Program-made: the position numbers and the translations under genes
From: Escherichia phage KIT01
Reading direction: 5' to 3' (one strand)
Length of the DNA: 64,000 nt
Sequence record: AP019521.1
The notes under the pieces: generated by a model
Database searches by the model: none
Told to the model about the DNA's origin: nothing
Seen by the model: the letters and a program-made list of their open reading frames with translations, nothing else
In this document: positions 1-64,000 of the stretch, piece after piece
Numbering within the stretch: position 1 is the stretch's first letter
Layout: each line of letters opens with the position of its first letter

Positions 1-22
1 ATGGTAATAGTAACACGATTTT

Positions 23-352
23 CTAGAGTTGTACATCACTTCTGCAATATTCTAAAAATAATTTATCATTGTCTACAGTATCCCAACGACGCCAAGATGG
101 ATTCCAGACCAGAGCGTTGTCACCACAATCATTGAGCTTAAAATGGTCGTAGTACATAGCTATATGTCTAGTTTCGTCACCAGAGAACCCTAGTATAGGC
201 TCACCGTGGGTGTGATACATATGATGGTGCATTGAGAGGTCGCATTTGTAAAACATCTCACGTTTACCACGAACGAACAAGAAAGCTTGCCCATTCATAT
301 AGAATTCTTTATCTGTTTTCAAAAGATATTTGAATACTGAATCTTTGTGCAT
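23..352 (-). CDS. hypothetical His-rich small protein (start moved to internal ATG with AGGAGG RBS)
   Basis: ORF 23..367; internal Met at 352 preceded by taggaggactt; His cluster SMHHHMYHTHGE. Confidence 0.4.
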   Translation of the reverse strand: MHKDSVFKYLLKTDKEFYMNGQAFLFVRGKREMFYKCDLSMHHHMYHTHGEPILGFSGDETRHIAMYYDHFKLNDCGDNALVWNPSWRRWDTVDNDKLFLEYCRSDVQL

Positions 353-382
353 AAGTCCTCCTACCACATCCGTGTGGTTAAA

Positions 383-610
383 TTATTTTCCTAACGAAAC
401 ACGAGTAGGTTTTTTACCAAAATAGTCTTCATAAGAACCATCTAAACGTCCCGCTTTAGACCGACAATATGAATCGTACTTTTTATAATAAGTCATCTCA
501 GTATTATAACGTGGGTGTCTATCAGCCATAATAATACTTAGTGGCCAACCTTTGGCATAATCGCGAAGACCATTTATTTTACGAATGTATCGTTTTTTCA
601 ATTTTAGCAT
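383..610 (-). CDS. hypothetical small basic protein
   Basis: 75-aa ORF in compact minus-strand early gene run, overlaps stop of upstream gene. Confidence 0.3.
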   Translation of the reverse strand: MLKLKKRYIRKINGLRDYAKGWPLSIIMADRHPRYNTEMTYYKKYDSYCRSKAGRLDGSYEDYFGKKPTRVSLGK

Positions 611-828
611 GAGCTTGGGTACCAGATTTTACCATCGGCCTGAGCAACGAAGGTGCGACCAGCTTCTTCACCATAACAAGAGCTATTCAGCCAATCTTCG
701 AGACGAACTTCACCGTCATAATCGTCTAGCTCAACACCAAAATCCTGAGCAGAAGCCATATCTTTTACTTTCTTATACAGTGCGGCCAGTTCAAGTGCCG
801 CTTTTTCTAATTCATTAATATCAGACAT
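604..828 (-). CDS. small acidic protein, member 1 of tandem paralog family (C-terminal W-x-SSC)
   Basis: 74 aa, ends IWYPSSC; shares motif and junction sequence with next three ORFs. Confidence 0.5.
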   Translation of the reverse strand: MSDINELEKAALELAALYKKVKDMASAQDFGVELDDYDGEVRLEDWLNSSCYGEEAGRTFVAQADGKIWYPSSC

Positions 829-839
829 TTTTTATCACC

Positions 840-1049
840 TTAGCAAGACATAGAGGAGCTAAACCAGAAACCTTCACCTTCAGGAATACCGTAGTCATCA
901 CGGGCCCATTCATAATCATCATATTCCGGACTAGAAGCTGGAATATATTCTTCGCCACCAGCGTGGAAGTGCTGACCTGTTTCGTCAGCCACGGCCTGGC
1001 CTTTACGTACTAATTCGCGGATTTGTTTTTCAATTTCATCAATAGTCAT
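840..1049 (-). CDS. small acidic protein, paralog family member 2
   Basis: 69 aa, ends FWFSSSMSC; conserved 3-prime junction ttagca...gaggag. Confidence 0.5.
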   Translation of the reverse strand: MTIDEIEKQIRELVRKGQAVADETGQHFHAGGEEYIPASSPEYDDYEWARDDYGIPEGEGFWFSSSMSC

Positions 1050-1058
1050 TTTATTTCC

Positions 1059-1340
1059 TTAGCATTCAGAAGAAGAGGACACCCAACCACCATTTTCTAG
1101 GCTGGTAGTGTAATCATGCTGGTTTACAATAGCGTACTGAGCTTCACCGTATTCTTCCCAGTGGGCAAGGTCGGCTTTCAGGGCGCCAGGAGAATAATAG
1201 TCACCGCCCATACCGCGAGCAGGGTATATATTAAAATGAGTCTCATATTTGTTTGCAATTTCCTCGGCACGACGAATAGCTTTATGGATATCATTTACTG
1301 CATCAGCCAGTTCTTTATTTTTACGGTAATCATTCATCAT
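1059..1340 (-). CDS. small acidic protein, paralog family member 3
   Basis: 93 aa, ends GGWVSSSSEC; KYETHF and DYYSPG motifs shared with member 4. Confidence 0.5.
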   Translation of the reverse strand: MMNDYRKNKELADAVNDIHKAIRRAEEIANKYETHFNIYPARGMGGDYYSPGALKADLAHWEEYGEAQYAIVNQHDYTTSLENGGWVSSSSEC

Positions 1341-1349
1341 AGCGTTTCC

Positions 1350-1640
1350 TTAGCACAATGCCGAAGAGGAGACCCAAGCACCAACGGTAACGACACCGTT
1401 TTCAACTTCACCACCGTTGTTTTCAATTTCATCTTTAAACCACTGGGAGCATTCGTAACCGACAGGATAATATGTACGACCCGAACCATAATCACCAGTG
1501 CCGAATTCAATACCATACTTATCGGCAATAGCTTCACATTCATGTTCGATGGTATTCACTTTATTCAGAAGAGCATAGATAGCCTTTTCTGCAGATTTCT
1601 CGTCGTTGTGTTCCGGGATTTCGATTTCAATTTTATTCAT
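1350..1640 (-). CDS. small acidic protein, paralog family member 4
   Basis: 96 aa, ends GAWVSSSALC; KYGIEF and YYPVGYE motifs. Confidence 0.5.
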   Translation of the reverse strand: MNKIEIEIPEHNDEKSAEKAIYALLNKVNTIEHECEAIADKYGIEFGTGDYGSGRTYYPVGYECSQWFKDEIENNGGEVENGVVTVGAWVSSSALC

Positions 1641-1987
1641 GATTTACATTCCTTAATAAAGGTTTCAAGGTCATTACGTTTAGTTTGTTTTACATACTCA
1701 TTATAATTAGCCATCTCTAAAGCATATCTCTTTTTGCTTGGCTTGTTTATCCTATTGGTGTTGATAATATCCAAGACAAGAGGGATAAAGTATCCTATTA
1801 AAGCTGGAACCCAAATCCAGGCAGGGTTCAATTCAAATAGATTTTGTGTCGTATCATTAACGACTCCGCCAGCAATTAGTCCAACAAGCCCGGCAATCAT
1901 ACCAGTGACAAGTCCAGCGAATAAAGAAATAGCGATATCATAATCTGCTAATGCGTAACCAGGGTCGGTTTTACTAGGCTTATACAT
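1637..1987 (-). CDS. small membrane protein (two predicted TM helices)
   Basis: ORF 1637..2161 trimmed to internal ATG at 1987 preceded by aagagg; hydrophobic stretches ISLFAGLVTGMIAGLVGLIAGG and WIWVPALIGYFIPLVL. Confidence 0.4.
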   Translation of the reverse strand: MYKPSKTDPGYALADYDIAISLFAGLVTGMIAGLVGLIAGGVVNDTTQNLFELNPAWIWVPALIGYFIPLVLDIINTNRINKPSKKRYALEMANYNEYVKQTKRNDLETFIKECKS

Positions 1988-2516
1988 TACGAACCTCTTT
2001 AGCGTATTCGCGGCATTCAGCAATAAAACGATTAAGCTTCCGTTGCTGTTTTCGAATCTCTGATGTATACTCATTGGCCAAAATAATAAGCTCATCTTTA
2101 TCGTAATTTTTAATATCAGAGTAAGATGGGCGGCGGTCGACCATACCAAAATGGTCACCATTTTCTAACATCAAATAGCATACTAAATGGTAATCATCGT
2201 CGGCATTAGTAAGCTGTTTATAATCGCTTGGTTCATTTAAAGAGTATACTGAATAGCGTAGCCCAGCGAACTCCACTCGTTGAATATCCAGATTTACGTC
2301 AATAATTTCTAAAGCTTCTGCAAAAGAAAGGTCCTCAGCCAAAGCAAAGATAAAAGGTAATTTGGTAGTATGCCCACGGCTACTTGTTCGACTTAAGAAA
2401 TCATTGGAATAACCTAAGTCTTGGCGAATTCTATAAAGAACTGAATTAGTTTCATGTGAAAGACCACTATGTTTAAACCAATCAATATTTGATATCAGGT
2501 CGTCATATAAACTCAT
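1980..2516 (-). CDS. hypothetical protein
   Basis: 178-aa ORF; ggaggagagg RBS region upstream at 2521-2530; terminator-like hairpin just beyond. Confidence 0.45.
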   Translation of the reverse strand: MSLYDDLISNIDWFKHSGLSHETNSVLYRIRQDLGYSNDFLSRTSSRGHTTKLPFIFALAEDLSFAEALEIIDVNLDIQRVEFAGLRYSVYSLNEPSDYKQLTNADDDYHLVCYLMLENGDHFGMVDRRPSYSDIKNYDKDELIILANEYTSEIRKQQRKLNRFIAECREYAKEVRNV

Positions 2517-2539
2517 AATATTCTCCTCTCCTCCAAATA

Positions 2540-2557
2540 GGGAGACCGAAGTCTCCC
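2540..2557 (-). terminator. stable tetraloop hairpin (gggagac-TTCG-gtctccc on the transcribed minus strand)
   Basis: 7-bp GC-rich stem; same hairpin sequence as the gp23 terminator in opposite orientation; weak U-tract. Confidence 0.4.
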
Positions 2558-2564
2558 AGTAACA

Positions 2565-3158
2565 TTACTTAAGTGAATTAATGTAGTCGTCGATATCGGC
2601 AGAAGTCGTATCCATTCCAACTTGCGGGCCTTTAAACGTTTCTACACGCAGTAGGGTGTCTTCAATATCAATCTTAGTCAGTGCAGCGATTTCAACAACA
2701 TCATCGGCAGTAGCAATACCAAGGGCAGCCATATTACGAGTTTCACGGATATACTCGAGCTTAACGGCCAGTTCCTGACGAGAGTCATCAAGTTCCTTAA
2801 CCTTCAGTTTAATTTCATTACGCATTTCGATATAATCATCAGCTTTCTTACGAAGCTGAGTAGCTGTACGACGATAAAGGAGGCCAAGTTTAGCATGTAC
2901 CTGGACATCAGCGCCTTCGGCAATCAGTTTACGAATTTCACGTTCTTTAGAAGCAGCGAGCTGGTCCTTTTCATTAGCCAATGCACGAATACGTTTTTCT
3001 TCATTCACGGACTTAACATGAGCAGTCTGGAGTTCAGTAATTTTATCAATCAGGGTAGAAGCAGCTTTGGTGTATTGGTCTTCGATTGACAGGTTCTGAG
3101 TCATCGCGGTGCCCAGTTTAGAACGAATGAATTCAACGATTTTCTTTAAAGTGTTCAT
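2565..3158 (-). CDS. coiled-coil protein, possibly PspA/IM30-like
   Basis: 197 aa, heptad-rich Lys/Glu/Arg sequence with loose resemblance to PspA N-terminal region; early-type promoter upstream. Confidence 0.4.
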
Positions 3159-3202
3159 AGTATTTCCTTCAGTTGGTTAACGTTTTGTAATCCATGAGGA
3201 CA

Positions 3203-3232
3203 TTATACCCTGTCCTCTGAGGGTTGTAAACA
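3203..3232 (-). promoter_or_regulatory. sigma70 early-type promoter (GTTTAC -35, TATAAT -10)
   Basis: minus strand GTTTACA-N17/18-TATAAT upstream of gene 2565..3158. Confidence 0.5.
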
Positions 3233-3234
3233 TT

Positions 3235-3636
3235 TTATTTCATTTTTGCTAGGCAGATTTCATTGGCTTCCCATTGAGCTTGCTTAATAATAGCTTTGGA
3301 TACAGGAACCCTTTGGCCATAAATTTTTGACGTTGAGAGAACAATATATTTGTTTGCCTCATTATGCCATCCTACTGATTTTTCGCCATGAGTACCTTTA
3401 ACTACAGCAGACACCTCAACAGAGCAGCCATCAGAACTAATCTTGGTGTCTACAATCCATTCATTTCTCTCGGCAGCTTCAATTTCCGATCTCATTTTTT
3501 CTTCATACATGGCTGCCCAATCAGTTTTCGCCAAGTTGAAAGTAAGAGCTTTCTCTAATTCTTTGGCGGCTTTTTGTTGTTCAGGTGTTAATGAATTATA
3601 CAACTCTTGCATTTCTTTATCTTCGATATTCATCAT
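3235..3636 (-). CDS. hypothetical protein
   Basis: 133-aa ORF with GAGGAG RBS and early-type promoter upstream. Confidence 0.45.
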   Translation of the reverse strand: MMNIEDKEMQELYNSLTPEQQKAAKELEKALTFNLAKTDWAAMYEEKMRSEIEAAERNEWIVDTKISSDGCSVEVSAVVKGTHGEKSVGWHNEANKYIVLSTSKIYGQRVPVSKAIIKQAQWEANEICLAKMK

Positions 3637-3659
3637 GCTCTCCTCAAATTATAGGGCTC

Positions 3660-3690
3660 ATAATATCTTAATCATGAGCCCATGTAAACA
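3660..3690 (-). promoter_or_regulatory. sigma70 early-type promoter
   Basis: minus strand GTTTACA ... TATTAT upstream of gene 3235..3636. Confidence 0.45.
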
Positions 3691-3692
3691 TT

Positions 3693-3971
3693 TTATTTCA
3701 TATTATTGAAATAATCTTCTGCATCAAAATCGTTATCATGATAAACTTTGGTAGACGATTTGGCGTAGCCTTCAGCTGAGAACATATTAATCACAACTTT
3801 AATTGTATACCACTGTCCATCTTCATTACCCATTACTGCATAGGTTTCATACACTGGGTGTTCAGGACCGATAACTTTAATATCGTTAACAGTAGCACCA
3901 AATTCTTCAGGAACGCATTTCATAAAGAAATTAAACAATTCACCATAATTATCCATTTTACTCTCCTTCAC
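3693..3971 (-). CDS. hypothetical protein
   Basis: 92-aa ORF; aaggag RBS (plus-strand ctcctt 3963-3968); conserved promoter-leader cassette upstream. Confidence 0.45.
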   Translation of the reverse strand: MKESKMDNYGELFNFFMKCVPEEFGATVNDIKVIGPEHPVYETYAVMGNEDGQWYTIKVVINMFSAEGYAKSSTKVYHDNDFDAEDYFNNMK

Positions 3972-3991
3972 ACTGTTGTTTTGATAGGTCT

Positions 3992-4020
3992 ATAGTATCA
4001 TGTTTAAAGGAGGTGTAAAC
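3992..4020 (-). promoter_or_regulatory. sigma70 early-type promoter with conserved leader TACTATAGACCTATCAAAAC
   Basis: minus strand GTTTACA-N17-TACTAT; cassette repeated at 7280, 7848, 41716. Confidence 0.5.
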
Positions 4021-4049
4021 AACTTTGTGAAATTATTTTTAGTTTAAAC

Positions 4050-4074
4050 CCCCAAAAAGGAGACCGAAGTCTCC
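4050..4074 (-). terminator. intrinsic terminator after IPIII-like gene
   Basis: hairpin ggagac-TTCG-gtctcc followed on minus strand by UUUUUGGGGGUUU. Confidence 0.6.
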
Positions 4075-4079
4075 TTTCA

Positions 4080-4688
4080 TTATTTACGAGTCTTTTCGAA
4101 CTGTGCTGCGTCACCTGCAAGGCGGCCCGCTTGGCGAAGTTTGTTATTGATTTCTTCGCGCATAGGCTGGGTATACTTAAGGCCTTCAACCGTCAGATAG
4201 AGACGATACAGGTCTGGGGTATCCAGGTTGTTAATGTGTTGACCATTACGAAGAGCGTTGAATTCACGAACAAGGTGTTTAGTTTCAGATTCGATTTCAG
4301 AAACTAAAGAAGCCAGTTGGTTATATTTTTTAACTATAGTGCTGGTGTCAAACTTGATTTTAGATTTAGGAGCTTCTTTTACAGGTTCTGGTTTAGGCGT
4401 CGGTTTCGGTGTTGCAACTTTGGGCTGAGCCGCAGGTTTAGCAACAGGAGCTTTAGCAGGTTTAGCAGCGCCACCAGCTACTATATCTTTAAAAGCTTTG
4501 GAAGCTTTGTAATATTCTTTCTGGCTGCTAGTATCAAAACCATACATATCATAGACGTTTTTAAAGAATTCGGTGGTGGTTTTAGTCCCAGAAATTTTAT
4601 CATAAGCTGCTTGCCACATATCTTTAGTCATGCGGATGCCGGCTTCACTCAGAACGCTTTCGTTCAAAAATTCATTGTAAGTTTTCAT
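4080..4688 (-). CDS. internal protein, IPIII-like, with N-terminal capsid targeting sequence
   Basis: 202 aa (T4 IPIII about 193); N-terminus MKTYNEFLNE matches T4 CTS consensus MKTYQEFIAE; Ala/Pro/Lys-rich linker; late promoter TATAAATA upstream. Confidence 0.6.
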   Translation of the reverse strand: MKTYNEFLNESVLSEAGIRMTKDMWQAAYDKISGTKTTTEFFKNVYDMYGFDTSSQKEYYKASKAFKDIVAGGAAKPAKAPVAKPAAQPKVATPKPTPKPEPVKEAPKSKIKFDTSTIVKKYNQLASLVSEIESETKHLVREFNALRNGQHINNLDTPDLYRLYLTVEGLKYTQPMREEINNKLRQAGRLAGDAAQFEKTRK

Positions 4689-4716
4689 TGGTATTTCCTA
4701 AGTTAATTAACTTATC

Positions 4717-4724
4717 TATTTATA
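4717..4724 (-). promoter_or_regulatory. T4-type late promoter TATAAATA
   Basis: exact TATAAATA on minus strand upstream of IPIII-like gene. Confidence 0.6.
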
Positions 4725-4730
4725 CAAAAA

Positions 4731-4752
4731 GCCCAACCTTTCGGAAGGGCCG
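4731..4752 (-). terminator. terminator-like hairpin (cccaacctttcggaagggc family) with U-tract
   Basis: GC stem, followed on minus strand by CUUUUUGUA; repeated at 5353 and 50552. Confidence 0.5.
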
Positions 4753-4756
4753 TGAA

Positions 4757-5311
4757 TCAATTCTTATAGAATCGGAACGGGTTTACGTGGAAGGCTAACA
4801 TAGCCTTAGGGATTTTACGAGACAAAAGACTCTTAAGTTTCCAACCGCAGTATACTCGTAGGTAAAAGGTAATCCCACCAACCTTAAGATATGGAACCGA
4901 AGCAAAGACTCCCCAGGCGTCGTCATTCCACATCCATAGCCACCCATGATGAGCTTTATCAGGAGAACCTGATTCCACATCGGGATTACCACGATAATGG
5001 AATTCTGAGCTACAATCACGGCCGAGTTTATGGTAAGCAAAGTTATAAGCTTTATTTCGCCACAACCAGGCTACTCGTTGAAGGTATATGCCTAAAGGTA
5101 GTTTTCTTATTTTAGCCCAACGTTTAATGTGACCTTTATCACCGTCAATTGGATTATCGTATGTCATCATCCAATCAAAGCCGTACGGCAATTTACCAGT
5201 CTTTTTATTGTGGAAAGGAACTACAAAAGGTGCAAGGATAACAGCCAGAACCATAGAGATAAAATCTAGTGGGACCAACAGAACCCAACTCAAATATTTT
5301 AAAAGTTTCAT
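4757..5311 (-). CDS. hypothetical protein with N-terminal hydrophobic segment
   Basis: 184 aa; late promoter TATAAATA at 5338-5345 and same upstream cassette as the IPIII-like gene. Confidence 0.45.
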   Translation of the reverse strand: MKLLKYLSWVLLVPLDFISMVLAVILAPFVVPFHNKKTGKLPYGFDWMMTYDNPIDGDKGHIKRWAKIRKLPLGIYLQRVAWLWRNKAYNFAYHKLGRDCSSEFHYRGNPDVESGSPDKAHHGWLWMWNDDAWGVFASVPYLKVGGITFYLRVYCGWKLKSLLSRKIPKAMLAFHVNPFRFYKN

Positions 5312-5337
5312 ATTATTTCCTAAGTTAGTTTACTACA

Positions 5338-5345
5338 TATTTATA
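5338..5345 (-). promoter_or_regulatory. T4-type late promoter TATAAATA
   Basis: exact TATAAATA on minus strand upstream of gene 4757..5311. Confidence 0.6.
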
Positions 5346-5352
5346 CAAAAAA

Positions 5353-5374
5353 GGCCCAACCTTTCGGAAGGGCC
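5353..5374 (-). terminator. terminator-like hairpin at the end of the tRNA/RNA transcription unit
   Basis: ggcccaacctttcggaagggcc followed on minus strand by UUUUUUG. Confidence 0.55.
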
Positions 5375-5389
5375 TTTAACCTAGGGTAA

Positions 5390-5750
5390 CCTTGTCGGGG
5401 TTCCACCTGCTAGGCAAGTGTTTGTACGAAACGCCAGGATTCGAACCCGGTTATTAAGTAGTTGACGCTACTCAATATTTTTAAAAGGCCATATCTCGAC
5501 CATATCCGAACGTTCCGTCAAAAACGCTACTCGGCTTACGGCAAAGATATTTCCTCGAATCGATAATTAGGTGCGCCGTTTCTGCTGTGATGTAAGGGGA
5601 CGTTAACAGATCGTAAAGATTTGTTAATGCCAGTCCTTACTCAGGGAACATCAGTCCGACGACTTACCGGTAGCGACCCGGTTTCTTGTTTGTTGCGCCG
5701 GTGAATGCTGGTAATCAGTCTTCATACGACGGCTTGACTATATAATAGTC
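5390..5750 (-). ncRNA. ORF-free region downstream of the tRNAs: candidate stable small RNA(s), comparable in position to T4 species 1/2 RNAs
   Basis: about 360 nt without ORF of 60 aa or more, bounded by tRNA-Arg and a terminator hairpin; contains a tRNA T-arm-like GGTTCGAATCC motif (5434-5450) without a full cloverleaf. Confidence 0.3.
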
Positions 5751-5756
5751 TTCATT

Positions 5757-5831
5757 TGGTATCCCGCCCTGGGATCGAACCAGGACCGCAAACTTAGAAG
5801 GATCGTATGCTATCCATTACACCAGCGGGAC
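5757..5831 (-). tRNA. tRNA-Arg (anticodon UCU), CCA encoded
   Basis: manual cloverleaf: 7-bp acceptor GTCCCGC/GCGGGAT, T-arm CCTGG-TTCGATC-CCAGG, anticodon loop CTTCTAA with U33 and A37; one mismatch in anticodon stem. Confidence 0.7.
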
Positions 5832-5836
5832 GTAGT

Positions 5837-5913
5837 TGGTGACCCAGACCAGATTTGAACTGGTAACCTTTCCCTTATGAGGGGACTGCTGCTAACCATT
5901 GAGCTACAGGGCC
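5837..5913 (-). tRNA. tRNA with CAU anticodon (Ile-lysidine type or Met), CCA encoded
   Basis: manual fold: acceptor GGCCCTG/CTGGGTC (one mismatch), U8, D-arm GCTCAATGGTTAGC, anticodon loop CTCATAA, T-arm ACCAG-TTCAAAT-CTGGT. Confidence 0.6.
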
Positions 5914-5918
5914 TTAAA

Positions 5919-6185
5919 TCAAACTACAAATCCAGCAGGAGCATTATCATCTTTAGCCATGTGCTGAATTGTATGATAAGTCATTTCTTCAGGAGCAACC
6001 AGATAAGCCGCAGCGTTAACTAGTGGAATTATTTTTGGTTTAGCGAATGTGCTATCGGCAATTGCCATAAAGGGCTCGCCATCAGTCTCAACTTCGCCAA
6101 ATTGACATTCATATGAAATAGAACAACGTTTGGTAGTTGTTGTCTTGGTTTCTGGGTCGTAAAAAGCTAATTTTAATACTAACAT
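5919..6185 (-). CDS. hypothetical protein
   Basis: track ORF 5919..6191 begins at GTG; ATG at 6185 with GAGGT RBS preferred. Confidence 0.35.
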   Translation of the reverse strand: MLVLKLAFYDPETKTTTTKRCSISYECQFGEVETDGEPFMAIADSTFAKPKIIPLVNAAAYLVAPEEMTYHTIQHMAKDDNAPAGFVV

Positions 6186-6242
6186 AAACACCTCAAATAA
6201 AATTAAGTAAAGTAAGTTTGATTAATAGACTTTGTCTATTAT

Positions 6243-6268
6243 GAAAGGTTCTTTGAGGGAAGAACCTT
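6243..6268 (-). other. 10-bp perfect inverted repeat hairpin in 5-prime leader
   Basis: aaaggttctt-tgaggg-aagaaccttt; no flanking U-tract. Confidence 0.4.
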
Positions 6269-6297
6269 TGGTAATAGAGGGTATTAATGATAGAGTA

Positions 6298-6324
6298 ATA
6301 ATAACACATTACTCTTAAAGCATA
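6298..6324 (-). promoter_or_regulatory. middle-type promoter candidate (MotA-box-like) upstream of the tRNA-proximal operon
   Basis: minus strand taTGCTTTA-N12-TATTAT; shares aaagcatattact with the rnlB site. Confidence 0.35.
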
Positions 6325-6359
6325 TTACTATTTTTAGGAATAGTCTGGTCAAATTTGAT

Positions 6360-6650
6360 TCATTGTGGCCACATATTAATGTAATCAAGTTTAATAGAAG
6401 CAATCTTCAAAGGATTTTTAAAGATGTCGTATTCGATCAATCCGTTTTCAGTTGCGGTGTAGAAAGTAAAGTTAACAGAATTATAACGGCGACCATTAAC
6501 TTTTAGTTTAACGTCGCTTGAACTACGACCAATATTAACCTGTTGGACATCAAGCACAGCACCTTTGCCAAAGTTGCGAATCAGTAGCTCTGCTGCAACC
6601 TGGTCTGAATTATAGCCATTCTCTGGATTAGTAACCTTAACGTATAGCAT
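6360..6650 (-). CDS. hypothetical protein
   Basis: 96-aa ORF, start abuts stop of upstream gene. Confidence 0.4.
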   Translation of the reverse strand: MLYVKVTNPENGYNSDQVAAELLIRNFGKGAVLDVQQVNIGRSSSDVKLKVNGRRYNSVNFTFYTATENGLIEYDIFKNPLKIASIKLDYINMWPQ

Positions 6651-7058
6651 TTAACCCTCGTCTACAATAGTATGGGTATTAGCATTAACAATCTGCCACC
6701 AGTCACAGTCAAAACGATTAGAACCGTAACGAGGCTTTTTCTCATTTTCGTTAATAATATCACGTAGTTCGTCTTCAGAAAATGCTTTAGCGATTAAATC
6801 GGTATAGCCGCCACGTGGATAATAGTTATCACCTGCGAACAGAAGGAAATTTACTTTACCAGAAGGAACATATGCTTCCTTAGAGTACTTGTTTCCTGCA
6901 TGGTCTACCACTTCAATATAACGATAAGGGATATCGGTACTTTCAACCCATTGCCAAGCTGCAGCAGGGGATTCAAAAGCATCTACACCTAAACGGTTAT
7001 CTTCATCTTTAGACGGATTATTTTCATAATCCGCATATACATAATATTCAACGTTCAT
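6651..7058 (-). CDS. hypothetical protein
   Basis: 135-aa ORF in tightly packed operon. Confidence 0.45.
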   Translation of the reverse strand: MNVEYYVYADYENNPSKDEDNRLGVDAFESPAAAWQWVESTDIPYRYIEVVDHAGNKYSKEAYVPSGKVNFLLFAGDNYYPRGGYTDLIAKAFSEDELRDIINENEKKPRYGSNRFDCDWWQIVNANTHTIVDEG

Positions 7059-7243
7059 TATTCACCTTTAGAGATTTTATCCATAACGAAAGAAATTGAA
7101 CCAATTAAGAATGCCACTACTAAAGAGATTATATTCTCTGAAGTTGAAAGCATATCGAGCATGAATCCTGCAAACATACTAAAGCCAAAAGCAGTAACAG
7201 CGGCCAGTGCAGTAACATTTCTAATTAATTCACAACGTTTCAT
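7058..7243 (-). CDS. small membrane protein
   Basis: ORF 7058..7255 trimmed to ATG at 7243 behind ggagaataaa RBS; hydrophobic core VTALAAVTAFGFSMFAGF. Confidence 0.4.
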   Translation of the reverse strand: MKRCELIRNVTALAAVTAFGFSMFAGFMLDMLSTSENIISLVVAFLIGSISFVMDKISKGE

Positions 7244-7279
7244 TTTATTCTCCAATCACTCATTTGTTTTGATAGGGCT

Positions 7280-7309
7280 ATAGTACCATCACTAAAGCCC
7301 GTTGTAAAC
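7280..7309 (-). promoter_or_regulatory. sigma70 early-type promoter (cassette copy)
   Basis: GTTTACA ... TACTATAGCCCTATCAAAAC upstream of 7058..7243. Confidence 0.5.
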
Positions 7310-7311
7310 AA

Positions 7312-7584
7312 TTATTTTAAATAAATTGCATATTTTTTATAACCAGCCGTCTCGTGACGCAGTCCTTTTTCATTAGCAAAACGTTCAATATTGTTAATTT
7401 GATTCTGGTCGAGTTCTGAAGTATCAAAAACAAAAAAGTTTCGCTTATTGCCTAAAGTTACGTGATTAGTCAAATCGATGTTATAGAGATGATTTATATC
7501 ATCAATCATAGTCTTAACAGATTTGTTAATTTTTACTTCTTCATTAAGAAGAGATTCAGCGATAAATTCTTGGTATGATTTCAT
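7312..7584 (-). CDS. internal-protein-like protein with capsid targeting sequence
   Basis: 90 aa, N-terminus MKSYQEFIAE. Confidence 0.55.
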   Translation of the reverse strand: MKSYQEFIAESLLNEEVKINKSVKTMIDDINHLYNIDLTNHVTLGNKRNFFVFDTSELDQNQINNIERFANEKGLRHETAGYKKYAIYLK

Positions 7585-7585
7585 T

Positions 7586-7810
7586 TTATTCAGCGCCAGC
7601 GGCTTTCAAAAGTTTTTTAAGGTTGGCTATGCCGCCAGCAGAAAACGTGACCTTGCCACCTTTTTCATTGATAGAGCCAGTCAATTTAGCAAGCTTATCA
7701 CTAGGGACTTTTTTAAAATCAGCCAGTGTGCCATCAAAGGTTTTTGTAACAATTGGCAGTTCATCTTCATGTCTTTTAGCTTCGGTGATAAATTCTTGAT
7801 AAGTTTTCAT
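7586..7810 (-). CDS. internal-protein-like protein with capsid targeting sequence (IPI-position)
   Basis: ORF 7586..7822 trimmed to ATG at 7810 behind ggagaataaa; N-terminus MKTYQEFITE; lies next to 57B as ipI is recalled to in T4. Confidence 0.55.
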   Translation of the reverse strand: MKTYQEFITEAKRHEDELPIVTKTFDGTLADFKKVPSDKLAKLTGSINEKGGKVTFSAGGIANLKKLLKAAGAE

Positions 7811-7847
7811 TTTATTCTCCATTTCACTCTGTTGTTTTGATAGGTCT

Positions 7848-7876
7848 ATAGTATCATGCCTATAGACCTTGTAAAC
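7848..7876 (-). promoter_or_regulatory. sigma70 early-type promoter (cassette copy)
   Basis: GTTTACA ... TACTATAGACCTATCAAAAC upstream of IP-like gene 7586..7810. Confidence 0.5.
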
Positions 7877-7888
7877 ACCTTTTTTAAA

Positions 7889-8581
<693 letters not shown>

Positions 8582-8589
<8 letters not shown>

Positions 8590-9343
8590 TTTTATTTCCT
8601 AATAATTTATCAATAGTGGTGTATAGTTCAGAAAGAGTGCCGTTATTTTCAACAACAACGTCACCAGGTAAAATTGGTAGACCCGCTTCAGTGATGTGCG
8701 AGTCTTGTACTTGACCGGTTTCAGCGCGAACTACATGAATAATCGTAGCACCCATCGCTCTGAGCGAATCAATTTCGTGTGTTTGACGAACATCAGGTAC
8801 GACATAGTATTTCGCATCAGAGTATATTTTATCAAAATAGTCTAAAGCGAACAACTTAACCCAATACATCTTATCAAATTGGTTAACAATAATATCAGTC
8901 CCAAGGGTCTGCATGAGACGACGTACTGACCAATTGTTATTTTTATTTATTACTTCAAACAGTTGGTCTTTTGTTTCTTCAGACAGATACTGAACTGGGG
9001 TAAGACCATAATGATATGCGGTACGAACGTCCATTCCTGGAATAGGAAGGATATTATTCAGTTTGACAATAGCATTTTCAAAGATATCAATCACATCATA
9101 TGGTTTTAAAGGAAGGATTTCTTCACGGTCGTAACCTATACCTTCAAAACAGTTGAAATCCAGTTTAGGCATATAACTACGGTCGAATACAGGGTCATCA
9201 GAGATGTATTCATAGGCTTCAGCCAGATACTTTTTAATAGGACCTGCGAGCTGAAATTTTACCGAATCCATATTTTCGATTACATAGTTAGCAACGGTAT
9301 CCTTACCGCTACGTTTGATTCCTACAATTGATATTAGTTTCAT
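8582..9343 (-). CDS. 1: gp1 deoxynucleoside monophosphate kinase
   Basis: 253 aa; P-loop-like GIKRSGKDT; T4 gene order 57A-1-3-2-4. Confidence 0.8.
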
Positions 9344-9933
9344 TATTTTCTCATAGATGGATGCATAGACATACGAGCCACACGTTGTTCGGCATACGAA
9401 TCAATTTGTGGACGACCTGTAACTATTGTACCATCTATTTCTACAGCAAACGATTTGAAGTTGAATGTCGCTGTAGCGATAATCGCCGGGTCAGAATCCT
9501 CTTTATAAGAGTACTGGATTTCCGAGAGGTCGGATGGCCAACCACCGTAGTAATGAATGCTCATTACTATTTTCTGTTTGTTGTTATCAAGGATGTGGAG
9601 GGTGATAGCTTCCGGCTGTCCTTTAGGATGCCAGGCTTCTGAATCATGGGTTACGTAGTTGTTTAATGACAACATCCACTTATAAACGTCAAGCCACGAC
9701 TTCAATTCACGGTCTACAAGAAAGTTCACAATCAATGGGTCGAATTCTACCGTAGAACCTGGCAGCTTAGCACGATGTATGCCCTGGGTCGATCCTGGGA
9801 CGTCTGAGACCGGAATATGGATACCCGGTAGTGTTACATCTTGTACGTTCAATTTGAATGCCTGCGTCATTCCTGCGTCACTAACCTCTAAGATAAAGTT
9901 AGTAGTGTTAGTTTGGTTAAATAAACCGTTCAT
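9343..9933 (-). CDS. 3: gp3 tail completion / sheath stabiliser
   Basis: ORF 9343..10095 trimmed to ATG at 9933 behind agga RBS (196 aa; T4 gp3 176); synteny. Confidence 0.7.
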   Translation of the reverse strand: MNGLFNQTNTTNFILEVSDAGMTQAFKLNVQDVTLPGIHIPVSDVPGSTQGIHRAKLPGSTVEFDPLIVNFLVDRELKSWLDVYKWMLSLNNYVTHDSEAWHPKGQPEAITLHILDNNKQKIVMSIHYYGGWPSDLSEIQYSYKEDSDPAIIATATFNFKSFAVEIDGTIVTGRPQIDSYAEQRVARMSMHPSMRK

Positions 9934-10015
9934 AGGGTTCCTATATTGCTTAAGTCCCAGCCAGTGTATAATGGTCCTAGGTCTGTTCCATTCAATAACT
10001 GGCCGGGATAATAGA

Positions 10016-10852
10016 TTATGAATTCTTCCATACTTTCTGAGCTGAGTAACGCTTACCTTTAGACATGAACTGTTGGAGCGGCAGCATGACCACATTAGCC
10101 CAATCAGATGGTTTTATCTCTACTAAAGGTCCCTTAATATTTCCAGGGATATAAGCCTTAATCATCACGTCGGCTCCGGCGAATCCTTTTACCTTACTCC
10201 AATCGATTTTTAATTTAGTCGAGTTCGTAATGGTAGGCGTACTCGCATATTGCTTCAGCAATTCTTCCAGAAATTGTTGTCGTGCTTTAGGTGGGATATA
10301 GTGTAAGTTCAGCCCGTACATTAAATTATGCTTACCTAACCCAAGATAAATGATTAAAGGATATTTGTCCCAGTACGGTAGGGTATCCTTATGTTTGGCA
10401 TCATAGATATAAGCATAAAGCTTACCAGGAGATGGTTTAGATACCTGGTGTCCACGAATTCCTTTCTTTAATGTTTCTGTAAACCATTTAGCTGATTTAT
10501 TGTTTACAGCAGCGCCTTCGTTAGCAATCTTATCACGAATACTCTTTCTAAAACTATTCACCAAAATTAATTGTCGTTCGGCTTTGGTTAATTTATTGCC
10601 AGGTTTATTCTGAAGTTTTTCAACCTGTACAGCAGTTTTAATTCGACTCGAGTATCGAGACATTGCAGATGTAAAGCTAGAATACTTGATGCCTTTATCT
10701 TCAGCGAATTTCTTAGCCGAGACACCTTTAGCCTTGGCATTGGCATATTCAACGCCTAAAGCTATCCATTGTTGTTCTGAACGAGTAGGCTTAGAACCTT
10801 TTGTAGTTTCAGTAGCCTCGTTTATGTAAGAAAATATACTCATCCTTTCCAT
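10016..10852 (-). CDS. 2: gp2 DNA end protector
   Basis: 278 aa (T4 gp2 274); synteny. Confidence 0.75.
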
Positions 10853-11289
10853 CCTAATTTTTTCAGTGAGTTTTCGGTAATCAATCTGAAATTAATTCCC
10901 ATTTTATCTGCTGTAGCTTTAGCAGCTTTCCATTTATCTTTATTTACACTCCATGTATAATGTTCGTTGATATATCTCTTTTTAGCAGCTGTAGTCATTT
11001 TAGCAGGTGCCGCTGGAGGATGGGTTTCTTTAAAAGGTTTGACTTCGAAAAAGAATTGTTGACCATTATCGAACTTCACCCAGAAGTCCATAAAATACCG
11101 ACGTTTCTTTCCATCAGCGTTACTAAAATATGGAATCACAACCTCTTCCGAGTTCCACTGGACGACATTAGGGTGGTTGTCAAGCCAACGCATAAGCCAT
11201 GCTTCCCAAGAGGAACGATATTGGATTTTCTTCCAGTCACCTTTATATTTTTGTAAGTTTGTAGGTTTAAATTTCCCTGAGTAGGCCAT
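10840..11289 (-). CDS. 4: gp4 head completion protein
   Basis: 149 aa (T4 gp4 150); synteny; minus-strand late promoter upstream. Confidence 0.8.
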
Positions 11290-11299
11290 AGTGCCTCCT

Positions 11300-11322
11300 T
11301 ATAAATATTAATATTATTTATA
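11300..11322. promoter_or_regulatory. divergent late promoters (TATAAATA on plus 11300-11307 for gp53; on minus 11315-11322 for gp4)
   Basis: two exact TATAAATA octamers in the 45-nt divergent intergenic region. Confidence 0.65.
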
Positions 11323-11334
11323 CTCGGAGGCCCT

Positions 11335-11937
11335 ATGCTCTTCTCATTTTTCGATCCTATCGAATACGAATCAAAAACAGTCAAGCCGGATTCGGGCTCA
11401 TTAACCAATACCGATGTACTGAGCGTGCCGATGACTGATATATTTAGAAATTATAAAGAATATTTTGATAAAGTGGCTAAAAATTATACACTAAAGACTT
11501 ATTACATCAACGGGGCCCCTCGTCCAGAAGAATTGGCCAATCAACTTTATGGCAACGTCCAATTATATTGGGTTTTATTGATGTGTAATAATATATACGA
11601 CCCTTATTACGGGTGGATTACAGGTCAAGAAGTTGCATATCAAGCTGCAATCCAAAGATATTCTACCGCAGGCGGTAATCAAGTTCTTTATCATGTTAAT
11701 GAAAAGGGTGAGAAATTCTGGAATCTAGTAAATACTCCGGAAAATCCTTATACTTGGTATGATAAGGGCGATACCGAAAAACGTTATCCTCAATATGAAG
11801 GTCCTTTGGCTGCAGTAGATATTTACGAGGACGCCATTCGTAAAAATGAATATAAGCGCGAAATAAAGATTATAGACCCTAATGACATCGAGTCCTTTGT
11901 TTCGGCATTAATCCGTGAAATGGAAAAGGCACTCTAA
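11335..11937 (+). CDS. 53: gp53 baseplate wedge protein
   Basis: 200 aa (T4 196); late promoter at 11300-11307; precedes gp5. Confidence 0.8.
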   Translation: MLFSFFDPIEYESKTVKPDSGSLTNTDVLSVPMTDIFRNYKEYFDKVAKNYTLKTYYINGAPRPEELANQLYGNVQLYWVLLMCNNIYDPYYGWITGQEVAYQAAIQRYSTAGGNQVLYHVNEKGEKFWNLVNTPENPYTWYDKGDTEKRYPQYEGPLAAVDIYEDAIRKNEYKREIKIIDPNDIESFVSALIREMEKAL

Positions 11938-12572
11938 TGTTTTATTATGTATATAAAATAACCAATAATATTAACGGCAAATTTTATATCGGGGCGCATA
12001 GTACATCAAATATGGATGATGGATATATGGGCTCAGGTAAATTAATTAAACGTGCCATACTAAAATATGGCATTGAAAATTTCAAAAAAGAAATATTAAA
12101 ATTTGTTGATTCCAAACAAGAAATGTATGAACTTGAAAAGGAACTTGTTGTTCTTAATGAAAACTCATACAATTTAAAACCAGGCGGCTCCGGTGGATTT
12201 TTAAAACATGATAACTTTAAAGGTCGAAAACATAGCCAGAAAACTAAAGATATTATGAGTGCAAATAACTCAGGTAAAAATAATCCCATGTATGGAAAAA
12301 AGCGAGACCAGCATGGAGTAAATGCACCAAATTATGGCAAAAAATGTTCAGAAGAGAAAAAGAAGATTCTTTCTGATAAGCTTAAAAAGCATTTTGAAAA
12401 TGAGCAGACAATAACTAAGAACATGGGGTTTATACCAACGTCGGTTGAAACCCGTTATGTGTCTCGACATATTAAAAAGTTAGGATTTGATTTTTACCAA
12501 TTCAATCGAAATATATGTGAGCATAATATTTCCATAGTTAAAAATATTTTAAAACAGAGGAAAGCGCTATGA
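11937..12572 (+). CDS. GIY-YIG homing endonuclease (Seg-like) with NUMOD3-type repeats
   Basis: YVYKITNNINGKFYIGAHS GIY-YIG motif, Y-x-GSG, repeated NPMYGKK/APNYGKK; inserted between 53 and 5, overlaps both by 1-4 nt. Confidence 0.8.
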   Translation: MFYYVYKITNNINGKFYIGAHSTSNMDDGYMGSGKLIKRAILKYGIENFKKEILKFVDSKQEMYELEKELVVLNENSYNLKPGGSGGFLKHDNFKGRKHSQKTKDIMSANNSGKNNPMYGKKRDQHGVNAPNYGKKCSEEKKKILSDKLKKHFENEQTITKNMGFIPTSVETRYVSRHIKKLGFDFYQFNRNICEHNISIVKNILKQRKAL

Positions 12573-14311
12573 TTAACATGTCTGATAATGTCAGTTGGTT
12601 CGTCGGCGTAGTTGAAGACCGTATGGACCCACTCAAACAAGGCCGAGTACGCGTGCGAGTATGGGGTATGCATCCATATGAAAAAGTGCAAGGTCCAGTA
12701 AAAGGCCTTCGTACAGAAGATTTACCATGGATGTCCGTATTAATGCCTACATCTTCTGCCTCTGTTTCAGGTATTCAAACCGCTATGACTGGTATGGTTC
12801 CTGGTACTCAGGTTTATGGGCACTTTCTTGATAAGTGGAAATTAAACGGACTTGTCCTTGGTACATACGGTTCCGCTTCAAGACAGAAGGCTAATCCTAA
12901 TGAAGGTTTTAGCGACCCGACAGGTCAATATCCGCTTTATTTAGGTAATGATGCTGCAGCACTAAACCGAGGCGGTGAAGTTGGATATGACGCCACTTCT
13001 AACGTAATACAAGATGCAAACACCGATGTAGGTATTAATCCTGACGGGTTAGATTTAAGTCAAGTCAAGCCTGACGATAATCCTAATTTCACAATAGAAA
13101 ACATGCTTCACCGTGATGAAGGGCTTAGACTGAAGGTATATTGGGACACCGAAGGTTATCCTACTATAGGTATAGGCCACCTTATTACGCCACAACCTAT
13201 TAGAGATATGAATCGAATAAACAAAATATTATCTAATCAGGTAGGACGAGAAGTTAAAGGTAACCCAGGTGCAATATCAATGGACGAGGCTTCTAAATTA
13301 TTCCAAGAAGACCTTAAAAAAGTCCAAAACGATATAGGTCGGCATAGTGTTGTAGGTCCTGTTTACAATAAAGAAAACCGTTCAAGACAAATGGCTCTTG
13401 AAAACATGGCTTTCCAAATGGGATTAGGTGGCTTGGCTAAATTCCGTGGAATGCTTAGTGCAATGTTAATAGGCGATTATAAAAAGGCATTTGAGGAAGC
13501 TCGTAATTCAGTATGGTTTAACCAAACTAAAGGCCGTGCATCAAGGGTATCAATGATTATCCTCACAGGTAACATGGAATCATATGGTATTATGGCCCCT
13601 AAAGAAAGGTCATTTAAAGGGCGTTCGTATAGAATGATTCAAACCTTTGCCGCACCTGCAAATTCAGACCCTGCCGATCCGTGGACCCCAGAAGATACAA
13701 GGATTTTGTTTAAAGAACCTGATTCTAGTTATAAAGGTGAATACCCATATGTCCAGACCATGCAAACTGAAGGTGGACACGTCCAAGAATTTGATAACAC
13801 CCCAGGGCAAGAACGTTATCGTTTAATCCATCCTACAGGTAGTTATGAAGAAGTTGCTCCTGATGGTCGCAAAACTTCTAAGACGGTAGCCGATGGGTAT
13901 TATATGACCCAAGGCGATTCTAATACTTATGTTGGTGGTAATAATAAAGTCAACATAGGTGGCGATGAAACCTATTATAATATGGCAAACGTCCGCCGTC
14001 AAACTGACGGGTCTGAAAGCATCCATATTCGTGGTAATGAAACCAAAACAGTAGAAGGTGATGGGACCCTTATTGTTAAAGGAAACGTCACAGTTCTTGT
14101 TGAGGGTAATGCTGATATAACTGTTAAAGGCGATGCCAAAACATTAGTTGAAGGCAACCATGACTATACAGTAAATGGAAACGTTAAATGGTCTGTAAAT
14201 GGAAACGTTGATATGACTGTTGCAGGTAATTGGTCTGAAACTATGTCGACTATGAGTTCAATTGCATCCGGTCAATATACTATTGATGGTTCGAGGATTG
14301 ACATTGGCTAA
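12569..14311 (+). CDS. 5: gp5 baseplate hub / cell-puncturing spike with lysozyme domain
   Basis: 580 aa (T4 575); FVGVVED..GRVRVRV OB-fold N-terminus, T4-lysozyme-like YWDTEGYPTIGIGH, C-terminal VxGxxxxxV beta-helix repeats. Confidence 0.95.
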   Translation: MINMSDNVSWFVGVVEDRMDPLKQGRVRVRVWGMHPYEKVQGPVKGLRTEDLPWMSVLMPTSSASVSGIQTAMTGMVPGTQVYGHFLDKWKLNGLVLGTYGSASRQKANPNEGFSDPTGQYPLYLGNDAAALNRGGEVGYDATSNVIQDANTDVGINPDGLDLSQVKPDDNPNFTIENMLHRDEGLRLKVYWDTEGYPTIGIGHLITPQPIRDMNRINKILSNQVGREVKGNPGAISMDEASKLFQEDLKKVQNDIGRHSVVGPVYNKENRSRQMALENMAFQMGLGGLAKFRGMLSAMLIGDYKKAFEEARNSVWFNQTKGRASRVSMIILTGNMESYGIMAPKERSFKGRSYRMIQTFAAPANSDPADPWTPEDTRILFKEPDSSYKGEYPYVQTMQTEGGHVQEFDNTPGQERYRLIHPTGSYEEVAPDGRKTSKTVADGYYMTQGDSNTYVGGNNKVNIGGDETYYNMANVRRQTDGSESIHIRGNETKTVEGDGTLIVKGNVTVLVEGNADITVKGDAKTLVEGNHDYTVNGNVKWSVNGNVDMTVAGNWSETMSTMSSIASGQYTIDGSRIDIG

Positions 14312-14345
14312 TATTTTACCTATGAGCACAGATTTAGGAGACTCC

Positions 14346-14843
14346 ATGGAAGGGGCCTCAATCGATGTTACGTTTACTGCTCAATTAGAAACAAACGAAA
14401 CATTAGTTGAAATAAATATAACAGAATATGAGCCTACAGAAGGCATTATTGTCGATGGAGCTCATTTATATGGAACCTACGAATCGGTATTTGGATTCTC
14501 TGAAGATGCCTTGAAATATCGATTAAACGATGAATTTAAAACAGCCGGTTCATGGAAAGACCTACCGGCCGACAGTAACACTCAATTATACCTCTGGAAA
14601 GCTCCTAGTAATCTTCAGAAGACGTTTTCTTACACAGTCACATTAACCTATGACTTTCAAGAAGAGTCATCAGGAGGTGATACAGGGAACTCAGGCGGTA
14701 GTAACTCTAGAGCTGGCGCAGAAACCGATCCACCTCCGGCTCCTGTAAGAAAAACCCTTACTAAGGTTTATACCAAGGTTATTGTCGGTAATTGGAGCAA
14801 GTGGGCTTCACAATTAAGAGAATACGTATACGCGAGGTCATAA
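14346..14843 (+). CDS. gp5.1-position hypothetical protein
   Basis: ORF 14262..14843 trimmed to ATG at 14346 behind AGGAG; lies between gp5 and gp5.4. Confidence 0.5.
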   Translation: MEGASIDVTFTAQLETNETLVEINITEYEPTEGIIVDGAHLYGTYESVFGFSEDALKYRLNDEFKTAGSWKDLPADSNTQLYLWKAPSNLQKTFSYTVTLTYDFQEESSGGDTGNSGGSNSRAGAETDPPPAPVRKTLTKVYTKVIVGNWSKWASQLREYVYARS

Positions 14844-15137
14844 ATGTCAGGCTTAAGTTATAACCAATGTGTAACGGCAGGTCATGAAGCATGGCCTCCT
14901 ACAGTAATAAACGCCACCCAAGGTAAAGTATTTACGGGTGGTATTCCTGTATTAGTAGATGGTGACCCTATTACAGAACATACAGAAATTAAAAAACCAT
15001 ATGAAACCCATGGTGGGGTAACCCAACCTAGAACATCAAAGGTATATGTTACAGGCAAAAAGGCTGTCCAGATGGCAGACCCTATTTCGTGCGGAGATAC
15101 AGTCGCACAAGCCTCATCTAAAGTATTCATAAAATAG
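14844..15137 (+). CDS. 5.4: gp5.4 PAAR-repeat spike tip protein
   Basis: 97 aa, same length as T4 gp5.4; position immediately before gp6. Confidence 0.75.
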
Positions 15138-15145
15138 GAATTAAA

Positions 15146-17104
15146 ATGGCTACTCCTACGAATTACCAATTAACAAGAACCGTTAACGCTATCCCAAAAG
15201 TATTTGTGGGAGCTACGTTTGAAGAGATTAAAAAGAATATTATCGATTGGCTTTCTAGCCAGGATGAATTTAAGGATTATGATTTCGTAGGTTCGCGAAT
15301 GAATATCCTGATTGACATGTTAGCTTACAATACCCTTTATATGCAGCAGTTTGCTAATACTGCGGTATATGAATCTTTCATCGGCACTGCTAACTTGCGT
15401 TCCTCCGTCGTCCAGGCTGCACAGGATAACGGCTATTTGCCAAGTTCTAAATCAGCAGCCAAAACAAGTATCATGTTGACCTGTACTCAAGCCCTGAATG
15501 AAAAGAATATTCGTATCCCACGTGGTACTAAATTCTTGGCCTATGCCCGTGATACTTCAGCGGACCCGTATGCTTTTGTTACCACGGAAAACGTTATTGC
15601 CGTACGTGATGTCAATAACCAATATCTTCCTATTGTATCTTTAGCACAGGGCCGTATTATTCGTACCGAACTTAAGTATGACCCTAAAACCCCTATTCTT
15701 ATTCGTGACCCGGATATCGATAGACAAGAAGTTAAACTTTATGTCGATGGAGCAGAATGGACTAACTGGACTAATAAATCCATGGTTCACGCTGGTAGCA
15801 CATCTACCATTTATTATATGCGCGAAACCGTAGATGGTAATACCGAATTCTTCTTTGGTGAAGGTGTTGCTGAAAAATCAGTTGCGGGTGGTGTATTAGA
15901 AGCCAATTATATCGGTGGTTTAAAACCTGTTAAAGATGCCACTATTGTTATAGAATATCTTCGTACTGATGGCGAAGTTGCTAACGGGGCGGTGGACTTT
16001 AGTTATGCGGATTCTTTGGCATATATTACGGTTGAAAAAATTACAGAAAACTACGATGAAAACCCGGATTATGTAGGTGCTGACGGTGGTGGTGACCCAG
16101 AAGATATTGAACGTATTCGTGAACTTGCCGTAGTTAAACGTGAAGCCCAGATGCGTGCTGTAACCGGTACAGATTACGATACATTCGTTTCAGAGCGATT
16201 TGGTTCTATTGTACAAGCAGTACAAACCTTTACAGACCCAAATAAACCAGGTTATGCCTTTGTTACCATTAAACCTAAATCAGGATTATATTTAACTGCG
16301 GTTCAACGCGAAGATATCCAAAATTATCTTTCAGAATTTAACTTGGCTCCTATTACTCCTTCGGTTATTTCTCCTGACTACTTGTTCTTGAAGCATAAAA
16401 TTAAGGTTTCATATGCACTGAACAAATTACAGGAATCCGAACAATGGCTAACGGCTCAAATCCTTTCCCAAATAGACCGTTATTATATTAACGAAGTTGA
16501 AATATTCAACCACGGATTTGCCAAGTCTAAAATGTTGACTTATATTGATAATGCGGACCACAGTATCCTTGGCTCTTCGGCTACGGTAACAATGGTTCGC
16601 GAGGTATTAAACTTCTTCAAAACACCTGAAGCAGGTATTAAATACTATAATCAATACACCAACCGTTCTGTAACTTCTAGTGAATTTGAGTTCGTCCCAA
16701 CAAACGTATCGGATGTTGTTAAATCTTACAACGTGCGTATTGTTGCTACAGATAAAGACGAACGAGGCGATGGTAAAATGGTTATAGGTCCTTTCCGACC
16801 TGGCGATGTAATTGAAAACCAATACATCCAACCTTATACCGGAGATGACTTTGATAAAATGGTAGCGCCTGCAGACCAATCAGTCTACTATGTTATTGGC
16901 GAAATTGATTATTACTCAGACTTTATTTTCTGGGATATCGCCGCAATAGGCCTTACTTCCGACCGTTTTGAAGTCCAGTCTATTGAACTTTATGCAGGGC
17001 CAGACCAAGACAACATCTTTACCAAAGACGGTTCTTTAATCGTATTTGAAGATGACCTTCGTCCTCAGTACACAACTATAGAGTTGGAACCAATTACAAT
17101 ATAA
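15146..17104 (+). CDS. 6: gp6 baseplate wedge protein
   Basis: 652 aa (T4 660); synteny. Confidence 0.9.
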   Translation: MATPTNYQLTRTVNAIPKVFVGATFEEIKKNIIDWLSSQDEFKDYDFVGSRMNILIDMLAYNTLYMQQFANTAVYESFIGTANLRSSVVQAAQDNGYLPSSKSAAKTSIMLTCTQALNEKNIRIPRGTKFLAYARDTSADPYAFVTTENVIAVRDVNNQYLPIVSLAQGRIIRTELKYDPKTPILIRDPDIDRQEVKLYVDGAEWTNWTNKSMVHAGSTSTIYYMRETVDGNTEFFFGEGVAEKSVAGGVLEANYIGGLKPVKDATIVIEYLRTDGEVANGAVDFSYADSLAYITVEKITENYDENPDYVGADGGGDPEDIERIRELAVVKREAQMRAVTGTDYDTFVSERFGSIVQAVQTFTDPNKPGYAFVTIKPKSGLYLTAVQREDIQNYLSEFNLAPITPSVISPDYLFLKHKIKVSYALNKLQESEQWLTAQILSQIDRYYINEVEIFNHGFAKSKMLTYIDNADHSILGSSATVTMVREVLNFFKTPEAGIKYYNQYTNRSVTSSEFEFVPTNVSDVVKSYNVRIVATDKDERGDGKMVIGPFRPGDVIENQYIQPYTGDDFDKMVAPADQSVYYVIGEIDYYSDFIFWDIAAIGLTSDRFEVQSIELYAGPDQDNIFTKDGSLIVFEDDLRPQYTTIELEPITI

Positions 17105-17131
17105 GCCTCTTCGGAGGTTTAAGGAGATTTA

Positions 17132-20100
17132 ATGTCTGTACAAGCGCCTTATGTTACTAGTCTGAGAATTGATAAACTCTCGGCTAACCATGTGAGCATT
17201 CTTTGGGATGACGTAGGCGCCAACTTCTATTATTTCGTAGAACTGGCCCAAACGAAGGATGCGGGTGTAGAAATTCCCGACGATAGATTATTTTGGAGAA
17301 ATTTAGGTTACACCCCTAATAACGAATGGTTTGAAGAGGCATTCATTTCTCCTAATTCATTTTATAAAATGCGAGTTGCGGTGGCCGCCCAGGGGTTTGA
17401 GCAGTCTGAATGGGTTTACACTGAAGAATTTGAAACTTTCTCTACCAACGCATATACATTTGAGCATATGCGCGAATTCGCTTTGTCTAGTAAATTTATT
17501 GAAGAAAAATTCACAAAAAATAATCAGAATTATGTGAACTTTAATACTGATGCCATTATGGCTTCCTTAATGACGGAAGATTTCAACTTTACACCAGCGT
17601 ATTCGCATTTGTCATCTATATCAAATTATGTTTTAAAAGCCGACCGATTCCATGAAATCCAAGGAAGCATTCAAGCAGTTTGTAAAGACCCTAAACGTTC
17701 TATTTTAATGGAACTTGGTGGCGTACTTTACCTTTTAGAAAGATTCCAAAGCACTGCTAAGGTTTCTAATGATAAAGGACAGAACTGGCATTATATCCGT
17801 TTGTTTAATGACCGGGTAGGTAACCCTGTTTCACGTACGGTACATTACCAAACTGAAACGACTACTTATGTTCTAGGTTACGACCAAATATTTTACGGAC
17901 GTAAATCAAGTGATATTCGTTGGTCTGCTGATGATGTTAGATTTAGTTCCCAAGATGTAACTTTTGCTAAAATAGGTAGTGATATCGACCTTCCATTTGA
18001 AATCGAGATATTTGGTTCATACGCAAAGCTTCCTTTACCTATTTCTACTATCGCTGAGGCCATGTGCGCATCTGACGATTTCATTTATGTTGCAGGTAGA
18101 GACCGAGTTTATAAAGCAAAAACATCCGAGGCCCCTATAGACACTGACCCTAGTTCTCCGACTTATGGAGAGAAGATATTTGAAAGCGGATATTCGACTA
18201 TCACAGGGAACCCTAAAGCCGTTTGTTATAAATTAGATTCTATCCAAGGCCATACGTTTGCTTTAATTACAGGCGAAGTTAAAGAAGAAAAAATGGACCC
18301 TACAGTCGAATCTAATGTGGTCGATTCTGAATCCAAAGGTGTTTATTGGTTAGACACTTCAACCGATACATGGACCCGTGTATTTGGAAACACCGAAGAA
18401 GAACGTCGTCGTATAGAGCATGGATATACCAGCATGTCCACCGACGGAGAGGAATTATTTTTCAGTTCAAGCAACTTTAGATATGAAGTAGAGGTTGATT
18501 CTGAACTTCCTTTGGAATATCCTGAAATTGTCACTTCAGCCGTTAAATATGTTAAAGATGAACAATGGATTCATGATAAGCATTATTTGATGATGAGTTT
18601 TAGGTCTAACTCTAAATCTGATTTCAAAGAATTTAAACCTGGTCGTATGGCTTATTATGCCGAACCATTCTTTAGTTGGTCTCGACGTGATGGAACCCGT
18701 TCATGGATTACTACTAGCGACCACGCGATGGTTGTTTATAACGATGCTTTATACCAGAAAATTATCGACCTGAACAGTGGTTCTTCACCTGAACGTATTG
18801 TTCATGAGATTTGGAATAAAGGTTTTTGTAAAGTCACGTCTCCTAATATAGAATTTAATGGCTTTAAGAAATATTCTTCCGGAATGATGATTCACAAATC
18901 TACAGGTGAATTGGTTGGATATTTTGAATTTGACTATCGCGTGCGTGATGAAGTCCGTGTTATTTGGAAGCCTAAAGAAGTTATGTTTACGGCTGAATTG
19001 CAAAACCAAGAACATGAAATACCGTGGAAGCCCAAAGAAGAAGTTGGTGAGCAAGACCCGGACCTCCAACCTTTACTGGTTAAAATGATTCCAGATAGTT
19101 ATTTGCTTCAAGATACCAATTTTGAAAAATTCTGCGAATACTATCTCCAATTTATTAGTGATGGCTCAGGTACACACTATAATAATTTGTTGAATCTTAT
19201 TCGTAACCAATACCCACGTGAAGAAGATTCATGGGAATATTTGTGGTCGGAAATCTATAAGCGTAATATCTATTTGTCGAAAGAAAAACGCGATGAAGTT
19301 GTTCGTTTTTTCCAGGCGCGCCAAACTGATTTTTGGTCTACAAAAGGTACTGAAGCTTCATATAAATTCCTGTTTAAATTGCTTTACAACGAAGATGTCG
19401 AAATTGATATCGAGTCCAAGAACTCTATCGAATATGATATCATCGTAGAATCCGATAATATCAGTGAAGATATCGTAGGCCAAACGATTTATACTCCTAC
19501 GGGTCGTAGTAATGTTACTTATATAGAACGAAATTACAAAGATGGTAAACTGCAATGGCGTTTAACCATTCATAATCTTTTAGGTCGTTTTATAGTCGGA
19601 CAGGAAATTAAATCTGAACGTACTTCGTTCAAGGGTATGATTGTTCAGGGCGTACGCGGTAAAGAGCTTTTGAGTAACAATATCGACTATATCAACCGTA
19701 ACCGTTCTTATTATGTGATGACCATTAAGTCTAATCTCCCTACCTCTCGTTATCGCAACGATGTTTTGAGATTTGTCCATCCGGTAGGTTTCGGCTTTGT
19801 AGGTATAACTTTGCTTTCTATGTTTGTTAACGTAGGTTTAACGCTAAAACATACAGAAACTATTATTAATATCCTTAAGAACTATAAATGGGACTCAGGT
19901 TTGCCATCTGAATGGTATGATAGAGTTGCTGTAATAGGTTTTGATGGTAATATAGAACGAGACCCTAGAACAGGACTTCCGGTTTATAACGTAGGACCTA
20001 AAGCAGGAGAACCGTTTGATATTCCTGCTGATTATGATGCAGAAAATGATTTCTCTGTATTCCAAGGTCAATTACCACACGAACGTATTAAAAAGCATAG

Positions 20101-20227
20101 TCCATTGTTTGACCAAAGTGCTGTGACCTTTGCCAATTGGCGTGCACTGGTTGATAAGCGTCTTAAAGACGATATTGGAAATCCTAGAGACCCTAAAGTT
20201 CCAACTCAGGTAAAAATTAATGATTAA
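17132..20227 (+). CDS. 7: gp7 baseplate wedge initiator
   Basis: 1031 aa (T4 1032); synteny. Confidence 0.9.
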   Translation: MSVQAPYVTSLRIDKLSANHVSILWDDVGANFYYFVELAQTKDAGVEIPDDRLFWRNLGYTPNNEWFEEAFISPNSFYKMRVAVAAQGFEQSEWVYTEEFETFSTNAYTFEHMREFALSSKFIEEKFTKNNQNYVNFNTDAIMASLMTEDFNFTPAYSHLSSISNYVLKADRFHEIQGSIQAVCKDPKRSILMELGGVLYLLERFQSTAKVSNDKGQNWHYIRLFNDRVGNPVSRTVHYQTETTTYVLGYDQIFYGRKSSDIRWSADDVRFSSQDVTFAKIGSDIDLPFEIEIFGSYAKLPLPISTIAEAMCASDDFIYVAGRDRVYKAKTSEAPIDTDPSSPTYGEKIFESGYSTITGNPKAVCYKLDSIQGHTFALITGEVKEEKMDPTVESNVVDSESKGVYWLDTSTDTWTRVFGNTEEERRRIEHGYTSMSTDGEELFFSSSNFRYEVEVDSELPLEYPEIVTSAVKYVKDEQWIHDKHYLMMSFRSNSKSDFKEFKPGRMAYYAEPFFSWSRRDGTRSWITTSDHAMVVYNDALYQKIIDLNSGSSPERIVHEIWNKGFCKVTSPNIEFNGFKKYSSGMMIHKSTGELVGYFEFDYRVRDEVRVIWKPKEVMFTAELQNQEHEIPWKPKEEVGEQDPDLQPLLVKMIPDSYLLQDTNFEKFCEYYLQFISDGSGTHYNNLLNLIRNQYPREEDSWEYLWSEIYKRNIYLSKEKRDEVVRFFQARQTDFWSTKGTEASYKFLFKLLYNEDVEIDIESKNSIEYDIIVESDNISEDIVGQTIYTPTGRSNVTYIERNYKDGKLQWRLTIHNLLGRFIVGQEIKSERTSFKGMIVQGVRGKELLSNNIDYINRNRSYYVMTIKSNLPTSRYRNDVLRFVHPVGFGFVGITLLSMFVNVGLTLKHTETIINILKNYKWDSGLPSEWYDRVAVIGFDGNIERDPRTGLPVYNVGPKAGEPFDIPADYDAENDFSVFQGQLPHERIKKHSPLFDQSAVTFANWRALVDKRLKDDIGNPRDPKVPTQVKIND

Positions 20228-21224
20228 TTCTACAGTAGTTTATCGTTCTATTGTTACTTCAAAATTTAGAACGGAAAAAATGTACAACTTTTACAGAACA
20301 ATAGGTGATGGTGAAGACCAGAACACTATGTATGTATCTTTCGGAAGGGCCCGACCATGGGCCGATAACGAAAACGACCCAGGTTTTGCCCCGCCATATC
20401 CTGTAGATGATTCTGAGGGCGTAGAAGACGTCTGGACCAACATGATGGGATGCGTTAAGGTTTATAAGAGCATGTTGGATTGTGTTGTTCCTCGCAAAGA
20501 CTGGGGCGATACCTCTTATCCTAATCCGTTTACTTTCCAGATTGGTGAAATTGTAGTGGCGAACAGCCAGCCGCAAAACCGTACTGATGTCGGTGCCGGG
20601 TGGATGGTTTATCGTTGTGTAGATATCCCAGAATCAGGTACATGTTCTATTTTGTCCCTTGATAATAAAACTGAGTGTATTAAACTTGGTGGTAAATGGA
20701 CCTCAAATGTACAGTCGGTTAAAGCCCCTGCAGGACAAGGCGATACGGAAGGTATGGTTGATACAGGTGATGGATATCTCTGGGAATATTTGTATGAGAT
20801 TCCACCTGATGTAAGTATAAACCGTTGCACTAATGAGTATATTGTGGTTCCATGGCCGGAAGAAATTGCCGAAGACCCGGAACGTTGGGGATACGAGAAT
20901 AACCTTACTTGGCAGCAAGACGATTATGGATTGATTTATCGTATTAAAGGCAATACCATTCGTTTTAAAGCATTCTTAGATTCAGTTTACTTCCCTGAAT
21001 TTAGTCTGCCTGGTAACAAAGGGTTTAGACAGCTTTCGATAATTTCTAACCCGTTAGAAGCTAAAGCTCACCCGTCCGATCCGATCATTAAAGCCGAAAA
21101 AGAGTACTATGATGTTATAGACCTCTCCCGCCATTCAGGTGAAATGATTTATATGGAAAACCGTCCTCCGGTTATTCGTTCCATGGACCAAACAGAAGAA
21201 ATTAACATTATCTTCGAATTCTAA
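20220..21224 (+). CDS. 8: gp8 baseplate wedge protein
   Basis: 334 aa (T4 334); synteny; terminator hairpin after stop. Confidence 0.9.
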   Translation: MINSTVVYRSIVTSKFRTEKMYNFYRTIGDGEDQNTMYVSFGRARPWADNENDPGFAPPYPVDDSEGVEDVWTNMMGCVKVYKSMLDCVVPRKDWGDTSYPNPFTFQIGEIVVANSQPQNRTDVGAGWMVYRCVDIPESGTCSILSLDNKTECIKLGGKWTSNVQSVKAPAGQGDTEGMVDTGDGYLWEYLYEIPPDVSINRCTNEYIVVPWPEEIAEDPERWGYENNLTWQQDDYGLIYRIKGNTIRFKAFLDSVYFPEFSLPGNKGFRQLSIISNPLEAKAHPSDPIIKAEKEYYDVIDLSRHSGEMIYMENRPPVIRSMDQTEEINIIFEF

Positions 21225-21227
21225 TAA

Positions 21228-21251
21228 GGGCCGCAAGGCCCTTTCGGGTTT
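21228..21251 (+). terminator. intrinsic terminator after gp8
   Basis: gggcc-GCAA-ggccc then tttcgggttt. Confidence 0.55.
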
Positions 21252-21285
21252 AATAAATACAGTATATCAATAATGAGGCATACCT

Positions 21286-22146
21286 ATGATTAAGCAAACT
21301 GGTAAAGAACTAATTGACGTCGGTGAAATTGGTAATGCCAGCACCGGCGACATTCTTTATGATGGTGGTGTTAAACTGAACACTGACTTAAACAACATCT
21401 ATAATACTTTCGGCGACCAACGCAAAACTGCTTTAACTGGCGAATTAACCGGTCAGAAATTACACGCTACAGGTTATTATCAAAAATTTGGTGATATGGA
21501 CCAAGCAAGCTCAGTAGATTTAGGCTCCTTGGTAGATATCGATGCTTCTACCGGTTCTATCGTGTTAACCACTGTAAAAGGTGCGGTCGGTGAAGGTATT
21601 GAAATAATTAACTCTAATGGAAGTATTTCAGCTACCAACTATCTTGAAATCCGTATATTAGATACTTTCGCGAGCCATTCATCTTCGTCTTTGCGTATTG
21701 TGACACCTTATACACGAGTTCTTTTATGGTGTGTATCAGATACAAACGGCATTGCAGTATGGGATTATTCAATTGAAAGTATGTTTGGTGATAAACGAAT
21801 TCCATTAAATAAGACATATAATATATCTTCTGTCGCTCGTGATATTCCGGTGGTTTATTCCGGCCAGTATTCATTGGTCAAACTTTTAGTTACGGCAGTG
21901 AATGCCAACGAAACCATTTACAAAGCTTCAGAATACCTTGTGTTTATCGACAACCAAGCTAGAAAGATTTATTCCACCGAATACGCCGTTATTAAACGTG
22001 GACAAACTTCAGATGATGACGAAATTTATTCCCTAGATTTTAAATTCGATACATCAAACTATATTATCGCGACCGCTTCTTCTGTCAATCCTATGAGGCT
22101 TGCAATTAAGGTCGTAGAAACCCAAACTATTGGAGTTCCAGTATAA
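21286..22146 (+). CDS. 9: gp9 baseplate wedge, long tail fibre socket
   Basis: 286 aa (T4 288); synteny. Confidence 0.9.
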   Translation: MIKQTGKELIDVGEIGNASTGDILYDGGVKLNTDLNNIYNTFGDQRKTALTGELTGQKLHATGYYQKFGDMDQASSVDLGSLVDIDASTGSIVLTTVKGAVGEGIEIINSNGSISATNYLEIRILDTFASHSSSSLRIVTPYTRVLLWCVSDTNGIAVWDYSIESMFGDKRIPLNKTYNISSVARDIPVVYSGQYSLVKLLVTAVNANETIYKASEYLVFIDNQARKIYSTEYAVIKRGQTSDDDEIYSLDFKFDTSNYIIATASSVNPMRLAIKVVETQTIGVPV

Positions 22147-23957
22147 TGAAACAAGACTTAAAAGTAGGTTCCGCTGTTGATGACGGGTCCGGTGATTACC
22201 TGCGTGCAGGTGGTCTTAAAATTAATAACAACTTCAATGAGCTTTATTACCAATTAGGTGATGGCAACAACCCACATGCAGCAGGTGCTTGGAAACAGCA
22301 TTCTACTGCAGATGGTGCTTTGTTGAACGCTGTAATGGGTCATAGCTATACCCTTAATACTCAAGGTGGGCGTATTAACGTTCAGCTTCCTAAAGGCTCC
22401 CCTGAAGAATATAACTTTGTTATCCGTGTACGTGACGTGTATTCTTCATGGCAAGCTAACCCGGTAACCCTAATCCCTGCCACAGGTGATACCATTAAGG
22501 GTTCAGCTACTCAAGTAGAAATTGCTCGCAACTTCTCTGACCTTGAATTAGTTTATTGTGCCCCAGGACGTTGGGAATACGTTGAAAATAAGCAAGTAAA
22601 CCGTATTCCAAATAACGACCTCGCTACCGTAGCCACCAAGCAATTTATTGCCACCGAAGGTCAAACAGATTTTTTAGACATTTTCCCAGGGCTTTCTTAT
22701 AACGTGGCGAGTTTAAGCGTTTCACAACGTGGTAACAATTTGTTCTACGGTGTTGATGATATTTTTGACGCTGCTACCGCAGAGTTCGGTTCTCCGGGTG
22801 CTCAACCGGGCGAATTGGTAGCTTTGAATGGTAAGGACATCCGTTTAAAATATCCTTGTGAAGCAGGTGATACTGTTATTATCAAATCATATAATGACGG
22901 ACTTGCCCAATGGCGTAGTTCTTATAACCGCCGTGATATAACAATCCAAAGTTCAGAATTGACTAAAAACGTTTCTGTTCCTGGTTCTTCTTTCGTCGGA
23001 GATTTGAATACTTCGCATGTTATATCAGCCGCTGATTTGAATATTTCTGTTAACAGCCCTATCAACCCAAATGCTTGTCAAGTCATGCTTAATAGCACAT
23101 TACTTCATCAAGCTGGTACAGCTGGACTTCCTTCGTTTTATTGTGAAGGTGCCGATGGTCGTACTGCTACCGAGTGTTTTAATGCTGGCGGCCAATGGAC
23201 CCAATCTAAATCAGACTATATTTTTAATTTGACTCCTGAAGACAAGATTGAATCCATCGAATTTGGACGTAACTTTGAACATGGTGATATTCTTACAGTA
23301 ATTTGGTACAATAATGATATCGGTACCACCATGGAAATTGATGAGATTTTAGATTATACCAACAACATCTATATTTCTAAAGGTCCATCGATTGATATAA
23401 CAGGGCAGGTTCGTATTACTGATGTAGATAATCCTTTTGCACCTAACGTTGAACCTGTTGCCGCGTCCAATATTACAATAGATACAGCAGCAACGTTTTT
23501 TGATTTGGTTTATCCAATAGGAACCATCTATGAGAATACGGTGAACCCTAATAACCCTAAAACATATATGGGCTTTGGTTCATGGAAGCGTTTATCTGAT
23601 GTGTTCTTGGTAGGTTGGTCTCCTGACGCTAGTTCTTTGTTTAATGCAAATAACAACGATCTGGATTCTGCTGGTATTCCGCAGTCAACTGCCGGTGGTA
23701 CTGGTGGCGCTCATGTGGCTAATTTGAAATATGAGAATATCCCTGAACTTAACACCGATGATAAAGTCCTTATTGCTGATAACGATGGCCCTATTTTTGT
23801 AGGTGGATGTTTAGTTGACCCTGATTCACAAGGACCAGCTTATACAAAATATCGTGAAGATAAAGCCAGTATTAATAAGGCTCAAGGAACCACTCCTATC
23901 CCGGTTAATACTCTACCACCATACTTAACTGTTCATCGCTGGATGAGGATTGCATAA
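22146..23957 (+). CDS. 10: gp10 baseplate wedge / tail pin
   Basis: 603 aa (T4 602). Confidence 0.9.
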   Translation: MKQDLKVGSAVDDGSGDYLRAGGLKINNNFNELYYQLGDGNNPHAAGAWKQHSTADGALLNAVMGHSYTLNTQGGRINVQLPKGSPEEYNFVIRVRDVYSSWQANPVTLIPATGDTIKGSATQVEIARNFSDLELVYCAPGRWEYVENKQVNRIPNNDLATVATKQFIATEGQTDFLDIFPGLSYNVASLSVSQRGNNLFYGVDDIFDAATAEFGSPGAQPGELVALNGKDIRLKYPCEAGDTVIIKSYNDGLAQWRSSYNRRDITIQSSELTKNVSVPGSSFVGDLNTSHVISAADLNISVNSPINPNACQVMLNSTLLHQAGTAGLPSFYCEGADGRTATECFNAGGQWTQSKSDYIFNLTPEDKIESIEFGRNFEHGDILTVIWYNNDIGTTMEIDEILDYTNNIYISKGPSIDITGQVRITDVDNPFAPNVEPVAASNITIDTAATFFDLVYPIGTIYENTVNPNNPKTYMGFGSWKRLSDVFLVGWSPDASSLFNANNNDLDSAGIPQSTAGGTGGAHVANLKYENIPELNTDDKVLIADNDGPIFVGGCLVDPDSQGPAYTKYREDKASINKAQGTTPIPVNTLPPYLTVHRWMRIA

Positions 23958-24622
23958 TGACTTTAACTGAAATGAAAAGCGGGTTAAAATCCCGCTTAGC
24001 CGATTATTTGGAATTATCTTACACTAGTGACAAGCCTACTGCTGTCGCTGACCAACGTCCTATTGGTGGTCCTTCTGCAAACCAAACCCAGAAGGGTGTT
24101 TATTTTCCTACGGTCCAAAGTGCAATAGATGATATTGCATTTAGAACAGAGCTTCCTGTGAACTCTGTTATTATTACCACAGAAAACAGAGCACCTGGAT
24201 TTATCCAGCAATCTGATAAAATTACATTTACCGGTTCTATTTCTTCAGGCGGTGAACTTGGCGACCCGGTTATTATTAAAGTGTTCGGACTTCCTGTAGA
24301 GGTCTTAGTTGGCGATTCATCTGTATTGGTTGCATCTAAAGTAAATGATGTGTTTTTAGACGCTATTGCTAATAGCTATATTTTGGCCGAAACTGCTATT
24401 GATGCCTTAGACCAATCTACCTTGAATATTAAATACAATGACTATCAGAATCATATTTTTTCACCATATAAACAATCGGGTTGTACAATTTCCCATACTA
24501 TAGTCCAACAGCCAAGGGCTGGATACGGTAAGTGGGAATACTTAGGTAACTCTACCCAATCGTTAGCAGGTGGTACAGTTAACGGCACGATTCCTTTATA
24601 TTACTATAAGAGATTATATTAA
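23957..24622 (+). CDS. 11: gp11 baseplate wedge / tail pin
   Basis: 221 aa (T4 219). Confidence 0.9.
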   Translation: MTLTEMKSGLKSRLADYLELSYTSDKPTAVADQRPIGGPSANQTQKGVYFPTVQSAIDDIAFRTELPVNSVIITTENRAPGFIQQSDKITFTGSISSGGELGDPVIIKVFGLPVEVLVGDSSVLVASKVNDVFLDAIANSYILAETAIDALDQSTLNIKYNDYQNHIFSPYKQSGCTISHTIVQQPRAGYGKWEYLGNSTQSLAGGTVNGTIPLYYYKRLY

Positions 24623-26148
24623 TGTCAACAAACACACTAAAACACATTAGTGATAAATCGGAATTCAAATCATTCGACCCTACTGGGTCGAATTTCCCGC
24701 CTGATATTACTAATGTTCAAGAAGCATTGGCAACTATTTCATTAATCGGCGTCACAGGTAATGTTCCTTCAGCCACAGAAACGTCCCAAGGCATTATTCG
24801 TCTTGCCACTACACAAGAAGTAATGGATGGATTGGATGCTTATAGTGCAGTGACACCAGCAACTTTAAAAGCTCGTTTAGATATTCCTACTCAGGCAACA
24901 GAAACTTATGTAGGTATCACCCGTTATGCTACTAACGCTGAAGCCATAGCAGGCACAGAGCCCCAGGCAGCAATCGTAGCAACTTCTTTGAAAGCGGTAA
25001 TGGATTATACATTTGAGAACCGTTTATCAACAGAGAACGCTACAGGCGTTATCAAGATTTCAACTACACCTGCTGCATTAGCTGGTACCGATGATACCAC
25101 AGCAATGACCCCACTTAAAGTATCTCAGGCAATTGGTGCAGCGACGGCCGCGTTACCGGTTTATTCTACAGCAACGACTACAAATGAAGGTTTAGTTCGT
25201 TTAGCGACCAATGCCGAGGTTGGTAATGGAAATCTTTCTGTAGGTATCGCTATTTCTCCGGCAGGATTAGCCACATTAACTTCCACCGAAGCCAGAAGTG
25301 GTATTATTAAACTCGCTGGTTGGGATATGGTATCTAATGGTACCGACCATACCGCCGCAGTTACACCGGCTTCTTTGTTAGCTCGTACAGGTAATACTGG
25401 ACGTATTGGGTTGGTTCGTTTATCTACTACTGTAGGCCAAGGCGATGGTAATACGGCACTGGCTTATAATGCTAACGTTATTTCTACTTCAGGCGGCGAA
25501 ATATGGGGTACTTTAAACGTTAATGGCGCATTACGTCGTAATGGTGTTGATGTTGTTACCCATGACCAATTATCAGATAGCGTTCCGGTAGGTACTATTT
25601 GCATGTGGGGTGGCCATGAAGGTAATATACCTGGTAAATGGCGTGCTTGTGTAGGTGGGACTTACACTGGTGGTGCATATTTAAATGCCGTTGGTGGGCG
25701 TTGGGGATGGTGGGGTGCTATTCCAGATTTCCGTGGATTATATCCTCGCGGCGCTAATATGGTTGGTGGATATTCTGAAGGTGAAGTTAACCCACATATT
25801 GCCGGTAACCGAGGACAAGACGGTAAAGGTAAGGCCCGTTTAGGCAACGGTGTTGGTTCGTTCCCGCAATCTTCCGTTCAAGCCCAAGCATTACGTTATC
25901 ATAAACATGCTGGTGGTTTTGGTGAACATGATAACTATGGCGCTTTTGGTAACACCGCTAACTCCGGATATGTTGGTACTCGTAAAGGACTTGACTGGGA
26001 TAACCGTAGTTATTATACCAACGAAGGTTTTGAGACCACCGATCCTTGGAACCGTGATGGACATACCACATTGAATAGTGAAGGTCTTATTGCCAACGAA
26101 ACACGTCCATGGACAATGTCCGTTCTTTTTATTATTAAAGTAGAATAA
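24622..26148 (+). CDS. 12: gp12 short tail fibre
   Basis: 508 aa (T4 527); repetitive Thr/Ala-rich shaft. Confidence 0.9.
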   Translation: MSTNTLKHISDKSEFKSFDPTGSNFPPDITNVQEALATISLIGVTGNVPSATETSQGIIRLATTQEVMDGLDAYSAVTPATLKARLDIPTQATETYVGITRYATNAEAIAGTEPQAAIVATSLKAVMDYTFENRLSTENATGVIKISTTPAALAGTDDTTAMTPLKVSQAIGAATAALPVYSTATTTNEGLVRLATNAEVGNGNLSVGIAISPAGLATLTSTEARSGIIKLAGWDMVSNGTDHTAAVTPASLLARTGNTGRIGLVRLSTTVGQGDGNTALAYNANVISTSGGEIWGTLNVNGALRRNGVDVVTHDQLSDSVPVGTICMWGGHEGNIPGKWRACVGGTYTGGAYLNAVGGRWGWWGAIPDFRGLYPRGANMVGGYSEGEVNPHIAGNRGQDGKGKARLGNGVGSFPQSSVQAQALRYHKHAGGFGEHDNYGAFGNTANSGYVGTRKGLDWDNRSYYTNEGFETTDPWNRDGHTTLNSEGLIANETRPWTMSVLFIIKVE

Positions 26149-26157
26149 GGGTAAAAA

Positions 26158-27747
26158 ATGATTAACAAATTGGAACTTAGTGAGTTACCATTTGTTGACG
26201 GCGTACCTGATGCTCCTCAAAAGCGTATCCAATGGATACGCGAGGGTGATTGTATGTCTGCAGCAAAAACAAAATACGGCAATGAAGGTAATTTGAACGC
26301 TGCTGCTTTAGGAGTTCAGAAAAACGTTGAAGCTCTTGATGCGAATGATTTGAAAACCGCAGATAAAGTTAACGAACTGGTAGAAAACGTTAATAATATC
26401 AATGATGCCTTAGAAATGGCTACGGATATTTCCGTCATCCAACAAATTGAGAAAAACCGTGTTGATATCGTAGAGCTTAAGAGAGTAGAAGGCGAAACCA
26501 CTACTGGGCTAAACAATTTAACCATAAATTTAGACCACCTAAAAGAAGACGTTGGTTACCATGACCCTTTACAAGATGGCCCATATTTAACTGTACGTGA
26601 AAATATTGTTCTTCTTAAAACCGAAATAGGTCATTATGAAAACCAGGATATAAATGGCAATCCATTGCCTCCTGGTGAAACCAGCGAAGCCACCGGTATG
26701 AAACGTCGCATCATTGATAATACCACTCAATTGGTCGACCATCGTCTTCGCATTGATACCCTTGAAAGGAATTATGAAGATTCTGACGTCGGGCAACTAG
26801 GTATTAAATTAAATGAAATTCGTGCTGAACTTGGGCCTCATTCTGATACTGTAGGTAAACAACCGGCTTATACCCGAATTTCTGTATTAGAAACGGCTGC
26901 AATTAATTTTAATACATCTATTGACGAAATTAAGGCTGATATTGATTTCTCTGGTATGCCTATAAAGGACCGAGTAACTACTTTAGAAAGCAAAACTCTT
27001 ACCCTAGAAAATTCAGTCAACGTTGATTTAAGCCCTCGTGTAACATCAATTGAAACCCAAATAGGTTCTGAATCAACTCCTACTTCTATTAATGGACGTT
27101 TAAGCGGTCTTCGTACTGATGTAAATGACCTTAAAACCATAGTGGGTGTTAGTTCAAGTGATGGCTTACGTTTCCAAGTTACTGATATCAACCGCCGTTT
27201 AGGTAGTGAAGTATCTCCGGCAGCTGGGACCATTAATAAGCGTTTAAATGACGTTATTATCCAAGCAAACCAATCTACTTCATCTATCCAGGATATTCAA
27301 GTAGAAATTGGAAATAACCAATCCGGTATTAAGGGTACTTTACTTAAACTCACCAATAAGGTTGATGGGACAAACCCTAACGGTGCTACTGTAGAAGAAC
27401 GTGGTCTTATTAACGCGGTTACTTCTTTAGAAACCCAGATGTTAGGTAAGTTGAATGATGCCCCTTCCGATGGTAAGCTTTATGCTCGTCGTAATGCTAC
27501 ATGGACCGAAGTTCCTAACGTTTCTACTGAAATAGGGACCGTTAAAGCTGATTTAGTTGTTACCGATGGTAATGTGGCAGCTTTAACTTCTAGAGTTACT
27601 GCAGCAGAAGATAAAATCACTGCATTAGAAACTGAACTTGCTAAACGTCCACCGGTGGCTCCAGTTGCTGATGGACTTCCGTATGTTCTTGTTGATAATG
27701 CATGGGTGTTATTGTCAGATTTTGTGACTTTAAACCCAGCACCATAA
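26158..27747 (+). CDS. wac: fibritin (whisker) Wac
   Basis: 529 aa; long coiled-coil segments; C-terminal foldon-like GLPYVLVDNAWVLLSDFV. Confidence 0.9.
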   Translation: MINKLELSELPFVDGVPDAPQKRIQWIREGDCMSAAKTKYGNEGNLNAAALGVQKNVEALDANDLKTADKVNELVENVNNINDALEMATDISVIQQIEKNRVDIVELKRVEGETTTGLNNLTINLDHLKEDVGYHDPLQDGPYLTVRENIVLLKTEIGHYENQDINGNPLPPGETSEATGMKRRIIDNTTQLVDHRLRIDTLERNYEDSDVGQLGIKLNEIRAELGPHSDTVGKQPAYTRISVLETAAINFNTSIDEIKADIDFSGMPIKDRVTTLESKTLTLENSVNVDLSPRVTSIETQIGSESTPTSINGRLSGLRTDVNDLKTIVGVSSSDGLRFQVTDINRRLGSEVSPAAGTINKRLNDVIIQANQSTSSIQDIQVEIGNNQSGIKGTLLKLTNKVDGTNPNGATVEERGLINAVTSLETQMLGKLNDAPSDGKLYARRNATWTEVPNVSTEIGTVKADLVVTDGNVAALTSRVTAAEDKITALETELAKRPPVAPVADGLPYVLVDNAWVLLSDFVTLNPAP

Positions 27748-27752
27748 TAAAA

Positions 27753-27770
27753 GGGCTTCGGCCCTTTTTT
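27753..27770 (+). terminator. intrinsic terminator after wac
   Basis: gggc-TTCG-gccc followed by TTTTTT. Confidence 0.7.
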
Positions 27771-27772
27771 GC

Positions 27773-27780
27773 TATAAATA
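27773..27780 (+). promoter_or_regulatory. late promoter TATAAATA upstream of gp13
   Basis: exact octamer about 22 nt before ATG. Confidence 0.65.
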
Positions 27781-27801
27781 CGGTTATTAGAGGAATAAAC
27801 C

Positions 27802-28737
27802 ATGGCAAGTGAATCATATAACCCTAAGCAACTCAAGGACGCAATCCTGCGCCGCCTGGGTGCACCGATTACGAATATTGAAGTAACTACAGACCAAGTA
27901 TACGATTGCATCCAGCGCGCCCTGGAGCTCTACGGTGAGTATCATTATAACGGCTATAACAAAGGTTATCAGGCTTTTTATATAGGTCATGATGACGAAG
28001 AAAAATTCCGTAACGGCGTATTTGACCTTAAAGGCCGTAATATATTTGCGGTAACACAAATTTTAAGAACTAATGTAGGTTCTTTAACATCTATGGATGG
28101 CCAAGCGACTTATCCATGGTTTACTGATTTTGTATTAGGCCTAGCTGGTATTAATGGTGGTCTTGGAACTTCTTGTAACAGCTTTGGGCCTAATGCCTTC
28201 GGTGCCGACCTTGGGTATTTTACACAATTAATGCAATATCGTTCTATGATGCAAGACCTTTTGGTTCCATTGCCTGATTATTGGTATAACGATGCCACCG
28301 AACAATTGAAGGTAATGGGTAACTTTGTTAAAGGCGATTTTATTGTAATTGAAGTTTATACTCGCTCTTTTAATGGGGTTGATTCTATGGTAGGAAATAC
28401 CGCAGGATATGGATATGCCTCTGGTGGGTGCGACGAAAATGAATGGAGCCCTGGAGCTATTTGGGATAACCCGGCTCGTCGTATTTCAGGTATGAGGGCA
28501 GGTGAAGACCTTGGTTTGCAAGATGGTTCATATAATAACCGCTGGGTCAAAGATTATGCCACGGCATTGGTTAAAGAAGTCAATGGTAATATTTTGGCCA
28601 AACACCAAGGCATGCAACTTGCAGGTGGAACCACCGTAGATGGTATTCGATTGATTGAAGAAGCTCGTTTAGAAAAAGAACGTCTTCGCGAAGAATTAGA
28701 TTTACTCGACCCACCAACACCTATTTTAATTGGATAA
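27802..28737 (+). CDS. 13: gp13 neck protein
   Basis: 311 aa (T4 309); late promoter at 27773. Confidence 0.9.
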
Positions 28738-28739
28738 TT

Positions 28740-29513
28740 ATGGCTACTTTCGATTCGAGTTTATTTGCCAAGCTGGAAAATAACACTGGTTATGCTAACA
28801 CGAACGAAACTGAAATAATGAATCCGTTCGTCAACTTCTACAAGCACGAGAATACCCAAACATTGGCTGATGCTTTAGTTGCTGAGTCTATTCAAATGCG
28901 TGGTATTGAGCTTTATTATATACCACGTGAATACGTTAATCCAGACCAGCTATTTGGCGAAGACCTTCAGAACAAATTTACTAAAGCCTGGAAATTTGCA
29001 GGTTATTTGGATTCCTTTGAAGGTTATTCCGGTGACAATACTTATTTCAGTAAGTTCGGTATGATGGTTAATGATGAAGTAACAATCACAATTAACCCTA
29101 ACCTTTTTAAACATCAATGCAATGGCACTGAACCTGTTTCAGGTGATTTGATTTATTTCCCAATGGACAACAGCCTATTCGAAATTAACTGGGTACAACC
29201 TTACGACCCGTTCTATCAAGTAGGAGCTAACGTCCAGCGTCGCATCACCGCTACCAAGTTCATTTACAATGGTGAAGAGCTTCGTCCTGAATTACAGAGA
29301 AATGAAGGTATTAATATTCCTGAGTTTAGTGAGCTTGATTTAATGCCTGTTAAGAATATCGACGGATTGGCTGATATCTCCGACATTCAATATGAAGAGG
29401 TCAATGAGATTAATGCTGAAGCGGCTGAATTCGTACATCCATATGTTGTAATTAATGGGCGAGGAGAGGATGCTCCTCCTACAGCATTTGATGATGCTTT
29501 TTTAGATGATTAA
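28740..29513 (+). CDS. 14: gp14 neck protein
   Basis: 257 aa (T4 256). Confidence 0.9.
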
Positions 29514-29522
29514 ATAACTTCT

Positions 29523-30110
29523 ATGATAGAAGAAAAAGTAGGATTATGGCTTGGGGATTTGACAGATGAATATCTGGCGGTGGTCTCCAAGCCACCTAAA
29601 ACAGAATACACCGAAAAACATCATATTCTCCCTAGGTCTTTATTTCCAGAATACGAAAACACGCCGGAAAATATAGTTTCTATAGATGTTTTAGACCATC
29701 TAGAAGCGCATGCAATCTTAGCAAAAACAAAAGACCCTAAAATGATTTTAGCCTTTTGGATTATGTTTAGTAGTTCTGAACGTAGAAATTTAAATTTATC
29801 TGAAGAAGAATTAAAAATAAAATACGAAGAAGCCCGTATAGAAATGAAGAGGGTTAAATCAGCCTGGGGCAAAACTCGTATAGGTGAATTGAATCCATTT
29901 TTTGGTAAACACCACGGAGAGTATGCCAAAAAGAGAGCCAGTGAAACCCACAAAGGCAAAAAGCTTTCAGCAGAACATACCATATCCTTTGGACAAGCCC
30001 AAACAGGTGTACCAAAGAGAAAAGTAGAGTGTCCACATTGCCACAAGATGATAGGATACCATCTTATAAATCGTTGGCATAATGATAATTGTAAAATGAG
30101 AGGTGAGTAA
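29523..30110 (+). CDS. HNH homing endonuclease (Mob-like) with C-terminal zinc-finger-like CPHCHK
   Basis: EKHHILPRS..N..HLEAH HNH motif; inserted between gp14 and gp15; stop overlaps gp15 start. Confidence 0.7.
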   Translation: MIEEKVGLWLGDLTDEYLAVVSKPPKTEYTEKHHILPRSLFPEYENTPENIVSIDVLDHLEAHAILAKTKDPKMILAFWIMFSSSERRNLNLSEEELKIKYEEARIEMKRVKSAWGKTRIGELNPFFGKHHGEYAKKRASETHKGKKLSAEHTISFGQAQTGVPKRKVECPHCHKMIGYHLINRWHNDNCKMRGE

Positions 30111-30972
30111 TGTTCGGTCACTTTTATAATAGTTCGCTACGTCGCTATATTGTTTTGATGGGTGATTTATTTTCCCATGTTCAAGTAGCACGTCAAAGAG
30201 AAGATACAGGGCTTAAATTTATTAAGGTTCCTATTACGTATGCTTCTAAAGAAAGATTTATGGCAAATTTAGGTAAATGGACGGCAGTACAGAATATTCC
30301 AAACCCTAATATGTCTCCTAAAGAACGAGCTGAACAAAAGGCTAAAGTGGAAACAGTTCTTCCACGTATGAACCTTCAAATGGTTGATATGCTTTATAAC
30401 TCACAATACAAAACGGCTCTTCAGAACAGAACACAAATTCAATTTGAGAACGGTGACCCGAGAAAACGAGTTAGCCAATATTCTCCTACTCCAGTAAAAA
30501 TGATTTTCGAACTGGGTATTTACACTAGAACCCAAGATGATATGTTCCAAATTGTGGAACAGATTATGCCTTATTTCCAACCTCACTTTAATACAACAAT
30601 CACTGAACTCTATACAAACGAGATTAAATTTGACCGTGATATTCGTATTGTGTTCCAGTCTATTGCAATGGACGAACAATTAGAAGGTGATACCACTTCA
30701 CGTCGTCGCTTAGAATGGTCTATGATGTTTGAGGTTAACGGATGGTTATATCCTCCTGTGAAGGAAATGGAAGGCGAAATTAAAACCATTTATCTTGATT
30801 TCTTTGCTAACTCAAAGGAACTCGCTCCCGAAGGTAATTTTGAATCGGTTGATAGCGAAGTGGTTCCTAGAGGTGTAGAAGAAAAAGAATGGGATGGAAG
30901 TTCCGTTCAAACATATTCACAAGATATTCCAGTGCCTGTCGAGCCAGCGCCTCCAGCACCAAGGAGAAACCC

Positions 30973-30976
<4 letters not shown>
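30110..30976 (+). CDS. 15: gp15 tail sheath stabiliser / tail completion
   Basis: 288 aa (T4 272). Confidence 0.9.
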
Positions 30977-33286
<2,310 letters not shown>

Positions 33287-33315
33287 ACAATAAAGCATAA
33301 CCAAGAGGATTCAAA

Positions 33316-35298
33316 ATGGCTTTATTATCACCGGGCATTGAGCTCAAAGAAACGTCCGTACAGAGTACTGTCGTTCGTAACGCAACGGGTCGTGCAGCGC
33401 TGGTTGGTAAATTCCAGTGGGGCCCTGCTTTCCAGGTAACTCAGATTACTAATGAAGTTGAACTGGTCGACTTATTTGGAGGTCCTAATAACGAAGTTGC
33501 CGATTACTTCATGTCGGGTATGAACTTCCTCCAGTATGGTAACGACCTTCGTACTGTTCGTGTTGTTAACCGTGAATTCGCTAAAAACGCATCTCCGGTA
33601 GCAGGTAACGTCCAAACCACTATTACTACTGCAGGTTCTAACTATGCCGTAGGCGATAAAATTAATATCAAGCACAACCAAACTGTTGTTGAATCCGAAG
33701 GTCGTGTAACTTCAGTAGACACGGATGGTAAAATTCTATCAGTGTTTATTCCTACTGGCAAGATTATTTCTTATGCTCGTTCTCTTAACCAATATCCAGA
33801 CCTTGGGCCTGCATGGACTGCTGAAGTTACTTCAGCTTCTTCGGGTGTGTCCGGTACCATTACGGTCGGTAAAATCGTAACTGATTCCGGTATTCTATTG
33901 ACTGAAGCAGAGAACAGTGAAGAAGCTATTACCTCTCTGGAATTCCAAGCATCTCTTAAACAGTTTGGTATGCCTGGTGTAGTCGCTCTTTATCCTGGTG
34001 AAATTGGTAGTACTCTGGAAGTTGAAATTGTTTCTAAAGCGGCTTATGATGCGGGTTCTAATAAAATGTTGGATATTTATCCAAATGGCGGTACTCGTGC
34101 TTCTGTAGCTAAAGCGGTATTCAACTACGGTCCCCAGTCCGATAACCAGTATGCTATTATTGTTCGTCGTGATGGCGCAATCGTAGAATCCGTCGTACTT
34201 TCTACCAAAGAAGGCGAAAAAGACGTTTATGGTAATAACATTTATCTGGACGATTACTTTGCAAAAGGCACTTCTAATTACATCTATGCCACCTCGTTAA
34301 ACTGGCCTAAAGGCTTCAGTGGTATCATTAATCTGATGGGTGGTGTATCTGCTAACGACCAGGTTACTGCAGGTGATTTGATGCAGGGTTGGGATTTGTT
34401 TGCCGACCGTGAAGCATTACATATCAACCTTCTTATTGCAGGTGCTGTTGCCGGTGAAGGTGATGAAGTTGCTTCTACCGTCCAGAAACACGTTGTTAGT
34501 ATTGCTGATGAACGTCAGGATTGCTTGGCATTTATTTCTCCTCCTAAAGGCCTGTTGGTTAACGTTCCATTGACTCGTGCAGTAGATAATCTTATCGACT
34601 GGCGTACCGGTGCAGGTACTTTCGATACCAACAACATGAACATTAGCACCACTTATGCGGCAATTGACGGTAACTATAAATATCAGTATGACAAATATAA
34701 TGACGTAAACCGTTGGGTGCCTCTGGCCGCTGATATGGCTGGTTTGTGTGCGCGTACAGATGATGTTTCTCAGCCTTGGATGTCTCCGGCCGGTTATAAC
34801 CGTGGTCAGATTCTTAACGTTCTGAAATTGGCAATTGAACCTCGTCAAGCTCAACGTGACCGCATGTACCAAGAAGCTATTAACCCGGTTGTTGGTTTTG
34901 CTGGTGGCGATGGTTTCGTATTGTTTGGTGATAAGACTGCAACTAAAGTTCCATCTCCGATGGACCACATTAACGTTCGCCGTCTGTTCAACATGCTTAA
35001 GAAAAATATCGGTGATGCCTCTAAATATAAACTGTTTGAATTGAACGACAACTTCACTCGTTCAAGCTTCCGTATGGAAGTTTCTCAGTACTTAGATGGT
35101 ATTAAGGCACTTGGTGGGATTTATGAAGGACGTGTGGTTTGTGATACTACGGTGAACACCCCTGTGGTTATCGACCGTAACGAGTTTATTGCTAATATAT
35201 ACGTAAAACCTGCGAGATCGATAAACTACATCACGTTGAACTTCGTTGCAACGAGCACTGGTGCTGATTTTGATGAATTGATTGGACCTTTAGTATAA
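33316..35298 (+). CDS. 18: gp18 contractile tail sheath
   Basis: 660 aa (T4 659); late promoter 33279-33286. Confidence 0.95.
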   Translation: MALLSPGIELKETSVQSTVVRNATGRAALVGKFQWGPAFQVTQITNEVELVDLFGGPNNEVADYFMSGMNFLQYGNDLRTVRVVNREFAKNASPVAGNVQTTITTAGSNYAVGDKINIKHNQTVVESEGRVTSVDTDGKILSVFIPTGKIISYARSLNQYPDLGPAWTAEVTSASSGVSGTITVGKIVTDSGILLTEAENSEEAITSLEFQASLKQFGMPGVVALYPGEIGSTLEVEIVSKAAYDAGSNKMLDIYPNGGTRASVAKAVFNYGPQSDNQYAIIVRRDGAIVESVVLSTKEGEKDVYGNNIYLDDYFAKGTSNYIYATSLNWPKGFSGIINLMGGVSANDQVTAGDLMQGWDLFADREALHINLLIAGAVAGEGDEVASTVQKHVVSIADERQDCLAFISPPKGLLVNVPLTRAVDNLIDWRTGAGTFDTNNMNISTTYAAIDGNYKYQYDKYNDVNRWVPLAADMAGLCARTDDVSQPWMSPAGYNRGQILNVLKLAIEPRQAQRDRMYQEAINPVVGFAGGDGFVLFGDKTATKVPSPMDHINVRRLFNMLKKNIGDASKYKLFELNDNFTRSSFRMEVSQYLDGIKALGGIYEGRVVCDTTVNTPVVIDRNEFIANIYVKPARSINYITLNFVATSTGADFDELIGPLV

Positions 35299-35423
35299 TC
35301 TATTATCCCAGGCTGTAATATAAAGAACCTAAAACCATTATACCATGAGTTTGGTTACAGCGTACATCACGTAGAATTGCGCCTGGGATTGATTATTCTT
35401 TAGGAATATGATTTATCAACTGT

Positions 35424-35431
35424 TATAAATA
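35424..35431 (+). promoter_or_regulatory. late promoter TATAAATA upstream of gp19
   Basis: exact octamer in the 185-nt gp18-gp19 spacer. Confidence 0.6.
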
Positions 35432-35483
35432 AATTAATCAGAACGTTCCTGGTGTGTCCAGGAACTGACTTATGAGGCATCCC

Positions 35484-35975
35484 ATGGAGTTGACAGATAT
35501 CACTCGTGCATTTGAGTCAGGTGACTTTGCACGCCCTAACCTTTTCGAAGTGGAAATTCCATTTCTTGGTAAAAACTTTAGCTTTAAATGTAAAGCAGCA
35601 CCTATGCCAGCAGGCATTGTAGAAAAAGTACCGGTTGGCTACATGAACCGTAAAATTAACGTAGCTGGTGACCGTACGTTTGATGATTGGACCATTACCA
35701 TTTATAACGATGATGCACATGACACTCGTCAAGCAATTGTTGATTGGCAGAATCTCTGTCATGGTATGACCAATGAAATTACCGGTGCAGCACCTGCAGA
35801 ATATAAGAAACAAGCAGTAGTTCGCCAGTTCCATCGTGACGGCAAGACTGTGACCAAAGAAGTTACAATTTACGGCTTATGGCCTACTAACGTTGGTGAA
35901 GTCCAGATGGATTGGGACAGTAACAACGAAGTTGAAACGTTTGAAAGTACGTTCGCTATCGATTGGTGGGAATGA
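35484..35975 (+). CDS. 19: gp19 tail tube
   Basis: ORF 35472..35975 trimmed to second ATG, giving 163 aa (T4 163); DITRAFESGDFARPNLFEVEI matches recalled T4 gp19 N-terminus. Confidence 0.9.
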   Translation: MELTDITRAFESGDFARPNLFEVEIPFLGKNFSFKCKAAPMPAGIVEKVPVGYMNRKINVAGDRTFDDWTITIYNDDAHDTRQAIVDWQNLCHGMTNEITGAAPAEYKKQAVVRQFHRDGKTVTKEVTIYGLWPTNVGEVQMDWDSNNEVETFESTFAIDWWE

Positions 35976-35976
35976 G

Positions 35977-35984
35977 TATAAATA
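35977..35984 (+). promoter_or_regulatory. late promoter TATAAATA upstream of gp20
   Basis: exact octamer. Confidence 0.65.
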
Positions 35985-36032
35985 GAATTATCAAGGAGCT
36001 TCGGCTCCTTATCCCATTCATCGGAGACTCTA

Positions 36033-37607
36033 ATGGCAAACTTTAATACAATATTAAGTTTTCTTAAGCCATGGGCTAATGAAGACGAAAAAGAATATAA
36101 ACAACAAATTAATAACAATTTAGAGTCTGTCACCGCACCTAAGCTTGATGATGGCGCTCGCGAAATTGAGACACAAGAGCAAAATATCCCTTATAATGCT
36201 CTTATGCAACAGATGTTTGGTAGTAATGAGCCTGAAGTTAAAAATACCAGGGAACTTATTGATACCTACCGTAATTTAATGAATAACTACGAAGTCGACA
36301 ACGCTGTACAGGAAATTGTGTCTGACGCTATTGTCTATGAGGATGATAAAGAAGTAGTTGCATTGAATTTAGACGGGACAGAATTTAGTCAAGCAATTAA
36401 AGATAAAATCTTGGCTGAATTCAGTGAAGTTTTAAACCTTTTAAATTTCCAACGTAAAGGCACTGACCATTTCCAACGCTGGTATGTAGACTCAAGAATT
36501 TTCTTTCATAAAATTATAAACCCTAAAAAAATGAAAGATGGCGTACAAGAGCTTCGTCGCTTAGACCCACGCCAAGTCCAATATATTCGTGAAATCGTTA
36601 CACGTATGGAAGATGGTGTTAAAGTTGTAGACGGATATCGCGAGTTTTTCGTTTATGACACAGGTCATGAAAGTTATTGCGCTGATGGACGCATTTATTC
36701 AGCCGGGACTAAAGTTAAAATTCCTCGTGCTGCTGTGGTTTATGCACATTCTGGATTATTGGATTGTTGTGGTAAAAACATCATTGGCTATTTGCAACGT
36801 GCTATTAAGCCTGCAAACCAGCTTAAATTGATGGAAGACGCAATGGTCATCTACCGTATTACACGTGCTCCTGACCGTCGTGTGTTTTATATCGATACAG
36901 GTAATATGCCTTCACGTAAGGCTGCAGCACAAATGCAACATATCATGAACACGATGAAAAACCGTGTGGTGTATGATGCTTCGACAGGTAAAATTAAAAA
37001 CCAACAACACAATATGTCCATGACTGAAGACTATTGGTTGCAACGTCGTGACGGTAAAGCGGTAACAGAAGTTGATACAATGCCAGGTGCTACTGGTATG
37101 AGTGATATGGATGACGTTCTTTATTTCCGCACAGCACTTTACCGTGCACTGCGTATTCCAGAATCACGTATCCCTAGTGAATCTAATTCAGGAGTTATGT
37201 TTGATGCCGGTACAGCAATCACTCGTGATGAGTTGAAATTTGCTAAATGGATTCGTCAGTTACAAAACAAATTTGAAGAAATTTTCCTAGACCCGTTAAA
37301 AACAAACCTCATTCTTAAAAAGATTATTACAGAAGATGAGTGGGAAAAGGAAATAAATAATATTAAAGTTACGTTTAACCGTGATAGCTATTTCAGTGAA
37401 ATGAAAGATGCTGAAATCATGGAACGCAGAATCAATATGCTAACGATGGCTGAACCATTTATTGGTAAGTACATTTCACATCAAACGGCTATGAAAGATT
37501 TCCTCCAAATGACTGACGAAGAAATTAATCAAGAAGCTAAGCAAATTGAAGAAGAGTCTAAAGAGGCTCGTTTCCAAAACCCAGATGAAGAAGAAGAGGA
37601 TTTCTAA
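36033..37607 (+). CDS. 20: gp20 portal vertex protein
   Basis: 524 aa (T4 524). Confidence 0.95.
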
Positions 37608-37870
37608 TGGAAGATTTAATCGAAGCTATTAAATCAAACGACCTCGTAGCAGTTCGTAAAGCAGCAGGCCCGCTTATCGAATCTCGAGTAGCCGCTTTGA
37701 TTGAAGCCCGTAAAGCAGAAATTGCTCGCTCCGTTATGATTGAAGGCGAAGAAGCCGACGAAGATGACGAAGACGACAAAAAATCCGATAAAGCAGATAA
37801 GAAAGACAAAAAAGAATCTGACGATGCGGATGAAGGTGATGACAAAGACGAAGACGAGGACGACGAATAA
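37607..37870 (+). CDS. 67: gp67 prohead core protein
   Basis: 87 aa, strongly acidic Asp/Glu/Lys C-terminus; position. Confidence 0.8.
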
Positions 37871-38298
37871 TGTTCCTTATCCCTGATGATTACGAATTAA
37901 CTCTAGAAAGCGTAGAGGCTAAAATTCCAGAAGCACAGGGACGTTTTGCTGCTCTTTCTGAAGCGCTCGAGAAAAGCGATATAAATAATCTTGTAGAGAA
38001 CATGATTGCTGAAGGCGATATCGAATGTGCTATCGCTCTTGGTTCTTTAAATGAATCAATGGCTCTTAACGAATTTATCGTTAAACACGTTTCCTCTAAA
38101 GGTGTGCTTACTCGTACTAAAGATATTAAAACCCGTCAACGTAACGCATTCCAAACGACAGGTTTATCTAAAGCAAAACGCCGTCAGATTGCTCGCAAAG
38201 CATCTAAAACCAAACGTGCTAATCCATCTACTCAAGTGCGTGCTGAACGTAAGCGTAAGAAAGCCCGTTCTAAACGTAAAGCTTTTGGACTTAACTAA
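37870..38298 (+). CDS. 68: gp68 prohead core protein
   Basis: 142 aa (T4 141); basic C-terminus. Confidence 0.8.
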
Positions 38299-38933
38299 TG
38301 AAACCTGAATTGCTCATCGAACATTGGGGACAACCAGGTGAAATTATCGATGGGGTTCCTATGTTGGAATCTCATGATGGAAAAAATTCTGGGCTTGCTC
38401 CCGGCCTTTATATAGAAGGCATTTTCATGCAAGCAGAGGTAGTTAACCGTAATAAACGCCTTTACCCAAAACCTATTTTGGAAAAAGCCGTTGCCGATTA
38501 TATGGCTGAACAGGTTGCTACTAAACAAGCTTTAGGAGAATTAAACCACCCACCTCGTGCTAACGTCGACCCTATGCAAGCTGCTATCATTATTGAAGAT
38601 ATGTGGTGGAAAGGTAATGATGTTTATGGACGTGCACGTATCATCGAAGGTGACCATGGCCCGGGTGATAAACTAGCCGCAAATATCCGAGCTGGCTGGG
38701 TTCCTGGTGTTAGTTCTCGCGGTCTTGGTTCTTTAACTGAAACCAATAAAGGATATAAGCGTGTAAACGAAGGTTATAAATTAACCGTCGGTGTTGATGC
38801 AGTATGGGGACCATCTGCTCCTGATGCTTATGTAACTCCAAAGCAAATTACAGAATCACAAACGGTAGAAACCGATACCAGTGCCGATGACGCCTTTATG
38901 GCTCTCGCAGAGGCCATGAAAAAAGCGTTATAA
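38298..38933 (+). CDS. 21: gp21 prohead core protease
   Basis: 211 aa (T4 212); position. Confidence 0.9.
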   Translation: MKPELLIEHWGQPGEIIDGVPMLESHDGKNSGLAPGLYIEGIFMQAEVVNRNKRLYPKPILEKAVADYMAEQVATKQALGELNHPPRANVDPMQAAIIIEDMWWKGNDVYGRARIIEGDHGPGDKLAANIRAGWVPGVSSRGLGSLTETNKGYKRVNEGYKLTVGVDAVWGPSAPDAYVTPKQITESQTVETDTSADDAFMALAEAMKKAL

Positions 38934-38936
38934 ATA
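38929..38936 (+). promoter_or_regulatory. late promoter TATAAATA upstream of gp22
   Basis: exact octamer. Confidence 0.65.
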
Positions 38937-38963
38937 TTATTATCTAAACAACAGGACTACAAA

Positions 38964-39779
38964 ATGCTTAAAGAACAACTGATCGCCGAAGCACAGAATA
39001 TTGATGCTTCCGTTGCTCTTGACAGTATTTTCGAATCAGTTAATATTTCTCCGGAAGCAAAAGAAACTTTCGGCACTGTATTCGAAGCTACCGTCAAGCA
39101 ACACGCCGTGAAACTGGCTGAATCTCACATCGCTAAAATCGCTGAAAAAGCGGAAGAAGAAGTAGAGAAAAATAAAGAAGAAGCTGAAGAAAAAGCCGAT
39201 AAGAAAATCCAAGAAGCTGCCGGTCGTTTCCTTGACCACGTTGCTAAAGAATGGATGGCTGAAAACCAGCTGGCTGTTGATAAAGGTATTAAAGCCGAAC
39301 TGTTCGAATCCATGTTGATGGGTATGAAAGAACTGTTTGTTGAACACAATGTGGTTGTTCCAGAAGAAGCAGTAGATGTTGTTGCTGAAATGGAAGAAGA
39401 GCTCCAAGAGCAGAAAGATGAAACCGCTCGTCTGTTCGAAGAAGTTGGTATGCGCGATGCGTATATTAATTACGTGCAGCGTGAAGTTGCTGTTACGGAA
39501 GCAACTAAAGACCTGACTGAATCTCAAAAAGAAAAAGTTAGTTCTCTGGTAGAAGGCATGGATTATTCCGATGCATTCGGTAAAAAAATTGGCGCTATTG
39601 TTGAAATGGTTAAAGGTCAATCTGACGTTGAAAACCCAATCACCGAAGCCGCTATAAATAAAAATGTAGACGATGCTGCGGCACTGAATTACATTTCAGA
39701 AGCAGTTGAAGAAAAAGGCGCTAAGCCTACCCTGTCCTTCGCGGACCTGTCTGCAATCGCAGCATCACGAATTTCTTAA
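38964..39779 (+). CDS. 22: gp22 prohead core scaffold
   Basis: 271 aa (T4 269); acidic coiled-coil. Confidence 0.9.
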   Translation: MLKEQLIAEAQNIDASVALDSIFESVNISPEAKETFGTVFEATVKQHAVKLAESHIAKIAEKAEEEVEKNKEEAEEKADKKIQEAAGRFLDHVAKEWMAENQLAVDKGIKAELFESMLMGMKELFVEHNVVVPEEAVDVVAEMEEELQEQKDETARLFEEVGMRDAYINYVQREVAVTEATKDLTESQKEKVSSLVEGMDYSDAFGKKIGAIVEMVKGQSDVENPITEAAINKNVDDAAALNYISEAVEEKGAKPTLSFADLSAIAASRIS

Positions 39780-39800
39780 TTTAATAAGGTTATACAACAC

Positions 39801-41360
39801 ATGAAAAAGAATGCATTAGTTCAAAAATGGTCCGCTCTGCTGGAAAACGAAGCCCTTCCTGAAATCGTGGGTGCTTCTAAACAAGCTATCATCGCTAAAA
39901 TTTTCGAAAACCAGGAGCAAGACATCCTGACTGCTCCGGAATACCGTGATGAAAAAATCTCTGAAGCATTTGGTTCTTTCCTGACCGAAGCTGAAATCGG
40001 TGGTGACCACGGTTATGATGCTACCAATATCGCAGCTGGCCAGACTTCTGGTGCTGTAACTCAGATTGGGCCGGCAGTAATGGGTATGGTTCGTCGTGCT
40101 ATTCCTCATCTGATTGCTTTTGATATTTGTGGTGTTCAGCCTCTGAATAACCCTACCGGCCAGGTATTTGCCCTTCGTGCAGTTTATGGTAAAGACCCTA
40201 TCGCTGCTGGCGCTAAAGAAGCTTTCCATCCGATGTATTCTCCGGACTCTATGTTCTCTGGTCAGGGTGCTGCTGAATCTTTCGAAGCACTGGCTGCAAG
40301 CAAAGTTCTGGAAGTTGGTAAAATTTATTCTCACTTCTTCGAAGCTACCGGTGCTGCACACTTCCAGGCTGTTGAAGCCGTAACCGTTGATGCTGCTGCT
40401 ACTGATGCCGCTAAACTGGATGTTGCTGTTACCGCTTTGATTGAAGCTGGTAAGTTGGCTGAATTGGCTGAAGGTATGGCTACTTCTATCGCTGAACTTC
40501 AGGAAGGCTTTAACGGTTCTACCGATAACCCGTGGAACGAAATGGGCTTCCGCATCGACAAACAAGTTATCGAAGCTAAATCCCGTCAGCTGAAAGCAAG
40601 CTACTCTATCGAACTGGCACAGGACCTTCGTGCAGTACACGGTATGGATGCAGATGCTGAACTGTCCGGTATCCTTGCTACCGAAATTATGCTCGAAATC
40701 AACCGTGAAGTTATCGATTGGATTAACTACTCTGCACAGGTTGGTAAATCTGGCCAGACTCAGACCGTTGGTTCTAAAGCTGGTGTGTTTGACTTCCAGG
40801 ACCCGATTGATATCCGTGGTGCTCGTTGGGCCGGTGAGAGCTTTAAAGCCCTTCTGTTCCAGATTGATAAAGAAGCAGCCGAAATCGCTCGTCAGACCGG
40901 TCGTGGTGCTGGTAACTTCATCATCGCTTCCCGTAACGTAGTTAACGTACTGGCTGCAGTTGATACTTCTGTAAGTTATGCAGCTCAAGGTCTGGGTCAA
41001 GGTTTCAACGTTGACACAACCAAAGCAGTATTTGCCGGTGTTCTTGGTGGTAAATATCGCGTTTACATCGACCAGTATGCACGTTCCGATTACTTCACCA
41101 TCGGTTATAAAGGCGCTAACGAAATGGACGCAGGTATCTACTACGCTCCGTACGTTGCACTGACCCCGCTGCGTGGTTCCGATCCGAAGAACTTCCAACC
41201 GGTAATGGGCTTCAAAACTCGTTACGGTATCGGTATCAACCCGTTCGCTGACCCGTCTGCACAGGCTCCTACCAAACGTATTCAGAGCGGTATGCCTGAC
41301 ATCGTTAACAGCCTTGGTCTGAATGGTTACTTCCGTCGCGTATATGTTAAAGGTATCTAA
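39801..41360 (+). CDS. 23: gp23 major capsid protein
   Basis: 519 aa; long stretches identical to recalled T4 gp23 (e.g. SKQAIIAKIFENQE, YAPYVALTPLRGSDPKNFQPVMGFKTRYGIGINPF, FRRVYVKGI). Confidence 0.98.
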   Translation: MKKNALVQKWSALLENEALPEIVGASKQAIIAKIFENQEQDILTAPEYRDEKISEAFGSFLTEAEIGGDHGYDATNIAAGQTSGAVTQIGPAVMGMVRRAIPHLIAFDICGVQPLNNPTGQVFALRAVYGKDPIAAGAKEAFHPMYSPDSMFSGQGAAESFEALAASKVLEVGKIYSHFFEATGAAHFQAVEAVTVDAAATDAAKLDVAVTALIEAGKLAELAEGMATSIAELQEGFNGSTDNPWNEMGFRIDKQVIEAKSRQLKASYSIELAQDLRAVHGMDADAELSGILATEIMLEINREVIDWINYSAQVGKSGQTQTVGSKAGVFDFQDPIDIRGARWAGESFKALLFQIDKEAAEIARQTGRGAGNFIIASRNVVNVLAAVDTSVSYAAQGLGQGFNVDTTKAVFAGVLGGKYRVYIDQYARSDYFTIGYKGANEMDAGIYYAPYVALTPLRGSDPKNFQPVMGFKTRYGIGINPFADPSAQAPTKRIQSGMPDIVNSLGLNGYFRRVYVKGI

Positions 41361-41376
41361 GATATAACCTTATTAT

Positions 41377-41400
41377 GGGAGACTTCGGTCTCCCATTCTT
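41377..41400 (+). terminator. intrinsic terminator after gp23
   Basis: gggagac-TTCG-gtctccc followed by attcttgttt. Confidence 0.6.
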
Positions 41401-41409
41401 GTTTCTGTA

Positions 41410-41676
41410 CTATGCAATCTTAACTCGGCGGTTGATGATATCACGGAAGTCAATACGATTTTCTTGGATTTTCAGCCAGTTACCAGATTTGTCTTTGGTA
41501 TGGGTAGAGTATTCACCGTTCCACCAGAAGTCAGTTTCATAAGCCAGAGCTTCGTATTTCTTAACCAATGCATTAACTGCATTACCGTTAGGATTGGTAC
41601 CGAATTTTTCTACCAGAGCTTTGATGTCTTTGTCAAGGTTAGAAAGCGTGGTACGGATAAAGTTTAATTTGTTCAT
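41410..41676 (-). CDS. hypothetical protein between genes 23 and 24
   Basis: ORF 41410..41691 trimmed to ATG at 41676 behind GAGGAG; early-type promoter upstream. Confidence 0.45.
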   Translation of the reverse strand: MNKLNFIRTTLSNLDKDIKALVEKFGTNPNGNAVNALVKKYEALAYETDFWWNGEYSTHTKDKSGNWLKIQENRIDFRDIINRRVKIA

Positions 41677-41715
41677 TTTTAATCTCCTCATGTTTTGATA
41701 GGTCTATAGTAACAC

Positions 41716-41745
41716 GACGCTTTTTGTGTGTAAACCACTTTTATA
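41716..41745 (-). promoter_or_regulatory. sigma70 early-type promoter (cassette copy)
   Basis: GTTTACA ... TACTATAGACCTATCAAAAC upstream of 41410..41676. Confidence 0.5.
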
Positions 41746-41751
41746 AATAAA

Positions 41752-41759
41752 ATTATATT
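41752..41759 (+). promoter_or_regulatory. late promoter TATAAATA upstream of gp24
   Basis: exact octamer. Confidence 0.65.
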
Positions 41760-41778
41760 CTCAATAAGGAAAATAGCA

Positions 41779-43059
41779 ATGGCTAAAATTAACGACCTTT
41801 TAAAAGAGTCGACCATTACTTCGAGTTCTTCGATTGGTCGTCCAAATTTAGTAGCTTTAACCAGAGCTACGACCAAACTTGTTTATACCGACCTTGTAGC
41901 TCAGCAGCGTACTAACCAACCTTTGGCTGCTCTATATGGTATCAAATATCTTACAGAAAAAGACGAATTATCTTTCCAGACGGGTGCTACTTATTCCGGC
42001 GCAGTATCCGCTAAAGACCGTGCCACTATCCCAGTTTTCACTGCAGGCGCTGTTTATGCTAAAGATGATTTGTTCCAATTTGAAAACGTAGTTTATAAAG
42101 CTTTGGTAGCAAGCCCATTTGCCGGTGCTACTGGTGATGAATACGAACAACTTCAAGAAGCTATTGTTAAGTTGACTATCCGTATTATGTCCGAAGCCGC
42201 ACTGACTGAGCGTTTTGAAGGTCCTCAAGAAGTAGATATCTCTGAAGCCAGATTCATCGTTAATAAATGGAACGCCCCGGTTAAATCACGTAAGTTGAAG
42301 AGTACTGTTACCGTAGAACTGGCTCAAGACCTCGAAGCAAATGGTTTCGATGCCCCTAATTTCTTGGAAGACCTCCTGGCTACTGAAATGGCTGATGAAA
42401 TCAACAAAGATATTCTTCAGTCCCTGGTTACGGTTTCCAAGCGTTATAAAGTTGAAGGTTTGTGTGATGATGGCTTAATTGACCTGAGTTATGCTAACTC
42501 ACCGGAAGCTTCTCGCAAGCTTTATGAATTGGTGTGTGAAATGGTTTCTCATATCCAGCGCGCAACCTCTTATACGGCAACTTATGTAGTAGCGAGTACT
42601 CGTGTAGCTGCTGTTCTGGCTGGTTCCGGATGGTTGAGACATACCCCACAGAACGACAAATATCTTTCTGCAAGTGCATACGGATTCCTGGAAAATGGTT
42701 TGCCTCTGTATTGTGATACCAACACGCCGATTGATTATGTTACTGTAGGTGTTAAAGAGGAATTTGGTGGGAAGGAAGCGGTAGGTTCTCTGTTCTATGC
42801 ACCGTATACCGAAGGCCTTGATTTGGCTGACCCTGAACATGTGGGTACATTTAAAGTGGTCGTTGACCCTGAAAGCCTGCAACCATCTATTGCATTAATG
42901 GTTCGTTATGCACTGGCTGCCAACCCTTATACGGTTACTGCTGATGATAAACAAGCCCGTATTATTGATGCGACTAATATGGATTTGATGGCGGGACGTT
43001 CTGATATGTCCGTATTGCTTGGTGTGAAACTTCCTAAAGTTTTGACTGAATTAAACTAA
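41779..43059 (+). CDS. 24: gp24 head vertex protein
   Basis: 426 aa (T4 427); gp23-like fold motifs; late promoter 41752-41759. Confidence 0.95.
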   Translation: MAKINDLLKESTITSSSSIGRPNLVALTRATTKLVYTDLVAQQRTNQPLAALYGIKYLTEKDELSFQTGATYSGAVSAKDRATIPVFTAGAVYAKDDLFQFENVVYKALVASPFAGATGDEYEQLQEAIVKLTIRIMSEAALTERFEGPQEVDISEARFIVNKWNAPVKSRKLKSTVTVELAQDLEANGFDAPNFLEDLLATEMADEINKDILQSLVTVSKRYKVEGLCDDGLIDLSYANSPEASRKLYELVCEMVSHIQRATSYTATYVVASTRVAAVLAGSGWLRHTPQNDKYLSASAYGFLENGLPLYCDTNTPIDYVTVGVKEEFGGKEAVGSLFYAPYTEGLDLADPEHVGTFKVVVDPESLQPSIALMVRYALAANPYTVTADDKQARIIDATNMDLMAGRSDMSVLLGVKLPKVLTELN

Positions 43060-43060
43060 C

Positions 43061-43087
43061 AAAAAAGGGACCTTACGGTCCCTTTAT
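43061..43087. terminator. bidirectional terminator between convergent gp24 and rnlB
   Basis: aaaaaa-gggacc-TTAC-ggtccc-ttt, A-tract and T-tract on either side. Confidence 0.7.
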
Positions 43088-43090
43088 CAT

Positions 43091-44098
43091 TTATTTGGAT
43101 ACTAATTCAATCCATACGGCTCGTAAGGTATCTTTTACGCACTCAACAAGCTGCTTTTTAACTTCAACAGGATTTTCTGCGTCGGTTAATTCTAATTCTT
43201 CACGGGCAGCTTCTTCAAGGATATCCTGGACTGTCAAGCCCATTACCTTTCCAAAATCCTTCGGCGATACTTCACCAATCTTACTGATGACATTGTTAAT
43301 GCGGTTAACAGTCACATAATCAGTGAATTGCCACATCAAATCCATATCATCTTGGGATAAAACCACTGCAACTTTAATAGGCTTATCAGACTTTTTCTTC
43401 TCGCTGAATTTAGAGTTCTTACATTTAATCGCTACACGATTTCCATTAGGAAGCCAGGTAGGAACATCAGGTTTCAGTACAAAGCCTTCAGCCGTGAATA
43501 CTTTACCTTCTACCTTAGGAATAAAGTCTGTCGAGTTTGCAATAGTTAAGCCAGCGTTATCCACTGCAAAATTATAATCGGGAACAACCGAATCAAAATC
43601 ATTAGGAAGTTTAATAAGGTCTTCAAAGCTACCAGTGGCCAGACATGGAGCTACCTTAAACTTATGAATAATACAGAAGGCTTCCATCAATGTATCGGTT
43701 AGAACAGATTCAGTACCGTCTTCCTTAGTAACTCGGATATCAAACACATAAAAGTCTTTATCACCGTAGTCCACATTCTTCTGAATACCTGTCCCAGCGA
43801 ATTCGCCATAAATCTGGTACGACTGGTAATTAATCGATTCAATTAGTTGTTGAACGGATTTAATAGAATCAGCATAGTTCTTAAGTACAATTTCATAACC
43901 ATAGAAATCTTCAGCAGGGAGAATTGGGCCAGTGCGCTTGGCGCATGTGACTGCGTCACGTTCTATGATTAAACTAAAGTTGGTTCCATGAATCTTCTCA
44001 CGTGCTACCCATTCACCGCCAGTCAAACCATTAGTACGGAGTTTTTCGATAAACTTATTGTTGTAGTGGTTTTCGAGACTGCTATATTTCTTGAACAT
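43091..44098 (-). CDS. rnlB: RNA ligase 2
   Basis: 335 aa; [54 protein letters not shown] nearly identical to recalled T4 Rnl2. Confidence 0.95.
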
Positions 44099-44185
44099 AA
44101 ATCACCATAATAAATATAATTAAATAGAAGAGCTAGTAATCTTCTGTCACCAAGCCAAATGGTTTAACGGAAGGACCTAGACCCA

Positions 44186-44213
44186 TTATAACACATCTAA
44201 ATTTAAAGCATAT
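44186..44213 (-). promoter_or_regulatory. middle-type promoter candidate (MotA-box-like TGCTTTA plus extended -10 TGTTATAAT) upstream of rnlB
   Basis: minus strand aaTGCTTTA-N13-TATAAT, about 90 nt before rnlB ATG. Confidence 0.4.
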
Positions 44214-44434
44214 TACTTTGAACTAGAACGCGCTTTGCGCCGAACCTTGTTGTTCAATCTTTTACGATAAACAACCTTTTCTTTCGATTTAAACTTGGCC
44301 TTGGCTTGTTCCACATCAACCCATGCTTTGGCCATGTCCTTAGCGGTACCACCTAATTTTTTAGCAATTTCTATAAAATTCAGTCCAGATTCGTGTAAAA
44401 AATGTACTTTAACCTTATCCATAACAATTCTCAT
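44213..44434 (-). CDS. small basic protein, possible helix-turn-helix
   Basis: 73 aa; GLNFIEIAKKLGGTAKDMAKAW then Lys/Arg-rich tail; early-type promoter upstream; no clear RBS. Confidence 0.35.
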   Translation of the reverse strand: MRIVMDKVKVHFLHESGLNFIEIAKKLGGTAKDMAKAWVDVEQAKAKFKSKEKVVYRKRLNNKVRRKARSSSK

Positions 44435-44491
44435 ATTAAGTGCGTAAATCTATACTACCATGAGAATTTTAACTTGTAAACAGGAAATTTT

Positions 44492-46054
44492 ATGGCACAA
44501 ACTACCGGTGAAAAAGAAGGCGTATTTTACGGTTATTCTCTTTATGATTTGAATAAAGAAAAACTAATAACCTTTGACGAATTACTTACAGGTATTAAAG
44601 GCGACGCTGGGGAAAATGGTGATATCGGTCCTCAAGGTCCTATTGGTTTACCTGGCCCGCAAGGTATCCAAGGTGAAGTTGGGCCTAAAGGTCCTAAAGG
44701 CGATATCGGTCTTCAGGGTATAGCAGGGCCTGCTGGTCCTCAAGGTCCACAAGGTGAACGAGGAATACAGGGCTTAACAGGACCACAAGGCCAAATAGGT
44801 ATTGCAGGGCCACAAGGCGTCAAAGGTGATACCGGTCCTCAAGGTCCTGTCGGCCCACAAGGTCCAGCAGGTGTACAAGGCGTACAAGGCGTCAAAGGTG
44901 ATACAGGTCCAGCAGGCCCTGCAGGTTTAACTTGGAAAGGAACTTGGGACTCAGCTACGGAGTATTCAATAAATGAAGCCGTAGGATATGGAGGTTCTTT
45001 GTATTTTGCTACAGAAACCGTGCCTGTCGGCGAAATCCCATCTTTAGCCTCCGACTATTGGGAAGTTTTGGCTACCGAAGGTCCAGAAGGTCCTCAAGGA
45101 CCACAAGGCATTCAGGGACCTATGGGTCCTCAGGGTATTCAAGGTCCTTTGGGTCCTGTAGGCCCGCAAGGTATCCAAGGACCAAGAGGCTTACAAGGAC
45201 CTGAAGGCGAAATAGGACCTCGTGGTTTGCAGGGGTTAAAAGGTGAAACAGGTGCTCAAGGACCGCAGGGCATTCAAGGGCTTAAAGGCGAGCCAGGGGC
45301 CCAGGGACCTGATGGTATTGGTTTAACTGGGCCTCAAGGACCAATTGGCCTTACAGGTCCAGCGGGCCCTCAGGGTATAAGAGGAGCCATAGGACCTAAA
45401 GGTGATACAGGTTTAACTGGTGCCCAAGGCGAGCAAGGTGCCCCAGGTGTTAAAGGTGATACCGGTCCTCAAGGATTACAAGGGGTTAAGGGAGATAAAG
45501 GGGATAAAGGAGATACTGGTGCCCAAGGATTACAAGGGGTTAAAGGAGATAAAGGAGACAAAGGAGATACCGCGCCTCATAATAAAGTATACTATTTAGG
45601 ACAAACCCCATGGTTCCACAACTCGTATGCTAAACATCAACTTCCAGGAACCAATGATTGGCGGATTACTGTAACAGGTACAACCAACTTTGAATCCTAT
45701 TCATCAGGTAACGTTAGAATAGGATTTTTTAATAATACTTCTGCATCCAGATCATGCACGTTTACATTGATTTCTTATGATGCTAACGGCTCACAGAAAA
45801 ATACAAAATACAATACTGTGCATAATGTTATGGTTCAAAGTTCTTATTATAAATTCTGGGGTGATAATGCCGATTCATTTATTATAGGCGGCACTTCTAA
45901 TATATGTGAAGGGTTTTTTACTGATAATGCCACCAATAAAACCTATCATATAAAATTTATAGGATTGGTCAAAGCCACAGCTACGGTACCAGGCAAATAT
46001 GTTCTTGAAGTTGAAGAGATTATTTCTGGTGGCGAACCTGTAAAATATTATTAA
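44492..46054 (+). CDS. collagen-like (Gly-X-Y repeat) protein with C-terminal globular domain
   Basis: 520 aa; two collagenous segments, each about 40 G-X-Y triplets ([13 protein letters not shown]..., [13 protein letters not shown]...), separated by a non-collagenous segment; about 160-aa Gly-free C-terminal domain. Confidence 0.85.
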
Positions 46055-46064
46055 TGGAGGTTGA

Positions 46065-46928
46065 ATGGAACCGGTACAAGCTATATTAGAGCCTGGCGTA
46101 ATAGATGTAGAATATGGTAATACTTATTCAGCAACAGTAACTCTAACTCCTATAGAAAATATCCCAGATGGTTCCGTGATAAGATATGATTGGGTTGTTA
46201 ATAACAAGTTTGTTGGTACGGGTGAAGCTACTCGTACCACCCAACCATCTCAGACCGGAAATTATGTGTTATCATGTAGAGTATTCATTACCCCGCCTAA
46301 TGAAAATACTGTAATGATAACAACTAATAAATCATATGGGTATGTATATAAAAATTCTGATACAAGTCCAGTAGATGCAGAAATATTATACGATAATAAA
46401 ATATACCAAATAGGGAGCAAAGTTAGATTATTAGCTACGGCTAATAACCCCGATACTAACTATGTTAAAGGTATTATATGGAAGGATGCTGACGGGAATA
46501 TAATAGGTATAGGGCGGGAATATATCCATACAATGCAATCTGAATATGATATAGTTCGTGCTAAAGTCACAATGGATTCGCCTACTAGAGATGAATTCAG
46601 TAAGAACTTTACCATACATTTATATGCTATAAATGTTCAAGAAGGAACTTGTATAAGATACATTCATCCTTTAGACCATCGGGATGCTGGATTTATCTGG
46701 TGCGGATGGTGGGTTATGGATGAAGTTCAACGAGCAGTAAAACTTGGATTGGATTGGAAAAATCCTGAAGGAACTGAGTTAAATTATAAATGTGATTTAG
46801 AAACACTGTCATTATTGCTCAAAACATATCCTGAAGCTGAAGTTCAGGAATCAAGGCACGGGCATATAATAACCAGACCGCAAATTGAGTCCGGTGAAAT
46901 ATATGAAAAGCCATATGAAGTAAAATAA
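46065..46928 (+). CDS. Hoc-like protein (paralog): Ig-like N-terminal region plus Hoc-type capsid-binding C-terminal domain
   Basis: 287 aa; C-terminus YIHPL..FIWCGWWVMDEVQ..DWK..YPEAEVQESRHGHII matches Hoc C-terminus YVHPL..YIWCGWWVMDEIQ..DWK..YPEVDVQESRNGYIV in the same window. Confidence 0.8.
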   Translation: MEPVQAILEPGVIDVEYGNTYSATVTLTPIENIPDGSVIRYDWVVNNKFVGTGEATRTTQPSQTGNYVLSCRVFITPPNENTVMITTNKSYGYVYKNSDTSPVDAEILYDNKIYQIGSKVRLLATANNPDTNYVKGIIWKDADGNIIGIGREYIHTMQSEYDIVRAKVTMDSPTRDEFSKNFTIHLYAINVQEGTCIRYIHPLDHRDAGFIWCGWWVMDEVQRAVKLGLDWKNPEGTELNYKCDLETLSLLLKTYPEAEVQESRHGHIITRPQIESGEIYEKPYEVK

Positions 46929-46954
46929 AAAAGGGACCTTACGGTCCCTTTTAT
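46926..46954. terminator. bidirectional terminator between convergent Hoc-like gene and hoc (identical hairpin to 43061-43087)
   Basis: aaaaaa-gggacc-TTAC-ggtccc-tttt. Confidence 0.7.
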
Positions 46955-48085
46955 TTATGGATAGAAATAAATTATTCCTGCCTCCAATGAGGTTTTGTGT
47001 ACGATATATCCATTACGAGATTCTTGTACATCAACCTCTGGATAGTCGGTAATCATTTTTTGAAGTGTATATCGGTGCAAATAATACGGGCTATCCGGGT
47101 CATCGGTTTTCCAGTCTTTGCCTTCAAGAGTCATTTTCTGGATTTCATCCATAACCCACCATCCACACCAGATATAAGCTGAATTGCGAACTGGCAATGG
47201 ATGTACATAAGGTAATTCACCATCTGGAACTGGTGCGACTTTAGCCGTGACTGTCACATTACCGGTTTTGGTAACGGTCGCAGGGTTATAATCAGTCGCC
47301 GAAACCACAACAGAAACTTCAATAACCTGTGAACCTTCAGTGTTTGTATCGATTGCTAGAGTATCTGTGGTACCAGCAATACCAATGCCATCTTTCTTCC
47401 AAGAATAAGCAAAAGTGGCACCACTAGGCGCACCTGCTACGGTAGCTTTAAAAGAAGCCGGAGTTCCTTCAGGTACATTAATAGAGGCTGGCGTTAAATT
47501 AACAGAAACCCCAGACATTGTTTTCTTAACAAAAGAAACCGTTATGCCTTTAGCAGCAGTTGCTGAACCGTATTCCGGAGAGGTAACAGTAACTTCACAA
47601 TTCAAGGTATAATTTGCTTCGGCTGCTTCAGTTAGTGTAATAGTTTTAGAGGTTTGGCCTGAAATTACGGTGGTATTTCGTTTCCAAACATAATTAATTG
47701 TTGCATCAGCAGGAGCACCGGTTACATTAGCCGTAACAACTTGGGATTGGCCGACTTCTTTAGAAACGGAAGTAGGGTCCAAAGCCAAAGAGATATCCAT
47801 AGTTTTATTAGATACGGTAACTTCAAAGGTGTCTTCGGCTGTCTCAAGAGGGCCCGCATCGCCAGGGTCAGAAGTTACTACTACTTTTATAACTTTCTTA
47901 CCCGCAGGAGCAGCACCCGTATATCTCAAAACATTAGTGGTTTCTGGGTTAGCAGCTCCATCAACGGTCCATACATATGCAATGGTTCCCCCTGTTACAA
48001 CTGGGTCGGTTGCGGTAGCAGTGTAATTAGCGCTTTCGCCTATTTTCATAGACGCTGCGCCGGCTATACTTACAGTAAAGGCCAT
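46955..48085 (-). CDS. hoc: Hoc highly immunogenic outer capsid protein
   Basis: 376 aa (T4 376); Ig-like repeats; C-terminal GNVTVTAKVAP..GELPYVHPLP..IWCGWWVMDEIQKMT.EGKDWKTDDPDS matches recalled T4 Hoc. Confidence 0.95.
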   Translation of the reverse strand: MAFTVSIAGAASMKIGESANYTATATDPVVTGGTIAYVWTVDGAANPETTNVLRYTGAAPAGKKVIKVVVTSDPGDAGPLETAEDTFEVTVSNKTMDISLALDPTSVSKEVGQSQVVTANVTGAPADATINYVWKRNTTVISGQTSKTITLTEAAEANYTLNCEVTVTSPEYGSATAAKGITVSFVKKTMSGVSVNLTPASINVPEGTPASFKATVAGAPSGATFAYSWKKDGIGIAGTTDTLAIDTNTEGSQVIEVSVVVSATDYNPATVTKTGNVTVTAKVAPVPDGELPYVHPLPVRNSAYIWCGWWVMDEIQKMTLEGKDWKTDDPDSPYYLHRYTLQKMITDYPEVDVQESRNGYIVHKTSLEAGIIYFYP

Positions 48086-48094
48086 AGTTTACCC

Positions 48095-48772
48095 TTATTT
48101 TAAAGTGACAAAAGATGAATTACGCGTTTCACGTACTAATACTGAGCCATTACGATTGATGTAATAAATCAGACTGAATAATGTTTGGTGGGCTGAAGGA
48201 TGTTGGAAATCTTTAGGACGTTCTTTCCAATCAGGGGTTTCAGAAATCCATTGATAAATCCACCAAGGAACAGTACAGTAACCTGGGTTTTTACCAATAA
48301 GCAAAAGATTGGGACTAAAGTTTTCAGGGAGTTCAAATTTAGGTTTTTCTGATTCTTTAACCAAGGTTATAGCTTGATTGAATTTCTCTTCGACAAACGG
48401 GACATCCTCTTCAATAATCTCTACCTTAGGAAGTTCGGCTACCTCAACGACTTCAACAACTGCCTCAGGAGCATCGAACAACAGGGTGGCTTCTTCTTTA
48501 GCCGGTTCAGCACCATCAACAAATTCGTTAGCACCATTGAGTTCGTCGGCAGCATCAATCAAATCAGAAATAGACAAACCTTCGGTTTCCGGAAGTGGTT
48601 CGTCAGCCAAGGCTTTAAGACCTTCAGTGATATTGATAATCAAATTATCAACCGAACGGGTTTTCTTAAGTTTTAAACCGAACTGTTCACCGTATTCGAT
48701 TAACTTAGCTTTAGCTTCTTTTTTATCTTCGAGTGCACGAAGCTCTTCAATATATTGATGGTCCATAATCAT
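48095..48772 (-). CDS. inh: Inh-like protein (inhibitor of prohead protease), by position and size
   Basis: 225 aa (T4 Inh 226); immediately upstream of hoc on the same strand; minus-strand late promoter at 48801-48808. Confidence 0.55.
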   Translation of the reverse strand: MIMDHQYIEELRALEDKKEAKAKLIEYGEQFGLKLKKTRSVDNLIINITEGLKALADEPLPETEGLSISDLIDAADELNGANEFVDGAEPAKEEATLLFDAPEAVVEVVEVAELPKVEIIEEDVPFVEEKFNQAITLVKESEKPKFELPENFSPNLLLIGKNPGYCTVPWWIYQWISETPDWKERPKDFQHPSAHQTLFSLIYYINRNGSVLVRETRNSSFVTLK

Positions 48773-48786
48773 TCTCTTTTCTAGTG

Positions 48787-48808
48787 TATAAATATAACTA
48801 TATTTATA
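48787..48808. promoter_or_regulatory. divergent late promoters (plus 48787-48794 for uvsW; minus 48801-48808 for inh/hoc)
   Basis: two exact TATAAATA octamers back to back. Confidence 0.6.
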
Positions 48809-48822
48809 ACTGAGAATTACTT

Positions 48823-50319
48823 ATGCAAATTCAAGTACATTTTGATAATTTTAGTCATGTTCGTGTTGAATGCGATGAATCTACATTCTACGAACTCAGA
48901 GACTATTTTAGCTTTGAAGCTGATGGATATAAATTCAACCCTAAATTTCGTTATGGGCAATGGGATGGACGTATTCGTCTTCTAGATTATAACCGTAAAC
49001 TGCCTTATGGACTCGTCCCTCAAATTAAAAAGTTCGCTGAACAATTTGAATACTCTCTGTGGATTGACCCACGTATTCTTGAACAGGAAGATATTTCTCG
49101 TGAAGATTTTGACTCATGGGTGGCTTCTCAAGAAATTTATTCAGGGTCTACCAAGATTGAGCCGCATTGGTATCAGAATGAAGCCGTATACAACGGCCTG
49201 ACAAAACGTCGCGCAATTCTGAATTTACCTACATCCGCAGGTAAATCATTAATCCAGGCACTCCTGAGTCGATATTACGTTGAGAACTATGAAGGTAAAA
49301 TCCTCATCTTAGTTCCTACTACTGCACTTGTCGACCAGATGATTAATGACTTCATCGATTATCGTTTGTTCCCTAAAGCCGCAATGCTTGGTATTCGTTC
49401 AGGTACCGCTCGTGATTCTGATGCAATGATTTACGTTTCGACTTATCAAACTGCTATTAAGCAACCTAAAGAATGGTTTGCTCAGTTTGGTATGTTTATG
49501 AACGACGAATGCCACTTGGCTACAGGTAAATCTATTTCTACCATCATCGAAGGCCTAACCAACTGTATGTTTAAATTCGGTTTGTCTGGTTCTTTAAAAG
49601 ATGGTAAAGCTAATTTAATGCAATATATGGGTTTGTTTGGTGATGTGTTTAAGCCAGTATCCACCTCCCAGTTAATGGAAGAAGGACAGGTTACAGACCT
49701 TAAAATCAACAGTATTTTCCTTCGATACCCGGACGAATTCACCGTTAAAATGAAAGGTAAAGATTACCAATCAGAAATTAAAGTCATTACTAAGGCTACT
49801 CGTCGTAATAAATGGGTTGCTAATTTAGCTGTTAAACTCGCTAAGAAAGAAGAGAACGTATTCCTGATGTTTAAAAACATTGAACACGGTAAAACTCTTT
49901 TTGAAATGGTTAAAGAGCAACATAAAGAAGTTTATTACGTATCAGGTGAAGTTAATACCGAAACGCGTAATGCTCTGAAAGTAATGGCGGAAAATGGTAA
50001 GGGTATTATTGTTGTGGCAAGTTATGGTGTGTTCTCTACTGGTATTTCCGTTAAGAACCTTCACCACGTTGTATTTGCCCATCCAGTAAAATCTAAAATC
50101 ATTGTACTCCAGACAATTGGTCGTGTACTCCGTAAACATGCCTCTAAATCAACAGCACAGGTGTGGGATATCATCGACGACATGGGTGTTAAGCCTAAAT
50201 CAGCTACGGCTAAAAAGAAATATGTTCATTTGAACTACGCCCTCAAACACGCTTTAGAACGTATTCAACGTTATGCTGATGAGAAATTTAATTACGTAAT
50301 GAAACAGGTGGATTTATGA
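48823..50319 (+). CDS. uvsW: UvsW helicase
   Basis: 498 aa; DECH box FMNDECHLATGKS, helicase motifs LPTSAGKS and QTIGRVLR. Confidence 0.9.
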   Translation: MQIQVHFDNFSHVRVECDESTFYELRDYFSFEADGYKFNPKFRYGQWDGRIRLLDYNRKLPYGLVPQIKKFAEQFEYSLWIDPRILEQEDISREDFDSWVASQEIYSGSTKIEPHWYQNEAVYNGLTKRRAILNLPTSAGKSLIQALLSRYYVENYEGKILILVPTTALVDQMINDFIDYRLFPKAAMLGIRSGTARDSDAMIYVSTYQTAIKQPKEWFAQFGMFMNDECHLATGKSISTIIEGLTNCMFKFGLSGSLKDGKANLMQYMGLFGDVFKPVSTSQLMEEGQVTDLKINSIFLRYPDEFTVKMKGKDYQSEIKVITKATRRNKWVANLAVKLAKKEENVFLMFKNIEHGKTLFEMVKEQHKEVYYVSGEVNTETRNALKVMAENGKGIIVVASYGVFSTGISVKNLHHVVFAHPVKSKIIVLQTIGRVLRKHASKSTAQVWDIIDDMGVKPKSATAKKKYVHLNYALKHALERIQRYADEKFNYVMKQVDL

Positions 50320-50543
50320 AAACCTTTAAAGAAGTTATTCAGGAAGCATCTATTGAAAGCTTCATGGCTAAAATTGGTTCTTGTCAGACTATGGATGGTC
50401 TGAAGGAATTGGAAAAGTATTACAAAACTCGTAGTAAGGAAGCCGAACTTCGTGATTCGGACGATATTAGCGTGCGTGATGCATTGGCTGGTAAGAGAGC
50501 TGAATTGGAGTCGATGGACGACGAGGAAGAGGAAGATTTCTAA
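50316..50543 (+). CDS. uvsW.1: UvsW.1 small acidic protein
   Basis: 75 aa (T4 UvsW.1 76); overlaps uvsW stop by 4 nt. Confidence 0.7.
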   Translation: MKTFKEVIQEASIESFMAKIGSCQTMDGLKELEKYYKTRSKEAELRDSDDISVRDALAGKRAELESMDDEEEEDF

Positions 50544-50544
50544 A

Positions 50545-50573
50545 CAAAAAAGGCCCAACCTTTCGGAAGGGCC
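50545..50573 (-). terminator. terminator-like hairpin between uvsW.1 and the minus-strand small genes
   Basis: ggcccaacctttcggaagggcc preceded on plus strand by acaaaaaa (U-tract on minus strand). Confidence 0.5.
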
Positions 50574-50602
50574 AATAACCATAAATGGCTATACACACTA
50601 GA

Positions 50603-50770
50603 CTAAAGTAGTAATTGGGTTTCGTTCAGCTGTTCTTCAGTGTTTTCCGTAACTGGCAAGCTTTGAACGTAATTATAGCATGAGCCCGGATGAACCGGAC
50701 CTTTTTCTGTTTCAACAACCAATGCAGCATCGATTGGAGTTTTACAGACAACGCAAATCTTATCTGACAT
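50603..50770 (-). CDS. small Cys-containing protein (CVVC ... SC), 55 aa, absent from ORF track
   Basis: manual translation MSDKICVVCKTPIDAALVVETEKGPVHPGSCYNYVQSLPVTENTEEQLNETQLLL; AAGGAG RBS 6 nt upstream of ATG. Confidence 0.45.
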   Translation of the reverse strand: MSDKICVVCKTPIDAALVVETEKGPVHPGSCYNYVQSLPVTENTEEQLNETQLLL

Positions 50771-50893
50771 GATTGTCTCCTTAGTTTAACTTACATACCT
50801 ATTTATTACTTGCTAAAGCAGCATTAATGAATTCTTGGAGAAGTTTCATCTTATCGGCATCTACTTTAATGGGTTTGGTATTTTTAGTACGTC

Positions 50894-51325
50894 TCATTTT
50901 TCACCTGCTTCAAATTTCCTGAGCTCCAACATATTCTTTAACGAGAACCCTCTAGCTTTGACTGCATCAAGTGCTGAACTACAAAAGTCCTGTAATAAAG
51001 CCCAATACTGAATTGATGTATCGATTTTAATTACACTAGAATCCGCAGCCATAACGGTCTTTAATTCAGACTTCTCATATTGGTCCATACAAACCTCATC
51101 ACCAGGCTCTCCACGTCCCGTGTAGAAATCTAATCGCTTCTTAAGTGAGGTCTTTTTCTGGATTTCTAATCTCATTATTTCTTTCTTGCAATTCGTATAC
51201 AGCCTTAGCCATTTGCTGTGCAGCAAAACGTTGTTCTGTACTTCATATTGTAAACGAGTTCCATCAATCTTTAAATCCTCGTCTAATGCATCTTGAAACG
51301 ACTCCAACTTGTACTCAATTTCCAT
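50894..51325 (-). CDS. uvsY: UvsY recombination mediator
   Basis: 143 aa; KLQYE..NNV.L.SKWL, LDFYTGRG, FCS.ALDA.K.RGF match recalled T4 UvsY. Confidence 0.9.
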   Translation of the reverse strand: MEIEYKLESFQDALDEDLKIDGTRLQYEVQNNVLLHSKWLRLYTNCKKEIMRLEIQKKTSLKKRLDFYTGRGEPGDEVCMDQYEKSELKTVMAADSSVIKIDTSIQYWALLQDFCSSALDAVKARGFSLKNMLELRKFEAGEK

Positions 51326-51908
51326 TGTATTTCCTCATAAAAGTAATAACCATACCATCATACCACACTTCCGGATATTTGTGTTCTATTGCTATAGTTC
51401 TAAACCTTCTAGCTTTAGGCATTCCAGATTCTACCCATAATGAATACAGTTCATCCTCTTTATCCCAAGGTATATTTTTACTTCGTCTGTTTGGCCTTGG
51501 TACATCTTTAGCCCAATGGACCTGATGCTTGAATTTTTCCTTCATTGTTTTAGATTGCCGTTCTCTACCTATCTTAGTAGAAGGATTTTTCTTTCCTAAC
51601 ATAGGATGAACTTCCATTAATTGCCCGCCGACACCGCCTTTAGCTATATTAACACAATTACTAAATTTAATTTTGGCTTCGCCAACTAAGAGTTCTTCAA
51701 ACTCAGCATTCAATTCTAGGGTAGGTTGAACGGACAGAATATGTTTTACAAATCTAGTATTTGGGTTTTTCTTGGCAGATTTTATAAAAATACCAGACCC
51801 TAAATAACTATTATTTAGAGAAGTGCTGGTGTGCTTACCAAAATAGACCCAGTAATTATTATCTGTAAATATTTCTGTCATATAACAATAATGTATTTTA
51901 TCTCTCAT
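51315..51908 (-). CDS. putative GIY-YIG-type homing endonuclease (Seg-like, degenerate)
   Basis: ORF 51315..51941 trimmed to ATG at 51908; YCY..(8)..YWVYFGKHTSTS..YLGSG parallels GIY..YIGAHSTS..YMGSG of the endonuclease at 11937. Confidence 0.5.
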   Translation of the reverse strand: MRDKIHYCYMTEIFTDNNYWVYFGKHTSTSLNNSYLGSGIFIKSAKKNPNTRFVKHILSVQPTLELNAEFEELLVGEAKIKFSNCVNIAKGGVGGQLMEVHPMLGKKNPSTKIGRERQSKTMKEKFKHQVHWAKDVPRPNRRSKNIPWDKEDELYSLWVESGMPKARRFRTIAIEHKYPEVWYDGMVITFMRKYNGN

Positions 51909-51966
51909 CGCATGTTTCCTGTGTAATAACCATAGGACCATTATACACTATTCATTTGAACAGCAA

Positions 51967-52356
51967 TTAACCACTCTGTGAGAGCTGGATTCTAATTTGC
52001 TCTAATGTATCAGGGTCATCAACTATACTAAACTGAACCGTTACTATAATCGAGTTATCATCGTACACGGGTGTCACACCTACAGCTAGAGCAGAAATTC
52101 TAGGTTCGAAGTTCCGCACGGCGGAAACTATATTACGCTTAATGGTATCCGTGATTAATGGGGTGATATTCTCAAACAATTGGTTACTGATGTCACAACC
52201 AAATTCCGGCATAAAAGGGCGTGAACCTTTGCGAGTAGTAATAATGCCTAACAAACTATTTTTTACTGCACGAGCACCTGTAGCTTTAGCGACGTCTCTA
52301 TTCCAAGACGTCCTCATTTCAGGGTCTAAATCTGAATACATTTTATTGATATTCAT
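51967..52356 (-). CDS. 25: gp25 baseplate wedge (gpW-like)
   Basis: 129 aa (T4 132). Confidence 0.9.
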   Translation of the reverse strand: MNINKMYSDLDPEMRTSWNRDVAKATGARAVKNSLLGIITTRKGSRPFMPEFGCDISNQLFENITPLITDTIKRNIVSAVRNFEPRISALAVGVTPVYDDNSIIVTVQFSIVDDPDTLEQIRIQLSQSG

Positions 52357-52979
52357 TACATCACCTTAAAGAACTCTTTAAGTCCCTCAATAACGTGGAC
52401 GGTATGTTCACCACATTCACAAGAAATAGGTATGGCCAAAATAGGCTTAGGGGTAACTAGTGCATCATAAACTTCTTTTATATCTTTTTCTGTTATCACA
52501 GAATAAAGGTCATCAAGTTCCGCATCGCTTAAATCGGAAAGAAGAAGCTTTTCGCCTGCAGAAGTTAAAATATAATCGATACACCCTGCGACCATCATAG
52601 CTCTATTTTTATCTTCAAAGAGTTTAGGGTATCTGAAAACAATTTTAAAGTTGCCAAAGTCTTTAATAACATCCGGCTCTTTGCCCAATGTTGCGCGAGT
52701 TAGTGTCATAGGGACAACCTGTGAGCGACCACAACTACAACTCCACTCACGTTCTATATTCACTTCAGCTAATGAATGGGCCCACAGGTTTATCACCAGG
52801 AGCTCAGATTCTTGCTTGTTTAAATCACGAGCATCTGTACAATTCGAAATGAGTTCATTGATAAAGGACTCTATTCTGCCTTCTAATTTAGCTTGGAGCA
52901 AGTCCTTATACTCTCTGAGGGTAAATGCTCTGCATTTTATGGTTTTGTTTTTAATTTTTACGTCAAAAGTATAATTCAT
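52356..52979 (-). CDS. 26: gp26 baseplate hub subunit
   Basis: 207 aa (T4 208); divergent from gp51. Confidence 0.85.
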   Translation of the reverse strand: MNYTFDVKIKNKTIKCRAFTLREYKDLLQAKLEGRIESFINELISNCTDARDLNKQESELLVINLWAHSLAEVNIEREWSCSCGRSQVVPMTLTRATLGKEPDVIKDFGNFKIVFRYPKLFEDKNRAMMVAGCIDYILTSAGEKLLLSDLSDAELDDLYSVITEKDIKEVYDALVTPKPILAIPISCECGEHTVHVIEGLKEFFKVM

Positions 52980-52997
52980 TGTCTTCTCCTTTAAGCT

Positions 52998-53009
52998 TAT
53001 TTATAAATA
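52998..53009. promoter_or_regulatory. overlapping divergent late promoters (minus 52998-53005 for gp26; plus 53002-53009 for gp51)
   Basis: palindromic-like tatttataaata gives TATAAATA on both strands. Confidence 0.6.
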
Positions 53010-53029
53010 CATCAATAAGAGGACACCCT

Positions 53030-53782
53030 ATGGCTAATATAGTACGTTGTGAAATGCCTGATGGAATCCACCGATTTAAACCTTTTACAGTAGCTGATTA
53101 TCGTGATTTTATTTTGATTCGAAATGACATGAATAATAAATCGCCTGAAGAGCAAAAACAAATTTTAGATGAGTTACTGGAAGAATACTTCGGTGAATAT
53201 CCTATGTCATGGCGCCCGTATATGTTCATTGAACTTTACACGTCATCACTCGGCAAGACCAAAATTCCTATCCGATACACTTGTAGTAAGTGTGAAAAGG
53301 ATAGACAAGTTTTATTCAATTTGAAACAGACCAAGTTAGATAATCCCACAATTGAAGTGGCCGGCTTGAAGCTAACATTCAAATTTCCGGAAATAGAATA
53401 TCAAGACAAATCCGAATTGATTCTGAACACCCTCCAAACCGTGGAAGATGAAAACGGAAAATATAATTGGTCGGACCTTTCTGAAGAGGACCAATTAGCC
53501 GTAATAGATGCTATAGACTTATCCACTTTAGAGGATATAGTCAAACAAACTAGCCCTATTAATTTTGAACTAAAATATGGATGCTGTAATCGTAGAACAA
53601 TTACGTATACCGATATTTTAGAGGTGTTTAAGCTTATAGTCAACCCGGATGAGATATTTTTATTTTACCAAATAAACCATTTATTGGTAAAGAACAATTA
53701 TTCATTAGAAAGCATTATGCAGATGATTCCAATCGAACGCGGTATTGCTTTGTCTTTGGTTGAAAAGGACCTTAAGAAATGA
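53030..53782 (+). CDS. 51: gp51 baseplate hub assembly catalyst
   Basis: ORF 52979..53782 trimmed to ATG at 53030 behind aagagga, giving 250 aa (T4 249); late promoter 53002-53009. Confidence 0.85.
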
Positions 53783-54948
53783 GTTCAAAAACTATGCAAC
53801 GTGAAGGCTTTCCTAATATTAGTATACGCCTTTACGAAGATTATGACGCCTGGTTAGAGCATCGTTTTGTTGAACTAGGCGCGACATTTACTACTCTAAC
53901 AATGCGAGATGGACTTTACGGTAGTAATGAAGGATTGCTCCAGTTTTATGATGCAAAGAACCTTCATACTAAAATGGACGGCGAACAGATTATCCAAATT
54001 TCTGTTAAAAACGCTAACTCTGAGCGTACCCAGTCAAGAATTTATGGAAGCAAACACTTTGCTGTAGGAGTGGATTCGAAGGGCGACAATATCATAACAA
54101 TACAACTCGCCCCAATCCACTTTTTAGAGAATCTTAAATTTAGTCGTATGTTCTTCCCTAGTGTTCAAGAAACATTAACTGAAATGATTGGTGTTATTTA
54201 TCAAGACCGTCCACTTCTTGCTCCTCCTTTGAACGGGATAAACGTTTACGTTCCTAATGTTCCTTGGTGTGATTCAATGGACCGATATATGGAATTTGTA
54301 CGTGAAGTAGGTATGGCTGTTGAATCTGATAAATTTGTATTTGTCTGGGAAGATATAGATGGTATTTCTATCATGGACTACGAATTTATGGTTAATCAAG
54401 AACCAATTAATTTTGTGGTAGGTGAGCCTCGTTTAATAGGCCAATACGTCCAAGATATGGACACACCTATCGCATTTGATTTTGAATGGTTAACTAAAGC
54501 CAACCAGCATTCCAGAAAGCCATATGAAAACGCTACTGTATACGCCCACTCTTTCTTAGACAAAAACGCCACACGAATTACTTTTGGCGATGGGCAAAAC
54601 AGTATATTGGTTTCTCGCTCTGGTGGATATTCCGATTATACCTACCGAAACGGATTTGAAGAAGCTGATAGATTAGTTACTATGGCCCAGTATGATGGAT
54701 ACGCCCATTGTAAGGTATACGGTAACTTTGAACTAACTCCAGGCGATAAGATTAATTTCTATGACCCTAAAAACCAATTCCAATACGATTTTTATGTAGA
54801 CGAAGTTATTCATGAAGTGAGTAACAATACATCAATTACAAACCTTTATATGTTTACTAATGGTAAGCCTATTAAGATTGAAGAACCACCGAAGGTTAAA
54901 AATGAACTTAAAACTGATACTCCCGATCAAGAAAATAACGCTGGGTGA
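53779..54948 (+). CDS. 27: gp27 baseplate hub subunit
   Basis: 389 aa (T4 391). Confidence 0.9.
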
Positions 54949-55429
54949 CAAAGAGATTTCCATTCCTAAATTGGGTCTTAAACACCAGAAATTGGTTAAA
55001 GATGAAAAGGACCCTTACAAGGCCCTCCATATGACAATGGATTCCATTTGTAAAGGATTAACTGCAGCAGAAACAGATTTTGCTGCTTTGCACCTTTTAG
55101 AATTCAATGGAAGATTAAAAAGTAAAGTAACCAAAGACGGGTTCACATATAATTTAAACGACCTTTATATTTGCCAGCGGCTTGAATTCCAATTCCAAGG
55201 TAAAACGTTTAAATTTAAATCACATGAACCATTTCAAACATTTGGGCCTGTTGATAGTGTATTACAATCCCTTTACCTTGGTGATGATGTACCAGATTTT
55301 CTGGATATGCCTGCCTTTGTTGCTACATGGGCCGACGATATAACTTCTACTGTAGCTATCCCTGGCCCTAATGGTCCTATCAAAGGATTGCTTAAAATCA
55401 TGGATATCTTAAATGAAGAACGAATCTAA
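54902..55429 (+). CDS. 28: gp28 baseplate hub distal subunit
   Basis: ORF 54860..55429 trimmed to Met giving 175 aa (T4 177); overlaps gp27 end by 47 nt in another frame. Confidence 0.75.
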
Positions 55430-57149
55430 TCAGAATAGTTTTCGTCGCAATAAACTGATTGAAGAAATGGCCCCTCAGCGTCGTGCTGAGGCGCTAGCCC
55501 AAACTCAGAACGACGAATTAGGAAATATATCAGATGTTTTATCTGATTCCCAGGCGGCGTCTGAATTGCTCTCTGAAGTGGTTGAGACAAAGTCCAATCA
55601 GATTATTAGTTCTGTGGACCGAGTAGATAAAAGCGTCCAAGATGTTGTTGCCGGAACCGAATTAACGGCCGAAGCTATATCAGAACAAACCCAACAATCT
55701 AAAGCTCTTTCGGATGCATTAAACGAAAAGATTAATAAGCTTTCTAATATGTTGGAGGCTAAATTTTCTGGTATTTCTATTCCGCCGGAAGGGAGTTCGT
55801 TAAAGGTTATTGAAGACTCTATTCCGGAAGAACCTAAGGCTGAAACTCCTAAAGTTCCTGCTGTTATTGAAGATATTCTTCCGCCTGAAGATAATAAACC
55901 TGACGCTGAATTTATGCCTGAACCTCCTAAAAATTCAGATGAAGGTAAAGAAGGTGATAAGACTTCTCTTTCTGATAAAATTGAAGCCCTTACTAAAATA
56001 ACTGAAAAGGGATTTAAAGCTTCTATAGGCGTCGCTGATAGAATTTCAGGCATGCTTTTTAAGTATACTATTACCGCTGCTGCTGAAGCTGCTAAACTCG
56101 CCGCAGGTTTAGTCCTTTTAATATTTGGTATAGATGCCATTCGTGTATACTTCCAATATTTCATGGACCAATTTGAGTCAGGGTGGAAAGAATTTAACGA
56201 TAAGTTTAAAGAGTGGGGACCATTACTTGAAGGGCTAATGACATGGGCCAAGAATGCCGAAGCCATGTTTAGTGAAGGGAACTGGTTAGGTCTGGCTGAA
56301 GCTATTATTCGCGGTATGGTTAATCTTACTAAAAATATGGCACAACTTTTAATGCTTGGTATTTCTAAGTTGATTTCTGCTATTTTAAGCAAAATACCTG
56401 GTATGGGTGAGTTGGCCGAAAACGTAGAGGCTTCCGCCTTAATGTCGTATCAACAAAATACCGGAGCCACTTTAGATGACGAAGACCAAACTAAAGTAGC
56501 CAAATACCATGATAGACGTTCTGCTGAGGCTTTAGAAACTGCCGAGAAAATGAATAAGAAGTATAAGGATAAACCCGAGCTTATAAACCAGGCAGAGAAA
56601 TACGGTAATCTTACTAAAGAACAAGCCGACCAATTACGCGCAGGTGGAATTGACACAAGCTTCCGTGACCTCCCTGAAGAAGAACGTTTAGAGTATTTCA
56701 AGAAACGTGATAAGGCCCAAGCTGATATTATTCGTTTGACTCAAACTGCTGATAATATAATGAAGCCTGATTCTAAAGATATCGAAAATGCTAAAGCATT
56801 TAAAGCTGATATCGAGAAACAATTAGCCGACCCTATTATGGCTAAAGGCGGAGCACCGAAGGACCTTAATATCCAACAATTACTTGATAAGATGAATAAA
56901 TCTTTAGAGAAATTTAATGAAGCTGAAAAGCCTAAACCTGCTTCTGTAGCGGAATCTCCTGAAAATACCCAGGTTAAAAAGGTTGATGAGCAAATGAGAG
57001 CAAAGGAAAATGCTAAATATAGTCAGCAAGCTCCAACTCAAATAAATCAGCAAACGAATATCAAGAAAACGAGTAAGACTAGTTATAATTTACCTCCACA
57101 GTCCTCTACTCCGGCTCCTGGTATGCGTCAAGCTACTAAAGTTAATTAG
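55413..57149 (+). CDS. 29: gp29 baseplate hub / tail length determinator
   Basis: 578 aa (T4 590); coiled-coil rich. Confidence 0.9.
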   Translation: MKNESNQNSFRRNKLIEEMAPQRRAEALAQTQNDELGNISDVLSDSQAASELLSEVVETKSNQIISSVDRVDKSVQDVVAGTELTAEAISEQTQQSKALSDALNEKINKLSNMLEAKFSGISIPPEGSSLKVIEDSIPEEPKAETPKVPAVIEDILPPEDNKPDAEFMPEPPKNSDEGKEGDKTSLSDKIEALTKITEKGFKASIGVADRISGMLFKYTITAAAEAAKLAAGLVLLIFGIDAIRVYFQYFMDQFESGWKEFNDKFKEWGPLLEGLMTWAKNAEAMFSEGNWLGLAEAIIRGMVNLTKNMAQLLMLGISKLISAILSKIPGMGELAENVEASALMSYQQNTGATLDDEDQTKVAKYHDRRSAEALETAEKMNKKYKDKPELINQAEKYGNLTKEQADQLRAGGIDTSFRDLPEEERLEYFKKRDKAQADIIRLTQTADNIMKPDSKDIENAKAFKADIEKQLADPIMAKGGAPKDLNIQQLLDKMNKSLEKFNEAEKPKPASVAESPENTQVKKVDEQMRAKENAKYSQQAPTQINQQTNIKKTSKTSYNLPPQSSTPAPGMRQATKVN

Positions 57150-57157
57150 GATTAATA

Positions 57158-58246
57158 ATGAAAGTAAAAGAACTTGACTTTGATGTAGCCTCCTTGTTTA
57201 AAGGAGGTTCAAAGACCTCCGCAGGTCAATCTAAAACACAAGCAATAAAAACCACGGTAACCGCTCAGTACCCAGCTGAGCGTGCTTCAGGTAATGATAC
57301 CTCAACCGATATGGTATTAAACGACCTCTATAAAAATGGATTGCTTTTTACTGCATATAATTTTAGTTCTCGTGTATCTCCGGATTTGCGTAACGACCGT
57401 TCGAGTCAAATGACTAAAAAGTTCTCAAGTGCAGCCAGCAAATTAACAGGCAATAGTGGAACATATAGTGCTGTTAAAAACTTATTTGGTGGAAATACTA
57501 AGGGCGTTAAATTTGATACCCAAGCCTTAGCCAATATTCTTTTACCTCGTTCTAAATCTGATGTGGATTCCGTGTCACATAAATTTAACGATGTAGGCGA
57601 ATCATTGATTACTAAAGGTGGTGGTACTGCTACAGGTATTTTGAGTAACGTTGCAAGTACTGCGGTATTTGGTGCATTGGAATCTGTGACTAATGGTGTA
57701 ATGGCTGATTCAGGTGAGCAGATATACACCACCGCTCGTAGTATGTACGCAGGGCCGGATAACCGTACTAAGGTATTTACCTGGGAAATGACTCCACGAA
57801 ACGCCCAAGACCTTATCCAGATTATTAAAATATATGAAATCTTTAATTACTATTCTTATGGCGAAACAGGCAATTCAGCCTTCGCAGGTGAATTAAAAGA
57901 TAAGATTGATACTTGGTACCGTTCTACATTTAAAAAAGAAGCTATTGACAAGTTTGATGGTAAGCTATTAGGGGAAAGTATTACAAGCTTCCTTTCTAAT
58001 GTTATTGTGGTAAGTAACCCGACCATTTGGTATATCCGAAACTTTGGCGATAGCAGTTCATATGATGGTCGTGAAGATATTTTTGGTCCATGCCAAATCC
58101 AGAGTATACGATTTGATAAAACCCCTGATGGCCATTTTAACGGATTAGCTATTGCTCCTAACTTACCATCTACATTTAGTTTAGAAGTTACTTTCCGTGA
58201 AATTATTACTCTTAACCGTGGCTCACTTTATACGGAAGGATTCTAA
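57158..58246 (+). CDS. 48: gp48 baseplate tail tube cap
   Basis: 362 aa (T4 364). Confidence 0.9.
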   Translation: MKVKELDFDVASLFKGGSKTSAGQSKTQAIKTTVTAQYPAERASGNDTSTDMVLNDLYKNGLLFTAYNFSSRVSPDLRNDRSSQMTKKFSSAASKLTGNSGTYSAVKNLFGGNTKGVKFDTQALANILLPRSKSDVDSVSHKFNDVGESLITKGGGTATGILSNVASTAVFGALESVTNGVMADSGEQIYTTARSMYAGPDNRTKVFTWEMTPRNAQDLIQIIKIYEIFNYYSYGETGNSAFAGELKDKIDTWYRSTFKKEAIDKFDGKLLGESITSFLSNVIVVSNPTIWYIRNFGDSSSYDGREDIFGPCQIQSIRFDKTPDGHFNGLAIAPNLPSTFSLEVTFREIITLNRGSLYTEGF

Positions 58247-59199
58247 TGTATACTTTACAAGAATTTCAGAACCAGGCAATTAATATTGACCTACAGAGGA
58301 ATAACCTGTTTAGTGTAGTATTTGCTACGGTTCCTTCTTCTAAATCCCAGGCGCTCCTCGACCAGTTCGGTGGAGCTTTATTTAACAATATCCCATTGAA
58401 TACCGATTTGTTTGGTATTACACAAGGAGAGTTGACCCAAGGTGTTACGACATTAGTGACAGCGGGCACTCAGAAGTTGATTCGTAAGTCAGGCATAAGT
58501 AAATATCTGATTGGAGCTATGTCATCCAGGGTTGTGCAGAGCTTACTAGGAGAGTTTGAAGTAGGTACATATCTGATGGATTTTTTCAATATGGCCTATC
58601 CTACGGCAGGTCTTTTAGTCCACGCCGTTAAAATCCCGGATAATACTTTGAACTATGAAATGGATTTGAACCACAACTCGCCTAACATCAAAATTACCGG
58701 AAGAGAATATTCTCCATTGGTATTAAGCTTCCGTATGGATTCTGAAGCTGCTAACTACCGTGCTTTTAATGATTGGGTCAATAGTGTCCAAGACCCTATT
58801 ACACAATTAAGAGCATTGCCTGAGGATGTTGAAGCCGACATTCAAGTCAACCTTCATTCTCGTAATGGATTACCCCATACAGTAGTAATGCTTAATGGTT
58901 GTGTTCCTGTTGGTGTTTCGTCACCAGAATTATCTTATGACGGTGATAACCAAATTGCTTCGTTTGATGTTACATTTGCTTATAGAAGTGTACAGACGGG
59001 TGCAGTTGGCAAACAAGCTGCTTATGAATGGTTGGAAGATAAAGTCCTTAAAGGCGTGGCAGGGATAAGTGAGAGCAATTCGCTGAGTTCTTCAGTAGCT
59101 AAATTAAGCCGACTTTCAGGAGCTTCTAGTGGATTAACAGGATTAGTTAATACATTTGGTGGGCGTGCTATTAATAATGGAATATCGAGGTTGTTATAA
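58246..59199 (+). CDS. 54: gp54 baseplate tail tube initiator
   Basis: 317 aa (T4 320). Confidence 0.9.
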   Translation: MYTLQEFQNQAINIDLQRNNLFSVVFATVPSSKSQALLDQFGGALFNNIPLNTDLFGITQGELTQGVTTLVTAGTQKLIRKSGISKYLIGAMSSRVVQSLLGEFEVGTYLMDFFNMAYPTAGLLVHAVKIPDNTLNYEMDLNHNSPNIKITGREYSPLVLSFRMDSEAANYRAFNDWVNSVQDPITQLRALPEDVEADIQVNLHSRNGLPHTVVMLNGCVPVGVSSPELSYDGDNQIASFDVTFAYRSVQTGAVGKQAAYEWLEDKVLKGVAGISESNSLSSSVAKLSRLSGASSGLTGLVNTFGGRAINNGISRLL

Positions 59200-59204
59200 C
59201 AAAA

Positions 59205-59228
59205 AAGGAGAGCATATGCTCTCCTTTA
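59205..59228. terminator. bidirectional terminator between gp54 and the alt-side operon
   Basis: perfect palindrome ggagagca-ta-tgctctcc flanked by A-tract and tttagg. Confidence 0.6.
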
Positions 59229-59233
59229 GGGGT

Positions 59234-59524
59234 TTATTTACGGAACGAAATGAAACCTGCTGTGGTCATTAGTGGTTGCTTTTTAACAAAGACCGTGATA
59301 GAAATAGGAGCTTCAGATTCAAGCTGACCGGTTACTACACCATTAAAGATATTTTCAGTTTGTTCTGGATGAGAAAAATTCTCAACAGGTCGGATATCAA
59401 ACTGTTTGTCTTCACCGAAAACTCGACGTAATTCATTACCTACTGCACTGTCAAACTCTTCGGAAGCAGGGATAACGTTTTCAACCACCAGTTCTTGACC
59501 ATTAAAACGGAATGCAGATTTCAT
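59234..59524 (-). CDS. hypothetical protein downstream of alt
   Basis: 96-aa ORF; early-type promoter at about 59535-59575. Confidence 0.4.
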   Translation of the reverse strand: MKSAFRFNGQELVVENVIPASEEFDSAVGNELRRVFGEDKQFDIRPVENFSHPEQTENIFNGVVTGQLESEAPISITVFVKKQPLMTTAGFISFRK

Positions 59525-59581
59525 AATGTTCTCCTCATGTTTGTGTAAGGTAATAGTACCACATCCTTGTGGTGTTGTAAA

Positions 59582-61705
59582 CTACATTTTGAATTTATTT
59601 GATAAAGAAGAGATATCCAAAGACGCGGCAAGGATTTCCATAGCTTCGTTGCTTTCAGAAACGGATTCATTAACCAAGAATTGACTGAATCCATCCATCA
59701 GGCGAACTTCACCAGTTTCCATCAAATGGTCACCATCGTAAACAGATTCGCTGAGCTCTGAAGGAGGCGTTACGGTAGCTTCCATAAGGTATTTGTGAGA
59801 TACTCTATCATTCATGGCAAAAGCCGCTACTTTATCAACCTTCAACAATAATCCACGCGGAAGGATAATTTCTGCTTCTTCGGCATATTCTGTAAGGTCA
59901 CCAGGAGCGATAACTTTAACTGCTTCAGCACCTCGAATAACCATACCAATTTCAGCAATTCTATCCGCAGGACCTTCAGGTGCAATTGGATTACCGAACT
60001 CGTCTTCTTCCCATTCTACCTCTTCGTCATCGACTTCACCCACATCAGATGAACTACCACTAGCCAATTTAAACAACTCATCAGCAGAGGATAAAGAACC
60101 TTCACCACCAACAAAAACGGCTTGGTTGTCGAGGGCCATATAATTTTTACCAAATTCACCAAAGATGTTAGGCTTTAATGAGGCTGACACAAAGTTCTTA
60201 AAGTAAAATGTTTTGTTATCGATATTATGGCGCAGAATTTTGTATGGCAAATCCTGACCACGATACAAAATAGTACCCTTAGGAAGTTTAATACCCTTAG
60301 TAAATGCTGAGTCTAAATCCTTAATCAATTTAATAGCCGTTGTATTGTTTTCGGATTCAGGTTTACCTAAAAGGAATAAGTTCATAGGAGCATATTCAGC
60401 CGCGCAATATTCAATAATAGCATTGCTTTCGTCTTTGGTTAGGTCCTTAGGTTTAATGAGCTCGCCTGAATAAGCATATGCATCACTAATAGAATCGTTA
60501 ACCAGTTTATAAACGGCTTCCATAGCGAAAGCAATTCGAGATGCTTTCTCTGAAGGGGAACCCTTAAAACGGGTACTCAGGTTATTAACAATTTTCTTAA
60601 TAATATCCAGACTATTGGTTGTATTGATTTGCGAAAGGCCACTTAAAAGTCTATCGACTTCTGTATTAAAAAATGCCATATTATTAGAGTAAATTTCAAA
60701 CCCTTGTTTATCTCTATTAGCATAATTTAGTTTAAATTTACTATCAGTCATTAAAGCGTGTGTGAGAGCAATAGTGTATCTAAAGTTGGCAAGGTCCTCG
60801 CTCTTAGATTTAAACTGAGAAGCCTGGCGCATTTTAGTAATAGCACCTTTTTTAAAGTTCTGACTAATCTGTTCAATACCTTCGTTCTCAGGGCCTTCAG
60901 CCGTGTGAACCGGTACAGAAGCTTCAAACTCGTTATAAACCTGCAATTCTTTAGGGGACAAAGTTTCAGGCTCAGCAGTAGAATACTGCGCGGCCGCTGC
61001 CATACGACGCGAAATCTTAGTACGAGTAATAACAGCCTTATCAGTACGTTTCTCTTCAACTTGTGCAATAGATGCCGCTACGGCTTCGACCTTACTTACG
61101 GCCTGGCCAGTTTTCTTAGAAACATACACTTCGCCAACTTTAGACTCAACTTTAGTATAAAGATCGGCATTAATTTCAGGCATACCCTTGATATCTTCAA
61201 TATTAGCACCACGACGTACTAAAAGAACGTAGGTATGTTTTCCGCTGAATTGGAACATGTCGTCAACAACTTTAAACTTACCACCGGTACGAGCCATAGC
61301 CAAACGAGCTAATACGCGCTGGACGGTAGGACCTTTACCTTTCATTTTCTTAGTAGGGAAACGGAACAAAACCGCGTCCATTTTAAGTTTGTTTACTTGT
61401 TCGTATATGGTATCGAAAATGGTGTTCAGTGTACCGAGTGGATCGGTACCCAAACCACCCTTGAGTTCTGCCGGAGCGCCTTTAGCAGATAAACTCATTA
61501 AGATAACATGGACGTACTTATCACCATTTTTAACCATCTTAATAGCGTCGCCTTCAGACGCATAAGATACCATACGTGCTACTAAATTGTCATTACCAGG
61601 AGCATGTACCGCAAAAATCTGCGGTACGCCTGAGCCAGGTTTAAGATTTGTTACTGGGTAATTTTTTTTATCGCTTTTATCAAAAACTTCGTTTAAATTT
61701 TCCAT
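59582..61705 (-). CDS. alt: Alt-like ADP-ribosyltransferase, paralog 1
   Basis: 707 aa (T4 Alt 682); N-terminus and ...YTKVESKVGEVYVSKKTG... match recalled T4 Alt; ART motifs LYRGQ, FVSASL, EEAEIILPRG; C-terminal DGDHLMETGE. Confidence 0.9.
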   Translation of the reverse strand: MENLNEVFDKSDKKNYPVTNLKPGSGVPQIFAVHAPGNDNLVARMVSYASEGDAIKMVKNGDKYVHVILMSLSAKGAPAELKGGLGTDPLGTLNTIFDTIYEQVNKLKMDAVLFRFPTKKMKGKGPTVQRVLARLAMARTGGKFKVVDDMFQFSGKHTYVLLVRRGANIEDIKGMPEINADLYTKVESKVGEVYVSKKTGQAVSKVEAVAASIAQVEEKRTDKAVITRTKISRRMAAAAQYSTAEPETLSPKELQVYNEFEASVPVHTAEGPENEGIEQISQNFKKGAITKMRQASQFKSKSEDLANFRYTIALTHALMTDSKFKLNYANRDKQGFEIYSNNMAFFNTEVDRLLSGLSQINTTNSLDIIKKIVNNLSTRFKGSPSEKASRIAFAMEAVYKLVNDSISDAYAYSGELIKPKDLTKDESNAIIEYCAAEYAPMNLFLLGKPESENNTTAIKLIKDLDSAFTKGIKLPKGTILYRGQDLPYKILRHNIDNKTFYFKNFVSASLKPNIFGEFGKNYMALDNQAVFVGGEGSLSSADELFKLASGSSSDVGEVDDEEVEWEEDEFGNPIAPEGPADRIAEIGMVIRGAEAVKVIAPGDLTEYAEEAEIILPRGLLLKVDKVAAFAMNDRVSHKYLMEATVTPPSELSESVYDGDHLMETGEVRLMDGFSQFLVNESVSESNEAMEILAASLDISSLSNKFKM

Positions 61706-61708
61706 TAT

Positions 61709-63754
61709 TTACCCTTGGGTGAATTTTTCTGGGGTTTCGTCAAAATTAATACATGAAGCTAAAATAGGCATTATATCCACCTTGGTCGATTTGACGAATG
61801 AATCAAAAGACACAGGGTTGTCGGTCTCTGTTTCTACGCCTTGGTAAACAACCAATTCGCCGGTTTCCATCAATGCATCACCATCATAGATAACCGCATT
61901 TTCTGCTAGTTGGTCTGTGGTCTGGATGTCAGCTTCCAATAATTTGGTGTTGTAGTTTCCTTTATATGAGGCATCTGTAATTTTAGTAATCTTAACAGTA
62001 GTTCCACGTGGAAGAATAACCTCTTGTTCTGTTGGAGAACCTGACAATTCACCGGGCACAATTACGTTAATAGAGTCTGCACCGGAAATTTTCCAACCGA
62101 TGTTCATCATTGTATTTTCGGAACTCGTCAGCATACTTGGAAGAACAATTTCATTATCGCCTTGGAAAGATGTCCCAGCACGATAGTCCTGATGAACTGC
62201 GGCCATTGCGACGTTTGATACCCAGCCGCCAAAGATAATCGGCTTAAGGGACGTTGATACATAGTTCCTGAAATAAAACAATTTTGAGTGTTTGATTTTA
62301 TCAAAAGTGTTAACATTTAAATATTGACCACGCCAAAGTGTAATATCAGGTGGCAATTTATGGCCAATTTCAAATGCCGCATCCATATCATTAATTACTT
62401 CAATTACACGATAACTATCAATAAATTCTGCATCCTCTTCATAATAATTACCCAACAAATAATTATTAACATCGGTATAATATTGGCCGCAATAAGAAGA
62501 AATAGCCTCACGCTGCTCATACTCAAATCGATTATCGCTATAACTGGCTGTAAAATGCATAACACTTTCTGACGCTTCATTAGCAAAGTCGCTAACAGCA
62601 GCACTTATACGTTGAGCATACTCTTGTTCCCAAAGCTCTGCCGCATATTCTGCCGCATCCATATTAGGAGGAGCCTCATTCATTTTTCTTTCGATAAATG
62701 CAGCTTTGCGAAGGTTAAGAACCTCTGCACATGATTCGGCAAAAATCTGCATCTGCTTCATACTGCCGACAGGAGCACGTTTAAGTTCACGATGCATACG
62801 GTTAAAAATTGGGTCGGAGTCTTCGACTCGAATTTCTTCTTTCCAAACACCGTTTGCTCGCATAGCCATATCTGCCGCGCGCATACGCTCCATAGTATTC
62901 GTTTCAGAAGGTTGAATAAAAATTTCTAGTTCTTCATAATCATCGATAAGTTCTGCTGTTGCTGGGGCGCTAAATTTTGATGCCTCTGCATCAATCTCAT
63001 CCCAACCTTCCGGAACTTCATCTCGAGGAGAATACTGGGCTGCGGCTACAGCACGCCTAGAAATCTTGGTAGTAGTAATAACAGCCTTATCCGTACGTTT
63101 TTCTTCGACTGCAGCTATACTAGCAGATAGTGCTTCTATTTTGGTTACTGATTGGCCTGTTTTCTTGGATACATAAACCTCACCAACTTTAGACTCAACC
63201 TTAGTGTAAAGGTCTGCATCAATTTCAGGCATACCTTTTATGTCCTCAATATTAGCTTGTTTACGAACCAGTAAAACGTATGTATGTTTGCCTGTAAATT
63301 GATACAAATCATCGACAACTTTAAACTTGCCGCCAGTACGAGCCATCGCCAAACGTGCCAATACACGTTGAACAGTAGGACCTTTACCTTTCATTTTCTT
63401 GGTAGGGAACCGGAAAAGAACTGCATCCATACGAAGAGCTTTAACTTGTTCGTATACAGTATCAAAAATGGTATTCAGCGTACCAAGTGGGTCAGAACCT
63501 AACCCGCCTTTCAACTCGGCTGGGGTACCCTTAGCAGACAAACTCATCAAAATAACATGAACATATTTATCGCCCGGCTTAACCATTTTAATAGCGTCTC
63601 CTTGAGACGCATAAGATACCATACGAGCAACCAGGTTATCGTTACCTGGTGCTTGGATAGAGAAAATCTGTGGAATACCGGAACCCGGTTTAAGATTTAC
63701 TACTGGATAGTTTTTAGCGGAATCACTATCAAAAACCTCGTTTAAATTTTCCAT
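61709..63754 (-). CDS. Alt-like ADP-ribosyltransferase, paralog 2
   Basis: 681 aa; N-terminal about 230 aa near-identical to paralog 1, divergent centre; ART motifs LWRGQ, YVSTSL, EQEVILPRG. Confidence 0.9.
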   Translation of the reverse strand: MENLNEVFDSDSAKNYPVVNLKPGSGIPQIFSIQAPGNDNLVARMVSYASQGDAIKMVKPGDKYVHVILMSLSAKGTPAELKGGLGSDPLGTLNTIFDTVYEQVKALRMDAVLFRFPTKKMKGKGPTVQRVLARLAMARTGGKFKVVDDLYQFTGKHTYVLLVRKQANIEDIKGMPEIDADLYTKVESKVGEVYVSKKTGQSVTKIEALSASIAAVEEKRTDKAVITTTKISRRAVAAAQYSPRDEVPEGWDEIDAEASKFSAPATAELIDDYEELEIFIQPSETNTMERMRAADMAMRANGVWKEEIRVEDSDPIFNRMHRELKRAPVGSMKQMQIFAESCAEVLNLRKAAFIERKMNEAPPNMDAAEYAAELWEQEYAQRISAAVSDFANEASESVMHFTASYSDNRFEYEQREAISSYCGQYYTDVNNYLLGNYYEEDAEFIDSYRVIEVINDMDAAFEIGHKLPPDITLWRGQYLNVNTFDKIKHSKLFYFRNYVSTSLKPIIFGGWVSNVAMAAVHQDYRAGTSFQGDNEIVLPSMLTSSENTMMNIGWKISGADSINVIVPGELSGSPTEQEVILPRGTTVKITKITDASYKGNYNTKLLEADIQTTDQLAENAVIYDGDALMETGELVVYQGVETETDNPVSFDSFVKSTKVDIMPILASCINFDETPEKFTQG

Positions 63755-63757
63755 TAT

Positions 63758-64000
63758 TTACCCTTGGATGAATTTTTCTGGGATGTCATAGAGGTCTATG
63801 CATGAAGCCAAAAGAGACAGTACATCAAACCGTGTAGATTTAACAAATGAATCAAAAGATACGGGGCTTTCGGAAGTATCGAAATCATCTTGATATACGA
63901 CCAACTCACCGGTTTCCATTAGTACGTCACCATCATATACCACAGATTCTTGAAGCTCATCTGATGTCATAACTTCAGCTTGAATAAATTTATTGTTAGA
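63758..64000 (-). CDS. Alt-like ADP-ribosyltransferase, paralog 3 (C-terminal part only; truncated by window edge)
   Basis: C-terminus VVYDGDVLMETGELVVYQ...LASCIDLYDIPEKFIQG matches the Alt C-terminal packaging region; frame stays open to the window end. Confidence 0.8.
   Translation of the reverse strand, partial: SNNKFIQAEVMTSDELQESVVYDGDVLMETGELVVYQDDFDTSESPVSFDSFVKSTRFDVLSLLASCIDLYDIPEKFIQG

Follow-up and report, generated by a model that had tools for sequence, protein, structure and literature searches.

Positions 4000-6000 of the window, by which we mean the whole 64,000-nt stretch of phage DNA that was analysed (AP019521.1), find their closest genome in phage AnYang (95.5% identity over 89%), and the window as a whole belongs to a Dhakavirus, a T4-type coliphage of the JS98/AnYang kind. 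All genes near the cassettes described here lie on the minus strand, where the order is tRNA-Met, tRNA-Arg, a 375-nt non-coding stretch, an ORF of 184 aa, an ORF of 202 aa, and e.8 (3956-3693). The non-coding stretch corresponds to homologs of two small stable RNAs of T4, rnaD (species 2 RNA; 5570-5689, which agrees with its T4 counterpart at 104 of 118 aligned positions) and rnaC (species 1 RNA; 5425-5563, which agrees with its T4 counterpart at 137 of 139 nt). Together with tRNA-Arg(tct) and tRNA-Met(cat) at its start (5757-5913), they form a unit that is closed by a hairpin, termed hairpin B below. Rfam scans of the whole window at gathering thresholds, and of 5300-5960 by E-value, returned the two tRNAs only, with no family over the hairpin or over rnaC and rnaD. 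At the other end of the locus, the 202-aa gene is followed by an unrelated hairpin (AAAGGAGACUUCGGUCUCCUUU plus a U-run; 4056-4077, -13.9 kcal/mol), the predicted terminator of its transcript, and by an early-promoter cassette upstream of e.8 (GTTTACA-N17-TACTAT; 3957-4045), which marks the right-hand boundary of the variable segment.

The 184-aa and 202-aa genes are each preceded by a copy of the same block of about 70 bp (minus strand; 4689-4752 for copy A, ahead of the 202-aa gene, and 5312-5375 for copy B, ahead of the 184-aa gene). A sequence-only reading of the window had located this repeated cassette with boundaries off by only 1-5 nt. In both copies the order is hairpin GGCCCTTCCGAAAGGTTGGGC(C), T5 or T6, G, TATAAATA, leader and ATG, the leader being 28 nt long in copy A and 26 nt in copy B, each containing TAACTTAGGAAATA and an AGGA Shine-Dalgarno about 8 nt ahead of the ATG. 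Copy B thus comprises hairpin B (GGCCCTTCCGAAAGGTTGGGCC; 5353-5374), a T6 run (5347-5352), a perfect TATAAATA 1 nt past the T-run (predicted late promoter B; 5338-5345) and a type 1 leader (tgtagtaaactaacttaggaaataat; 5312-5337, AGGA at 5318-5321) that ends at the ATG of the 184-aa gene (4757-5311). Copy A comprises hairpin A (GGCCCTTCCGAAAGGTTGGGCU; 4730-4751, its outer pair G.U), a T-run (4726-4730), a second perfect TATAAATA (predicted late promoter A; 4717-4724) and a type 2 leader (gataagttaattaacttaggaaatacca; 4689-4716, AGGA at 4696-4699) in front of the 202-aa gene (4080-4688). A repeat search of the window reported the blocks as a 43-nt repeat and a 21-nt repeat (90%), a 1-nt indel in the T-run splitting them into separate matches. 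Global alignment of 4689-4756 with 5312-5379 gave 58 identical columns of 70. The blocks had been described as almost identical, which is true of the stretch from the hairpin through the T-run to TATAAATA, and again of TAACTTAGGAAATA, where the copies agree fully; about 12 nt of leader between these parts differ, and the description is therefore slightly generous for the whole.

The hairpin is the part of the block that recurs elsewhere. Its 22-mer has three matches in the window at up to one mismatch, 5353-5374, 50552-50573 and 4730-4751, the last carrying the mismatch (21/22 identical), compared with 0.00 matches in 100 dinucleotide shuffles. The third copy had been noticed before as a hairpin alone, and it is indeed present at 50552-50573 (-15.1 kcal/mol), followed by T6 and without TATAAATA. 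It lies between convergent ORFs, after a 55-aa uvsY.-2-like ORF and facing a uvsW.1-like ORF, and the same site in T4 and in a Mosigvirus has the same stem with UUUUU or AAAAA loops. The third copy is an old, predicted terminator of the uvsY.-2/uvsW.1 site. Gene conversion may account for its exact identity to the cassette hairpin, or the stems may belong to one family and coincide by chance.

As minus-strand RNA, hairpins A and B and the third copy fold at -12.8, -17.9 and -15.1 kcal/mol, respectively (z -2.4 to -3.0), and the plus-strand version folds more weakly (-8.8 kcal/mol, z -1.3). In the structure a 2x2 U.U/U.U internal loop separates a 5-bp stem from 2 further bp, which are capped by a GAAA loop, and all three copies have a U-run of 5-6 nt on the gene-sense strand only. 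Each has the GC-rich stem-loop and the U-run behind it that mark an intrinsic terminator, and hairpins A and B are predicted to be intrinsic terminators, A for the transcript of the 184-aa gene and B for the tRNA-rnaD-rnaC unit. Orthologous hairpins have been annotated as rho-independent terminators by the depositors of related genomes, with two independent pipelines. A generic promoter and terminator scan of the window showed no excess of sites; the internal loop in the stem kept it from detecting the repeated hairpins. Other predicted terminators in the window, at 4056-4077 and before the TATAAATA at 27773, are unrelated in sequence.

Hairpin B also has a counterpart in T4, where AGCCCCGACCGAAAGGTTGGGGC plus T5 lies about 50 nt downstream of rnaC; hairpin B begins at the equivalent position, 51 nt beyond the rnaC 3´ end. 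This shared position and the homologous sequence make hairpin B the ortholog of a conserved hairpin closing the T-even tRNA-rnaD-rnaC cluster, and we take the T4 hairpin to be the terminator of that operon. Sequence similar to the hairpin is held by about 570 phage records, and JS98 has it in three places genome-wide. The stem covaries among the 14 distinct variants compared: at one pair eight of them have G-C and five have C-G, a second pair varies between G-C, G-U and A-U, and the U.U positions become A-U or G-U in Tequatrovirus variants. The covariation score is 0.147, compared with 0.075 in shuffles, none of which (0/500) reached 0.147.

A short U-run of 5-6 nt and a stem broken by a 2x2 U.U internal loop are, we note, caveats to the terminator reading. 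The same two features, with the GNRA tetraloop, would suit a hairpin that acts chiefly in processing or stabilising RNA, be it rnaC precursors or late mRNAs, or in binding a protein, with substantial readthrough. The hairpin stands 51 nt past the mature 3´ end of rnaC, so processing must occur, and in phage QL01 the homolog of the 184-aa gene is without a promoter of its own, which implies readthrough of the hairpin upstream of it. A chiefly processing role would nevertheless leave unexplained why the U-run accompanies all three copies on the gene-sense strand only, and it sits poorly with the terminator calls of the two annotation pipelines. Moreover, stabiliser and terminator roles are compatible with each other, and we regard this alternative as possible but doubtful.

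The likeness of the two blocks might also have arisen by convergence, through consensus constraint on terminator, late promoter and ribosome site, with neither duplication nor insertion. TATAAATA and AGGA are consensus elements, the middles of the two leaders differ, and the JS98 copies A and B have unlike ribosome-site blocks (aacacaggaaaca in A), all of which convergence would accommodate. It would not accommodate the hairpin: any GC-rich palindrome can serve as a terminator stem, as the unrelated terminators at 4056-4077 and before 27773 illustrate, yet hairpins A and B are identical at 21 of 22 positions, including the non-pairing U.U positions and the loop. Given also the empty and occupied sites described below, which reveal a unit between direct repeats, we consider convergence most improbable.

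The perfect TATAAATA boxes lie 28 nt (copy A) and 26 nt (copy B) upstream of the start codons. A T4 late promoter is defined by TATAAATA at -10, with no -35 element required (PMC2988020). Both cassettes have the perfect octamer ahead of a gene, and a promoter scan found no sigma70-like -35/-10 pair in either; promoters A and B are predicted to be gp55-type late promoters. The window contains 18 perfect TATAAATA boxes, a number attained in none of the shuffles, where 7.6 ± 2.7 would be expected; most of the boxes precede an ORF start by about 25-45 nt. In the record of phage SA21RB the same promoter element bears the annotation T4 late promoter. The earlier proposal that each block supplies a hairpin with U-tract, a late promoter and a Shine-Dalgarno is therefore borne out in silico, by the fold, the covariation, the perfect -10 and the depositors' annotations. 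The further proposal, that the two genes are insulated late genes, agrees with the predicted terminator and promoter layout here, but it is not universal for the 184-aa gene, since the QL01 homolog has no TATAAATA of its own.

The two proteins served by the cassettes show no evident similarity and fall in different Pfam/PHROG families, so an in-situ tandem gene duplication was rejected. The 202-aa protein (phrog_2280; hereafter IP202) had been called IPIII-like. Its similarity to T4 IPIII is confined to the first ~25 residues (MKTYNEFLNE compared with MKTYQEFIAE), where 14 of 26 positions match and where IPI, IPII and the internal proteins (IPs) of the window align as well; no similarity to IPIII was found past residue ~25. 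The true ipIII ortholog of JS98 sits elsewhere, adjoining gene e. What IP202 shares with IPIII is thus the capsid-targeting leader and not the rest of the protein, so that we class it as a further gene of the IP type that bears the leader. Prohead protease follows the rule L/I-x-E, and a site is predicted after E10 (between MKTYNEFLNE and S); the mature protein has a pI of 9.6, and its linker is rich in Ala, Pro and Lys. Through its leader, IP202 would fit the definition of an internal protein, both in the capsid-targeting concept (PMC3012670) and in more general terms (PMC12373910), and it may be packaged in the head. IP202 is distantly related to a second IP-type protein, IP154 (25% identity, E 1e-5), and has homologs in 138 phage records, hypothetical in all matches listed.

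The 184-aa protein matches DUF7338 (PF24027) over its full length (residues 1-183; 214 bits with a cut-off of 27; E 1.7e-63) and consists of an N-terminal transmembrane helix and an alpha/beta domain. The IP neighbour of the DUF7338 gene is not conserved: in Mosigvirus the gene adjoins rI, and other genera have it within a tRNA cluster or at the side of one. The suggestion that its product may be virion-associated is left unsupported, since the protein has an N-terminal membrane helix and is without an internal-protein leader.

Leaders and genes have been combined in several ways. The type 1 leader precedes DUF7338 in the window and, in identical form, IP154 in QL01; the type 2 leader precedes IP202, or the IP157 and IP153 genes in other phages; and one IP157 consists of the IP202 leader peptide joined to an IP154-type body. 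These combinations drew on an IMG/VR pattern scan that gave 11 loci, several of them equal in length to GenBank phage genomes. Leaders and cargo are uncoupled, and the leader and the start codon or leader peptide are further points of exchange.

The gene order itself also varies between related phages. Writing HP for the hairpin and PL for the late promoter, the window, JS98, AnYang and NC-G have rnaC-[HP-PL]-DUF7338-[HP-PL]-IP202-other hairpin-early promoter-e.8. The Mosigviruses HX01 and G53 have rnaC-[HP-PL]-IP202 homolog (64%), so that the window exceeds HX01 by a single [leader-DUF7338-HP-PL] unit. QL01 reads rnaC-[HP-PL-leader type 1]-IP154-other hairpin-DUF7338-[HP]-e.8, and the Tequatrovirus SA21RB reads rnaC-[HP-PL]-IP154 homolog-[HP]-another ORF. 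T4 has rnaC-HP-e.8, with the e.8 early promoter after the hairpin and no gene between. A different locus is used in the Mosigviruses LF82-7 and PTK, where the order is rI-[HP-PL]-DUF7338 (75% aa identity)-[HP]-early promoter. When the window is compared by blastn with T4, HX01, QL01 and LF82-7, every breakpoint in homology lies within a regulatory block or next to one. Homology of the window to T4 ends at 5343 and resumes at 4041, homology to HX01 ends at 5328 and resumes at 4749, and the breakpoints with QL01 lie at 5290, 5327/4726, 4751/4664 and 4032. With LF82-7, homology extends over 5375-4726, exactly from hairpin to hairpin.

The rI locus of Mosigvirus offers a comparison of occupied and empty sites. 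An occupied site used as query is matched by 193 records, and only 23 of the 193 cover at least 80% of it; among the matches listed, the remaining records show ~65% coverage in two pieces over a span of ~1,078 bp, the pattern of an empty site. Phage mobillu has an empty site, rI-HP-early promoter with a single hairpin, whose sequence equals the left junction of the occupied LF82-7 site as far as the hairpin and, starting with the hairpin, the right junction. The two sites therefore differ by exactly one 623-bp unit between direct hairpin repeats. In most Mosigviruses the rI site appears to be empty, with exactly one hairpin. The rI site of JS98 is uninformative for this comparison because rI.-1 overlaps rI there.

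Homing endonucleases are another potential source of such differences, and Comeau et al. noted them as a parallel source of plasticity (PMC4122927). Break repair of the segB or mobD type could move modules by co-conversion, in which case the hairpin would be where conversion tracts end rather than a promoter of exchange. T4 carries segB inside its tRNA cluster, in AnYang a gene for a homing endonuclease precedes cassette B by about 400 nt, and a mobD.2 label is among the features adjoining rI in a Mosigvirus record, so both module loci lie in regions with homing-endonuclease genes in relatives, and endonucleases could drive transfers. In the window itself no endonuclease ORF was found between 5380 and 5920. 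Co-conversion, moreover, explains replacement at one locus but not the presence of the same unit at two loci with the same 30-nt direct repeats, and we think it unlikely to be the main explanation.

We suggest that the duplicated cassettes are probably the footprint of the insertion of a gene module at a resident hairpin, each cassette being a composite of terminator, late promoter and ribosome site. A moron-like unit of ~620 bp, [late promoter - leader - DUF7338 - hairpin], would have inserted at the hairpin behind rnaC. Since the unit is flanked by direct hairpin repeats, the duplicated cassette represents its two ends, with hairpin A as the distal repeat, and a local copy-paste of the regulatory block is disfavoured. 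The ancestral order would be rnaC - hairpin - late promoter - IP202, as still found in Mosigvirus HX01, and the resident IP202 would have kept its own late promoter after the insertion. The repeated hairpin is both the conserved end of the tRNA/rnaC cluster and the junction of module gain and loss, a point absent from the sequence-only reading.

Under this insertion model, hairpin B would stop transcripts arriving from the tRNA-rnaD-rnaC cluster, and promoter B would start a late monocistronic DUF7338 mRNA ending at hairpin A. The late IP202 mRNA would arise from promoter A and extend to the unrelated hairpin at 4056-4077. Late in infection both TATAAATA boxes would be read by the late polymerase, gp55/gp33/gp45-RNA polymerase, which needs no -35 element (PMC2988020), so that a terminator can stand immediately in front of the promoter. 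Two short late mRNAs would result, with a separate hairpin at the end of each, and late-only synthesis would suit a protein bound for assembling proheads.

The ~30 nt of hairpin and T-run would serve as the direct repeat where modules are gained, lost and moved, probably by homologous recombination between co-infecting genomes or via excised circles. We infer this mechanism of exchange because the indel is flanked by repeats and because there is precedent in the PeSL cassettes discussed below. A shared repeat of ~30 nt is short for efficient homologous recombination, and the copies per genome are few (two full and one hairpin alone) compared with the dozens of PeSLs in RB49. Selection for viable recombinants also leaves intergenic breakpoints, so position alone is no proof that the hairpin causes recombination. 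A more elaborate alternative is that hairpin and late promoter form the attachment site of a dedicated hairpin-directed exchange system, structure- or sequence-specific, that moves late-gene modules between loci and between Tevenvirinae genera. The cargo of such a system would be DUF7338 and diverse injected IP-type anti-defence genes. DUF7338 itself might serve some function tied to phage tRNA clusters, since it recurs beside them even in unrelated Felix-O1-like phages. We find this quite improbable and favour insertion at the resident hairpin by general recombination.

Stem-loop cassettes with promoters have been described in T4-type phages as PeSLs (promoter-early stem-loop; Arbiol et al., 2010, PMC2839356) and PmSLs (promoter-middle stem-loop; Comeau et al., 2014, PMC4122927). 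Like them, both cassettes here are composites in which a stem-loop stands right before a promoter, followed by a Shine-Dalgarno and a start codon, and like them they are repeated within the genome, lie in a hyperplastic region and adjoin indels or replacements between close relatives. The mini-circle model put forward for PeSLs predicts direct repeats around an indel, as found here. The promoter is different, being late (TATAAATA, predicted to be gp55-dependent) rather than sigma70-like early or MotA-dependent middle, and the element is therefore a variant and not a PeSL or PmSL proper. Other differences are the small number of copies compared with PeSLs, two full copies and one hairpin in 64 kb, and the repeated core, which here is the specific conserved hairpin that ends the tRNA/rnaC cluster. 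The words "late promoter" do not occur in the main texts of PMC2839356 and PMC4122927, and no description of a late-promoter version was found in the literature searched. The element is a late-promoter version of a known gene-shuffling cassette, sharing its architecture and its comparative signature and departing from it in promoter class.

Blocks of homology around T-even IP genes were described by Repoila et al. (1994), as relayed in PMC2839356 and PMC4122927. As far as these accounts go, the locus resembles them in its variable IP-type genes with a conserved N-terminal leader, bracketed by conserved non-coding elements proposed to mediate shuffling, and the leader is here also a joint, as in the IP157 described above. 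The blocks around the classical IP genes are reportedly 70-100 bp long. The elements at the IP loci are built on T4 early promoters with weak AT-rich stem-loops (Arbiol et al., PMC2839356), and the regions upstream of T4 ipIII and ipII have GTTTAC-type promoters and no TATAAATA. The rnaC-e.8 locus, by contrast, lies outside the two classical IP loci, and its DUF7338 cargo is not an IP. The hairpin after T4 rnaC shares position and homologous sequence with hairpin B, with compensatory changes in the stem, but it is single, and it is followed by GTATCTAAG instead of by TATAAATA and a gene. Lambdoid morons are autonomous promoter-gene-terminator units lying between genes and typically expressed from the prophage. 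The unit described here is similarly a promoter, an accessory gene and a terminator that are present or absent between collinear genomes, but it occurs in a virulent phage, is predicted to be expressed late, and is bounded by a repeated hairpin.

While the cassettes do not overturn current understanding, they add late promoters to the classes covered by the PeSL/PmSL idea and identify a third IP-type locus, between rnaC and e.8. The locus shows at base-pair resolution how IP-type genes and an unrelated membrane-protein gene plug in and out, with exchange at a hairpin of ~30 nt through which every module would also be expressed independently and only late. The internal proteins of T-even phages are injected and inhibit restriction systems of the host, among them GmrSD (PMC12373910); host range is shaped by which IPs a phage has. 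To the phage engineer, the hairpin offers a naturally tolerated insertion point with a ready-made cassette for late expression.

The arrangement of a terminator followed by a late promoter is found at a further site in the window. A predicted terminator on the plus strand (27750-27780), ahead of an ORF start, consists of the hairpin GGGCTTCGGCCC with a T6 tract, then GC, and leads directly into the late-promoter box TATAAATA. This hairpin is unrelated to the repeated 22-mer, and thus the terminator-late-promoter architecture recurs with other hairpins. In T4 (L003 4826-4850, minus strand), the hairpin distal to rnaC is followed by GTATCTAAG, where other phages have GTATAAATA; the T4 sequence may be a decayed late promoter, a remnant of a lost cargo gene. 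The Dhakavirus UGJNEcP3 (L005) carries a Mosigvirus-type hairpin, GCCCC..GGGGC, after rnaC and without TATAAATA (~3127 in gene orientation), and its DUF7338 gene is followed by the Dhakavirus variant (~4264). Because Mosigvirus-type and Dhakavirus hairpin variants occur together at one locus, UGJNEcP3 is suggested to be an inter-genus recombinant at rnaC/DUF7338.

Homologs of rnaD and rnaC, located at 5425-5689 in the window and also compared in JS98 (L001), AnYang (L002), and locus L021, are not annotated in most records though they are present, and Rfam has no family for either RNA. A segment corresponding almost exactly to rnaC (window 5423-5570) is missing from JS98, AnYang, and vB_EcoM_005, all three of which retain rnaD and the hairpin. 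The tRNA-Arg gene is separated from rnaD by 64 nt in the window (5693-5756) and abuts it in T4. The window encodes only tRNA-Arg and tRNA-Met, between which JS98 has tRNA-Asn (window stretch 5831-5837). The tRNA region of AnYang includes a homing endonuclease gene.

A second repeated regulatory cassette, of ~92 nt and early-promoter type, was documented by copy alignment at 3954-4045, 7241-7330, and 7808-7900 (minus strand), with the consensus TGTTTACA-N17-TACTATAG(A/C)CCTATCAAAACAA..GGAGA.TAAAATG and 86% mean column identity among the three copies in the window. Downstream of these cassettes are e.8, a trna.4-like membrane ORF, and an IP-type gene. The cassettes look like the PeSL (promoter-early stem-loop) and IP-locus elements of published work. 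Besides IP202, two IP-type genes adjoin 57B at the ipI locus on the minus strand, with leaders MKSYQEFIAES (7312-7584) and MKTYQEFITEA (7586-7810). For the latter, the cassette alignment indicates that the second ATG, at 7810, is the actual start rather than 7822.

Across distant genera, phage tRNA genes are repeated neighbors of DUF7338 genes, for which compared loci include L026 (3001-3558), L031 (2001-2558), L030 (1995-2555), L027 (2001-2570), and L032 (2001-2567). In Suspvirus, which is Felix-O1-like and belongs to a different family, the gene lies within the tRNA cluster. In Karamvirus, where a different hairpin with CATAAATA is present, the gene follows the last tRNA at a distance of 72 nt. 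The Gelderlandvirus gene lies 128 nt downstream of tRNA-Arg, and those of Pseudotevenvirus and Slopekvirus are 0.6-1 kb away from tRNAs. Mosigvirus departs from this pattern, with its gene at the rI locus. The recurrence of DUF7338 beside tRNA genes could mean either that both use a common hot spot for insertion or that they are functionally linked.

Follow-up and report, generated by a model that had tools for sequence, protein, structure and literature searches.

The stretch without open reading frames (ORFs) that follows two tRNA genes in Escherichia phage KIT01 is, judged by its sequence, a copy of the rnaD and rnaC genes of phage T4. The small stable RNAs of T4 called species 1 and 2 (rnaC and rnaD, respectively) have been known since the 1970s. 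Since both genes align with their T4 counterparts, the element is already known, and as textbook T4 biology the locus reveals no new element. What is added here is a covariation-backed fold of RNA C: it combines an acceptor/T-arm module of tRNA type with a kissing loop whose two sides change together. The window, i.e. the whole 64,000-nucleotide stretch analysed (record AP019521.1), comes from a T4-like Dhakavirus and is ~99% identical to phage QL01 across the tRNA and stable-RNA locus. Minus-strand positions 5345-5913 almost certainly correspond to the second tRNA subcluster of T4 in trimmed form. We have high confidence in this explanation of the locus as a whole, and less in its parts on biogenesis and, above all, on function.

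The elements are arranged on the minus strand in the order tRNA-Ile(CAU), tRNA-Arg(UCU), a 67-nt insert, rnaD, rnaC, a trailer and an intrinsic terminator. Alignment with T4 reveals a matching order of tRNA-Arg, rnaD, rnaC, trailer and terminator. The first-pass annotation had likened the region to that encoding the T4 species 1 and 2 RNAs; the likeness turns out to reflect direct orthology, with 88% identity for rnaD, 98.6% for rnaC and conserved gene order. The same ORF-free stretch is present in ~800 phage records, and the whole 421-nt stretch folds at z = -5.9. As had been reported from the letters alone, the minus strand is devoid of ORFs (none of ≥25 amino acids in 5311-5810); the plus strand of the ORF-free stretch contains only two short ORFs starting with TTG (5462-5566 and 5621-5704). 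In Rfam searches at gathering thresholds and at E values up to 10, the two tRNAs alone passed; matches to tRNA-Sec, isrK, BTnc231, Plastid-ycf2 and Xist all fell far below threshold, and Rfam holds no family for RNA C. A scan for sigma-70 promoters gave no match, and a MotA-type site at 6298-6322 scored no better than chance.

ARAGORN, run on the whole 64 kb, and Rfam model RF00005 agree with the earlier count and placement of two tRNAs, and neither ARAGORN nor the Rfam covariance models found a canonical tRNA beyond these. The tRNA with a CAU anticodon occupies 5837-5913 (minus strand; 53.9 bits with RF00005) and tRNA-Arg(UCU), which has an encoded CCA, occupies 5757-5831 (minus strand; 48.8 bits). 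The cluster is indeed reduced, to two genes from the eight of T4, and both are the very genes found in T4: KIT01 matches the annotated T4 tRNA-Ile(CAU) gene at all 74 of its nucleotides and T4 tRNA-Arg(UCU) at 75/75 nt. T4 tRNA-Ile(CAU) is of the Ile2 type, which reads AUA after modification of C34. The T4 counterpart of the CAU tRNA is annotated as tRNA-Ile in both NC_000866 and X03016, and the 'Met' label given by ARAGORN is a naive one for a molecule with the T4 tRNA-Ile sequence.

The 67-nt insert between tRNA-Arg and rnaD (5690-5756, minus strand) contains a small hairpin. According to the alignment, it is common to QL01-like Dhakaviruses and missing in T4, where rnaD follows tRNA-Arg with no insert, and in GiZh. 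We rejected the idea that it duplicates part of rnaD or rnaC, as its local alignments score like those of shuffled sequences (p = 0.4-0.98); a comparison with the trailer likewise showed no significant similarity (shuffle test, p = 0.4-0.98). RNA D and RNA C are separated by an AU-rich 6-nt spacer, UAAUUA (5564-5569, minus strand), which is likely an endonuclease processing site, the cleavage itself being deduced. In other genera, comparable short A/U-rich spacers part the upstream tRNA from RNA C. The 3' trailer (5378-5424, minus strand) features a small hairpin, CACUUGC-CUA-GCAGGUG; it is conserved even where phages do not have rnaC, and lies directly 3' of rnaD in JS10-type loci. Finally, the predicted intrinsic terminator has a GC-rich hairpin capped by a GAAA loop, with a U-tract after it. 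Its existence had been anticipated correctly but its position had not: the hairpin maps to 5345-5377 (minus strand), ~15-45 nt outside the limit of 5390 originally drawn. It is homologous to the 'pot. terminator' of T4 in X03016 and to an ARNold terminator in GiZh. The stem as folded is broken by an internal loop, and a simple terminator scan did not pick up the 5345-5377 hairpin.

The rnaD orthologue spans 120 nt (5570-5689, minus strand), sharing 88% identity with its T4 counterpart and 100% with that of QL01. As in T4, it is located 3' of tRNA-Arg, and the two phages have the same or almost the same conserved 5' 48 nt and 3' 25 nt, whereas the distal hairpin of T4 is unlike that of KIT01. 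RNAalifold analysis of a 16-sequence alignment gave a consensus fold of 25 base pairs, six of which have compensatory changes; the pair U40-A107 flips to A-U in six sequences. The fold comprises, all on the minus strand, a 5' hairpin H1 (5682-5666), a closing helix P2 (5663-5657 with 5578-5571), a helix P3 (5650-5647 with 5586-5583) and a hypervariable distal hairpin (~5640-5592). Covariation thus shows RNA D to be a predicted rod, in which a 5' hairpin precedes two conserved helices around an invariant purine-rich internal loop and the tip varies freely. The T4 sequence has an A after ...CACC and species 2 in X03016 ends in ...CCA; KIT01 has a U in place of the A, so CCA is not fully encoded. 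The T4 records differ by 1-2 nt on the ends of RNA C and RNA D, the length of T4 RNA D being 120 nt in one record and 119 nt in the other. We also considered whether rnaD and rnaC are paralogues, but their similarity is not significant (p = 0.26 in a shuffle test).

The rnaC orthologue (5425-5563, minus strand) is predicted to form a tRNA-like four-way junction. It is ~98.6% identical over 139 nt to rnaC of NC_000866, with only 2-3 substitutions, one T-stem pair being G-C in T4 and G·U in KIT01. RNA C has 139 nt (5425-5563) according to NC_000866 and 137 nt (5426-5562) according to X03016. The gene sits in the same place as in T4, with rnaD on one side and the trailer and terminator on the other, and follows the same strand logic; a difference is that there is no segB near the KIT01 locus. 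With a covariance model of the RNA C family, KIT01 scores 161.6 bits, and the gene is present in a single copy in the 64-kb window. The fold has a z-score of -4.3, equalled by 0/200 shuffles. In a set of 32 distinct homologues from at least eight Tevenvirinae lineages, 94.3% of the predicted pairs are formed and 29 pairs show compensatory changes, a result that 0/500 shuffles matched. In a MAFFT alignment, pairing occurs in 94.7% of cells compared with 36-44% when the partners are slid, and double changes occur in 21 pairs compared with 1-7.

The two ends of RNA C form a terminal, acceptor-like stem, the 5' strand of which (positions 2-8; 5556-5562, minus strand) pairs with 5427-5433. It contains five Watson-Crick pairs and a tandem U·U that never varies among the 32 homologues; at pair 4-135, 12 sequences have A-U and 20 have G-C. 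Arm 1 (positions 9-78; 5486-5555, minus strand) is a long irregular hairpin with the loop UUGACG (5521-5516). Compensatory changes affect 13/17 pairs of its middle helix and 4/6 of its apical helix, and its apical 44 nt are nearly invariant among T4-, Dhaka-, Karam- and Winkler-type phages. A conserved single-stranded A-rich linker (positions 79-86) leads to arm 2 (positions 87-112; 5452-5477, minus strand), a hairpin with the loop CGUCAA (5467-5462). This is the AGUAG-CGUCAA-CUACU hairpin singled out in the first-pass annotation; it is real, and its stem is longer than noted (10 bp, 5477-5452), with compensatory changes in 9/10 pairs. The T-arm motif, CCGGG-UUCGAAU-CCUGG, is likewise present as claimed (positions 114-130; 5450-5434, minus strand). 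T-stem pair 116-128 is G-C in 13 and U-A in 17 sequences, and the T-loop is canonical in 29/32 sequences and non-canonical in three. Immediately after the T-arm, 5433-5427 supply the 3' strand of the terminal stem, and U-ACAA comes next. Covariation thus shows RNA C to be a predicted tRNA look-alike, in which the ends form a seven-position acceptor-like stem with no linker to the T-arm; the long arm 1 and the 10-bp arm 2 would replace the D and anticodon arms. The ends of species 1 in X03016 fall exactly on the first pair of the terminal stem and on the discriminator U. The 3' end reads U-ACA in KIT01, and most lineages encode ACA rather than CCA; the variants in Klebsiella phages encode U-CCA after the stem. 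The nucleotide preceding the first pair is U in 28/32 and A in 4/32 sequences.

The loops of arms 1 and 2, UUGACG and CGUCAA, are exact complements. The loop-loop helix is 100% paired in the 32 sequences, its variable pair being A-U in 26 and G-C in six, and in Klebsiella phages both loops have switched in concert (UUGGCG and CGCCAA). Covariation, here a single evolutionary event from A-U to G-C, thus shows a predicted kissing interaction between the two loops, which probably locks RNA C into a compact shape; alternatively, the loops may pair in trans, giving a dimer. A mutual-information scan for tertiary pairs in RNA C was swamped by clade signal, only a targeted table for G74/U120 being informative. 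The 3' part of RNA C is called a tRNA by ARAGORN and in some GenBank annotations. A rival acceptor pairing of ACGGAACG (positions 46-53) with CGUUUCGU underlies the 95-nt 'tRNA-Met' that ARAGORN calls in phage UFV01; we rejected this pairing because it places an A·C mismatch in 17/32 sequences and additional mismatches in those of type II.

In other genera, RNA C fills a tRNA slot within tRNA arrays: in Karam-, Winkler- and Gelderlandviruses and in phage Ursula, it is flanked by true tRNAs and tRNA-like spacers. JS10-type phages precisely lack rnaC and keep the same tRNAs, rnaD and trailer; they are natural rnaC knock-outs. No homologue of RNA C was found among 5,426 E. coli genomes. A search of 185,579 species genomes returned 74 pattern matches, chance hits in high-GC bacteria, of which none matched the covariance model. 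Of 82 pattern matches in metagenomes, most arose by chance and only 12 are real, all of known types. In this wider search for the family, L031 and L033 also proved to be chance matches.

In T4, a Northern blot with an RNAC probe detects a discrete and stable species of ~140 nt (PMC9697503), and species 1 and 2 are classed as late (PMC9697503, PMC2330249). The T4 primary transcript spans the tRNAs and both stable RNAs (PMC2330249), and a transcript ending after species I has been described (PMC9697503, PMC2330249). From the T4 annotations and the anatomy described above, we infer the RNA ends, the stability and the processing enzymes in KIT01. Host tRNA-maturation enzymes probably cut both RNAs out of the tRNA operon transcript: RNA C and RNA D would be co-transcribed with the tRNAs and freed by this machinery, RNase P cutting where the terminal stem of RNA C has its first base pair, an endonuclease cutting within the AU-rich spacers, and a 3' exonuclease trimming to the discriminator U, with CCA perhaps added. 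Their tight folds would make both RNAs metabolically stable.

As to function, a review lists the T4 species 1 and 2 RNAs without an assigned function (PMC3014915), and the literature covered, which did not extend to the primary papers of the 1970s-80s or Miller et al. 2003, assigns none to rnaC or rnaD. By analogy, we tentatively suggest that RNA C may act in trans as a non-decoding tRNA mimic, occupying or titrating a factor that recognises tRNA, and that RNA D would act independently of RNA C. Candidate targets would be a host nuclease or sensor directed at tRNA, or an enzyme that processes or modifies tRNA; the benefit to the phage would be accessory and host-dependent, in line with the absence of rnaC from JS10-type phages. 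In a sharper form of this suggestion, which we consider rather unlikely, RNA C, and separately RNA D, would be a counter-defence or host-tuning factor: a CCA-capable mimic, matured by RNase P and locked by the kissing loop, that neutralises a tRNA-directed nuclease or sensor or hijacks a tRNA-modifying enzyme. If true, counter-defence would explain the retention of these RNAs in tRNA arrays across enterobacterial T-even phages, their dispensability in the laboratory, and how a single-nucleotide change in the rnaD region could make a T4-like phage fully virulent on one E. coli strain that it had infected poorly. Such a convergent change, which arose in three independent lines, raised virulence towards E. 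coli ECOR34, the numbering in the paper being ambiguous and no accession given (PMC12685909); it could also act on the expression of neighbouring genes.

A role in cis is possible, and we hold it as tentatively as a role in trans. RNA C and RNA D would then be operon furniture, with the main task of aiding the processing and stability of the tRNA transcript: they would serve as tRNA-like punctuation, recruiting RNase P and RNase E and shielding the 3' end from exonucleases, and the stable RNAs would merely be left over from this and do nothing in trans. That they always lie inside or at the end of tRNA operons agrees with this, as do the terminal stem and T-arm, which are what RNase P requires, the conservation of trailer and terminator alongside them, and the inclusion of the tRNAs and both RNAs in the T4 primary transcript (PMC2330249). 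However, a processing signal needs no invariant kissing pair, tandem U·U or near-invariant 44-nt arm tip; in other genera the adjoining tRNAs provide RNase P sites a few nucleotides away; and JS10-type phages drop rnaC while keeping the same tRNAs, rnaD and trailer. It is unlikely that the RNAs are base-pairing regulators of phage or host mRNAs, even though they have been named 'small regulatory RNAs' or 'regulatory' (PMC9697503, PMC12685909), accumulate late, and in RNA C contain a conserved single-stranded linker at positions 79-86. Nearly all conserved nucleotides are engaged in intramolecular structure, which argues against an Hfq-type base-pairing sRNA; the one unpaired segment of any length is an A/U run of low complexity, and the mature ends have no terminator-type 3' tail.

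We think it very unlikely that RNA C can be charged in the manner of a tRNA or tmRNA, gaining CCA and then an amino acid so as to work on the ribosome or pass the amino acid on. The acceptor-like stem, discriminator and T-arm, the U-CCA of the Klebsiella-phage variants and the gene end at the discriminator in X03016 point in this direction; against it stand the lack of a tmRNA or tag in ARAGORN, of a G3·U70 pair and of an anticodon arm, the tandem U·U in the stem, the ACA encoded in most lineages, and the lack of any Rfam tmRNA or tRNA match at threshold. A degenerate tRNA or a tRNA-like RNA had been envisaged at the outset. RNA C is tRNA-like, as its acceptor-like stem adjoins the T-arm, but covariation disfavours a decaying pseudogene. 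The T-arm remnant, a pseudo-tRNA call by ARAGORN in a homologue and the loss of rnaC from some phages could suggest decay or neutral spacer; given that RNA C is 98.6% identical between T4 and this Dhakavirus, that 29 pairs carry compensatory substitutions and that the loops are invariant in at least eight lineages, this seems highly improbable. Least credible are small protein-coding genes at the rnaD/rnaC stretch: several GenBank records annotate a 'hypothetical protein' there and the two plus-strand TTG ORFs would encode 27-34 residues, but the minus strand has no ORF, the substitutions are of the paired RNA type rather than the codon type, and T4 records annotate RNAs at that place.

The question of what species 1 and 2 do is ~50 years old, and the fold, the occupation of tRNA slots and the JS10-type knock-outs make it directly testable. 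Rfam lacks the RNA C family, whose members are often mislabelled as hypothetical proteins or pseudo-tRNAs; a curated model would therefore tidy the annotation of hundreds of phage genomes.

Compared with canonical tRNAs, and notably those of class II, RNA C resembles them in having a predicted seven-position stem continuous with a 5-bp T-stem, the UUCGAAU loop, a single discriminator nucleotide and a genomic slot among tRNAs. Like the long variable arm of class II tRNAs, arm 2 lies one nucleotide ahead of the T-arm. Unlike a canonical tRNA, RNA C has no D-arm or anticodon arm, is 139 nt long, contains a tandem U·U, ends in ACA instead of CCA and is sub-threshold in Rfam. The absence of a complete cloverleaf, already remarked upon, holds for 5390-5756: ARAGORN makes no call there, RF00005 does not match, and the best tRNA-type match is tRNA-Sec with 14.3 bits (E = 8) against a gathering score of 47. 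The tRNA-like domain of tmRNA also combines an acceptor and a T-arm with a large structured insert on the anticodon side, held by a pseudoknot-type contact, as predicted for RNA C. RNA C differs in having neither a tag reading frame nor the G·U alanine identity pair; ARAGORN found no tmRNA in the window and Rfam none even at E values up to 10. A further comparison is with the Y RNA-like YrlA of bacteria and phages, with mascRNA and with the MHV68 TMERs: these tRNA mimics do not decode, mature through tRNA-processing enzymes and build up as small, stable RNAs. The ends of YrlA pair into a Ro-binding stem rather than an acceptor, and the YrlA family gave no Rfam match in 5300-5960 at E values up to 10. 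Neither sequence nor covariance-model similarity links these RNAs to RNA C; the likeness, which would be one of kind, is that RNA C, too, may be a non-decoding tRNA mimic that accumulates as a small stable RNA.

The locus lies on the minus strand, where our read-out of 5000-6400 shows an ORF ending at 5919, followed in the 3' direction by a tRNA with a CAT anticodon (5837-5913), tRNA-Arg(tct) (5757-5831) and roughly 410 nt in which the minus strand has no ORF; after these comes the gene (ORF 4757-5311) that starts at 5311. ARAGORN and Rfam place the two tRNAs exactly where the first-pass annotation had folded them by hand, and its count of two was borne out: ARAGORN found no others in the whole 64 kb, and Rfam at gathering thresholds returned these two and nothing further. 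The additional matches in a permissive Rfam scan of 5300-5960 were sub-threshold noise only. The T-arm motif at 5434-5450 and the CGUCAA hairpin, reported in the same annotation, are also exactly positioned. A strong hairpin and U-tract close the stretch, homologous to annotated terminators in T4 and phage GiZh; the annotation had been right to expect a terminator hairpin, which at 5345-5377(-) lies a little beyond its interval of 5390-5913.

A BLAST search of 50,697 phage records returned 803 that match 5340-5760, nearly all of them enterobacterial T-even phages. The closest match (99%) is Dhakavirus QL01, whose annotation describes T4-like surroundings (57B, Ip genes, trna.4/.3/.2, e.8, e.6). 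In GiZh the matching stretch is annotated as 'rnaC, species 1 RNA' plus terminator, and in T4 (NC_000866) as tRNA-Arg, rnaD (species 2, 119 nt) and rnaC (species 1, 139 nt). A four-way alignment assigns rnaD to 5689-5570 and rnaC to 5563-5425, with 88% and 98.6% identity to T4, respectively; the 3' trailer (5378-5424) and the terminator are conserved. The suspected likeness to the tRNA-linked stable RNAs of T4 is thus supported by the alignment, and the element is the already known rnaD/rnaC pair. Searches of bacterial genomes, E. coli included, found no host homologue of the RNAs. The alignment also reveals 67 extra nt separating tRNA-Arg from rnaD (5756-5690(-)). Among the aligned sequences only the window and QL01 have this insert, and it is confined to QL01-like Dhakaviruses; within it are a 6-bp hairpin and a repeated word, AUGAAGACU, and it does not significantly resemble rnaD, rnaC or the trailer. 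Few GenBank phage records carry rnaC/rnaD features: the region is often labelled 'hypothetical protein', and in some records its 3' part is called tRNA-Lys, tRNA-Met or tRNA-Phe.

To model RNA C, the product of rnaC, homologues were collected from GenBank phages and by pattern scans of IMG/VR and metagenomes. Filtering with a covariance model left 32 distinct sequences from Tequatro-, Dhaka-, Karam-, Winkler-, Kanagawa- and Gelderlandvirus, Marfa-like Klebsiella phages and Citrobacter phage Ursula. The comparison supports a model in which RNA C folds as a four-way junction (positions count from 1 at window 5563, so that subtracting a position from 5564 gives the window coordinate). The terminal stem (2-8 with 131-137) consists of five Watson-Crick pairs plus a tandem U·U that never varies; 12 sequences have A-U at pair 4-135 and 20 have G-C. 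Arm 1 (9-78) and an A-rich linker (79-86) precede arm 2 (87-112), in which nine of the 10 bp show compensatory changes, and the T-arm (114-130) runs on without a break into the terminal stem's 3' strand. With the homologues aligned by MAFFT alone, the fold pairs 94.7% of the cells, compared with 36-44% when the partners are slid, and double changes occur at 21 pairs, compared with 1-7. An alignment based on the model, and leaning towards it, gives 94.3% paired cells and 29 compensatory pairs, and 0 of 500 shuffles were as good. The minimum-free-energy fold of the single RNA C sequence is the same structure (z = -4.3). An alternative pairing of 46-53 with 131-138, which underlies a 95-nt 'tRNA-Met' called by ARAGORN in phage UFV01, fails in most lineages.

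The loops of arm 1, UUGACG (43-48), and arm 2, CGUCAA (97-102), are exact reverse complements of each other. Both are invariant save in six Klebsiella-phage-type sequences, where a concerted A-U to G-C change gives UUGGCG and CGCCAA; as this covariation is one evolutionary event, the support for kissing loops is real but thin. The loops may pair in trans instead of in cis. A weaker hint comes from the T-loop: where this loop is canonical (29 sequences), the base of arm 1 carries G74-G75, and the three with UGCAUSC have C74 and a U120 to G change, which would fit a contact of the D-loop/T-loop type. In type II homologues (e.g. L026, the PEi20 locus, 1403-1546) a word closely similar to the loop-complementary one occurs a second time, at the 3' base of arm 1 (UGACGG, or UUGGC in the Klebsiella type), and the arm 2 loop could pair with it instead.

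The ends of RNA C resemble those of a tRNA. In the older T4 record X03016, species 1 (L131 1142-1278; 137 nt) starts at C2, in the first pair of the terminal stem, and stops at U138, a single discriminator nucleotide; species 2 (L131 1016-1135; 120 nt) ends in ...CACCA. The RNA ends in this record fit a tRNA-like acceptor end exactly; those in NC_000866 lie 1-2 nt off (species 1, 139 nt; species 2, 119 nt). The discriminator U is followed by ACA in most phages and by CCA in the Klebsiella-phage group (L027-L030, L052, L113), where U-CCA 3' of the terminal stem occurs together with the UUGGCG/CGCCAA loops. In other genera RNA C stands in place of a tRNA within arrays: between tRNA-Trp and tRNA-Gly in UFV01, AS6 and Melville, likewise in Ursula with an ORF before tRNA-Gly, and between tRNA-Phe and tRNA-Trp in LC53. 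Spacers are 6-12 nt where a tRNA comes directly after. Such ends and such a slot are as expected for an RNA matured by the tRNA machinery, and we infer this maturation, and the enzymes, for RNA C. In older T4 work, a species 2-species 1 precursor was reportedly processed by RNase E and RNase P, and mature species 1 is said to be 140 nt.

The consensus for RNA D, the product of rnaD, rests on sixteen distinct homologues, from Tequatro- and Dhakavirus only. It opens with a 5' hairpin, the closing A-U pair of which is replaced by G-C in two sequences. Closing helix P2 and an asymmetric internal loop rich in purines are both invariant; helices P3 (U40-A107 changed to A-U in six sequences) and P4 and a hypervariable tip complete the fold. 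JS10-type phages have RNA D without RNA C: rnaC is precisely missing, and the trailer directly follows rnaD. In the Dhakavirus-like loci L007 (JS10, 1504-1700) and L036-L040, which keep rnaD and the trailer, the junction reads ...GCGCAC(C/A)GA|ACACUUGCC...; these phages are natural rnaC knock-outs. Conversely, RNA C occurs without RNA D in genera other than Tequatro- and Dhakavirus. That each is found without the other suggests that the two RNAs act independently.

One T4 precursor is thought to be driven by a middle promoter upstream of the cluster and to end after species I (PMC2330249), and a study that included a Northern blot probed for RNAC assigned RNAC and RNAD to the late RNAs (PMC9697503). 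We located a MotA-type promoter-like site at 6298-6322(-), about 385 nt upstream of the tRNAs (MotA box TGCTTTA, 12-nt spacer, TATTAT), but such matches are not above chance in the window (3 against 1.6 expected), which leaves it a weak candidate. T4 late-promoter motifs number 18 in the window against 7.6 expected; one, TATAAATA at 5338-5345(-), lies directly past the terminator U-tract, ahead of ORF 4757-5311. On the plus strand, the reverse complement of the rnaD 5' hairpin plus a T-run (5666-5682) scores as terminator-like, probably by coincidence.

According to reviews and recent papers, what the species 1 and 2 RNAs do is unknown (PMC3014915, PMC9697503, PMC12685909). The sole functional hint is from the T4-like phage BW-1, in which one SNP in the rnaD region, arising convergently in three lines, raised the virulence index (RBG) on E. 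coli ECOR34 from 0.17 to 0.98 (PMC12685909). The reading we favour, tentatively and as a rather doubtful proposition in absolute terms, is that RNA C would not decode but, as a mimic of tRNA, engage a tRNA-recognising factor in trans. Its main rival is a module that serves processing and stability in cis. We regard a base-pairing sRNA and a chargeable tRNA-like RNA as less likely, and the same holds for a pseudogene or a small protein encoded here. To the known pair the present analysis adds a tested model of the structure and the definition of a family that Rfam lacks, which make the old question of species 1 and 2 RNA function open to experiment.

The two tRNAs themselves match T4 closely. 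tRNA-Arg is identical to its T4 counterpart at 75 of 75 positions, and the CAU tRNA matches the annotated T4 tRNA-Ile gene at all 74 nt, tRNA-Ile being the label that T4 records give this sequence. The reduced cluster therefore retains the decoders of AGA and AUA, the rarest codons of E. coli. The T-arm DNA of rnaC (5434-5450, GGGTTCGAATCC) fits the GGTTCRANTCC core of the recognition site of the homing endonuclease SegB (PMC2330249). In T4 the segB gene is located between these two tRNAs, whereas the window has only a 5-nt spacer; in Dhakavirus LHE83 (L206 423-1088) a homing endonuclease gene of 666 nt lies between them.

Follow-up and report, generated by a model that had tools for sequence, protein, structure and literature searches.

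How does a gene for a predicted homing endonuclease come to lie between two essential structural genes of a T4-like phage, and how recently did it arrive? The question arises in Escherichia phage KIT01, of which we analysed a stretch of 64,000 nt (record AP019521.1; hereafter the window, to whose positions all coordinates refer). The window comes from a Dhakavirus, a JS98-like relative of T4, and its best-matching records over 25 kb are 93-96% identical. A sequence-only reading of this DNA, made without database searches, had described a seg-like endonuclease ORF between genes 53 and 5. The six-frame ORF list contains it as described, an intact ORF of 211 aa with an ATG start (hereafter seg), and Pfam identifies both flanking genes (Table 1). 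The short overlaps claimed for it with its structural neighbours also hold: seg shares 1 nt with the stop of gene 53 (..CTC TAATG..) and 4 nt with the start of gene 5 (ATGA, in ..CTATGA..). The GAGG Shine-Dalgarno sequence of gene 5 lies within the 3' end of seg, 8 nt upstream of the gene 5 start. With a GC content of 30.3%, against 37.5% and 41.2% in the flanking genes, seg is AT-rich relative to both. The junction was said to be unoccupied in T4, and this is the case. The T4 genes 53 and 5 adjoin directly, with an overlap of 17 nt; the nearest T4 seg gene is segC, 2.2 kb downstream between 5.1 and 5.3, and no homing endonuclease is recorded at 53/5 in the published inventory of such sites in T4 (PMC2988022, Table 1).

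Table 1. Features of the gene 53/seg/gene 5 locus, in positions of the KIT01 window
Feature	Position	Strand	Evidence
T4-type late promoter motif TATAAATA, upstream of gp53	11300..11307	+	motif scan
Divergent copy of the late promoter motif, facing gp4	11315..11322	-	motif scan
Gene 53, baseplate wedge subunit	11335..11937	+	Pfam Phage_gp53, E 3.4e-73
Co-conversion tract, 3' end of gene 53	11904..11927	+	five silent differences from empty-site Dhakaviruses, P479-like
Insert, 635 nt relative to the empty type B junctions of E33, 005 and ABTNLS3	11928..12562	+	junction alignment; boundaries ambiguous by about 3 nt within A-runs
seg-like ORF, free-standing GIY-YIG homing endonuclease (predicted)	11937..12572	+	ORF list, Pfam, PHROG
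GIY-YIG catalytic domain, aa 1-88	11937..12200	+	Pfam, 30-homologue alignment, AF2, Foldseek
NUMOD3 DNA-binding motif, aa 96-125	12222..12311	+	Pfam
Weak second NUMOD3 copy, aa 127-143	12315..12365	+	16.1 bits, below cut-off
C-terminal ~60 aa, without known family	12390..12569	+	domain search, translated search, pLDDT below 50
Last seg codons, the recipient's original gene 53 terminus and stop	12563..12572	+	same as E33, 005 and ABTNLS3
Gene 5, baseplate hub and tail lysozyme	12569..14311	+	Gp5_OB 3e-61, lysozyme, Gp5_C repeats

By its domain content, seg is predicted to be a free-standing gene for a Seg-type GIY-YIG endonuclease. The protein scores above the cut-offs of both SegE_GIY-YIG (PF19835; 27.0 bits, cut-off 25) and GIY-YIG (PF01541; 24.3 bits, cut-off 22.6), and it matches PHROG 314, 'homing endonuclease', at E 5e-49. 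Its GIY-YIG motif had been called canonical; the second motif does read Y-I-G, but the first is Y-V-Y, the form found in T4 SegB, rather than G-I-Y. The NUMOD3-like repeats that had been noticed reduce to one significant motif (E 1.3e-12, exceeding the curated Pfam cut-off) followed by a weak second stretch below it. For the C-terminal 60 aa no family match was found, and when 50,697 phage records were searched in translation at E up to 1, this region was recovered only in five seg-carrying phages. It is presumed to be a target-specific DNA-binding module.

The structural predictions follow the same division. An AlphaFold (AF2) model built on an alignment of 30 homologues has pLDDT values of 93-97 for aa 1-88 and is poor for aa 156-211, with pLDDT below 50 in the C-terminal region. 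The top PDB matches in Foldseek are 1mk0 and 1ln0, both the catalytic domain of I-TevI (probability 0.99-1.00, E 7e-3). A sequence search of the PDB with the single protein returned nothing relevant, and the link to I-TevI comes only from the fold search. Y6, Y17, E67 and N79 are invariant across the 30 homologues, so that none of the four conserved active-site residues Tyr, Tyr, Glu and Asn is missing. Y6, Y17 and N79 align with I-TevI Y6, Y17 and N90, and E67 falls one column off I-TevI E75, in a stretch of uncertain alignment register. The I-TevI segment around Arg27 has no aligned counterpart in Seg-type proteins, including the active T4 SegA, B, C and E. K35 and R39 of the KIT01 protein are candidate counterparts of I-TevI R27.

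The gene had also been called free-standing. It has its own ORF between gp53 and gp5, and a search of positions 10500-14500 at E up to 1 gave no Rfam match, which argues against a group I intron around seg. The NCBIfam model for group I intron endonucleases (TIGR01453) scores 52.5 bits, under its cut-off of 56.05; as no intron RNA was found either, membership of that group was rejected.

Is the gene a regular part of this junction in related phages? Comparison with the 53-5 junctions of relatives indicates that it is sporadic: seg is present in 5 of the 102 related records that match the gp53-seg-gp5 stretch, not in all relatives, and always at this junction. A sensitive DNA search with seg alone recovered the same five at full length. 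The carriers are the Gapriverviruses PSD2001, P479 and P896 (99.4-99.7% nucleotide identity over the gene, 100% protein identity) and the Dhakaviruses IME540 and FB (84% nucleotide identity over the gene; 88% protein identity in IME540). The orthologues in IME540, PSD2001, P479 and P896 occupy the same junction with the same boundaries as in KIT01. Empty junctions were found in 44 + 4 Dhakavirus records and also in the Gapriverviruses DK-13 and UPEC01. In public assemblies, 15 contigs encode the exact 211-aa protein, and its gene lies between gp53 and gp5 in 10 of the 10 listed. The seven metagenomic contigs with the exact protein all have Gaprivervirus-type backbones, and among the carriers listed KIT01 is the only Dhakavirus backbone with the 'Gaprivervirus' allele. 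IMG/VR contains no close relative of the protein (best match 58% over the N-terminus), and of its four junction matches at least three are isolate genomes already in the comparison.

The conservation of seg across these phages is sharply different from that of its neighbours. Between KIT01 and either PSD2001 or P479, seg is 100% identical over 621 nt; gp53 is 70.6% (PSD2001) and 72.9% (P479) identical, and gp5 is 84.2% and 84.8% identical. In a 100-nt sliding comparison with the Gaprivervirus carriers, identity is 100% in seg and down to 65-85% in the flanking genes. In gp53, P479 shares 99.8% identity with DK-13, a phage whose site is empty, and just 88-92% with the other carriers. Among 11 carriers of the KIT01-type allele, gp53 differs by up to about 12% and seg by no more than 6 of 636 nt. 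The occurrence of near-identical genes on such diverged backbones indicates that the same short piece of DNA entered many backbones recently. The suggestion that seg is a mobile element is therefore probably correct: it is sporadic, it is 100% identical in two genera despite differences of 15-29% in the flanks, and its breakpoints lie within 30 nt of the insert. In KIT01, seg appears to have been copied very recently from a phage of the other genus, in a patch of ~660 nt.

The limits of this patch are preserved almost base by base. KIT01 and P479 agree at every position from 11900 to 12562 and diverge on both sides. With the insert removed, the KIT01 sequence is the type B junction of E33, with zero differences over 11776-11903 and 12563-12603. 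The remaining differences from E33 are five (at 11904, 11907, 11913, 11914 and 11916), all synonymous, and no co-conversion was detectable on the gene 5 side in the comparison of KIT01 with E33. The transferred patch consists of the 635-nt insert and at most 28 nt of gene 53 flank.

The insert brings a substitute end for gene 53, GAA AAG GCA CTC TAA, which encodes E-K-A-L-stop. The end that it displaced now closes seg (Table 1), and the resulting 3' end, AAA GCG CTA TGA (K-A-L-stop), overlaps the start of gene 5. Other carriers, too, have a seg whose final ~10 nt agree with the native junction of their own backbone. The seg end of contig L096 equals that of Yersinia phage P8, including the rare GATAGTGT variant, the end in PSD2001 equals that of L110, and the end in P479 is DK-13-like. 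These matches put the right-hand crossover of each lineage right at the border of the insert. The shortness of the tracts could instead reflect later recombination, or selection that trimmed the flanks.

Several other histories of the junction were considered and rejected. The whole C-terminal tail of the Seg protein does not derive from a duplicated gene 53 tail, as similarity between the two is no better than that of shuffled sequences at either the protein or the DNA level; the ends of seg and gene 53 have only their last 10-13 nt in common, since this sequence belongs to the flank of the recipient. Between the two 15-nt ends of the insert, 8 of 15 positions agree, which is not striking (p about 0.03). 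An ancestor of KIT01 with an IME540-type allele that was later replaced was discarded because the left-flank haplotype is common to many empty-site Dhakaviruses, and also because E33 accounts for both flanks. Nor is the junction of 005 the deletion scar of a KIT01-like carrier, given that 005 lacks the donor-type bases at 11904-11916.

Two alleles of seg, the KIT01 type and the IME540 type, differ at 102 of 633 nt and in only 12% of residues. Overall dN/dS is 0.085 with a dS of 0.90; by half, dN/dS is 0.034 in the catalytic part and 0.079 in the DNA-binding part, where dS is saturated at 1.65. The predominance of synonymous differences indicates that both alleles have been kept functional for a long time. 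The copy in FB has a +1 frameshift that ends its protein at 170 aa, and this is the stage of decay expected in the life cycle of such elements. Might the KIT01 gene likewise be a relic, transferred recently as an endonuclease gene that had lost its ability to cut? The FB frameshift demonstrates that decay occurs at the locus, and alignment identifies no equivalent of I-TevI Arg27, although this is equally so for the active T4 Seg proteins. The ORF is intact, however, the identical protein occurs on 15 contigs, every family-invariant residue is kept, and the very recent arrival of the gene in several backbones implies that it was active not long ago. We consider a relic exceedingly improbable; the sequence evidence most likely reflects an enzyme that is active or was recently active.

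Recombination has also taken place within the gene. The short contig L106 is a hybrid, IME540-like in its left flank and at the start of seg and Gaprivervirus-like thereafter, so the shared gene can act as a crossover point between genera. This fits an earlier idea that nuclease genes mark the boundaries of exchange (PMC10055350). Such events invite the explanation that seg is neutral or mildly useful cargo, spread passively by ordinary homologous recombination without cutting on its own behalf. The genomes of Dhakaviruses and Gapriverviruses are strongly mosaic around the 53/5 locus, and the L106 crossover inside seg means that plain recombination does act here. Random recombination would nevertheless not bring both crossovers to within 30 nt of a 635-nt insert time and again on many different backbones. 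Passive spread also leaves unexplained the near-zero diversity of seg across flanks that differ by 10-29%, and the strong conservation of the nuclease residues, together with the low dN/dS of the N-terminal half, speaks against it. We judge passive spread to be improbable.

Within the operon, seg is probably transcribed late together with gp53 and gp5 and translated by coupling, as suggested by the promoter motifs and gene overlaps. The T4-type late promoter motif has 18 matches in the 64-kb window, against 7.6 expected, and on the plus strand TATAAATA does not recur between gp53 and 27773. A promoter of its own was rejected for seg on two grounds, namely this lack of TATAAATA downstream of gp53 until 27773 and sigma-70-like sites that are at background (15 vs 14.5 expected). 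Several T4 endonuclease genes have an RNA hairpin that hides the ribosome-binding site. A hairpin masking the site of seg or of gp5 was also dismissed, as the predicted folds are equivalent to those of shuffled sequences (z -1.2 and -0.9).

This placement raises another explanation, in which seg is domesticated and kept not for its own spread but for the benefit of the phage, for example because it excludes the markers or genomes of competitors or because it regulates the expression of genes 53 and 5. In its favour are the strong purifying selection on both alleles, the location of the gene within an essential late operon, where it provides the ribosome-binding site of gene 5, and the link between T4 seg genes and marker exclusion (PMC2988022). 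Yet most relatives thrive without seg, as the 44 + 4 Dhakavirus records with empty junctions attest, and the copy in FB is frameshifted. Moreover, marker exclusion operates by the same mechanism as homing and is no alternative to it. Domestication seems to us distinctly improbable.

We therefore return to mobility driven by the enzyme itself. Very probably, the free-standing gene seg encodes a GIY-YIG homing endonuclease of T4 Seg type and homed into KIT01 from a co-infecting phage of Gaprivervirus type. Homing without an intron is established for T4 seg genes (PMC2988022; for SegB, PMC2330249). What we infer are the enzymatic cleavage, where the cut falls and the drive in mixed infections. 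The gene would be transcribed late with genes 53 and 5, and its translation would be coupled to the gene 53 stop through TAATG. The nuclease domain, tethered by NUMOD3 and the private C-terminal region, would then cut the uninterrupted 53/5 junction of relatives. The earlier suggestion was that the cleavage site lies in the gp5 or gp53 gene of endonuclease-free phages. The co-converted bases, which would span the interval between cut and insertion point, are confined to at most 28 nt on the gene 53 side, and we accordingly predict that type B junctions are cut there, probably in the final ~30 bp of gene 53. Repair off a seg-carrying genome would copy in the 635-nt insert and a few flanking bases. 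The insertion would be free of cost to the phage, in that it supplies a spare end for gene 53, and in that seg would end in the original gene 53 codons and stop, which would keep the ATGA overlap and the GAGG site for gene 5.

The targets themselves fall into two types. Type A junctions (..GAG AAA GCC CTC TAATG ATT AAC..) have a 1-nt overlap and are 3 nt longer than type B junctions (..CTA TGA TTA A..), which have a 4-nt overlap. Type A occurs in 44 Dhakavirus records (about 90%), and the Dhakavirus version of type B in only four records that represent three phages, 005, E33 and ABTNLS3. MX01 and JS98 have type A junctions, and the Gaprivervirus DK-13 has type B. Gaprivervirus-like empty sites are type B in 4 of 4 examined, and right ends are of type B in 13 of 13 occupied loci examined, across both alleles and both genera. 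A possible, if somewhat doubtful, reading is that the 53/5 junction is the subject of an ongoing contest between the endonuclease and its targets, with type A either resistant to cleavage or the scar of a past loss. If it is resistant, type A could be a homing-site allele that has swept through nearly the whole genus; it might also simply be ancestral. Also distinctive would be a cut at most ~30 bp from where the gene is inserted, in the manner of intron-encoded enzymes and in contrast to those T4 Seg proteins that have been studied, made with the help of a C-terminal DNA-binding module without known relatives.

The locus offers a natural snapshot, at nucleotide resolution, of homing between phage genera. 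The recipient (E33-like), the donor (P479-like), the 635-nt insert and a silent co-conversion tract of 13-28 nt are all readable from public genomes, and the arrangement illustrates the costless entry of a mobile gene into a tightly coupled essential operon. Type A and type B junctions, together with two alleles whose DNA-binding halves have diverged, would also make an easy experimental system for target specificity and resistance. Our literature search found no publications on this gene. In GenBank the IME540 orthologue (QJA42683.1) is already annotated as a 'putative Seg-like homing endonuclease', and those of PSD2001 (UIS66035.1), P479 (QWQ55977.1) and P896 (UHS65386.1) as 'hypothetical protein'.

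So, how does seg compare with known homing endonucleases? It shares with I-TevI, encoded by the T4 td intron, the catalytic fold and a modular build with a NUMOD3-type linker, and the cut implied for seg would, like those of intron-encoded enzymes, lie near the point of insertion. However, sequence identity to I-TevI is only about 22-28%, which is marginal, and seg has no intron, zinc finger or recognisable H-T-H. The description of seg as Seg-like is well founded, given that its N-terminal domain is 57.5% identical to that of T4 SegB and 45-56% identical to those of SegA, C, D and E (GIY-YIG domain identities of 55.6% for SegD, 49.5% for SegE, 47.6% for SegC and 45.1% for SegA). A published compilation counts SegA, B, C and E as active and gives the activity of SegD as not determined (PMC2988022, Table 1). 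Like seg, SegA, C, D and E belong to the Pfam SegE_GIY-YIG family and are placed between conserved genes, and segC lies in the same T4 gene neighbourhood as 53/5, yet none of them occupies the 53/5 junction. Free-standing T4 endonucleases often cut far from their own genes, with long co-conversion (PMC2988022), whereas the tract beside seg is far shorter, at most 28 nt.

Within the T4 Seg family, sequence comparison suggests that seg is most like SegB, at a site unused in T4. The two share the N-terminus MFYY.YKITN and the identity given above over aa 1-109 (E 5e-36), both are free-standing, and they are similar in size (221 aa in SegB, 211 aa in seg). SegB cuts a 27-bp site and shows nearly 100% inheritance in T4 x T2L crosses (PMC2330249). 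Unlike seg, it sits at tRNA-Arg/tRNA-Ile in the tRNA gene cluster, and the C-terminal halves are unrelated, with a weak 41-aa match alone (E 0.37). Elements of this kind have been thoroughly studied, and seg does not change what is known of their workings. What is new is the 53/5 site, the private C-terminal module and an unusually clean record of homing across genera.

Empty 53/5 junctions take two forms, as seen when the ends of the occupied locus (window 11923..11937 and 12558..12572) are set beside the empty junctions L003, L107, L007 (DK-13) and L118. Type A, CTCTAATG, occurs in 44 records and in Dhakavirus only, and type B reads CTATGA or TTATGA. The right ends of occupied loci are type B in all cases, even though few Dhakaviruses have that form (005, E33 and ABTNLS3).

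A hybrid locus, L106, lies on a 1049-nt Logan contig from SRR32022449. On the gp53 side, as far as the early portion of seg, it resembles the Dhakavirus IME540; the remainder of seg and the start of gp5 are Gaprivervirus-like. The switch within seg therefore places the intergenus crossover inside the endonuclease gene itself. In phage FB, the seg copy is frameshifted, the C-terminus of gp5 is divergent (45-60% identity to the window across 14100-15000), and a long ORF occupies the region downstream.

Occupancy also varies among relatives at the neighbouring gp3-gp2-gp4 junctions (Table). The window Seg shares 62% identity with the gp2/gp4 endonuclease of PSD2001 and P479 across the first 61 aa of the latter. 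The endonucleases and ORFs found at these junctions in PSD2001, P479, DK-13 and E33 are all absent from the window. Genes 4 and 53 are divergent, and the 45-nt gap between them holds two T4-type late promoter motifs (11300..11322), a motif that is enriched across the window (18 versus 7.6 expected).

Features at and beyond the 53/5 locus in the window and in relatives (L001, PSD2001; L004, P479; L006, FB; L007, DK-13; L120, E33)
Feature	Sequence	Position	Strand	Remarks
T4-type late promoter motif TATAAATA	window	11300-11307	+	
T4-type late promoter motif TATAAATA	window	11315-11322	-	back-to-back with the + copy at 11300-11307
gp14	window	28740..29513		flanks HNH/Mob-type gene
HNH/Mob-type homing-endonuclease-like gene, 195 aa	window	29523..30110	+	PHROG 655, 8e-39
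gp15	window	30110..30976		flanks HNH/Mob-type gene
uvsY	window	50894..51325		neighbour of 208-aa ORF
Divergent Seg-like GIY-YIG ORF, 208 aa	window	51315..51941	-	tblastn to T4 Seg proteins
gp25	window	51967..52356		neighbour of 208-aa ORF
215-aa endonuclease, gp2/gp4	L001	1766..2413	-	
215-aa endonuclease, gp2/gp4	L004	1757..2404	-	
Further mobile endonuclease, gp3/gp2	L004	277..936	-	
242-aa ORF, gp2/gp4	L007	2674..3402	-	
Intron-like endonuclease adjoining gp2	L120	1..600	-	
seg copy	L006	3603..4240		+1 frameshift; annotated product 170 aa
687-aa ORF	L006	6025..8088		downstream of seg; replaces gp5.1/gp5.4 region

Two other genes in the window may encode homing endonucleases. The divergent Seg-like ORF between gp25 and uvsY, the third candidate, is matched in tblastn by T4 SegE (29% identity, E 7e-11) and T4 SegC (E 5e-10), and a PHROG search with it returned no matches at 1e-5. 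The HNH/Mob-type gene is the second one in the window that is homing-endonuclease-like, and parts of T4 MobB, MobC and MobE are 39% identical to its product. It is inserted at the 14/15 junction, where T4 carries no gene.

Follow-up and report, generated by a model that had tools for sequence, protein, structure and literature searches.

Two copies of a 25-nt hairpin element, AAAAAAGGGACCTTACGGTCCCTTT, were found at positions 43061-43085 (HP1) and 46927-46951 (HP2) of the window, by which we mean the whole 64-kb stretch of DNA analysed, with no third copy identified within it. Judged from their sequence and setting, both are very probably ordinary factor-independent bidirectional terminators situated between convergent transcription units of a T4-like phage with a Dhakavirus backbone, and the hairpin pair is as such ordinary. 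The proposal that the hairpins form the edges of a swapped block of genes is not supported at this locus by the sequence comparisons, and the identity of the two copies is not special (Table 1).

Table 1. Features of the gp24-hoc locus, with positions given on the window.
Feature	Position	Strand	Description
Late promoter TATAAATA of gp24	41742-41749		
gp24, head vertex protein	41779..43059	+	
Hairpin copy 1 (HP1)	43061..43085	.	A6-GGGACC-TTAC-GGTCCC-T3; bidirectional intrinsic-terminator-like; between gp24 (+) and rnlB (-)
rnlB, RNA ligase 2	43091..44098	-	Pfam RNA_ligase 4e-20, T4_Rnl2_C 5e-19
Late-promoter-like AATAAATA, candidate cassette promoter	44109..44116	+	Antisense to gp24.3; putative
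gp24.3-like small protein, 73 aa	44213..44434	-	DUF2774 7e-30; also by annotation
Putative sigma-70-like early promoter, gp24.3/rnlB	44452..44480	-	TTTACA-17-TAGTAT, with TG; consensus match, predicted function
Variable block versus backbone relatives MX01, IME08, JS98 and SP18	44491..47009	.	Holds cassette, HP2 and hoc tail
Collagen-repeat (tail-fibre-like) protein, 520 aa	44492..46054	+	Collagen 4e-43; first gene of cassette
Hoc-like paralogue, 287 aa	46065..46928	+	tblastn: Hoc C-terminus, 41%; second gene of cassette
Hairpin copy 2 (HP2)	46927..46951	.	The 25 nt of HP1 again; between 287-aa Hoc-like gene (+) and hoc (-)
hoc, 376 aa	46955..48085	-	Last 18 codons (46955-47009) within variable block

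The initial annotation had described the element as occurring twice, at the ends of a segment running from rnlB to the Hoc-like gene. Both copies were located there, and the gene content between them, with rnlB and the collagen/Hoc-like pair, agrees with that description. The core of the repeat is the 16-mer GGGACCTTACGGTCCC, which occurs exactly twice in the 64 kb (43067-43082 and 46933-46948), a count equalled by none of 100 dinucleotide shuffles; together with an A6 tract upstream and T3 downstream it makes up the 25 identical nucleotides. Beyond these the copies diverge (TTTATCATT versus TTTTATTTA), and local alignment of the flanks alone gave similarity at the level of shuffled sequence (P=0.39 on the left, P=0.26 on the right). 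The repeat is accordingly limited to the hairpin and the adjoining A and T tracts. A wider repeat extending through the last codons (GAATTAAACTAA versus GAAGTAAAATAA) was considered and rejected, with shuffled sequences matching equally well and each end being ancestral to its own gene. A second pair of hairpins with one common stem was also observed in the window, at 2540 and 41377.

The two copies are direct repeats lying 3.87 kb apart around non-essential genes, an arrangement that could point to the remnants of a segmental duplication or to a mobile element bounded by direct terminal repeats. Such an origin is extremely improbable and is contradicted by the present data: the similarity is confined to the 25-mer, a transposase or integrase gene was not found between the copies, relatives without the cassette possess both hairpins at these sites, and the stretch with rnlB and gp24.3 runs colinear with the backbone in phage MX01.

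Each copy was found to possess a stem of 6 bp (GGGACC/GGTCCC) closed by a 4-nt loop, with A-U pairs lengthening the stem to 9-10 bp. On the minus strand the loop of both copies is GUAA (GNRA-type) and is accompanied by six U residues 3’ of the stem, while on the plus strand the loop is UUAC and the U-tract is shorter (UUUA for HP1 and UUUUA for HP2). RNA folding of the copies gave energies of -14.7/-18.5 and -15.6/-16.0 kcal/mol (z-scores of -3.1 to -6.1), no more than one in 200 shuffles being as stable, and both copies were detected by a terminator scan. A search against Rfam returned sub-threshold matches only, these being due to the terminator hairpin. The stop codons of converging genes frame each copy, with gp24 ending at 43059 and rnlB at 43091 around HP1, and the 287-aa gene ending at 46928 and hoc at 46955 around HP2. 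The resulting gaps of 31 and 26 nt are filled by the hairpin, leaving no space for other elements. The earlier suggestion that the element serves as a bidirectional terminator of convergent transcripts is consistent with all of these features, namely the stable stem, the U-tracts on both strands and the converging stops, and it is from this anatomy that we infer termination itself.

RNA polymerase arriving from either side would transcribe the GC stem first and a run of U residues after it. The rnlB and hoc transcripts (minus strand) would carry a hairpin with a GUAA loop followed by six U residues, and the gp24 and cassette transcripts (plus strand) a hairpin with a UUAC loop followed by three to four. 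Because the minus strand offers a GNRA loop and six U residues as opposed to three to four on the plus strand, termination is probably more efficient for the rnlB and hoc transcripts than for those of the plus strand, for which the short U-tracts (UUUA/UUUUA) may make it leaky. The hairpins probably also protect the 3’ ends of the mRNAs.

The putative early promoter of gp24.3/rnlB includes AACTTGTAAACAGGA, which forms the conserved left boundary of the variable block. For the plus-strand cassette an exact TATAAATA was not found, the sole candidate being AATAAATA at 44109, at the equivalent place of which phages VR26 and SP18 possess a perfect TATAAATA. At the DNA level, the closest relative of the 520-aa collagen gene was identified in VR26 (about 74%), and the 287-aa Hoc-like gene shares 84.5% identity with that phage. 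The literature was also searched for mapped terminators and for earlier accounts of the collagen/Hoc-like cassette, and nothing directly relevant was found.

It had further been suggested that such identical repeats could serve as exchange sites for the cassette running from rnlB to the Hoc-like gene. Alignment of the locus across related phages revealed that the cassette boundaries do not coincide with the hairpins. Between 41001 and 44490 phage MX01 is colinear with the window at 95.5% identity, uninterrupted across HP1, and the variable block begins on its left side at 44490/44497, at the gp24.3 early promoter. The right edge was found inside hoc at 47009/47010, where identity to MX01, SP18 and IME08 rises from 50-70% to 93-100%, thus placing HP2 within the variable block and not at its edge. 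By the refutation test set in the initial annotation the exchange idea fails, because the boundaries of the variable block lie elsewhere. In SP18 and P479 the cassette was lost through a deletion internal to it, leaving a scar that is not at a hairpin. Two scans of IMG/VR for a possible source of HP2 together with the hoc tail returned no exact match, and the best identity among the phage collection was 75-76%.

A broader possibility is that the hairpins are linkers for homologous or template-switch recombination, by which DNA between or beside them is excised, inserted or exchanged, and thus a promoter-less analogue of the promoter-early stem-loop (PeSL) regulatory cassettes of T4-type phages (Arbiol et al. 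2010, PMC2839356; Comeau et al. 2014, PMC4122927). A PeSL consists of a stem-loop immediately followed by an early promoter of sigma-70-like type, behind which lie a Shine-Dalgarno sequence and the start codon of the gene that comes next (PMC4122927), and PeSLs mediate deletion and mini-circle formation in phages RB49 and phi1, with indels described for PST/T4 and nt-1/KVP40 (PMC2839356, PMC4122927). The stem-loop consensus of nt-1 (A3-4G3-loop-C3T3-4) is similar to the hairpin of the window. However, the crossovers of PeSLs were located outside the stem-loop, in the interval from the -10 box to the ATG, and the hairpins of the window lack a promoter part. At the locus itself, IME08 has a tail-fibre-like gene, together with a GGGCC-GCAA hairpin of its own, inserted directly before the 3’ end of rnlB, with homology to the window restarting at the stem base of HP1, and the plus-strand cassette adjoins the hoc terminator in all of its carriers. 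The IME08 insertion is non-discriminating, however, as breakpoints at gene ends are expected under any model. In distant Acinetobacter phages gp24 and hoc are directly convergent with rnlB not between them, as an excision between linkers might leave them, but the hairpin at that junction is unrelated, and a synthetic query of the gp24-hairpin-hoc junction (1069 matching phage records) identified it in no enterobacterial phage. With neither edge of the block at a hairpin, MX01 colinear through HP1, the SP18/P479 scar inside the cassette and a repeat of only 25 nt flanked by sequence without homology, a role as recombination linkers is very unlikely.

Relatives whose RnlB is as little as 52% identical still keep the GGGACC stem at the gp24/rnlB junction, and the hairpin was observed at this position in Dhakavirus, Gaprivervirus, T4-type and more distant phages. 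Likewise, relatives possess a hairpin 3’ of hoc whether they carry the plus-strand cassette or lack it. Among 14 distinct close genomes, four hairpin types were identified at HP1 and five at HP2, with about three common types in circulation, each found at both sites across the clade. The sequence AAAGGGACC-N4-GGTCCCTTT was found in at least 120 stretches of IMG/VR viral contigs; among the matches listed, 101 lack gp24, rnlB, hoc and inh in their vicinity and nine have the GTAA/TTAC loop. The phages of this group would appear to rely on a very limited repertoire of near-optimal terminator sequences, in which a GGGACC or GGGCC stem is combined with a loop of GNRA or UUCG type that may face either way. 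We infer that the two copies are identical because this pool is very small, with the hoc terminator of the window presumably happening to be of the same type as the resident gp24/rnlB terminator.

HP2 could instead have been made identical to HP1 by short-patch gene conversion or template switching between the two palindromes in the lineage of the window. Such concerted evolution, which would involve the terminators but not the mobility of the cassette, is conceivable although rather unlikely. GGGACC-GTAA/TTAC is the usual type at HP1 in Dhakavirus, but a survey of 18 close relatives showed GGGACC-GTAA at the hoc site in the window alone. The identity of HP2 to HP1 extends to orientation and A-tract length (A6), and the core of HP2 differs from that of VR26, the nearest cassette relative, even though both have GAAGTAAAATAA as the adjoining 3’ end of the coding sequence. 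SP18, VR25, VR26 and P479 also possess the same hairpin type at both sites, and the presence of all three common types at both sites could mean exchange between the sites and not convergence. Furthermore, loops were found to be flipped in close relatives with identical stems (GCAA/TTGC, CGAA/TTCG, GTAA/TTAC and GTGA/TCAC), 4-nt inversions which show that these palindromes undergo rearrangement at the DNA level. On the other hand, concordance within genomes was not significantly above chance in a permutation of the 14 distinct genomes, whether types were matched exactly (three seen against 1.5 expected, P=0.17) or up to a loop flip (five against 3.1, P=0.15), and several of the concordant genomes are closely related to each other. 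In four further Dhakavirus genomes the types at HP1 and HP2 were discordant in all cases. The occurrence of the same sequence in unrelated phages means that convergence suffices, and there is no flanking homology that could act as a guide for conversion. It is less likely still that the GGGACC/GGGCC palindromes of Dhakavirus and Gaprivervirus are active as DNA, with loops inverting, cores being copied between sites through template switching or short-patch conversion, and occasional crossovers of a gene plus its terminator, as in IME08. Such activity would account for the occurrence of all three types at both junctions, and would make the palindromes a counterpart of PeSLs that lacks a promoter and lies within a region of structural genes.

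Read as terminators, the hairpins give the 3’ limits of four transcription units and aid the annotation of a plastic head-decoration locus. Their practical value is small and their main use is as a negative result: this conspicuous pair of identical repeats around variable genes is not the recombination boundary, the real breakpoints being in a promoter region and in the hoc coding sequence. Should the minority reading of the hairpins as linkers be true, it would extend the PeSL idea, that of regulatory motifs as recombination linkers, to bare terminators in a conserved structural module, and would be of moderate interest to specialists in phage genome evolution.

Hairpins with UUCG and GNRA loops in the intercistronic regions of T4 were reportedly described by Tuerk and colleagues in 1988. 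The two copies resemble the bidirectional intrinsic terminators of T4-type phages and their hosts in their A-tract, GC-rich stem, tetraloop (GNRA-type on one strand) and T-tract, and also in their site directly after converging stops, at junctions that are conserved in relatives. The sole oddity is the 25-nt identity between two terminators that are neighbours. Their likeness to PeSLs lies in a repeated A3-4G3...C3T3-4 terminator, one copy of which adjoins a hyperplastic stretch, and the linker role proposed for PeSLs corresponds to the exchange suggested in the initial annotation. Unlike PeSLs, they have no attached sigma-70 promoter, Shine-Dalgarno sequence or start codon (a promoter scan identified no site adjoining either copy), they lie between converging and not tandem genes, and they measure only 25 nt. 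Two copies are present in the 64-kb window; PeSLs form a multi-copy family of conserved sequence across the hyperplastic regions of a genome. The local breakpoints also lie outside them, the sole exception being the IME08 insertion that abuts HP1. Inversions of hairpin loops at short inverted repeats have been described for the non-coding DNA of chloroplasts, and the present case is alike in that the stem stays constant while the 4-nt loop is reverse-complemented in close relatives. It differs from the chloroplast case in that the hairpins here are predicted terminators, so that a flip would shift the GNRA or UUCG loop to the other transcript.

The two hairpin copies HP1 and HP2 were found to be identical over 25 nt (AAAAAAGGGACCTTACGGTCCCTTT; 43061-43085 and 46927-46951), with the A and T tracts included, which bears out the initial annotation as to an identical hairpin at two sites. 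The core GGGACCTTACGGTCCC lies at 43067-43082 and 46933-46948, with no third site in the 64-kb window even when two mismatches were allowed, and its match count was reached by none of 100 dinucleotide shuffles. Alignment of the 60-nt flanks of HP1 and HP2 gave scores no better than shuffles (P=0.39 left, 0.26 right); the repeat therefore consists of the hairpin and its A/T tracts only.

Folding of the RNA gave -14.7 kcal/mol (plus strand) and -18.5 kcal/mol (minus strand) for HP1, and -15.6 and -16.0 kcal/mol, respectively, for HP2, with at most one of 200 shuffles equally stable. In minus-strand RNA both possess a GUAA loop (a GNRA tetraloop) with six U after the stem, while plus-strand RNA possesses a UUAC loop followed by UUUA or UUUUA. 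Both were detected by a terminator scan of the window, and an Rfam search returned no above-threshold match for the hairpins. They occupy gaps of 31 and 26 nt, each bounded by the stop codons of a convergent gene pair. HP1 and HP2 match bidirectional intrinsic terminators in every feature readable from sequence, and the proposal that they terminate convergent transcripts is supported by this anatomy and by conservation. A second pair of terminator-like hairpins with a common stem was identified in the window, with the loop flipped: GGGAGAC-CGAA-GTCTCCC (2540-2557) and GGGAGAC-TTCG-GTCTCCC (41377-41394), the latter directly past gene 23.

The phage is T4-like (Straboviridae), with 95.5% identity to Dhakavirus MX01 over 41001-44490 and 94.9% to Dhakavirus IME08 over 46921-50500. 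The gp24 gene is single in the window, MX01 and SP18, whereas JS98, JS10, IME08, VR26 and others possess two paralogues, 24a and 24b, in tandem directly ahead of HP1.

Genes and promoters around HP1 and HP2
Feature	Position	Strand	Remark
Late promoter TATAAATA, exact	41742	+	upstream of gp24
gp24	41779-43059	+	followed by HP1
rnlB	43091-44098	-	3' end faces HP1
DUF2774/gp24.3-like gene	44213-44434	-	
Sigma-70-like promoter	44480-44452	-	for gp24.3/rnlB; promoter scan
Collagen-repeat protein, 520 aa	44492-46054	+	
Hoc-like protein, 287 aa	46065-46928	+	followed by HP2
hoc	46955-48085	-	beyond it inh (-), then uvsW (+)
Late promoter TATAAATA, exact	48801	-	upstream of inh-hoc

No exact late promoter was found for the cassette formed by the collagen-repeat and Hoc-like genes, the sole candidate being AATAAATA (44109-44116, plus strand) in the rnlB-gp24.3 spacer, present in the window and other Dhakavirus. 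A perfect TATAAATA occurs at the equivalent place in VR26 (L002 3737) and SP18 (L006 4613). This late-promoter-like motif is directed antisense via gp24.3 to the cassette and is kept even in phages lacking the cassette.

The initial annotation had further proposed that HP1 and HP2 could act as exchange sites for the segment between them, from rnlB to the Hoc-like gene. The alignment with MX01 was unbroken over 41001-44490, with the HP1 loop flipped in MX01, and gp24, HP1, rnlB and gp24.3 thus form one backbone block. At the left edge, sequence is common to all relatives as far as the gp24.3 promoter's -35 region (AACTTGTAAACAGGA), with divergence after it at 44490/44497. At the right edge, 46920-47009 is only 40-87% identical to MX01, SP18, IME08 and JS10, and identity rises abruptly to 93-100% at 47010, within hoc and 18 codons before its end. 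These breakpoints define a variable block of 44491-47009 that contains HP2. The last 18 hoc codons (46955-47009) share only 50-70% identity with every Dhakavirus and Gaprivervirus relative and best match T4-type phages (~75%); they constitute a small mosaic patch at the end of Hoc that binds the capsid.

The closest relative of the cassette was found in Gaprivervirus VR26 (74% over the collagen gene, 84.5% over 46056-47210), in which homology continues past the hairpin position into hoc. No record in the phage collection covered 80% of the cassette (44492-46928), and its 520-aa collagen-repeat protein and second Hoc paralogue have no close counterpart there, the best being VR26 at 74-85%. An additional head-decoration fibre, on a Dhakavirus backbone, may be the product of this gene pair. 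SP18 (L006 ~5250-5285) and P479 (L007), both without the cassette, possess a ten-codon ORF, ATGCCAGGCAACGCTTGCCCAGTACCATAA, adjoining the hoc hairpin at the place equivalent to window 44489-46928, in which a tail-fibre-like gene start is fused to the final codons of a Hoc-like gene. The ORF is a deletion scar internal to the cassette, and shows that the cassette was ancestral in SP18 and P479 and lost through internal deletion. With MX01 colinear through HP1, this scar internal to the cassette, and edges at 44490/44497 and 47009/47010 that leave HP2 inside the block, the reading of the predicted terminators as cassette boundaries is not supported at this locus.

In IME08 a tail-fibre-like gene (L004 1087-2495), with a GGGCC-GCAA hairpin after it, is inserted between gp24b and rnlB, and homology to the window restarts where the stem ends on its 3' side. 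This insertion abutting HP1 fits the suggested exchange, but it is a single case that does not establish a hairpin-specific mechanism, since any model predicts breakpoints at gene ends. At the usual place of the cassette, ahead of its Hoc-like gene, IME08 retains a short remnant ORF (L004 3930-4009) that shares an N-terminal GHDGRG motif with the tail-fibre-like gene, which suggests relocation or independent acquisition of the latter. Short homologies can suffice for recombination in T4 (Singer et al. 1982, as cited in PMC2839356), and rare deletions between 25-nt direct repeats are therefore conceivable; no trace of one was found, and a synthetic query joining the gp24 3' end, hairpin and hoc 3' end returned no enterobacterial phage record with both halves adjacent. 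Directly convergent gp24 and hoc were found only in Acinetobacter phages such as Acj61, with ~63% identity and an unrelated hairpin. Shewanella phage Thanatos-1 has an RNA ligase gene between hoc and inh, indicating that the region is plastic at a deep level, with no bearing on HP1 and HP2.

Hairpins at both sites were compared among seven annotated loci, 31 from IMG/VR (found via RnlB) and four further Dhakavirus. At the gp24-rnlB junction, GGGACC-N4-GGTCCC was identified in Dhakavirus, in several Gaprivervirus, in T4-type phages (RnlB 72% identity), and also in phages with RnlB identity of only 52%, with loops of GTAA/TTAC, GTGA/TCAC, CGAA/TTCG or GAAA/TTTC. The hairpin 3' of hoc exists in relatives with or without the plus-strand cassette and is thus the ancestral hoc terminator. 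Here GGGCC-GCAA/TTGC is found in most Dhakavirus and in the VR phages, GGGACC-CGAA/TTCG in IME08, SP18, P479 and L014, and a different stem in JS10. Between close relatives the loop is reverse-complemented with stems unchanged at both sites (window 43073-43076, 46939-46942; L001 3566-3581; L002-L015, L161-L164): TTAC in the window, JS98, PSD9 and WG01 versus GTAA in MX01; TCAC in AnYang and JS10 versus GTGA in 04086; GCAA in VR25 versus TTGC in VR26; and CGAA versus TTCG (SP18 versus P479). Four-base flips are not explicable as point mutations, and imply that terminator loops have probably been inverted repeatedly at the DNA level.

The stem AAAGGGACC-N4-GGTCCCTTT occurs in at least 120 IMG/VR stretches. 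Many environmental contigs with it have a gp23/gp24-like capsid gene nearby (L044, L065, L081, L083, L084, L086, L099, L110, L114, L119, L136, L146, L151). Among the matches listed, 101 lack a neighbouring homologue of gp24, rnlB, hoc or inh, and loops are TTCG/CGAA in 46, GAAA/TTTC in 12 and GTAA/TTAC in nine; the window's own hairpin therefore recurs in unrelated phage contexts. Distant T4-like phages may favour the GGGACC stem for terminators that follow capsid genes.

Both sites carry exactly the same hairpin in three of 14 distinct close genomes, and the same up to loop inversion in five; permutation of the hoc-site hairpins gave expectations of 1.5 and 3.1 (P=0.17, 0.15), and the four extra Dhakavirus genomes were all discordant. 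There is thus no significant sign of concerted evolution of the two sites, and two draws from a pool of ~3 terminator types would match in about a tenth of cases. This non-significant concordance, the generic hairpin sequence and the non-homologous flanks favour convergence among a limited number of near-optimal hairpins. Occasional short-patch copying from HP1 to HP2 is favoured by GGGACC-GTAA/TTAC at the hoc site being unique to the window among genomes examined, by HP2 equalling HP1 of the same genome in both orientation and length of the A-tract, and by an HP2 core unlike that of VR26 while the adjoining coding end is common to both. Both convergence and copying are compatible with these data; whichever holds, HP1 and HP2 are predicted to be functionally ordinary terminators, a feature of an already known kind.

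The mechanism put forward in the initial annotation is already known from promoter-early stem-loops (PeSLs) of T4-type phages, composite elements of a stem-loop, sigma-70 early promoter, Shine-Dalgarno sequence and ATG that flank variable ORFs and whose recombination yields deletions and mini-circles, with mapped crossovers between the -10 box and ATG, outside the stem-loop (PMC2839356, PMC4122927). HP1 and HP2 share only the stem-loop part; they lack promoter, Shine-Dalgarno sequence and start codon, and their neighbouring genes converge. HP1 and HP2 were therefore rejected as PeSLs.
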